This document shows positions 1-34,940 of a stretch of 34,940 nt of DNA, one piece after another. Source of the DNA: Malassezia furfur (taxonomy: Eukaryota). Below the pieces are notes generated by a model. It ran no database searches. It was given only the letters and a program-made list of their open reading frames with translations, and was not told where the DNA came from. How positions within the stretch are numbered: the first letter of the stretch is position 1; every line of letters begins with the position of its first letter. The stretch is taken from assembly GCA_052055015.1 (NCBI GenBank), contig JBQJIT010000075.1; one strand, 5' to 3'. The position numbers and the translations under genes are program-made.

Positions 1-463
1 ACAACTGGGCGCGCCTCACGCGCCGACGGCCGCGGCGGGGGCGGCGCCTGATGCGGAGAGCGCGGCGCAGCCTGCGCCGCCGCCTGAGCCGCAACTGTCG
101 CCGGAAGAAAAGCATCTGCAGCAGATTGCGTCGGTCGAAAAGACGGTGCGCGACACGCTGCTGCCCGAGGTCGTGCAGTTTGAGCAGAGCGTCGCGTCGC
201 TACCCAACGCCGCCAAGGGCGCACAATCGGTCGCGAACGAGGGCAACGAGCTGGTGCCGACCAAGCGGATCCCCATCACGCAGCGCAAGCTGTCCGAGTA
301 CCTCTTGCGCGAGCTCATGAGGCTCGACGGCGTGCCCGTCGATACGGACGAGGTGCGCACCGCGCGGAAGAGCACCGTCAAAGAGATCCAGAGCTACTTG
401 GACCGCGTCGATGCCGCGTGGAAACTCGCGTCGGACGCCAAGGGCGTGGTCAACGATATTTAG
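1..463 (+). CDS. BAG-domain Hsp70 co-chaperone, C-terminal part (5' truncated by window)
   Basis: Frame open from position 2 to TAG at 463. The segment LSEYLLRELMRLDGVPVDTDEVRTARKSTVKEIQSYLDRVD matches the BAG-domain pattern (E.L...L..LD.V...R..RK..VK.IQ..L..LD). Confidence 0.8.
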   Translation, partial: QLGAPHAPTAAAGAAPDAESAAQPAPPPEPQLSPEEKHLQQIASVEKTVRDTLLPEVVQFEQSVASLPNAAKGAQSVANEGNELVPTKRIPITQRKLSEYLLRELMRLDGVPVDTDEVRTARKSTVKEIQSYLDRVDAAWKLASDAKGVVNDI

Positions 464-506
464 GGCATAGTGTCGCACCCCGCCTTTTGTGGAGGCCTCC
501 GCCGCC

Positions 507-2438
507 ATGATACCCGACGCGCCGCACGCACCGTGCGCGGCGGCGTGGAGCACGACGCTGCAGAGCGGCAGCCCGGTGGGCCCCGCGGTGTGCCTTGCAT
601 GGTCGGACGAGGGGCAGGTGGTCGTCGCGAATGCCGACGCGCTGCACATCCTCACGCCCGGCATCGGCTACATGGACCCCCCGCTCGGCGCCGGCACGCA
701 TTGGGCGAGCGTGCTGAGCGCCGCCAAGGAGCTCGAGCGCTTTCCGCTCCCCGACGCCCTCGACGAGGAGTGTGCAACGCTCACGCCGCCCGTGCAGCGC
801 ACCGACACGTGGATCGCCGCTGCCTGGTCGCCCGCCGGCCTGGGGCCGCACGCAAGGTAGGTCGGCGCACTGACGCAGCTGTGTGCTCGCCTGCCTCTTG
901 TCGCGTGGCCCAATCGGCCTCTACGTCGCACACGACGACGCGCTTCGAGGGCCATGGACCAGGGTACGTCGCCCGCGCTCACGCAGTCCATCGACCTCGA
1001 CGCACCGCACGCCCAGGGACGCTCACCAGCAGCCGCACGCCTCGCGACGATGTACACGACGCTCGCGTGGACGTCGGCTGCACACGACACCCTCCTTGTG
1101 GCGGGCACGCGCGGCGGCGACGTCGTCGTATGGCGCGCGCCGGCAGCGGCACACGACGCGCACCGCATCGCCGTGCACACCACCTGTGCGCTCGTCGTGC
1201 TCATCTGGGCCGATGGCGCGCTGCATCTGGAGCGCCAAGTCGCGTGGCCGCGCGCCGTGAGCTGCCTCGCGTGGGACGATGCGGGACTGCACATCGCGTC
1301 GCCTGGCGTGCTTGCGACGTGGGCGCCCGATGCAGATGCGCCGCGCATCGTGCGTGTGCCGCTATCGTACGTGGCCGGCACCCTGCCCCACGGCGTCGTG
1401 CTCGACACGGGCCGCGTCGTGACGTGGGACGGCGCCGCCGCCGCCGCACCGCCGTGGCCTACTGGCGCCCAGCCGGTGTGGGGCGCCGCGGCGCGCGACG
1501 GCCTCGTGGCGACGCTCGCGAGGTACGTGCCTAGCTAACGCAGCGTGGACGAGAGTGCATCGTGGCGCTACCGCGTCGCGCGGCGCACGGCCTATGCCCT
1601 CTGGACGCCGTTCCCCGCCGGCTGGGACGCCGACGACGCCGACACACGCGCACGCCTCGTGGCGTGCCTCCCGGCGGGCGACGGCGTGCCGATACCCGCA
1701 TGGCGCGCCGCGCTGCTCGCCGTCCAGCAGTGTGCGCAGCCGCGGCGCGCAGGGGCGCACATCGCCGCCTGCATACGCACGCAGCGGTGGGCGCCGCTCG
1801 TCGCGACGTGTGCGGCCCTCGCGGCAAAGGACGAGGCGTGTTTCGCGGCATGGGACGCGCCGCTGCGTGCCGTGCAGTCGGTGCGGTGGTGCGCCGCATG
1901 GCTCGCGCGCACGCAGCCCGACGACGAGATCCTAGCGCTGGCCGACGAGACGGCGCACGTCGGCGACGTCGTGGCCGCGCTCGCCGCGGCCGCCGCGGCC
2001 AGCGAGGCACAGCAGTGCGGTGCATACGCCGCGCGCCTCGCTGCGCGCCTCGTCCTCCTGTCGCGCACCCCGCCTGCGGCGCTGCACGGCGTCGGGCCGG
2101 TGCTCCAGCGCTTGGCGCGGGCGCTGCACGCCGTGTCCTCCGCGTGGGAGGGCGAGCGGTGCACGCTGGGCGAGAAGTGCGTCGCGTGTGGTGCGCCCGT
2201 CGCCTTCACGCTCGCGCCGTACGCACAGTGCGACGCGGGGCACGTGTTTGGTACGTCGCGCTGACAGACTGACCCAGAACGGTGCGTGGCGACCTTTGCG
2301 CTGCTGGACACGCCCGCGACGCAGACATGCGTCGGATGCGACGGCCAAGCAAGCGTCGCGGCGCTGAGCGAGGTGCGGGGCGCCTTCCCGGGCGCCGCGG
2401 CGTGCAATCGCTGTGGAAACCGGTGGCGGTCTGGCTAG
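507..2438 (+). CDS. TFIIIC subunit (tau60/Tfc8/GTF3C4-like: N-terminal WD-like region plus C-terminal Cys-rich zinc finger); exons 507-856, 879-963, 987-1522, 1544-2250, 2278-2438
   Basis: Four GT-AG introns (857-878, 964-986, 1523-1543, 2251-2277) join the ORF fragments in frame. N-terminal CLAWSDEGQVVVANADALHILTP and AAWSPAGLG motifs; C-terminal CVAC..CDAGHVFERC..CVGC..CNRCG. Confidence 0.7.
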
Positions 2439-2477
2439 ATTACTCCCATCACTGTATACAACCGAACCGGTTCCGCG

Positions 2478-3903
2478 CTAGGCGCTCGCCTTGCGCGCGC
2501 CCTTGTGCAGGAACCCGAAGCGCGACTCACGCTCCTTCTTCTTTTTCTTCTTCTCGGCGGCCTGCGCGACAAGCCGCTCCAGCTCGCGCCGCTCGTCGTC
2601 CGTCTCGTCGGGCTCCACCTGCTGGTAAATCGCACCGAGGAAGGCGATGGCGCGCGCGCGCTGCACCAACACCTTGTCGCTGATGCCCTTTTCGTTGAGC
2701 ACGTTGTCAACGACCTGCCGCAGCACGCTGTTGACCTCCCAGCGCGTGCCGCGCCACGTCGCGAGCAGCATCTTGCCCTGCATGTCCTGCTCGAGCTTTT
2801 GCATCTCCTCGTCGCTCAGGTCGCCCTTGTCCTGCGCGCGCGTCAGCTCGTCCATGCTCATCTGCACGTTCATGGCACTGCCCATGACGCCCCACATCTC
2901 CTTGATGGTGCCGCCACGCTCCTTCATGCGGCTCCAAAAGCCGGGCATCCCCAGAAAGTTGCCGCGCTTCGTCTTGAGCCACGTGTTGCTCTTGGTGAGA
3001 TACACGTTGCCAATGGTGTGCAGCAGCTCAACACCGAACGACTCGAGCTTAAGGTCCTCGGCCTCTTCCTTCATGTGCTTGGTAAACTGCTGGGTCGCCG
3101 AGTCGTCCGGGTCGCCGGGGCTCTTGGCCTCGACAAACGGACGGATGCGGTCCTTGAGCTTCTGCGTGAGGTCCTCAATCCGCTTCTTCTCCTTCTCGGC
3201 CTTTTCCTTCTCAAAGGCCTCCAGCTTCTCCTTCTGCTCGGGCGTCATCTTGTGCTTGCCCTTGTCCTTCTCTTTGCCGGCGACCGCTGCCGCGGCGCTC
3301 TCCGCATCCTTGCCGGCGGACGCCTCGGCGGCCGCGGCGGTGCCCTCGCCGTGGATTGTGTCGGTGGGCTTGTTGTGCTCGCGCATCTGGCGCTCCAACT
3401 CCTCGCGCTCCTCGTCGGACATCATGATCTCGGACGCCTTGCTAAAGTCGCGGATCAGGCTAATCTCACCAATCAGGTCATTAAAGCGCTCGCCGCCAAA
3501 CAGGTTGCCAAACTGGGGTCAGTGGGGGATCGCGTACCATCTCGGTGGCCTCCTTGAGGCCGACCTCGTCCGTGGGTTTCCTGGCGTCAGTGCACGCGGA
3601 CCTACTTTTTCCCATAGCGGTCGTAATCCGCGCGCAAGTTCGAGTCGCTCAGCACGCGGTACGCCTCGCCAATCATCTTGAACGTCTCCTCATCGCCACC
3701 CTTGTCGGGGTGGTTCCGGATCGCCGCCTTGCGGTACGCCTTCTTCAGATCAAGCTCGGTGGCGTCGCCACGCACACCGAGCAGCTCGTAGTACTCCATA
3801 TCCTGGCGCGTCAGCACCAGCCGCCGCGCAAACTACGTACCACAATCTTCTCGCCATCGCGGCTAATGTTGGCCGCCTGCGTCGCGCTCGCCGCCTCGCT
3901 CAT
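2478..3903 (-). CDS. DnaJ/Hsp40 with J domain and DnaJ-X domain (Djp1/Caj1-like); introns 3803-3840, 3581-3605, 3513-3537
   Basis: J domain YYELLGV...[17 protein letters not shown] with the HPD motif. Spliced [19 protein letters not shown] and [18 protein letters not shown] are typical of DnaJ-X proteins. Confidence 0.88.
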
Positions 3904-4182
3904 CGTGGGCCTGGACAAAATAGTGGGTTGGCCACGTGGGTTCCTAACCCAGGGCGGCACGCGCCGCCAGGCACGCACGTCCCAGCTCGGGCCCTACACG
4001 CTGGAGCAAGCCGTTTTGGTGGACTAAGGACACATACACTAGTCCGGCGCCGCGACCAGCACCCGCACGACGGGGCCGGCACACGGCACTATAGGTGCAT
4101 GCGCAAACATGCAGTCATGGGTAAAGCAAAGACACTCTCGCGTGCCATCGAAACAGAGAAGCCGTCACGCGCACCACGCCAT

Positions 4183-5229
4183 TTAGGCGCTCTCGCGCTG
4201 CTTCATCTTCTGGTCGCGCTCCTCGGTGATCGTGAGCTTGACACCACCGCCGCGGGGCATCGAGATCCAGCGCTTCTCGCTGTCGCCAATGACGAACACG
4301 TTGCTGAGACGCGTCGAGAACTCACGGCCAGCGGGGTCACGGACGTGGGCAATGTCGAAACCACCGTGGTGGCGCTCGCGGTGCAGGATCACACCGGCAC
4401 GGCCAATGTTACGGCCACCCGTGATCATGACCTGCGCACCCGTGTCAAACTTGATAAAGTCGACCATCTTCTGCGTGTTCACGTCAAACTTCACCGTGTC
4501 GTTCACGCGCACAAGCGGGTCGGGGTAGCGCAGCGTACGGCCATCGTGGGTGACGATGTGCGGCACACCCTTGGCGCCGAGCTCGACGCGCTTGACCTTG
4601 AGGAGCTTGTACGAGGCCTCCTCGGGCGTGATGCGGTGCACCACAAAGCGGCCCTTGACGTCGTACAGGATGCGGAAGTGCTCACCCGAGCGCTCGATCG
4701 ACACCACGTCCATGAAGCCGGTGGGGTAGGTCGGGTCGGTGCGGACCTTGTTGTCGACCTTGATGATGCGCTGCATGGTGATGAGCATCACCTCGCGACC
4801 GGTGAGCGCGTACTTCAGGCGGTTGCGGAGCAGGACCTGGCGGTTAGTAGCTGTTCACCAAATCGCCCCGCTTGCACACCACGGCCCCGTGCGACTCGTC
4901 AGACGCGATTCGTAGAAAAGTATCCGCACGCCGTTGCCGGCATAGGAAAGCCATGCATGATCGTGGAAAAGTCATCGTCCAAGCAAGCACGGGCGGTGTG
5001 TGGGCACAAGCAGGGTGCCCGTCGTGGGCACTGTGTACGTACCACCAGGGGGAGCGACTCACGGAGCTTGTGAGGACCGGTGCTGGGGCGCGGCGCATAA
5101 GTGCCGGACAGCTAGAGAAGCGTTAGTATCCGCTCTTTCGTGCACAACAAGTGCCGCACGTACCTTGTCCAGCAGCCACGAGTGAGGGGCAGCAAGGTGC
5201 TTCAGGTGGTGACGCGGGCCGCGAACCAT
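4183..5229 (-). CDS. RPS4: 40S ribosomal protein S4 (eS4); exons 5229-5164, 5111-5043, 4836-4183
   Basis: Spliced [61 protein letters not shown]..., then [14 protein letters not shown] and [12 protein letters not shown]. Introns 5112-5163 and 4837-5042 have GTACGT donors and CTAAC branch sites. Confidence 0.97.
4895..4983 (-). ncRNA. Candidate intronic box C/D snoRNA in RPS4 intron 2
   Basis: Box C-like ACGATGA (4978-4972) and box D CTGA (4902-4899). Flanking complementary arms CACACC..CCCGTGC..GCTTG / CGAGT..GCACGGG..GGTGTG. Internal GCAA-tetraloop hairpin (4927-4944). 12-nt antisense CATGCATGGCTT to conserved 18S AAGCCAUGCAUG. Confidence 0.7.
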
Positions 5230-5231
5230 TT

Positions 5232-5327
5232 CTGTAGACTAGTCGGGAAGGAGACTGGTTGCGAGGCAAACGCTGGCGGTCCACACCGAAGAAAACGACG
5301 CAGCACGTTATGTCGGCCGAAACGTAC
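5232..5327 (-). other. Probable 5' UTR intron of RPS4
   Basis: GTACGT donor at 5327 and ...GACTAGTCTACAG acceptor ending 2 nt before the ATG. Confidence 0.5.
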
Positions 5328-5359
5328 AAGAATGCAGTTTTGGAGCCTATGGCACGTGA

Positions 5360-7618
5360 TTACGTCGCAGGGTCGTCCAGCGCGCGCGTCCAGTCGAACG
5401 GCTCCCACGTGGCACGGAAGCGCGCGAGGTGCGCCTGGATGCCTTGAATGTGCCGCGGCCGGCGCCACTGGTGCGGGTCGAGGTCGAGGAGGCTCCCAAG
5501 AATCTCTTGCGCGAAATATCTGCGTTAGCCCATAGGTACATACTTGGGGAACCCAGCACCACCGACGTGGTCACCGTCCGCATACGTCGGCTCCTCGTTG
5601 TCCGTGCCCGCTTTCTTGATGCCGTGCTCGTCGTCGCGCGACTCAATGACGTGCCCGTAGCCACGCTGGCCTTTGTAGTCCCACTGCACCATAAAGTAGG
5701 GCAGCCGTGATACCATGCTCCGCTGGAACGGCCGCGCCTCGGAAAAGTAGATGATCTTGGCATGGTCCGCCCACTCGCTCTCCACGTCCGACAGCGCCGT
5801 CTTGAAGTAGGCCGGCACCTCGGCGAACGCGTCGTTGGGTACCGGTACAGCCTCAATGTAGGTATGCTTTTGCTGACGCAGCGACAGTACCGTCTCGAAA
5901 AAGACCATGGACTGGTTGCGGCTCGCCGCCATGCGGATCAGGCACTTCATAAAGTTGCGGATCTCGGTCCAGCCGTTCTCATCAACGTCCAGCGAGCTGA
6001 CGTGGTGCTGCATCGGCACAATCCAGCAGTGCCCATCGACCAGCGGTTCACGATCGGGCAGTGCAAGGTAGGTGCACGTCCCACTCGACACAATGTTGGC
6101 GCGCGGCGCCATGCGCCCTTCGTCTTGCCAGCAAAACGTGCACTCGTCGAGCGCGCGCTTGGTCCGCGCAAAGTCTTGGATCGCAAACTGGCGCTTCATC
6201 GCATCGTCACGCATCTTTTTCCGCGCGAATCGCTGCGCCTCGCTGTCGATGTAGTCCAGATCGTTTTCAAAGCCGTGGTCGGTCGCAATCTGCTGCGCAA
6301 GCGCCGCGTCCATGTTTTTCTGGTCCATGCGTCCGGCACCAAGGCGTTCTTCATGCACAAGCTCGGTAAGTGTAGCGTCTTCAGGCTCATCCATGCCTTG
6401 CTTGCGGCGCTTCCGCGACAGCGTATTCGGTTCAACAGCTTCAGCAGATCGACCCGGTCCAACGTCGTACATACGCCCGTACCCATCGATCACCGGCACC
6501 ACCTCGACCGTTTCACGGGGCGCCGCGCCCTCGAGGGCTTGCCGGGCCTTTTCAAGCTCGGCACGCAGCGCCGGTGCGTCCGGCTGGTTCATCATCTCGG
6601 CCCGCAGCGCTTTGGCCTCCAAGCGGTTCAGCTCCGAGAGGCTCGGCGCGGCGACCGCCTCGGCGCTCGGTACGGGTGCCTGCGGGAGCGCCGTGGGGAT
6701 GCGTACCGACGTGCTCTCGGGCGTGCCGGTGTGACTCGCGGCCGACACCGCCGGAGACGCCACACCAGGACGCCGGAAGACGTGGCTGCCCGACCGCGGC
6801 GTGCTCGTCCCGGACGACGGCGCGTCTTTGAACGTCCGGCCTGTATCCTCAAGATACTGCCGCTCGCGACGCGCCTCGTCAAAGGCGTCCATCGACCCGT
6901 AGCGCTCGACGGCCACCTGCTCGACTGGCACGCCAGACTGCTCAGCAATCTCGTACGTACGGCGCAACTTCATCATGCGCCACTTGTGCCCCGGTGCACC
7001 GTACGACGTGTTCGGATCGCGCTGTGTCTCAGCAGGCGGAAGGGCGGTAGCGTTTGGGTTCAGACCGGGGTTCAGCTCGCGCGCATGTACTTGCAAAGCT
7101 TCGGGGTCCGGCTTGCTCGCAGCAGGCTCGGCGGCTTTTGTCTCGCCGATCGCGCTGAAAAAGTCGTGCGATCCCCCTGCCTCAGGATCACCAAGTGTCA
7201 TCCAGTCGTCGCGCTTGAGCTCCGAACGGGCGGGCGCCGGTGTGGGCGCCTCGGCTTCAGGACTCGGACGGTCGTCGCGATGCGAACGCCTGCGGTGCTC
7301 GCGGTCCGCGTGACGCTCATGATGCGACCGGTGCTCGCGATGGCTATGCCTATGCCCGTCCGAACTCCGGTGTGTGTCGTCGTGATCACGGTGCCGACGT
7401 CGTTCGCGGTGTTCCCGATGCCGGCGGTCGCGATCGGCGTCGCGATGTCGGTGGTGGGAGCGGTCGCGATCGTCGCGGTCTCGCGTATCGTACGCGTGTC
7501 CAGATCGAAGGGGTCCGGAGGGATACGACGACGAGGACGACACGTGCTCGCCGATGGCCCCGGCGTCGTACGACGCCGAATGGTCCGAGCGCCGTTTCTT
7601 CGGCACGCGGTCGTCCAT
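5360..7618 (-). CDS. cwf19: Cwf19/CWF19L2-like spliceosome disassembly factor (CwfJ C-terminal domains); intron 5520-5543
   Basis: Charged R/D/H-rich N-terminus; WRMMKLRR, CTFC, GHCWIVPMQH, EIRNFMKCL, HTYIEAVPVP and LPYFMV motifs. A 24-nt intron restores the FPKYFAQEILGSLLDL...FDWTRAL C-terminus. Start taken at MDDRVPK (7618). Confidence 0.88.
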
Positions 7619-8182
7619 GGCGAACGGCAAGGCCCTCCACGGCCGACGCGTCACGTGGTCGATAGTGTCAGGGACCAACCTAAAACCGCTGCGGTCGCGG
7701 CCGATTGCGTCGGGGGTCGACGTGCGGTGCGCGCCGCGCGCCTTTGCACTACCGCACAAGCTACCTACATGCCCTCGCGTCGGGCGCTGGGCGGACCGCT
7801 TCCCCAACTGTGTCCCACTCGCATCCCCTCGGCGTGTCCCACGCTTCGCTGGTGAGGACCGCATAGGTTATCTGGTCGCGGAAATTGTGTCTCAGCCAAT
7901 CATGTGCGTCCTTTTGGGAAAACGGACCTAGGCTCGTCAAGCTGGTGGGCCACGCGGTGCAAACTTCTGTGGAGGACCTGTCATGCGTCAGAAATTCTGC
8001 GTTCCACGGCCCTTTTGAGAACCGCCTCGGCCTCGTGCGCTCGCCCCCTAGCGACGCCAAGGGATCGTTTGCTTTCTTCTTAACCGGTGTTGTGCACCCA
8101 CTTGCTGCCGATCCAAGGGATATATTAGGCTGTCTTCTGTTGCACGCTGTCCTCACACCGGTCCATTCAAGTCTAGGAAAGT

Positions 8183-9250
8183 ATGGCGGACGAAGAGCCT
8201 GTGTGTGTGGGCGCCAAGGGCGAGGTGGATAACATGGGTGTGCGCATTGGCGCCATCTTTATCATCTTTGCGAGCTCGGCGTTCTTTACCCTGCTGCCGA
8301 TTGTCACGCGGCGCATCCCCAAGCTGTCGGTTCCGGGCTTCGCCTACGACTTTTGCAAATACTTTGGCAGCGGTGTTATTATTGCAACTGGCTTTATCCA
8401 CATGCTCCAGCCCGCCGACGAGGAGCTGTCGCAGCCCTGTTTGATCCCGGCATTTTCGGAAAACTATCCCATGGCCTATGCGTTTGCACTGATTTCCATG
8501 ATGCTCGTCTTTATCAGCGAGTTTTTCGCCTATCGGCTGGGTTCGCGCATGCTGAGCAAGCGGCTCGGCAGCATTGTGCATCACCATGCCTCGGGGCACT
8601 TGGATGCGCACGAAGAGGACCGTCACCAGCACGAGCGCGAGGAGCTGCGGCATGCCGAGACCGAAGAGGCGCTGGCGCCGATCGACGGCAAAAAGGACAT
8701 GGATCTCGAGGTCGGCTCGCACCAGGACGAAGCCATCCACTCGGACACGTCGGAGCTGATTGGCGTCTTCGTGCTCGAGTTTGGTGTGATTTTTCACTCG
8801 GTCATTATTGGCCTGACGCTCGCGACCACCGACTGGGACCCGGAGGACGGCGACAAGTTTGTGGTGCTATTTCCCGTGATTGTCTTCCACCAGCTCTTTG
8901 AGGGCATTGGTCTTGGCTCGCGTCTTTCGCTCTTGCCCGACGCGCTCGGCCAGTGGATGCCGATTTTGCTAGGGTTGGCGTACTCGATTGTGACGCCGAT
9001 TGGCATGGCGATTGGCCTCGGCCTGCGCCACACCTACACCTCGGACACGTCCACGGGGTACTATGTGACGGGCATTTTTGATGCCTTTTCGGCGGGCATT
9101 TTGATCTATACGGGCCTGGTCGAGCTGCTCGCGCACGACTTTGTGTTTAACAATGCGATGCAAAAGGCGCCGCTGTCCAAGGTGGCCCTCAATATGTTTG
9201 AGGTGTGCCTCGGCATTGCGATTATGGCGCTCTTGGGACGGTGGGCATGA
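8183..9250 (+). CDS. ZRT1: ZIP-family zinc/iron permease (Zrt1/Zrt2-like)
   Basis: KYFGSGVIIATGFIHML, His-rich loop, LEFGVIFHSVIIGLTL, FHQLFEGIGLG, SAGILIYTGLVELLAHDF and a terminal LGRWA. Confidence 0.93.
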   Translation: MADEEPVCVGAKGEVDNMGVRIGAIFIIFASSAFFTLLPIVTRRIPKLSVPGFAYDFCKYFGSGVIIATGFIHMLQPADEELSQPCLIPAFSENYPMAYAFALISMMLVFISEFFAYRLGSRMLSKRLGSIVHHHASGHLDAHEEDRHQHEREELRHAETEEALAPIDGKKDMDLEVGSHQDEAIHSDTSELIGVFVLEFGVIFHSVIIGLTLATTDWDPEDGDKFVVLFPVIVFHQLFEGIGLGSRLSLLPDALGQWMPILLGLAYSIVTPIGMAIGLGLRHTYTSDTSTGYYVTGIFDAFSAGILIYTGLVELLAHDFVFNNAMQKAPLSKVALNMFEVCLGIAIMALLGRWA

Positions 9251-9376
9251 GGTAGACGTGGATAATGTTTGTACTTGTACTCGGTACGCACCAACTGGGC
9301 CGACTTGGGCGCGTGGGCGATTTTTTCCCCGCACGCGGCGCGGCGCGTGGATGAGTCAGACACGCTTCCAATCGCG

Positions 9377-10950
9377 ATGGTGGGCCGGTACGGCGGAGGC
9401 GCCCTGGCATGGGTGCACACGAGCCGCCTCGTGCAGCGCGTGTATGGCTGCCGGATGCATACGATGCAGAGTAAAGCGGAGCGCTTTGTACAGACGATTG
9501 ACCCCGCGACGCTGCCGCGCGGCTATCTGGTCGCGAGTACGTACGCCGGCGTGAAGAAGGCCATCAGCCCGGCGCCCGCGGACGGCGCCGCGGCGCCCAC
9601 GCCCTCGCCCGTGGCGCCCAAGCCGGACGTGTCGCTGATCGTGTCGAGCACGCCGGCGTCCGTCGCGGGTGTCTTCACGAGCAATGTATTCCGTGCGGCA
9701 CCGGTCGTGCACGCGACCGAGGCGCTGCGCGCGAGCCGCACGGCATTTGGCGAGCAAGCGGGCCCGCGCACGTTGGCGGTGCTGGCGAACAGCGGGTGTG
9801 CAAATGCCGTGACGGGTCCCGAGGGCGTGGAAGACACACAGCAGCTCGTGGACCTCGTGCGCAAGGAGCTGACCCCCGCGCTCAAGCGCCGCACCGCGGC
9901 GCCGTCCGACGTGCTGATGCTGTCGACGGGCGTGATTGGCGTGCGCCTGCCGAAGCGCGTGATCGAGCGTGCTGTGCAGCATCTGGTGCATGGACAGGTG
10001 CTGCAGAGCAACGCGGACGCCTGGCTCGAGGTCGCGCGCGCGTACATGACCACCGACACCTTCCCCAAGCTGCGCACGCGCACGTTTACGCTCGGCAACC
10101 GTGAGTGCCACCTCGCTGGGATCGATAAGGGCGCGGGGATGATCCACCCGCACATGACCTCGCCCGAGGGACTGCACGCGACGCTGCTAGGCGTGCTGGT
10201 GACCGATGCGCCGATCGCGCCGGCGGCGCTGCAGGCGTGCCTGGACGAGGCGGTGCGTGTGTCGTTCAATTGCATCAGCGTCGACGGCGACATGAGCACG
10301 AACGACACCATCCTTGCGCTCGCCAACGGCCAGGCACCCGAAGTCGCCAACGGCCAGGCGCCGATTCCCGCCGGCACGGAGATCACCGCGGCGTCGCACC
10401 CCGACGAGCTCGCCGTCTTCCGCGCGGAGCTCACGGCGCTCTGTCTCGAGCTTGCGCACCTCATCGTGCGTGACGGCGAGGGCGCCGAAAAGTTTGTGCA
10501 GGTGCGCGTGCGCAACGCGGCGGACTATGCGCAGGCGCACGCGATTGCCTCGTCGATCAGCACCTCGGCGCTCGTCAAGTGCGCGATGCACGGCGAGGAC
10601 GCCAACTGGGGCCGCATTCTGTGCGCGGCCGGCTATGCGCCGCGCCCGCCGTCCGAGTGGGGCATCGACCCGCACAAGGTCAACGTGTCGTTTGTGCCGC
10701 CGCCGGGGGCGCACCACGTCGCGCCCGTGCACACGCTGATCAACGGCACGCCGCAGGTGGTCGACGAGGCCAAGGCGGGGGCGCTGCTCGCGCTGGAGGA
10801 CATCTGCATCGACGTCGACCTGCAGGGCGGGACGTGGGATGCGGCGCAGGCCACCGCCGAGGCCGTGTACTGGACGTGCGACTTTAGCAAGGAATACATT
10901 GCGGTACGTTGCGCGACTAACCCAAGATCAATGGCGACTACCGTACGTAA
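9377..10950 (+). CDS. ARG7: Ornithine acetyltransferase ArgJ/Arg7, probably mitochondrial; intron 10904-10926
   Basis: NSGCANAVTG, STGVIG, MTTDTFPK, KGAGMIHPHM..ATLL, VDGDMSTNDT, DGEGA and DANWGRI motifs. A 23-nt intron restores the conserved YIAINGDYRT end. The start codon is uncertain (9377 chosen). Confidence 0.93.
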
Positions 10951-10955
10951 GGCAA

Positions 10956-11916
10956 CTAGGTGAACCGTGTCATCAGGCTCGACAGCGACGCCTGCTCGCC
11001 GACCAGCAGGCGCACCGCCAGGTAGACGAGCGCAGCGACGATCATGGCCACCGTCCAGGGCACCGTATACATGGCGTCCACCAGGTTGATCGACGGCGAT
11101 GGTTCGCCCCGCAGCCATATGTCCATGGTCTTTTGCAAGCGCATCGGCCGCAGGCGTGACTGCCGCACGTTGGTATCGAGGAACTTGCGCGTGGGCAGGT
11201 GGTACACGGCGAGCGTCGGCGTCATCAGCACGTCGAGCTTGTCCGCCATGTAGACGCGGCTGAAGGGGCGGACGTACGACGAGCCCGTCGCGTCGGCCGC
11301 GACGACGCTCTCGTCCAGATCGTCGTCGCCCGCGAGCAGGAACGACTCGGTGGGCGAGGGCGGCGCGACGTCATCCGTCTGGCCCTCCTCGGGCTCGGAG
11401 GACCCATCGGCCCAGGCCATCGCCAGCCACGGGCGGTTGACCGTCGCGTCCTTGTAGTGCTGCTCGTGCGTGTCGACGCTCACGTACACCGTCTTGAGCT
11501 CATGCGGGTATGCGCGGCTCACGTCCGTGACAAGCTGTGTGAGAGGGCCGCCCACGTACCGCGCCGCAGCCCTTGTTGAACTGGGCGTTCCACTGGCTGC
11601 CAAAGTAGAAGAGAAGCAACTTGGTCTCGCGCAGCTCCTGCTTCAGGTTCACCGGGTTGCCCTTGGCATCCACGAGACGCAGCCGGCGCACAAGGGGGTC
11701 GGGGTGCTGGTAGTGCCCCGCGGGGGGAAGCGGCGCCTGGCGCCCCGGCTTCAGCGCCGATTTCTTGGGCGACGCTGCTGACACCGACGAGCGGCGCGAC
11801 ACGGATGCCGCAGGCAGGGGTGCATCCTCGGGGTCATCCGCGAGCTGAATGTAGTCCTGCGTCGGGCTGAACGACACGTTGCGCGCACGCAGCGCGCCCG
11901 CCTCCTCGCTCGTCAT
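10956..11916 (-). CDS. Nucleoredoxin/tryparedoxin-like thioredoxin-fold protein without CxxC, with a C-terminal transmembrane helix; intron 11535-11559
   Basis: Spliced KLLLFYFGSQW...LKTVYVSVD..HYK...PWLAM...LDVLMTPTLAVY follows the nucleoredoxin pattern (LYFSA.W / VVFVS.D / PWLA / IPTLV). Hydrophobic WTVAMIVAALVYLAVRLLV lies near the C-terminus. Confidence 0.72.
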
Positions 11917-12046
11917 GGCGTCCACCGCCAGCCGCGGCCGCGCGTTGCGCCCACGTGGCACGTGTCGGCCTAGTAGGACCGCGCTCCCGCGTGCCGATGC
12001 CGTGAGCGACGCCACGCGCGAAATCGCGCTTTCCCTGCAGTTATCG

Positions 12047-12496
12047 ATGTCGGCGAAGGACTACTACAACAACACGTCGGGCACGAGCAACACGTACGCT
12101 CCGCCTTCGGGTCCTCCTCCGTCCATGGCCGGCAGCGATAACCGCGGCTTTGGCGGGTACGGCCAGCAGCAGCAGGGGTACGGCCAGATGCAGGGTGGAT
12201 ACTATGTACGTCGTATGGCACGCTAACGCGCTAGCCTTCGCAGCCCCAGCAGGCGTATGGGAGCCAGCCGTACGGTGGCATGCAGGGCGGCATGCAGGGC
12301 GGCATGCAGGGTGGCTACTACCCCCAGCCGCAGGCCCAGCCGGTCTACGTGCAGCGCCCGCAGGGCGGCGGTATGGACAGCGGCGCCGGCGCGGGATGCT
12401 GTGCGTGTTTGACGGGTATGCTGGCATGCTGCTGTCTTGAGGAGCTTTGCATGGGTACGTAGGCCACGCGAGGGGACTAACATCGCAGCATTCTAA
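12047..12496 (+). CDS. CYSTM (cysteine-rich transmembrane module) small protein; introns 12206-12234 and 12455-12488
   Basis: Q/P/Y/G-rich N-terminus and C-terminal GCCACLTGMLACCCLEELCMAF. Confidence 0.82.
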
Positions 12497-12958
12497 GCTC
12501 CTACGCCGCACCCGGTCGGTTTCTGCAGGTTAAATAGAAGGCCAAAGTGCCGCGTGGTCCTATCGAGATACGGAATGGGGGGGCGCGTCGGCAGGCACCG
12601 CGAGGAACGCACCGCGAGGAACGCGCCGTGGGGCAAAGTGCTGCGCGGGGAACGCGCCGGGCGGCGCGGGCGTCGGCCCACCGGTGCCGCCATGCGTGGG
12701 GCGCGCGGGCAGGGCCTAGTCGCCATCGTGCGCCGCCACTCGTGCCCTAGACCGAGCACCGACCATACGATTGCCACAACAGCTTGCTACGAGCCGATCG
12801 AGTGTACACACGCTTTTTTGGGAAGAGAAAAAAGTTGAATGAAATACTGACTATATGAACAATAACCCTAAGACACCTAACATCGGCCTTACAGGCGCAA
12901 TGCGAGAGCGTCTGTGCAGCGCCACCGGGGCGAAACCACTAAAACGTATCATGTGCGT

Positions 12959-14587
12959 TTAGTTGTTGCCCTGACCAGCACCCTTGCCGTCGGCGCTGTA
13001 CTGGTCAATGTTGGTGGTGTCGCCACCGCTCTGGGTCTGGTTCTTCGACGTCGACTCAGTGCTCGAGTTGCCGCTGCTGGCCTTGCCAGTCTTGCGCACA
13101 ATCTTCGAGGCAGGCGAGTCGTTACCACCCTCACCAGGAGTAATGGTCGTCGACTTCATGCCCGAGGGGTGAATGATGCCCACCTTGTTGGGGTTCTGGT
13201 GGTTGGCGAGCTTGGCACGGTAGATGCTGTCGTTCGGACCAATCTCCTTGCCGAGCAGGTCGAGCGTAATCTGGAGAATCTCCTTGAAGCGGTCGCCGAG
13301 CACCGACGTGTCAAAGAGCGGGTACTCCGACATCGAGTCGAACTGGCAGCCACCGTTGTAGTAGCTCTTGCCGGCAAAGCGGTCGCGCATGTACTCCATA
13401 ATGTAGGGGAGGTTGAGCAGGTAGGTCACGACGTGGTTGAGCGCCTTGTTCGTCTCCGTCAGGAAGCGGATGTTGGCACCCTGCTCACACCATGCAACGG
13501 CCGTGTTGTTCGCCTGGTACCACACAATCTCCTCGTCGTAGGCAGCGTGGAACATGAAGACGGGCTTGCGGGGCACGTACTTGGGGTTGGTGCCCATGGT
13601 CAGCTTGTTGGTGATCTTGGCCACCTGCGGGTAGTCCGAGAAGTTCTTGCCACCCTTGATGTACTTGGGCGACTGGATGACCTGGTTCATGAACAGGAAC
13701 ACCATCTCGTACACACACGCGTGGTGAGCAGTCCACACGGCGCGCTTGCCCTCGTCGGTCCAGATCTGGTTGTTGAACAGGTCGTACAGCTCATCGTGGT
13801 AGCCGTCCACGAGACCCACGGCACCAATCAGCGAAAGGGCAGCCGTGGCCGAACCGTCCAGGAAGTCGAGCGTCATCATAGGGTCCGAGGCAGTACCACC
13901 CAGCGACCAGCCGACAATGTTGAGCTCAGGCGCGTACGACGACTGGAGACCAGCAGCCCAGCCGTTGGGGATGGAGCCACCCGAGTAACCATGGCCAATG
14001 AGCTTGGCGTCCTTGTCCATGCCAATCTCCTTCGAGTTGAGCGTGGCACGCATGGAGTCCAGCACCATGTGGCCACCCGAGATACCAGCAGCGTTGGCAC
14101 TGTTCGGGCCCTCGTGGTCAGGGGCGTTAACGACCCAGCCCTCCTCGAGGTAGAGCATGTAAAGCATCTGCTCCCAGCGCGGCTCAAAGTTGGTCAGCTC
14201 GAGCACACCCGAGTAACGGAACGCGTACGACGGAGCGCAGCGGATCCAGTTCGAGTTCTCGGGCGACGAAACGGTAACCAGACGCTTCTTGTTGGCGTTG
14301 TGGGGCACCAGCACCGTCGTAATGGTGTACGAAGGCGTGTGCGCCGTGTTCGAGTTCGAACGGTACAGGAGCTGCCATGCGTTCAGGTTGAACTTGAGCG
14401 CACCGACACTGGCAGCCTGGATCTTGCGCGAGCGCAGAATGTCACCCGGCTTCTTGTTCTGCCAGCCACTGGGGGGGTAGTAGAAGGGGTCCTGGTCAGG
14501 GTAGGGCACAAGGCCGAGGGCAGACACCAGCGGCAGCACAGCCACCACGGCGAGCACCAGCCAGCGAACGAGGCCAGTCGAGTACAT
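12959..14587 (-). CDS. Secreted lipase, LIP (Candida/Malassezia secretory lipase) family
   Basis: Signal peptide [57 protein letters not shown], nucleophile motif [18 protein letters not shown]-rich tail. Confidence 0.93.
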
Positions 14588-16213
14588 TGTGATTGAGATA
14601 AAGGAGTGCACAGACGACTCGCGCCTTGACCGTTGAAGGGGGTGAAGAGGAGGTGATGTGACAGGGTGGGCCGGCCCAACCGTTTTTAAATGCGCCGCCG
14701 AGTCGCGCGCGGAACGCTGGTCCCACCCAATTCTTCGTAAAAACTCTACTAATCTACCTACATGGGGAATCCGCCCCCAGCGCGCCAATGCGAAACCTTC
14801 TTCCTGTGCCGGGTTGGCATGTGCGCGGGATTCTTTCCAATCACGTAGGGTTCACTCAACCCACTATGCATGCCAATCGAAAACCAGCCGGTGCGAAGTC
14901 TGCCAGTCTATGCATGCTTATGCGAGGCACCTGCGTAGAAATAATAAAATTGCATCTGTGGTGACGTCTTCCGCCGTCCGGCGGGATTATTCCGAGCACC
15001 CCATTGGCCCATCGGGGTGCGCCACACCTGTCAAAGGTGCACTTGGGGGGGGAGTCGGTAATTTCTAAACGCCGCTGAAGCCCAGGGCGCCGGGGTCAGC
15101 AAGTAATTGGCCCAAGTGGACCGTTTGACAGTTGCTCAGCCGATGCACAAGAAGTCCGCGGAGCGCAACAAGGGCCGCGCAGAAAGGCACGCGCCCCATG
15201 TACAGGGATCTCCGCGCGGCGGTCAGCTGACATGCGCCAAAGGGAGGGTACCGATCGGCCTATCGGACGCAGCTAAACCCTGGTGCACGCAACGCGTGCA
15301 TAATCCCTCGGGTCTCGCGAAAGTGCCGCGCCGCGGTGGCACGCGGATGTATCACGCGCGGCAAATGTGCGCGCTCTATATTTGGCGCGGCGCGTCCGTT
15401 TCGCCCTAAGGCGCGTCGTGTTGCACTGTTGCGATCCAATGCGCTTGTGTCCAACGCGTCTGGCTTGCGGAAAAAGACGGGCGCACGGCCAGTGTGGGTC
15501 GCTCTGCTCCGGCTGTCACGACTGGGCCGATGGCCCCGGCCCCGGTCCCATGAGCGCCGAGGTATCGACGCGTCAGTGTCCTTGGTGCCAACCCAAAGGG
15601 AGAGTCGCATAGGTGTTGTGTACATAGTCCGCAGGCGCGAGAGTCCCGATGACTTGGTTTCCTTACCGTACTATGGTGTCTTGTTCATTGCTGTATGCGG
15701 GCTGCGAGTACAAATGAGTCTTGATGCCCAGAACATCGCCCCCAGCGGGTGAAATGGGTCGACTTTTTGTGCAACCGGCGCTGGCGTGCTTGAGAGCCTA
15801 TCGATATTCTGCCAGGACCGCCTTGGCCCTTGGTGTCTACAGCTGGTGCTATGAGGTTTGGTTGCTTGGTATGTGCGGGCCGAGAAGATTGGTGGGTCTT
15901 GGCACCCCTGTCGCACGACGCGTCCGCACCGTCGCTCGGGCTTGGAGAAATTGGACCAATTTTCCACGTGGAGCCGGCGCTGGCGCGAGGAGAGCATCGA
16001 TGCATAATCCCTCTGATCCTGGCATATGAGGAGATGCCGCCAGGCACCAAACTTCACAAATTGCATCTAAATACATACAAACACCGAATAAACTCCACAG
16101 GTGCTTCGTTGCCTTGGAAATGAAAGAGGAAGGAAAGAAAAAGAGAAATGCGACGAAGTTGGTGAATATTCCATGGATAAGTACAAGCACAGAGGGTGCA
16201 CGGCAGCCTGCCT

Positions 16214-17770
16214 TCACGCCGACGTCGAGGGATGCCAGCAGTCCGAGGAGGCAAGTCCCAAGAACGGCACGTCCATTTTAGTGCAATCCCAGGGCTGAGT
16301 GCCCTCTGTCAAATGCGCAAAGTCGTCGTGAGGCGGATGAGGGGTACTGGACGGGGCTTGGCAGTAGGATGGTATGCTGTGCGCAAAATGGTGTTGGAAC
16401 ATAGACTGCACCGACATCGGCGCAGGCTCCTGCATCGACCAGTTCGAGGGGTGCGTCGAGGTGGGGGAAACCGGCGGCAGAAGACAGCTGGGCACCATTT
16501 CGGGCAGGCCAAATAGGTCCGTATCGTGGTTTGCACTTGGCCCCGCATCCAACGAGAAGGCCTCGAACGTCTGCTCCATGCACGCCGAATCCACCTCGAT
16601 GGTGGGCTGCGTCGCAGACTCGCCCTGCGACAGCGCCGAGGGCTGCGGCGCCAGGCCATGGAAGGGCGAGTTGACCAATGCAGCGGGGTCCAACGCGTAC
16701 GGCGAAGACTGCTGCGAAAGCAGAGGCGTGTCTAGGACCCAGTCCAGCGCATCGCCAGCCACGGGATCCTCGCCCAACGCGGAGCCCTGCCCGACCTCGG
16801 CATCGCGCGACACGTGCAAACCGGCGCTCTCCGCCGGCGGGGCCGAAGAGGAGCGGCGCATCATTTTCCCAGGGCGCACGTCAAAGGCGCCGGGCTGCAG
16901 GAACGAGGGGGCCTCGTACCGTGACTCCAGCGCCGCCTGGCGGTTGGTGAGCGTCGGAGGAAGCACCAGTCCATTGCTGCTGATGCTTCGCCGCAGCGAG
17001 GGGCGCTGCGGCACCAACGCGTCCGGCCCCACGGATAGGTCTGATGGCTGCAGACGGCGGATTTGACCTGTACTGCTTCGTCTTCGCTTCACGCCCGATC
17101 TGCCGCACGCTTTGAGGATCACATCGGCGATATGCTCACACTCACGCTCGGTGCTGGACAGCTTGCGCACGTTACGGCGACTGATGTTGGTCCGCCGGGA
17201 GCCCGGGCGGTACTTGTAGTCCGGGTGCTCACGACGATGCCGCTCCTTTTCGACCTGCGCCTGCGCCTCCCACATCGCACGCTCCTCCTTGCCCAGGCTG
17301 CGCCACATGTGGGAGATGATCCGGCTGATATTGCGGTGGTCGCGTTCAACTTCCTTTGGCACCAGGTTGGTCGCAACCGCATGCGAGCGGAAGAGGATGA
17401 ATGCATTGCGCGGCCGCTTGATATGACCAGGAGCCATTTTGCGGGTATGCGACGTGCTCCGTGGGGTCGAGGGGCACGACATGGTCTGGACCGTGGGGGG
17501 CGGCGCATCCTGGGTCACTTGGATGGGCTGGGAGTCCGTCCCATAGGGTGCCGGCAGGAAGAGATCCTGGCCAATGTGCCATGAATCGTGTGCGTCCTGT
17601 ACCGGGAGGGGCAGCGCTCCTCCCACGGCCGGCGACGCCATAAAGGGCGCAGTCGGCGACGCCGCAAAGGGTGTCTGCGGCGTGTTTGACGCGAAGTCCA
17701 TGGTCGAGCCCAAGTCGTTCTTCCAGAGCGACATCTTGGGAGCGGAGAATACTTGACCAGGTGCATTCAT
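16214..17770 (-). CDS. Sequence-specific HMG-box transcription factor (MATA_HMG/Rox1/Prf1-Rop1-like class)
   Basis: HIKRPRNAFILFRS...ISRIISHMWRSL...W...A..EKERHRREHPDYKYRP, flanked by P/S-rich low-complexity regions. First in-frame ATG is at 17770. Confidence 0.88.
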   Translation of the reverse strand: MNAPGQVFSAPKMSLWKNDLGSTMDFASNTPQTPFAASPTAPFMASPAVGGALPLPVQDAHDSWHIGQDLFLPAPYGTDSQPIQVTQDAPPPTVQTMSCPSTPRSTSHTRKMAPGHIKRPRNAFILFRSHAVATNLVPKEVERDHRNISRIISHMWRSLGKEERAMWEAQAQVEKERHRREHPDYKYRPGSRRTNISRRNVRKLSSTERECEHIADVILKACGRSGVKRRRSSTGQIRRLQPSDLSVGPDALVPQRPSLRRSISSNGLVLPPTLTNRQAALESRYEAPSFLQPGAFDVRPGKMMRRSSSAPPAESAGLHVSRDAEVGQGSALGEDPVAGDALDWVLDTPLLSQQSSPYALDPAALVNSPFHGLAPQPSALSQGESATQPTIEVDSACMEQTFEAFSLDAGPSANHDTDLFGLPEMVPSCLLPPVSPTSTHPSNWSMQEPAPMSVQSMFQHHFAHSIPSYCQAPSSTPHPPHDDFAHLTEGTQPWDCTKMDVPFLGLASSDCWHPSTSA

Positions 17771-18598
17771 GATGGCTTGCAATCGTTTTAATGGTTATCG
17801 AATGGCTGTGATAAGGTTGGCAGAGCCTTTTGGGAGGGGTTAGAAGGGAGATAGAGGAAGCGGTGGTGTGAGTGGTGGGCGCCTTGGTGTTTTCCTCCGT
17901 TCTGTCTTTATACGTCTGGACCTGCGCAGCACATCAACGTGTCCTGCGGGCGCCGATACGACCGAAAGATGTCAATCGAGGCCCGGTGGGCCAGTGCCCC
18001 GCACAATTTTGCACTCGACAAAGGAGCATCTGCAGAAGAAGTTTGTCCTTTCTTTTGATGTGCATGCACCCGCCCTATCAAAAAAGTAGCCGCACCAATG
18101 AAGGTCCGGCGATGAAGTGTATGTGGAGCAACAAAGTAGGTGCGCACCTGGCACTCCCCGTGGAAGAACCGCACACGTTATGTCATGTGCCAATCAATGC
18201 ATTATCGGGGGTGGGACCTGACTCTTATGGTAGTACCACCTGCGGAGCGCTTATGGTAATTGAAATGATCGTCGCCCGTTCACACGGGGTTGTGCATGAG
18301 GAAAAACGTGTGCATGACCTAGGTCGTGTGCACTCACAAGCGAGCCAATTAGAACGCGGCGTTTGGCACCTGCAAAATCTGCGAGACAGGCCCCGATGCC
18401 TGCGCTGCATTTTACTGCAGCTGTACTGGGAGAAACACTCCGACACAATCGTCCCAAAAAAAGTCCAGCCATACGCAGACGCACACCGGACCCACGAGAG
18501 TGCGCGCGAGGTGCGCGCGGACTTGGTCTGCAAATAGGAGCACAGGTTCATCTACGGGGTATCATGCACGCCTGCCTGCACCTGGCAAGTCCGTTGGC

Positions 18599-19726
18599 CT
18601 AGGCAGACGTCTCTGCGTCGCTGCCCGAGCGGTCGGCCGGCGGCAGGGGCCGTGCGACGTGCTGCGCTGCCGAGCGGTCATTCGCATATGCAAGCAGCTG
18701 GTCGCCGTATTGCTGAATTTCTGAGACGGGGATCATGAGCCGGAAGTCGGTGAGCAGCAGGAAATGCAACTCGAGCTGGTTCAGTTCGTGCACGGCCAAC
18801 CCGCCGACTTTCGCATAGCGTGCGTTGGTATAAAACACGTCGCTGAAAAACTTGCTCGCAACCGTGATCCCGGCGATGACGAGGCGGTGCACATTGTAGC
18901 TGTCGATCGCAAAGCCCCGGATTCCGGGAAAGGTCGGCTCTTCGGCGTCTTCCTCCATCTCGTCGGTGGCCTCCGTCTTGGCCCACGAGCCCACCGACGG
19001 CTCGCCCGGGAAGCTACCCGTGACGCCCACGCGGCTCATGCGATCGAAGTAGACGAGGAGGCTTAGAAATACATCGTTGGTGGTCGGGCAGTACTTGAGG
19101 ATGCGCAAGAGGTAAGCCTCGATGCTAATACTGGGAATATGCCGCGCGTGGAAGCACAGCGTGCTGCTGGGCGCATTCAGTGTCGACAGCGCCGCCGTCG
19201 TGATGCTTGACCGGCGGGGGTCGTTGAGCAGGAAGCGCGCATGGCTCGCAGACGCGTGCGTCTGGTTCGGCAGCGAGCTTGCGCCCACCGACTCTTGTAC
19301 TCGCCCACCGTTCATGGGCCGCAGCTGGTCGTTGGAGGTAGCAATGTGCTGCAAGAGCGCCGCTAGCATCTTGAGCAGGTCAGCTGTGGGGTAGTTGGCA
19401 ATGTCCAGGTGCGCATGGCCGTCGGAGGCCGCTTCGGTGTCGCGTGCCTGGGCCAGTTCGTCGGCGGCCATGTCGGGAATCGCCTGCGTGCGTCGTGAAC
19501 TGGATGCAGAATCCTGGTGCGCCGTAAAAATGCTCTCGGAAGAGGAGTAGGAGGGCGCATCGCGAGGCCCTCCGGCTGGAGGAGCGGCCGGCGCTTCGCG
19601 GCCAGACGGGAAAGAAAAGCGCGCGTCAGGGGCAGCGGAGCGTGTCGTCACGGCGGGCCCGTGGTCGGGGGCCATAGTTGCAGTCATGATCGGCAGAGCA
19701 GCGTGCTGTGTGGTGGTATCGTCCAT
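18599..19726 (-). CDS. Pho80/Pcl6-7 family cyclin (Pho85 partner)
   Basis: FHARHIPSISIEAYLLRILKYCPTTNDVFLSLLVYFDR; NVHRLVIAGITVASKFFSDVFYTNARYAKVGGL..ELNQLELHFLLL. Confidence 0.92.
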   Translation of the reverse strand: MDDTTTQHAALPIMTATMAPDHGPAVTTRSAAPDARFSFPSGREAPAAPPAGGPRDAPSYSSSESIFTAHQDSASSSRRTQAIPDMAADELAQARDTEAASDGHAHLDIANYPTADLLKMLAALLQHIATSNDQLRPMNGGRVQESVGASSLPNQTHASASHARFLLNDPRRSSITTAALSTLNAPSSTLCFHARHIPSISIEAYLLRILKYCPTTNDVFLSLLVYFDRMSRVGVTGSFPGEPSVGSWAKTEATDEMEEDAEEPTFPGIRGFAIDSYNVHRLVIAGITVASKFFSDVFYTNARYAKVGGLAVHELNQLELHFLLLTDFRLMIPVSEIQQYGDQLLAYANDRSAAQHVARPLPPADRSGSDAETSA

Positions 19727-20324
19727 GAATCCGAATGGGTACAGTCAAGAATTACGTCGGTGCTCGTGTGAGGCATATACAGAGGAGACAACGCAAGCAG
19801 CTGCACGTTTCGTGCACGAGGAACGCGCGCACGTCTGTTTCACAGAAAAAGCCGTACAAAAAGAACGGGTCGGCCAGGCACGGTCAGGAGCGGCACGCGA
19901 GGGGTAGGACGGCGCTGCAGTCCGGTCGGTCGACGGCCGTCACCAAAATACCGCGGCTGGGGACAAGGACACAGGTCGGGCGCAGGACCCAACGAGACCG
20001 GCGTAAATGTACTGCCAATTCGCTTTGTCCGCGTCGGCTCGAGGCGACTCCGAAGACTACTCGGGGATCGCAAACCCGAGAGGCGGCGGGCGGACGACGA
20101 GGCGTGACGATGGACAGGAGCGCCTAATTGCCGTTGCCGTTCTGTGCACGTGCAGCAAGGGCCTCGCCCGGGAACGTGGAGATTGCACCACTCGCCACGC
20201 GCAGGGCCTGCGGGCTGCGCGAACACTCCCACGTGGCAGAGCAGGCCTACCCCGGACGGGGCACGGCGGTAGACGCGCGTCCCAACGAGGGATCTGGAAT
20301 CTGTTGTATGTCTACATAACGCGA

Positions 20325-21533
20325 TTACTGCTCGTTGACAATCAGAGCAGCCATGCCCATACCGGTACCAATGCACATCGACGTCACAATGAGCTTCTGG
20401 CCGTTGCGCTTCGCCTCGGCGAGCGCCGTCGCAATCTGGCGCGAGCCTGTAGCGCCCAGCGGGTGGCCCATCGCAATCGCACCGCCCACCGGGTTCACCT
20501 TGGCGAGGTCCAGGCCAAGGTGCTCGATCGAGAAGAGCGCCTGCGACGCAAACGCCTCGTTGATCTCGTAGAGGTCAATGTCGGACGTCTGGAGCTTGGC
20601 CTTCTCAAGCAGCTTGGGAATGGCGTACGCAGGGCCCACACCCATAATGTTGGGGGGCACACCCACCACCACACCGCCGACGTACTTGGCAATGATCGGC
20701 AGGTTGTGCTTCTTGGCAAAGCTGCGGCGCGCGAGCAGCACCGCAGCGGCACCGTCGCTGACCTGCGAGGCGTTGCCGGCGTGCGTGCAGCCGTCGGCGG
20801 CAAACGCAGGCTTGAGCTTGCCGAGGCTCTCCTTGGTGACACCACCGCGGATGCCGTCGTCCTCGGTGACGCTGCGCTCGTTGCCGTCGTCGTCGACGTA
20901 CTTGATCGGCACAATCTCGCTCTTGAACTTGCCGGCCTTCTGGGCCTCGTGCGCACGGCGGAACGACTCGGCAGCAAAGGCGTCCTGCTTGTCACGCGTG
21001 ACATTATACTTCTTCGCGACGTTCTCCGAGGTAATACCCATGGGGAGCATGCAGTCGGCCGCCTCCTCGTTCTCCATCACCGCGTCCGACATCTTGGACG
21101 GCATGACACCGGCACCGTAGTTGAGCGTCATCGACTCCACACCACCACCGATACCGAGGTCGATCTGGTGCGTAAGAATCTCGTTGGCGATCTGGTTCAC
21201 CGTGGCGAGACCCGAGGAGCACTGGCGGTTCACCGTGTTAACGGCAGCCGTGTCGGGGATACCGGCCCACAGCGCAGCCTGGCGCGCCGAGGTCGCACCA
21301 CCACCAGGGGGCAGCACGTTGCCGATCGCCACGTCCTCGATCAGCTTGGGGTCCACGCCACTCTGCTTGATCACAGCCTTGAGCACGTTGCCGAGGATCT
21401 CCTCCGGCGCGGCCTGCGAGAGACCGCCCTTGCGGGCCTTGGTCACCGCAGAGCGGAGCGCGGCGACAATCACGACATCGTCATCGTGCTTGTCGAGGAT
21501 GTTCTGCTTGCCAGTCTGAGTTGCGAAGCTCAT
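20325..21533 (-). CDS. POT1: 3-ketoacyl-CoA thiolase (beta-oxidation)
   Basis: VNRQCSSGL (catalytic Cys), GNASQVSDGAAAV, EINEAFASQ, VNPVGGAIAMGHPLGATG, SMCIGTGMG. Start at MSFATQ (21533). Confidence 0.93.
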   Translation of the reverse strand: MSFATQTGKQNILDKHDDDVVIVAALRSAVTKARKGGLSQAAPEEILGNVLKAVIKQSGVDPKLIEDVAIGNVLPPGGGATSARQAALWAGIPDTAAVNTVNRQCSSGLATVNQIANEILTHQIDLGIGGGVESMTLNYGAGVMPSKMSDAVMENEEAADCMLPMGITSENVAKKYNVTRDKQDAFAAESFRRAHEAQKAGKFKSEIVPIKYVDDDGNERSVTEDDGIRGGVTKESLGKLKPAFAADGCTHAGNASQVSDGAAAVLLARRSFAKKHNLPIIAKYVGGVVVGVPPNIMGVGPAYAIPKLLEKAKLQTSDIDLYEINEAFASQALFSIEHLGLDLAKVNPVGGAIAMGHPLGATGSRQIATALAEAKRNGQKLIVTSMCIGTGMGMAALIVNEQ

Positions 21534-21878
21534 CGTAGGGAATGAAGGGTGGTGAAGCCACCTTCGACAGAATCTGGGGCATTTTAATCCCCGCGGGGGG
21601 TCCTTCGGCCGGAGGCGCTTGCGTAGCCGGTTCGTGGACCGGTGAACTCGGCCGAGGGTGGATGGAAGCTTCCGGTTGAAACCCGTGCACAGGCCAGACC
21701 CGCGTGGCACCGCGTGGCCGGTCGATGGCGCGGCGCGCGCCTCGCGACCGCGGCACCGCGCGCGCAGGCTCGTTTCACTGCTATCCCAAGACGTTCTGCG
21801 GTGTTACATTCTAGAGATGGCATTGCAGGAATATAATAGTACAGACGAGGATTGTGGATACAGATACTGCTATACCAC

Positions 21879-23036
<1,158 letters not shown>

Positions 23037-23233
23037 ACGGCCTTTGATTGGCTCGGCTGTCCACATAGAGGTAGCCCTCTGTCTTTAGCACTTGTATTAT
23101 TATCCTGAATGGCTATTCCCATGGGTCTCGGATCGATCTCGTTGGTGTCGCAGCAGGTGGAGTGGTTGTCACGTGGTTGTGTCGGTGCGCCCGGCCGGCG
23201 CTCCCCCGCTTTCCGCCCCAGTGTGTGTGCAAG

Positions 23234-24291
23234 ATGGGAGAGCTGTACCTTCCGGAGGTGGACGTCGCCCGTCCGGGGCAGATTGTGGAGGAAAAGTTGA
23301 ACCTGCGCAATGAGGGTGTACGGCAATACTTCTTGATGCACTGGCTACCCACCGAGGACGGCCAGCCGGGCTCGACGCTCGCCCAGCCCAAGGCCGCGGT
23401 GGTGTTTGTGCATGGATTCGGCGAGCACGTCGGGCGCTACCGCAACATCTTCAAGATGTTCCCCGATCGCGGCTACCAGGTGTCCGGCTTTGACCAGCGG
23501 GGATACGGGCGCACTTGGTACGAGAACCCCGACCCCGACCTGACGCATGGCTGGACGACGTGGGAAGAGCAGATGAAGGACATCTCGCTCATGATCGAGC
23601 TCACGCGCCAGCGCCTCGACGAGCGGTGGGGCAAGAACGCTGTGCCGATCTACCTGATGGGGCACAGCATGGGCGGCGGCCTGACGGCCGGCTTCTTTAC
23701 GCGCCCGTCTGGCGTCGGCCCTACCGAGGAGGTCAAGGCGCTGGTCTCTGGCGCGATGCTCTCCGCGCCATGGCTCGACATTCATTTCCCGATCCCGCCG
23801 CAGCTTGGCGCGGTGCTGATGCGCATGGTGCTGGCGGTCGTCCCGCGTGTCCGTCTGCCGCTCGGTCCGCCGTCCAACGAACTGAGCCGCGATCCGAAAG
23901 TGTGCGAGGCGGTGCGCAGTGACCCGCTGTGCGACACGTACGTGTACACGCGTGGCCTGTACGACCCCTTGACCGAGGGCCCCAAAGTCGTCACGCAGGG
24001 CTACAAACGGTGGCCCAAGGAGCTGCCAATCATTATCGCGCACGGCACGGGCGATGCGGTGACCAAGTGGTCGTCGTCGTGGGAATTCTACGAGAACCTG
24101 AAGGGGCGCGGGTGTGACGCGACGTTCAAGTCTTACGACGGCTACTACCACGAGGCCTTCCACGAGCCGGGCGACCTGAAAAAGGACTTTGCCAACGGCT
24201 ATCTGGCGTATGTACCCCGATTGCTGACCTCAGCTGGCTCGATGCGCAGGTGGAGAAGCGGGCACCGGTGGCGGCGGCCGCGCAGGCATAG
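23234..24291 (+). CDS. YJU3: Monoglyceride lipase/lysophospholipase (alpha/beta hydrolase, Yju3-like); intron 24208-24233
   Basis: FVHGFGEH..RY, FDQRGYGRT, GHSMGG nucleophile, LSRDP, HGTGD and YHE motifs. The spliced end reads YLAWLDAQV. Confidence 0.87.
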
Positions 24292-24376
24292 TCGGGTAAT
24301 AGGGTCTGCTAGCAAAAAAGGCGCACATTTCCACATTTCAGAGGAATTTCGGCGCGCCGGGGCGATCTGACCGCCG

Positions 24377-25455
24377 ATGCATGAGGGGACCGAGCCGGGG
24401 AGACCCCGCGGGAGCCCCGCACCCAACGGCATGCTGCGACGAAAGAACGCGTGCTGGGCCACGCTGTTCACCGATGAACGCTACCTGCCCTGCCTTGCCG
24501 TATTCGTGGACAGCTTGGCGCGCCACAGATCTCGATACCCCCTCGTGGTAATGGTTACGGAGCAGGTCGATTCGTCGACGCGGGCCCTGCTCACCAGGTT
24601 CGGCTGCACCGTGCGCAGCATTCAGCGGTGGGAGATGGATATTGGCGACGTGCGTAGATGCGCAGCTAATGCAGGACGCCATGGCGTTTGCGCGCTTCAC
24701 CAACGTCTGGACCAAGTTGCGCGCATTTGAGCTGACCGAGTACGAGCGCGTGGTGCTGGTCGACTCGGACATGCTCGTCTGCCGGAACATGGACGAGCTG
24801 ATGGACGTGCCGCTCGGCACACCCGAGCACCCGGCGATTGCCGCGGGGTTTGCGTGTACGTGCAACCCGAACCGCATTCCGACGTACCCCTCCGACTGGT
24901 GCGTACGCAGCGCGCGACTGACGCGGCAGGATCCCGGCCCATTGTGCCTTTACACCGCAGGTTGCCCCCGCGTGTCATACCCAGCCCCTTGTCCTCACAC
25001 GCGACTCGGTGCGGACGCACCACCTGCTCAACGGCGGCCTGGTTGTCCTCGAGCCGACGCAGGCGCAGGTCGAGGCGCTCGCGGCGTTTGTCGCGACGCA
25101 CCGCGCCAAGCTCTTGACGTACCGCTTCCCCGACCAGGACCTGCTGGCGGACCTGTACTTCGGCCGGTTCTTGCCGCTCCCGTGGAAGTACAACGCGCTC
25201 AAAACGCTCCCCCGGTGCCACCCGGGGCTCTGGAGCGACGATGTGGTATGCAATGTACACTACATCCTCGATAAGCCGTGGGCCACCGGTTGGCCCGGAC
25301 CGCCGGACCGCGACGTGGACGCCCACCTGCATGGGTGGTGGTGGGCCGCGTACCATGCGCTGCAGCGCGACCCGGCGCGCGTCGGCCTCACTGCCAACGA
25401 GTGGACCTCCCGCATCGCGGTGCATGTAAACGACGCGCCGCGCCGGGAGCCGTAG
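24377..25455 (+). CDS. Glycosyltransferase family 8 protein (galactinol synthase/glycogenin-like); introns 24650-24674 and 24899-24929
   Basis: WATL..YL, YPLVVMVT, RF..VWTKLRAFELTEYERVVLVDSDML..NMDEL (DxD), ACTCNP..YP.DWIP..CAF, LNGGLVVL.P, FPDQDLL, YNALKTL, NVHYILDKPW. The start could be 24431. Confidence 0.9.
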
Positions 25456-25542
25456 CGGCATAGAGGAGAGCGAGCACGGCGGGGTATCACTACGGTGACT
25501 ACGGACGTGAGTCCCGCATTCACTTACCGTTCTGCCGGCGTT

Positions 25543-27105
25543 TCACGACGCAACCTTGGGCCGCTTCGCGTCGTCGGCCGGCGCCTCGGCGTCCGTGCTG
25601 GGCCGTTTGGCGAGCGACGATTCCGCGGGCGCCTCGTCGTAGTCGTGCTCGTCTTCGTACGCCGCATAGGGGTTCGGCGACTCGGCACCCACGCCTGCGT
25701 CTGTGTGCAGCGAGTCGGTCGGCTCGTAGTTCGGCTCGTAGTCCGCCTCGGGGTCGTCGGCGGCCGTGCGAGGGCCGTGCGAGGGTGCGGCCTGGGCCAC
25801 GTGGCTCGACAGGGCCGCGGCGGGGGGGTCGGCAGGGTCATTGTAGGCTTCGTAGGGGTCGGTAGCTTCGGCGGGTTCGGCGGCAGGGGCAGGGGCGTCT
25901 GTGTTGTCGGCACGATGGAGAGGATCAGACTGAGTGGCCTGGTCGGCCTCTTTTGGATCTTTTTCGGCATCCGCCTTGTCGGCTTCTGCCTTGTCGGCCG
26001 CTTCCGCGTCGGCGTCTTCCGCCTCGTCGGCCTTTGCCTCATCGGCCTCTGCCTGGGCATCTTCTGCGTCGGCATCCTCCGCCTCGTCGTCGCCTGCCTC
26101 GTCTTCTTCTGCCTCATGGCCTTCTGCCTCTTGGCCTTCTGCCTCATGGCCTTCTGTCTCATGGCCTTCTGCCTCAGTGGCCTCTTCCGCTTCGCCCGCC
26201 TCTGCCTCGATGGCTTCCTCGTCCTCTTCCTCTTCTTCCTCCGCGTCCATTTCGTCGGCCTCCTCGTCGGCCTCCTCGTCGGCCTCCTCGTCGGCCTCGT
26301 CGGCCCCTTTTGCATGCTCAGCATCCTCGGCATCGTCCAGTACGGCCTCTTCGGCCTCGTCGACATCGTCCGCCGCGTCGCCTTCCGCCGCGTCGCCCTC
26401 CGCCGCGTCGCCCTCCGCCGCGTCGCCCTCCGCCGCGTCGCCTTCCGCCTCGTCGGCTTCGTCGCTCTCCGCTGCGTCGGCCGCACGCGCATCGCTCGGC
26501 ACCTCGTCGGCTGCGTCGGTGTCCTCCTCAATCTCGGCACCGCTATGTGCTTCCCAGCTTGCCTCGTCGGCGTCGTTCATCATCGTCGCCAGTTCATTGT
26601 AGCGCGAAATAAAACGTGGCACCTGCGTCACGACGACCTGTACGCTCGCCTGGATCCCGAACCCGAGCGCGAGGAGGCACACGTCATGCAGCGAGATCTC
26701 GCGTGTGTACATATCGTCTTCCTGGACACTCAAATCCAGGTCGGGGAAGGTGAGGGACAGCGCCGTATCGGTGTCGAGGAACTCGCCGAGCGCCTCGGGC
26801 ACCCGCAGCGCGGCGAAAAACGACTCGAGCGGGTCCCAGTACGCGTCCTCCGGCACGACCAGCTCCGGTGCGGCGACACGCTCGGGCTCGTCGGCATCCG
26901 GACGCGCCGCGAGAAAGACCGGTCCATGGTCGCTGCGCGCCGGAAAGACGGCGAAATCTTGCTCGTGAAACGTCAGGCGCAGGGTGTGTGGCGTGTCATC
27001 CGATGCCTCGCCAATGTCTACATCGCTGCTGCGCTTTGCGTCGCTCGGCACGGTGGCCGGCTCGGGGTCCGCCCGCGTCGCGGCTGCCTGCGCCCCGCCG
27101 TGCAT
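25543..27105 (-). CDS. Acidic low-complexity protein with a DUF2420/Rmr1-like N-terminal domain
   Basis: FFAALR..L.LTFPDLDLSVQEDDMYTREISLHD...PRFISRYNEL resembles the fungal DUF2420 domain as I recall it. It is followed by an E/D/A-rich tract and a basic KRP..KRPK tail (NLS-like). Confidence 0.65.
   Translation of the reverse strand: MHGGAQAAATRADPEPATVPSDAKRSSDVDIGEASDDTPHTLRLTFHEQDFAVFPARSDHGPVFLAARPDADEPERVAAPELVVPEDAYWDPLESFFAALRVPEALGEFLDTDTALSLTFPDLDLSVQEDDMYTREISLHDVCLLALGFGIQASVQVVVTQVPRFISRYNELATMMNDADEASWEAHSGAEIEEDTDAADEVPSDARAADAAESDEADEAEGDAAEGDAAEGDAAEGDAAEGDAADDVDEAEEAVLDDAEDAEHAKGADEADEEADEEADEEADEMDAEEEEEEDEEAIEAEAGEAEEATEAEGHETEGHEAEGQEAEGHEAEEDEAGDDEAEDADAEDAQAEADEAKADEAEDADAEAADKAEADKADAEKDPKEADQATQSDPLHRADNTDAPAPAAEPAEATDPYEAYNDPADPPAAALSSHVAQAAPSHGPRTAADDPEADYEPNYEPTDSLHTDAGVGAESPNPYAAYEDEHDYDEAPAESSLAKRPSTDAEAPADDAKRPKVAS
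26369..26449. repeat. 15-nt tandem repeat (TCCGCCGCGTCGCCY) x5 encoding (EGDAA)n
   Basis: Directly visible. Neighbouring 12-nt (EADE) repeats lie at ~26261-26300 and 15-nt (EAEGH-like) repeats at ~26106-26175. Confidence 0.9.
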
Positions 27106-27210
27106 CGTCGTCCAAAGCGCACGTGACGCGGCGGCGGGGCAAGGGGGGGAGAGGGACGCGGACAGGGGGAAGGCTGCGCGCGTGCGTTGGGGGTCGTGTG
27201 CCTATCGTGG

Positions 27211-30200
27211 CTACAGGTTCGGCGCCTCGTCATCGCTCGAGTCCGAGTCGTCGCTCGGGGGGAGCGGCGTGTCGCCCAGATACGACGACGGCACGTCGAG
27301 GGCGGGCGCGGGCGGCGGCTGCGCGGACGATCCGCCCGCGGCGATATGGGCGCGCGTCTTTTCGCTTGACTTGCCGCCGATCTCCCGCGTGGTGCGGCGG
27401 CGGTAAAAGAGGAGGTAAGCTGCGCTGCTCTTCACCGTCTCGGGGTCGCTGACCGGGCGCACGCTCGAGTCGTCGTAGTTGTACCACCGCCCGTCCTCGG
27501 GGTTCTTGGCAAACGCCGTATAGTGTCCGCCGCCGAGCCCGCCAAAGTGGTTGTCCACCGCGTAGAGATCGTAGATGGGCCGGTCTGCGGCGACCTCGTC
27601 GTCGTGTGCATCGTGTGCGACGCGGAACTTGTCGCCCTGCGTCACGGCCGGCGGCGCGTCGAGCTGCAGCTCGTGCACGAGCTGCGTCCCCACAACGCGG
27701 TCGCTCAGGTCGAGGCCAGTGATGGGGAAGTCGATGAAGTTGTCGAGCTTGTCGCGAGCCATGCGCCCCGCGCTGAACCGCTTGAGGTGCACGACGAGGA
27801 TGTCGGGCACCTTCCAGAGGTCAAACTTCTTCATCGCCTGGCGGAACTCTTTGCACTGCGGGCAGTACCACAAGTCGTGCTCGCCGAGCTGCTCGGCGCG
27901 GGTGAACTCGTCGAGGCAGTCGTCCAGCTGCAGCTTGGGCGTCCGCCGCCGTCCATCGGCGAGCTGCGCCGAGGTCTTTTCGAACTCGGGGTCCTGCACC
28001 TCGCGCACTTCGCCCCACGCATGGCTCGGCGGCGGGGCGTCAAAGAGCGCGTGCGCTGCCGCGGCGTCCCAGAGGCAAAAGAGCGCGCCGCCGTTGTACA
28101 GCGGCGGCCACCCCGCGGGGTCGGTGAGCCGCGCCATGCGCGCGTCGAGCGGCTCGGTGGTGTGCTCGGAGGCCTCGTCGCCGCGGTGCATCGTCTCGTC
28201 GCTGGGCGGCGCGGCAAAGCGCACCTCGCACACGGGCGTGTCCGGCGTGGCGCCCTCGGAGCGCGGCGCAGACGCCATGCGCTCGCGGAAGGCCGCGACG
28301 GAGTCGGTGGGGTGCTTGCTGAAGCGGATGTACTGCCGCACCATGGCGTCGACGATCGCGTCGGCGTTGCGCGCATCGGCCTGGGCGACGGTCACAAAGA
28401 AGGGCAGGCCAAAGCCCTCGCCGAGCGTCCGGCGGAAGGAGCCGAAGCGGCTCGCGCCCGAGGCATCGGGCGCCAGGCACGAGTACACGGGCAGCGTCAC
28501 GCTCTCGGACGCGGCGGGCGGCGCAAAGCTCGTCTCGAGGTCGGCAATCGAGCGCGTGGCGCCCTTCAGGAAGCCGAGGCGCCCGCCGGCCTTGCGCGCG
28601 GCGGGCATCGCAAATGGCGCGGGCTGCTCCCAGAGGTAGACGTAGTCGCCCGCGCTGATGTCGCGCACCGGCTCGTAGTCGGCGAGCCAGCGGTAGACGT
28701 GGTGCGACCACACCTCGCCGACGACGAGCGTCGCCGCGTCCAGGCCGAGCACGGCCGCCGCCTTCTCGCGGAGCTGCGCGACGGTGGCCGTGGCGGGCAG
28801 CTGCACGTCGAGCTGCGTCACCGCCGGCGTCGCCGTACGGCCGACGACGTACACGCGCCCGCGCCACTTGCGCGTGTTGGGGATCGGCAGCGTGAGGTAC
28901 ATGAACGGGTCGAACTTGATCGACACCTTGTCGCACACCGGGCACACGAGCGTGCTGCGGTACTGCCCCTGGAACAGGTCGACGATCATCGAGTCGTTGC
29001 GCGCCTTGTAGATGTCCCACTGCTGCTGCGCAAAGCGCACCATGTCGGCGTCGCTGCCACCCGGCCAGTCGGGCGCCTCGATGTACGGCTTCTGGAGGAT
29101 GCGGTTCAAGTCCTCGTGCAGGCCGTCCAGCAGGAACGCAAGCAGCTCCTGGCTGTCCTGCTGCGCGTAGCCGGTAAACTGCGGCGCAAAGCGCGCGAGC
29201 GCCGTCTTGAACTCGCGCGGGACGACCGCGCCGCTGTGCTGCGCGCTCCACAGCTGCTGCATCAGCCGCCCAAATGCGCCGGCGATCGCGCCGCCCATCC
29301 CGAGCGGGTTGTCCGTGTTGATCTCGTCGTAGTGCACCTCGTGCAGAAAGTAGCGCTGCAGCTCGGGCGTGTTGCTCAGGCACTGCAGCGCGCTGTTCAT
29401 GAAGCACGTGTTGCCCAGGTTCGCCAGGCCGCGCAGGCCACGCACCGCGCCGGACGCGCCGCGCGCACTGCGCGTCAGCCGCATCGGCGCCAGATGCACC
29501 TGCCAGTGCCCGTCGGTGCGCACGTCCACCGCGAGCACGCTCTGCGGCGCATCGAGCTGCAGCGCACCGAGCGTCGCGCTCTCGGCGCCCTCGACGACTT
29601 CGGCGAGCGGCACGACGGTGCGCACGTCGACCTCGGCCACGACGCCGCCCTGCGCCTCGGCGCGCGTGCGCAGCGACGCCGGCACACGCACAAAGCGCAG
29701 GTCCGCATCGTCCACACGCAGCGCCAGCACCGCGCGCGTCTGCGCCTTGAGCTTGCCGAGCGTCGACGCAGCCGACAGCGTGAGGCTCGGCACGCTCGTC
29801 GGCGCCGCGCCGGGCGTGCCGATCCGCACGAGGTCGAGCGTGGGGGGGAACAGCTCGATGCGCGGCGCGTGCGTCGCGTGCGCGCCCGCAATCACGGCGC
29901 ACGGCAGCGCGGGGCCGCGCTGCCCGTACTGCGCCACGAGCTGGTCCCAGGCCGCGCGGGGCACCAGCTCAAAGTCGATGCCCTCCATCGTGCCCATGCG
30001 CAGGCGCTGCGTCCCAGGGACGTGCAACGCGGTCGTGTCGATCTCCGTCGTGCCCGCGGGGTCCGCGATAAACGTCTTGTACCAGCGCGCGGGCACCACG
30101 TACCACGTCTCGCCGATGCGCGGGCGCGCGGCCTTGGCGGCCGCGACGTCGCGCACAAGGGGGTCGGCCGATCGCGCATCGTGCAGCTGCAGCTCCGGGT

Positions 30201-30447
30201 CCTGCAGCAGCGAGTCGACGGCCTCGTCGTGCTTGTGTGTCATGTCCTCCTCGTCGTCCGCGGCCAGGGGGTGTGTGGCAGCGGGGGGGCGTGTGTAGGC
30301 AATCCGCTCCGACGTATCTGCGTCGGTGCTCGAGCAGTCCGTATCGGGGCTCGTGGTGCGTGCGCGCTTGAAGCGGTCCAGCACCGTCTCTCGCGCTTCC
30401 GGTCGTGTACAAGCCTCGTCTGTCCCACTCGCAGCGGGATGAGGCAT
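27211..30447 (-). CDS. UBP12: Ubiquitin-specific protease, DUSP-UBL-USP architecture (Ubp12/USP4/15-like)
   Basis: DUSP-like WYVVPARWY..DFELVP..AW..L..YG; Cys box GLANLGNTCFMNSALQCL; QQDSQELLAFLLDGLHEDLNRI; His box YDLYAVDNHFGGLGGGHYTA..WYNYDDSSV..AAYLLFYRRR. Start taken at MPHPAAS (30447). Confidence 0.92.
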   Translation of the reverse strand: MPHPAASGTDEACTRPEARETVLDRFKRARTTSPDTDCSSTDADTSERIAYTRPPAATHPLAADDEEDMTHKHDEAVDSLLQDPELQLHDARSADPLVRDVAAAKAARPRIGETWYVVPARWYKTFIADPAGTTEIDTTALHVPGTQRLRMGTMEGIDFELVPRAAWDQLVAQYGQRGPALPCAVIAGAHATHAPRIELFPPTLDLVRIGTPGAAPTSVPSLTLSAASTLGKLKAQTRAVLALRVDDADLRFVRVPASLRTRAEAQGGVVAEVDVRTVVPLAEVVEGAESATLGALQLDAPQSVLAVDVRTDGHWQVHLAPMRLTRSARGASGAVRGLRGLANLGNTCFMNSALQCLSNTPELQRYFLHEVHYDEINTDNPLGMGGAIAGAFGRLMQQLWSAQHSGAVVPREFKTALARFAPQFTGYAQQDSQELLAFLLDGLHEDLNRILQKPYIEAPDWPGGSDADMVRFAQQQWDIYKARNDSMIVDLFQGQYRSTLVCPVCDKVSIKFDPFMYLTLPIPNTRKWRGRVYVVGRTATPAVTQLDVQLPATATVAQLREKAAAVLGLDAATLVVGEVWSHHVYRWLADYEPVRDISAGDYVYLWEQPAPFAMPAARKAGGRLGFLKGATRSIADLETSFAPPAASESVTLPVYSCLAPDASGASRFGSFRRTLGEGFGLPFFVTVAQADARNADAIVDAMVRQYIRFSKHPTDSVAAFRERMASAPRSEGATPDTPVCEVRFAAPPSDETMHRGDEASEHTTEPLDARMARLTDPAGWPPLYNGGALFCLWDAAAAHALFDAPPPSHAWGEVREVQDPEFEKTSAQLADGRRRTPKLQLDDCLDEFTRAEQLGEHDLWYCPQCKEFRQAMKKFDLWKVPDILVVHLKRFSAGRMARDKLDNFIDFPITGLDLSDRVVGTQLVHELQLDAPPAVTQGDKFRVAHDAHDDEVAADRPIYDLYAVDNHFGGLGGGHYTAFAKNPEDGRWYNYDDSSVRPVSDPETVKSSAAYLLFYRRRTTREIGGKSSEKTRAHIAAGGSSAQPPPAPALDVPSSYLGDTPLPPSDDSDSSDDEAPNL

Positions 30448-30779
30448 CGACTCGCGCACGCGTCCAGCACGAAGACGACCCGGGGCAGGTAGGGGTCGTG
30501 CGTAGGTTATTCGGCAACGTGGGTGTCCCCACGTGGAGCGAAATTCCGACGGCCGGAAAAAAAAAAAAAAAACACACAACCCTGGACGCTTATCTGCCGC
30601 AGCCATCGTCGCGCGCGCGGCGCGGCATAGCGCCACGGCGGCACCGGCGTGCGCACGGCGACATGGGTGTGTGTACGCTGCACACCCCACGCATGCTGGC
30701 CGGAGGTAGCACACAGCATGCAAGCATACGCACGAGACGTACGTGGCAGACGTTGGGCGGACGTCCTGCGGTGCCGATT

Positions 30780-31140
30780 CGGCAGCGCCCGCGCCCGCCT
30801 GCCCGCGCGCCCGCCCGGTCAGGAGCGCGCACGACGGAGAGGTCGTGCGCTTGTCAGCACCCCGTCTAACACTCTGTTGCCAACCGGCTACGGCCCTCTA
30901 TGGTTGCCATCAATTTTCGACGACGGGTAGAGGAATCGCCTGCGCAGACACCGAACCGCTAGCCCTGCAAGGAGCGGCGCGGTCATTCCGTTCAGGGGAC
31001 ACCTGTAGCACCGTAGACCCACCGTGGCCGCGAGCTGGACGTGTGCACCGGGCGCCGCGCGCCCCCCGACCGCCCCTGTCTTCCTATCGAGGAATTATGC
31101 ACGGGTGGGGCAGCGGCGCGGCGGCCGTGGCTTTTTTTGG
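30780..31140 (+). ncRNA. Candidate structured ncRNA with telomerase-RNA-like layout
   Basis: 9-bp hairpin 30827-30850; CTAACACT 30866-30873; possible H-type pseudoknot 30881-30933; possible three-way junction 30941-31010; 3' hairpin 31054-31122; T7 at 31132-31138. Folded by eye only. Confidence 0.35.
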
Positions 31141-31210
31141 CCACGACGCTGACGACGTGCGTGGTTGATCGCGATACGGTGCCGAGTTTCGCGTGAGATC
31201 CCTTTGTACG

Positions 31211-32071
31211 ATGCCGACCTCGAATGAACGACCCGCCAACGTCGTGACGATCACGTCGCCCGACATGTTCACGGGCCTGATGCAGCAAGATCTGGAGCGC
31301 GTGACCCTGCTCAACTTCTGGGCGCCGTGGGCGCAGCCGTGCGAGCAGATGAACCAGGCGGTGGCCGAGTTTGCCGCGCGCTACCCCAAGGTGCTGTTTA
31401 TGAACGTCGAGGCCGAGGAACAGCCGGATGTGGCGGAATCCTTCGACGTGGAGGCCGTGCCGACCGTGGTGCTCCTGCGGGGGCACACGCTGCTGGCCAA
31501 GACGAGTGGGTGCAATGTGGCGGCGGTGGCCGAGGCGCTGGCGCTGCACGCGCGCGACGGCAGCGTGCGTGGTGCCGAGGGCCTTGCGCACACGAATGCG
31601 GCGCCGCAGCCCGCGCCGAGCACCTATGCGGCGGCCGGCGGCGCGGCGGCCGCGAGCGGTGCGGCGATGCCCGCGGCGGACGACACGCGGCTGCACGAGC
31701 TGCCTGCGGGCCTGAACGTGGATGGCGAGTCGCCGCAGGACACCGAGCGCCGGTGCCGCGAGCTGATGAACCGGTCCAAGGTGATGCTGTTCATGAAGGG
31801 CCACCCCGGCATGCCGCGGTGTGGCTTTAGCCAAAAGACGGTGGCCTTGCTACGGGACCAGGGCGTGGAGTTTGACCACTACGATATCCTTTCGGACGAA
31901 AATGTGCGGCAGACGCTCAAGCGGATCAACGACTGGCCGACGTTCCCCCAGATCATTGTGAATGGCGAGCTGATCGGCGGCCTGGACATTCTCAAGGTGC
32001 GTGCCCCCCCGCGCTGACCGCAGGAACAAATCGCCACCGGCGAGCTGGCCGACCTCCTCCGCAGTGCATAG
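31211..32071 (+). CDS. GRX4: Monothiol glutaredoxin with N-terminal thioredoxin domain (Grx3/4); intron 31997-32023
   Basis: LNFWAPWAQPCEQMN Trx-like domain; VMLFMKG.P..PRCGFSQ (CGFS) and WPTFPQ..GELIGGLDILKE. Confidence 0.94.
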
Positions 32072-32112
32072 ATCACGTGAGTAACGCGCCGCGCGGGTGT
32101 GTTGGTGTAACG

Positions 32113-33521
32113 ATGCCGCCGATGGGCGCGCCCGGCGCGGGGCCGATCGACCAGACGTACACGTCGTTCCCGGCGGTGAAGACCGAGGAGCTGCTCAGCG
32201 TCTTGCAGGAGATGGGGCTCGCGGTGAGTGCCGAGGACGTCGCCAAGCCACAGAGCGCGATGGTGCAGCGCGTCTACATGGCGTTCCTCGACACGCTCGC
32301 GGGCACGCTGCCGGACATGCTGGACGCGCGGCGCGACGAGGCGTGTGCGCGCATGGAGCACAGCGTACGTAGCGCGTGTCTCACCGCAGGAAATCTTTGA
32401 GGACGGCGTCGCGTGGCTCCTGTTCTACCGCGAAGTGTACGTCGCCTCCCCCGCCCTGACCCAGACGCGCGATGATGGACGCCGCGACCGTGCACGACTT
32501 CCACCTGCAGGACCTCACGCGCCCGCACCCCAAGCGCTTCAAGCGGCACATGTCGGCGCTCGTCAACTTCTTCCGCTTCCGCTCCGACCGCCTCGCCGAG
32601 TTTGACGAGCTGGTGCTCGACACCGAAGAGCTCGAGAACCGGCGCCTGGACCTCGAGGAGGGCAGCGAGCAGGTGCGTGCGGCGCTCGACGCGCTTGCGG
32701 CGCAGCGGCGCGACGAGGAGCCGCAGGTGCACGCGCTGCGCGAGCGCAACCTCGCGCTGTCCGACCAGCTGCTCCGCCTCAAGAAGGAGCAGGGCAAGCT
32801 GCTCGCCGAGGTCGACGCGCTCAAAGGCGAGAAGGCGCAGCTCGCGCAGCACCAGACCGACGTGCAGCACGAGCTGCACACGGTGCACACCGAGCTGCAC
32901 AAGCTCCAAGCGCGCCTGGCCGCGCGGCCCGACGACGTGCGTAGACAGATTGCCGACCTGCACACGCAGGCGGCGCAGGAGCGCGCAGGCGTGCGCGACG
33001 CCGAGGCCAAGGCCGCGGCGCTGGCGGCGAAGCTGCAGGTACTTGCGCAGCTTGACACGGACGTCGCGCACGCGCTTGCGGCGCTCGAGCAGATCGCCGG
33101 CGCGCTGGAGCGCATCGCGCGCGAGACGCGCATCCTCGACGAGGCGCAGCACGCGCTTGCGGCGCACGACGAGGAGCGCACGGCGCTCGAGGCGCGGCAC
33201 GCGGAGCTTGCGCGCGAGACGGAGCACGCGACGCATGCGCTTGCCGCGCGGCGCGCCGAGCTCGAGGCGCAGCGCAGCGCGAGCCAAGCGCGGCTCGACG
33301 CGCTCACCGCGCGCCTCGGCGAGGTGTCGCGCACGCGCAAGGAGCGGCACGCGCTCGCCGAGCTGCGCACGAACGAGGCGCAGGCGGTGGAGCAGGAGAT
33401 CGAGTCGGTGCTGCAGGCGCACGAGGCGCACTACGCCAAGATGCAGCGCGACAAGGACGCGCTGTGCCGCACCGCGGCGGCGTACATGGACGCGCTCACG
33501 CGCGCGCTCGCGCATGCATAG
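32113..33521 (+). CDS. NUF2: Kinetochore protein Nuf2 (Ndc80 complex); introns 32365-32389 and 32437-32464
   Basis: SFPAVKTEELLSVLQEMG..EDVAKP; DFHLQDLTRP.PKRFKRHMSALVNFFRFR; long C-terminal coiled coil. Confidence 0.9.
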
Positions 33522-33539
33522 GTTTTCTACAGGTGTACA

Positions 33540-34601
33540 CTAGCTCTGCTCGACGGTCGCGCCCTGCTCGATCACGTCGAGGAACTGCACGTCGCAGGTG
33601 ATCGACTCCTTGGCGAACTCGGCGCAGATCGTCTGCGCGATGTGCTCGAGGTTGTCGGTGGCGAGCGCGAGGATCGTGGGGCCCGCGCCGGACAGGCAGA
33701 TGCCGAGCAGGCCCGGGTGCGTCGTGGGCGTCACCGAGGCGAGGATGCGCGGCAGGCCGGGGATGAGGTGCTTGCGGTACGGCTGGTGCACGCGGTCCTG
33801 CATCGCCTGGAAGATCAGGTGGACGTCCGGCGGGGAGCGCGCGAGCGACGTGGTGAGCACCGCGAGGCGCTGCAAATTGAACACCACGTCGTGCTTCGCG
33901 TAGGTGTCGGGCAGCACGCGCCGCGCCTCGGCGGTGAGCACCTCAAAGTGCGGCACGATGGCAATCACCTTGATCTCGGGCGCCCACCCGAAGCGGATGT
34001 AGTGCCCGATGTTGTGCGGCGGCGTGGGCGGGTCGCGCCCCCAGCTCGCGCCCGCGTCCGGCGGGTATTCGGGGAGCACCTCGCTGAGGGGCACCTTGGT
34101 GGTCTCGGCGTCCTGGCCGCTCAGCTCGAGCAGGTACGACCCGACGAACCCGCCGATGAGCGCCGCGGTGACGTTGTCGGGGTGCCGCTCGATCATCAGC
34201 GCATAGTCGAGCAGGCGGTCGCGGGGTATGTGCAGCTCGCCGAGCTCGTTGCCGAGCAGCAGGCCGGCGACGACCGCCGCGCCGGAGCTGCCGAGCCCGC
34301 GGCCGAAGGGGATGTCGTTTTCGACGTGGATCGAGACGCCCACAGGGAACTGCGTCGCGCCGTTCACACGCAGGACGTACAGCGCAACGCGCGTGATCAG
34401 GTTCTGGTACGGATCGAGCGGCGCGTCTTCGGCGCCCTGGCCGGAGTAGCGCAGCTGCGGCACACGCAGCTCGGTGCGGCTCGCGTCCACCTCGACGTGC
34501 AGCTTGAGGTACATGGACAGCGACAGGCCCAGCACATCAAAGCCCGGGCCGATGTTCGACGAGGTGCACGGCACACGCACCACAAACGAGCGCTGCGCCA
34601 T
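33540..34601 (-). CDS. THR1: Homoserine kinase (GHMP family)
   Basis: VRVPCTSSNIGPGFDVLG, IPFGRGLGSSGAA, ERHPDN, DRVHQPYR and LSGAGPT motifs. Confidence 0.96.
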   Translation of the reverse strand: MAQRSFVVRVPCTSSNIGPGFDVLGLSLSMYLKLHVEVDASRTELRVPQLRYSGQGAEDAPLDPYQNLITRVALYVLRVNGATQFPVGVSIHVENDIPFGRGLGSSGAAVVAGLLLGNELGELHIPRDRLLDYALMIERHPDNVTAALIGGFVGSYLLELSGQDAETTKVPLSEVLPEYPPDAGASWGRDPPTPPHNIGHYIRFGWAPEIKVIAIVPHFEVLTAEARRVLPDTYAKHDVVFNLQRLAVLTTSLARSPPDVHLIFQAMQDRVHQPYRKHLIPGLPRILASVTPTTHPGLLGICLSGAGPTILALATDNLEHIAQTICAEFAKESITCDVQFLDVIEQGATVEQS

Positions 34602-34642
34602 GGTGCGAAGAAGGAAGGACCGGCGGCCCACGTGGCACGACC

Positions 34643-34940
34643 ATGGCCAGCGGAGGCGACTGGCCGCCGTCGCTGCGGTACGTCGCGCGCCTCACCCAGC
34701 GAGTTTGCCAGCCGCGCGTTTGCGCAGGCCACCGACGCGAATCGACAGCAGGTCAGCGACGAGCTCAAGCGGCTCATCTTTGCCGCGTTCCAGGACGGAT
34801 CGCTGCACACGCGGGACTGGCGCCAGGCGCGCCTCGCGAGCTTGACGCCCGCGGGGACCAAGCGGCCCGCCGACGCGATGCACGCGCCGTCGTACGCGCG
34901 CGCCGCGGGCGCCGCGTGCCCAACGCCTTCAGGTGCTGAG
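34643..34940 (+). CDS. Probable Thp3/LENG8 (SAC3/GANP family) N-terminus, 3' truncated by window; intron 34678-34699
   Basis: A 22-nt intron gives MASGGDWPPSLREFASRAFAQATDANRQQVSDELKRLIFAAFQDGSLHTRDW. This matches the WP.SL..Y..R.F...LK..I..A...G.L...DW pattern I recall from LENG8/Thp3. Confidence 0.62.

Follow-up and report, generated by a model that had tools for sequence, protein, structure and literature searches.

The RPS4 gene of Malassezia furfur raises the question of why a fungus of this kind would keep a long intron. Malassezia has a small, compact genome with very short introns, as described in a published account (PMC7426719), and the second intron of RPS4 is 4 to 8 times longer than its neighbours. 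The window analysed here is the whole stretch of 34,940 nucleotides from contig JBQJIT010000075.1. Among eight long ORF products of the window, four fall exactly into protein clusters with named members from Malassezia furfur and M. brasiliensis, which places it in the furfur group. Comparison of its sequence with known RNAs indicates that RPS4 intron 2 very probably encodes a box C/D snoRNA of the type of Nc CD4, an RNA detected in Neurospora crassa. A snoRNA at this place would explain the retention of one such intron in a compact, short-intron genome.

The host gene and the architecture of the intronic element

RPS4 (eS4) is a minus-strand gene whose model gives a product of 262 amino acids, with the exons assigned by translation and by Pfam matches (Table 1). 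The other introns that can be read are RPS4 intron 1 (52 nt) and three introns of the adjacent DnaJ-domain gene (38, 25, and 25 nt). The original prediction had put intron 2 at about 8 times the typical length. Measured against these four introns, a small sample, it is indeed long, and the exact factor holds only roughly.

Table 1. Features of RPS4 and of the candidate snoRNA in its second intron, in order of the minus strand (5' to 3'); positions are those of the window.
Feature	Position	Strand	Description
RPS4 (eS4) exon 1	5164..5229	-	ATG at 5229-5227; 22 codons; read from sequence; 5229-5166 matches Pfam RS4NT positions 1-19, E 1.6e-07
RPS4 intron 1	5112..5163	-	52 nt; GUACGU ... UACUAAC ... 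UAG; between two exons matching RS4NT
RPS4 exon 2	5043..5111	-	23 codons; Pfam RS4NT positions 22-37, E 2.4e-06
RPS4 intron 2 (putative snoRNA host)	4837..5042	-	206 nt; GUACGU 5' splice site; branch site CUACUAAC at 4850-4843; CAG 3' splice site
External helix, 5' arm	4985..5013	-	CUGCUUGUGCCCAC ... CCCGUGC; flanking intron
Predicted mature box C/D snoRNA	4894..4984	-	~91 nt, from stem arm GCUUG to partner CGAGU; both ends predicted
Box C, ACGAUGA	4972..4978	-	6/7 to consensus RUGAUGA; position 2 is C, not U; both GA dinucleotides present
D' antisense element, CAUGCAUGGCUUU	4947..4959	-	first 12 nt complementary to SSU nt 46-57; fifth nt upstream of D' pairs with C49; identical string in Nc CD4
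D' box, degenerate, CCUA	4943..4946	-	2/4 to CUGA; aligned by eye to CUGA of Nc CD4
Internal hairpin, UGCCG-GCAA-CGGCG	4929..4942	-	between D' and C'; -12.5 kcal/mol with flanks; 4/200 shuffles equal or better
C'-like element, UGCGGA	4923..4928	-	4/6 to UGAUGA; place backed by internal repeat
D-side stretch, CUUUUCUACGAAUCGCGU	4903..4920	-	no rRNA target found
Box D, CUGA	4899..4902	-	exact; near the 3' end
External helix, 3' arm	4868..4893	-	GCACGGG ... GUGGUGUGCAAGCGG; flanking intron
RPS4 exon 3	4183..4836	-	217 codons and stop at 4185-4183; translation; Pfam Ribosomal_S4e 1.8e-33, 40S_S4_C 2e-23, KOW 1.2e-4

Three structural features had been predicted for intron 2, and all of them are present. 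A box C-like ACGATGA (4978-4972) and a box D CTGA (4902-4899) were said to lie about 80 nt apart, and the span from the start of box C to the end of box D is 80 nt. A GNRA hairpin was placed between them, and a hairpin with a GCAA loop is found at 4942-4929. The boxes were described as enclosed by an extended external stem, and its stated segments, GCTTG/CGAGT, CCCGTGC/GCACGGG, and CACACC/GGTGTG, all occur at intron 2 on the minus strand. The outer register favoured by the folding program is longer (CTGCTTGTGCCCAC/GTGGTGTGCAAGCGG, or CUGCUUGUGCCCAC/GUGGUGUGCAAGCGG as RNA), and with this register the external helix comprises ~26 bp in three segments. The duplex formed by the 40-nt flanks has an energy of -47.1 kcal/mol, compared with -31.2 +/- 4.4 kcal/mol for shuffled flanks, of which 2 in 500 are equal or better.

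The geometry of the boxes was judged by the K-turn rules known from the literature. The terminal stem GCUUG/CGAGU abuts box D, a 3-nt bulge (G, A, C) precedes the first GA of box C, and the inner stem behind the tandem GA can be extended by G6-C1, A7-U, and C-G pairs. By these rules, the predicted arrangement fits a C/D K-turn. Taken on its own, the 91-nt RNA is no more stably folded than its shuffles (z 0.0), which is usual for C/D snoRNAs. The 5' splice site is 58 nt away from its predicted 5' end, and 54 nt separate box D from the branch A. For Neurospora intronic snoRNAs, Liu et al. (2009, PMC2780460) give 41-60 nt as the typical distance to the 5' splice site, and the position of the candidate inside intron 2 is within this range. 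The ends of C/D snoRNAs are trimmed ~5 nt from the boxes, according to Canzler et al. (2018, PMC5824354).

An arrangement of this sort is rare by chance. Both strands of the window were scanned for NNGANGA with at most one deviation from RUGAUGA, followed 45-130 nt downstream by an exact CUGA and flanked by a stem of at least 5 bp in K-turn register. The scan returned two matches in the window, the intron 2 element and a second at 3693-3587, and none in each of 20 shuffled windows. The match at 3693-3587 falls within a coding exon of the DnaJ gene and counts as a false positive.

The candidate D' guide and its counterpart in Neurospora

A box C/D RNA of this layout would be expected to carry a guide upstream of D' or of D, and a 12-nt complement to 18S at about nt 46-57 had been proposed for the D' side. 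The rRNA reference came from a metagenome scan anchored on the ITS4 primer site, which gave 110 rDNA loci, 4 of them with complete LSU and none of them Malassezia rRNA. In two of these rDNA units, L037 and L048, complete SSU, 5.8S, and LSU were delimited by Rfam. In both, SSU nt 46-57 are exactly complementary to the segment CATGCATGGCTT (CAUGCAUGGCUU as RNA), located at 4959-4948. This segment is matched in 15 metagenomic rDNA loci, where at most 19 loci extend that far upstream, and no other part of the intron has an exact complement of at least 12 nt that recurs across rDNA loci. A single nucleotide lies between the guide duplex and CCUA, and C49 stands opposite the fifth nucleotide upstream of this D' box. 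The +5 rule, applied to the degenerate D', had been said to point to about this position, and Nc CD4 is predicted for the same site.

Complements of this length are not exceptional in themselves. When the 69-nt interior is shuffled 2000 times, a complement of at least 12 nt to these rRNAs arises 62 times; of 2000 random segments of the window, 51 contain one, and the whole window contains 43 such 12-mers. Since ~3% of controls reach it, the guide complement taken alone is weak evidence and no more than suggestive. Bulge-tolerant duplex energies against the two complete rDNA units proved non-discriminating as a measure and were dropped (on the D' side, 10 of 40 shuffles were equal or better). 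A scan of viral contigs for an 18S 5' motif gave one chimeric contig with only ~80 nt of 18S and without an Rfam rRNA match.

The D side offers no comparable pairing. An ungapped search that admitted G-U pairs and mismatches, run over the 110 rDNA loci (4 with full LSU, none from Malassezia), gave only weak, G-U-rich pairings for the stretch before box D, and in the bulge-tolerant comparison with the two complete units 38 of 40 shuffles were as good or better. The original prediction had recognised no target for this segment, and none is found in two complete rDNA units either. The D-side stretch is unlikely to act as a guide.

The deciding result comes from Neurospora. Nc CD4 (EU780928) is an 81-nt RNA from chromosome V of Neurospora crassa, identified by cDNA cloning and Northern (Liu et al. 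2009, BMC Genomics 10:515, PMC2780460). Table 1 of that paper lists its target as 18S-Cm49, with a 13/0 match and a D' guide, and the duplex is given in Additional file 4. The location is reported as just 'Intron', with the host gene unnamed. Table 1 lists no homologue in S. pombe, S. cerevisiae, Arabidopsis, or human, and the missing S. cerevisiae entry agrees with the earlier remark that S. cerevisiae is not known to be methylated at C49. Among literature on methylation at Cm47-Cm51 or C49, the Neurospora entry was the sole one found, with the other matches referring to 5.8S, tRNA, or longer numbers such as Cm473.

The intron 2 element and Nc CD4 have in common the 14-nt string CAUGCAUGGCUUUC, which ends inside D', at its first letter (compared by eye with the one published sequence). 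The window contains this 14-mer a single time, and 100 shuffles give no match to it even at one mismatch. It is on the strength of this match that the intron 2 element is read as a probable CD4-type box C/D snoRNA. The earlier proposal of an intronic box C/D snoRNA that guides at about 18S C49 has here a cloned and Northern-verified RNA with exactly that predicted function (Liu et al. 2009, PMC2780460).

The likeness extends to the layout of the two RNAs. By eye, the published Nc CD4 sequence runs from AUGAUGA through 11 nt, CAUGCAUGGCUUU, CUGA, a 5-bp hairpin (AGUCC/GGACU), a C'-like UGAUAGA region, and a short D-side stretch to CUGA. The Malassezia element runs from ACGAUGA through 12 nt, CAUGCAUGGCUUU, CCUA, a hairpin with a 5-bp stem, UGCGGA, and 20 nt to CUGA. 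Both are intron-encoded, with a predicted D' guide to 18S C49 held in equal register, a hairpin straight after D', and a C'-like element. The length is 80 nt from C to D in the Malassezia element and 81 nt in Nc CD4, and for neither is a D-side target given, none being listed for Nc CD4 in Table 1 and none being found for the Malassezia element.

The differences are concentrated in the boxes and in the sequence around them. Box C is ACGAUGA in Malassezia and AUGAUGA in Nc CD4, D' is CCUA in Malassezia and CUGA in Nc CD4, and the guide duplex measures 12 bp in the former and 13 bp in the latter. The spacers and D-side stretches are unrelated, and everything outside guide and boxes differs, as would be expected for a single-guide snoRNA across two phyla of Dikarya. 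The Malassezia element belongs to a basidiomycete (Ustilaginomycotina) and has RPS4 as its host and a ~26-bp external helix, whereas Nc CD4 belongs to Neurospora crassa, with a host described simply as 'Intron'.

A proposed pathway and its competitors

The pathway proposed for the candidate comprises RNA accumulation, protein binding, and C49 methylation, each of them predicted. The snoRNA would be transcribed within the RPS4 pre-mRNA, where the 5-bp terminal stem and the long external helix in the flanking intron would juxtapose boxes C and D. The resulting C/D K-turn would recruit the core proteins Snu13, Nop56, Nop58, and fibrillarin. Splicing and debranching would free the intron, and exonucleases would trim the RNA to ~90 nt. 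In the pre-ribosome, the D' element would then base-pair with 18S nt 46-57, and C49 would be 2'-O-methylated by fibrillarin.

Several observations bear on how readily this pathway can be accepted. The C at position 2 of box C counts against it, as this position may be near-invariant in fungi. In Canzler et al. (2018, PMC5824354), the positions of fungal C/D boxes are described as near-invariant, at 99.7% or more for 'the remaining positions', a phrase whose coverage of box C is ambiguous. The same source describes its snoRNA set as gathered by a canonical-motif search. The D' box is less constraining. In that study, each D' position varies in 15-45% of fungal snoRNAs, so a degenerate D' is not disqualifying.

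The original prediction had named Rfam as a check, and this one did not come out in its favour. Over the whole window, Rfam gives no match at the gathering score, and at E<=10 it gives three chance-level matches, all on the other strand, so that the intron element is unmatched on its own strand even at the looser threshold. The result fits a family absent from Rfam, yet gives no support. The supplements of a small-RNA paper on M. sympodialis contain no read with the guide string.

The alternative that survives best accepts that a snoRNA is made and holds that it does not methylate. It would pair transiently with 18S nt 46-57 as an early chaperone of the 5' domain, in the manner of domain A of U14, or would accumulate as a functionless remnant. 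The deviation in box C is in keeping with such an RNA, and so is the behaviour of the internal boxes. In a simple fold, D' (CCUA) and C' (UGCGGA) form no K-loop and instead lengthen the hairpin as a plain helix, which makes competence for the predicted C49 methylation uncertain. Cm49 is a prediction in Neurospora too, where primer extension verified other sites (PMC2780460, section 6). Set against this, D' degeneracy at the rates cited above is common in fungal guides that are taken as active (PMC5824354), and the guide keeps the exact register of Nc CD4 relative to D', a feature that is relevant to methylation and irrelevant to mere pairing. A snoRNA that does not methylate is therefore judged unlikely, and a methylation guide of the Nc CD4 type is the preferred reading.

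A second alternative dispenses with the RNA altogether. The external helix would be an intron 'zipper' only, joining the 5' splice site and the branch site, while the boxes and the 18S complement would be products of chance, with no stable RNA made. With the helix closed, ~27 nt remain between it and the 5' splice site and ~17 nt between it and the branch A, so the folded intron would show its splice signals at about the normal spacing of Malassezia introns, the neighbouring ones measuring 25-52 nt. Stems of this kind are known in yeast introns. The fold of the whole of intron 2 (MFE -79 kcal/mol) is only mildly better than that of its shuffles (z -1.79), which also agrees with a zipper. Such a reading leaves the enclosed box C/D pair unexplained, since the helix holds the pair in exact K-turn register and this pattern is absent from the 20 shuffled windows. 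It would further have to attribute to chance a 14-nt string that is identical to one in a verified Neurospora snoRNA and stands at the equal relative place. A zipper with no snoRNA inside it is accordingly very improbable. A zipper role and a snoRNA can coexist.

The last alternative, that the element is the missing U14 of basidiomycetes, is hardly credible. In U14, also a box C/D RNA, box C is followed by a stretch complementary to the 18S 5' domain, and the fungal versions have a central hairpin; the intron 2 element has a similar architecture and a complement in the 18S 5' domain. The U14 family is described as undetected in Basidiomycota by Canzler et al. (2018, PMC5824354). Against the identification, the element has no match to U14 in Rfam (RF00016), it matches Nc CD4, which is a separate gene from Nc CD37 (the Neurospora U14), and other basidiomycetes have U14 candidates above the Rfam threshold (PMC9849065). 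The Malassezia element pairs with nt 46-57, which is not the site of U14 (snR128 / SNORD14 / Nc CD37). The identity was rejected on the finding that neither the domain A nor the domain B string of Nc CD37 turns up anywhere in the window, even at up to 3 mismatches.

Position among known fungal snoRNAs

With the Nc CD4-type snoRNA as the preferred reading, much of the picture is familiar. C/D snoRNAs within introns of ribosomal-protein genes are already known, and so is the Nc CD4 / 18S-Cm49 family (snoStrip CD_4). The occurrence in a basidiomycete, the location in an RPS4 intron, and the atypical boxes are possibly new. Lim et al. (2021, PMC8476143) report that retained introns in intron-poor fungi, with Malassezia among the species studied, host snoRNAs in ribosome-related genes, and their paper contains 0 mentions of RPS4. 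A literature search on snoRNA together with 'ribosomal protein S4' in fungi found nothing relevant, and the name Malassezia is absent from the main text of Canzler et al. (2018, PMC5824354). The genome annotation of M. sympodialis was reported to be without snoRNAs (PMC5209728).

The intron 2 element is thus a concrete candidate for a snoRNA gene where the annotation of Malassezia had none. If it is confirmed, the CD4 / 18S-Cm49 guide, known from filamentous ascomycetes, would also be present in a basidiomycete yeast, and the element would predict an rRNA methylation without a listed guide homologue in baker's yeast, fission yeast, Arabidopsis, or human (Liu et al. 2009). Its use would be in annotation and in the study of how snoRNAs and their host introns evolve, and specialists would find it unsurprising.

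A broader reading that joins these points is tentative and, taken as a whole, rather doubtful. The C49 guide would predate the split of Ascomycota and Basidiomycota and would have switched host genes. Its weakened boxes (ACGAUGA, CCUA) would survive in Malassezia, where introns measure 25-50 nt, because the ~26-bp helix does double duty. It would fold the C/D motif for snoRNP assembly, and it would zip the 206-nt intron to a length that a short-intron spliceosome handles. The same double duty would couple the splicing of RPS4 to the output of a ribosome-modifying RNA. That the external helix also assists splicing is speculation.

A parallel described for the retention of such an intron is snR59/snR39 in RPL7 (Lim et al. 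2021, PMC8476143). There, as would be the case in Malassezia, the intron of a ribosomal-protein gene in an intron-poor fungus is kept as the host of a C/D guide, which is co-expressed with a ribosomal protein. The Malassezia candidate differs in its host, RPS4, and in its family, and its predicted target is 18S C49, whereas that of snR59/snR39 is 25S A807.

Internal repeat of the candidate intronic snoRNA and a hairpin in its intron

The candidate box C/D snoRNA within intron 2 of RPS4 carries a 12-nt direct repeat, the two copies of which are identical at 11 of 12 positions and lie 51 nt apart. One copy is immediately 3' of box C, and the second is immediately 3' of the C'-like element. This arrangement suggests either an internal duplication as the origin of the two halves of the molecule or a single common partner with which both copies pair. 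No rRNA target for the repeat was found in the rDNA references, which are metagenomic loci and not Malassezia rRNA. The Neurospora crassa snoRNA Nc CD4 has no counterpart of the repeat. The intron also holds a small hairpin, 11 nt past the 5' splice site and immediately beside the point where the long external helix begins.

In IMG/VR, a contig labeled viral (L001, 2700-3343) joins ~80 nt of a eukaryotic 18S 5' end to unrelated GC-rich coding DNA. Rfam returned no rRNA match on this contig, which is probably an assembly chimera.

Features on the minus strand and their positions in the window
Feature	Position	Strand	Description
12-nt direct repeat	4961-4972 and 4910-4921	minus	ACUUUUC[C/U]ACGA; within candidate snoRNA
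Small hairpin	5015-5031	minus	GUGCCC-ACGAC-GGGCAC; RPS4 intron 2
DnaJ-domain gene	about 3500-3910	minus	adjoins RPS4; YYELLGV ... HPDKGG ... motif
Box C/D-like pattern	3587-3693	minus	AUGAGGA ... CUGA, 5-bp stem; pattern scan

The adjoining DnaJ-domain gene

Three introns interrupt the DnaJ-domain gene, all of them very short (38, 25, and 25 nt). They start with GUAYGY or GUAGGU, carry CUGAC branch-like sites, and illustrate the tiny-intron regime of this genome. The second box C/D-like pattern sits inside a coding exon of this gene and is read as a false positive.

Base composition

The G+C content is ~72% at 1-2000 and 28001-30000, compared with 60-65% across most of the window. Several long, overlapping ORFs occur on both strands within these two stretches, as expected for DNA that is very GC-rich.
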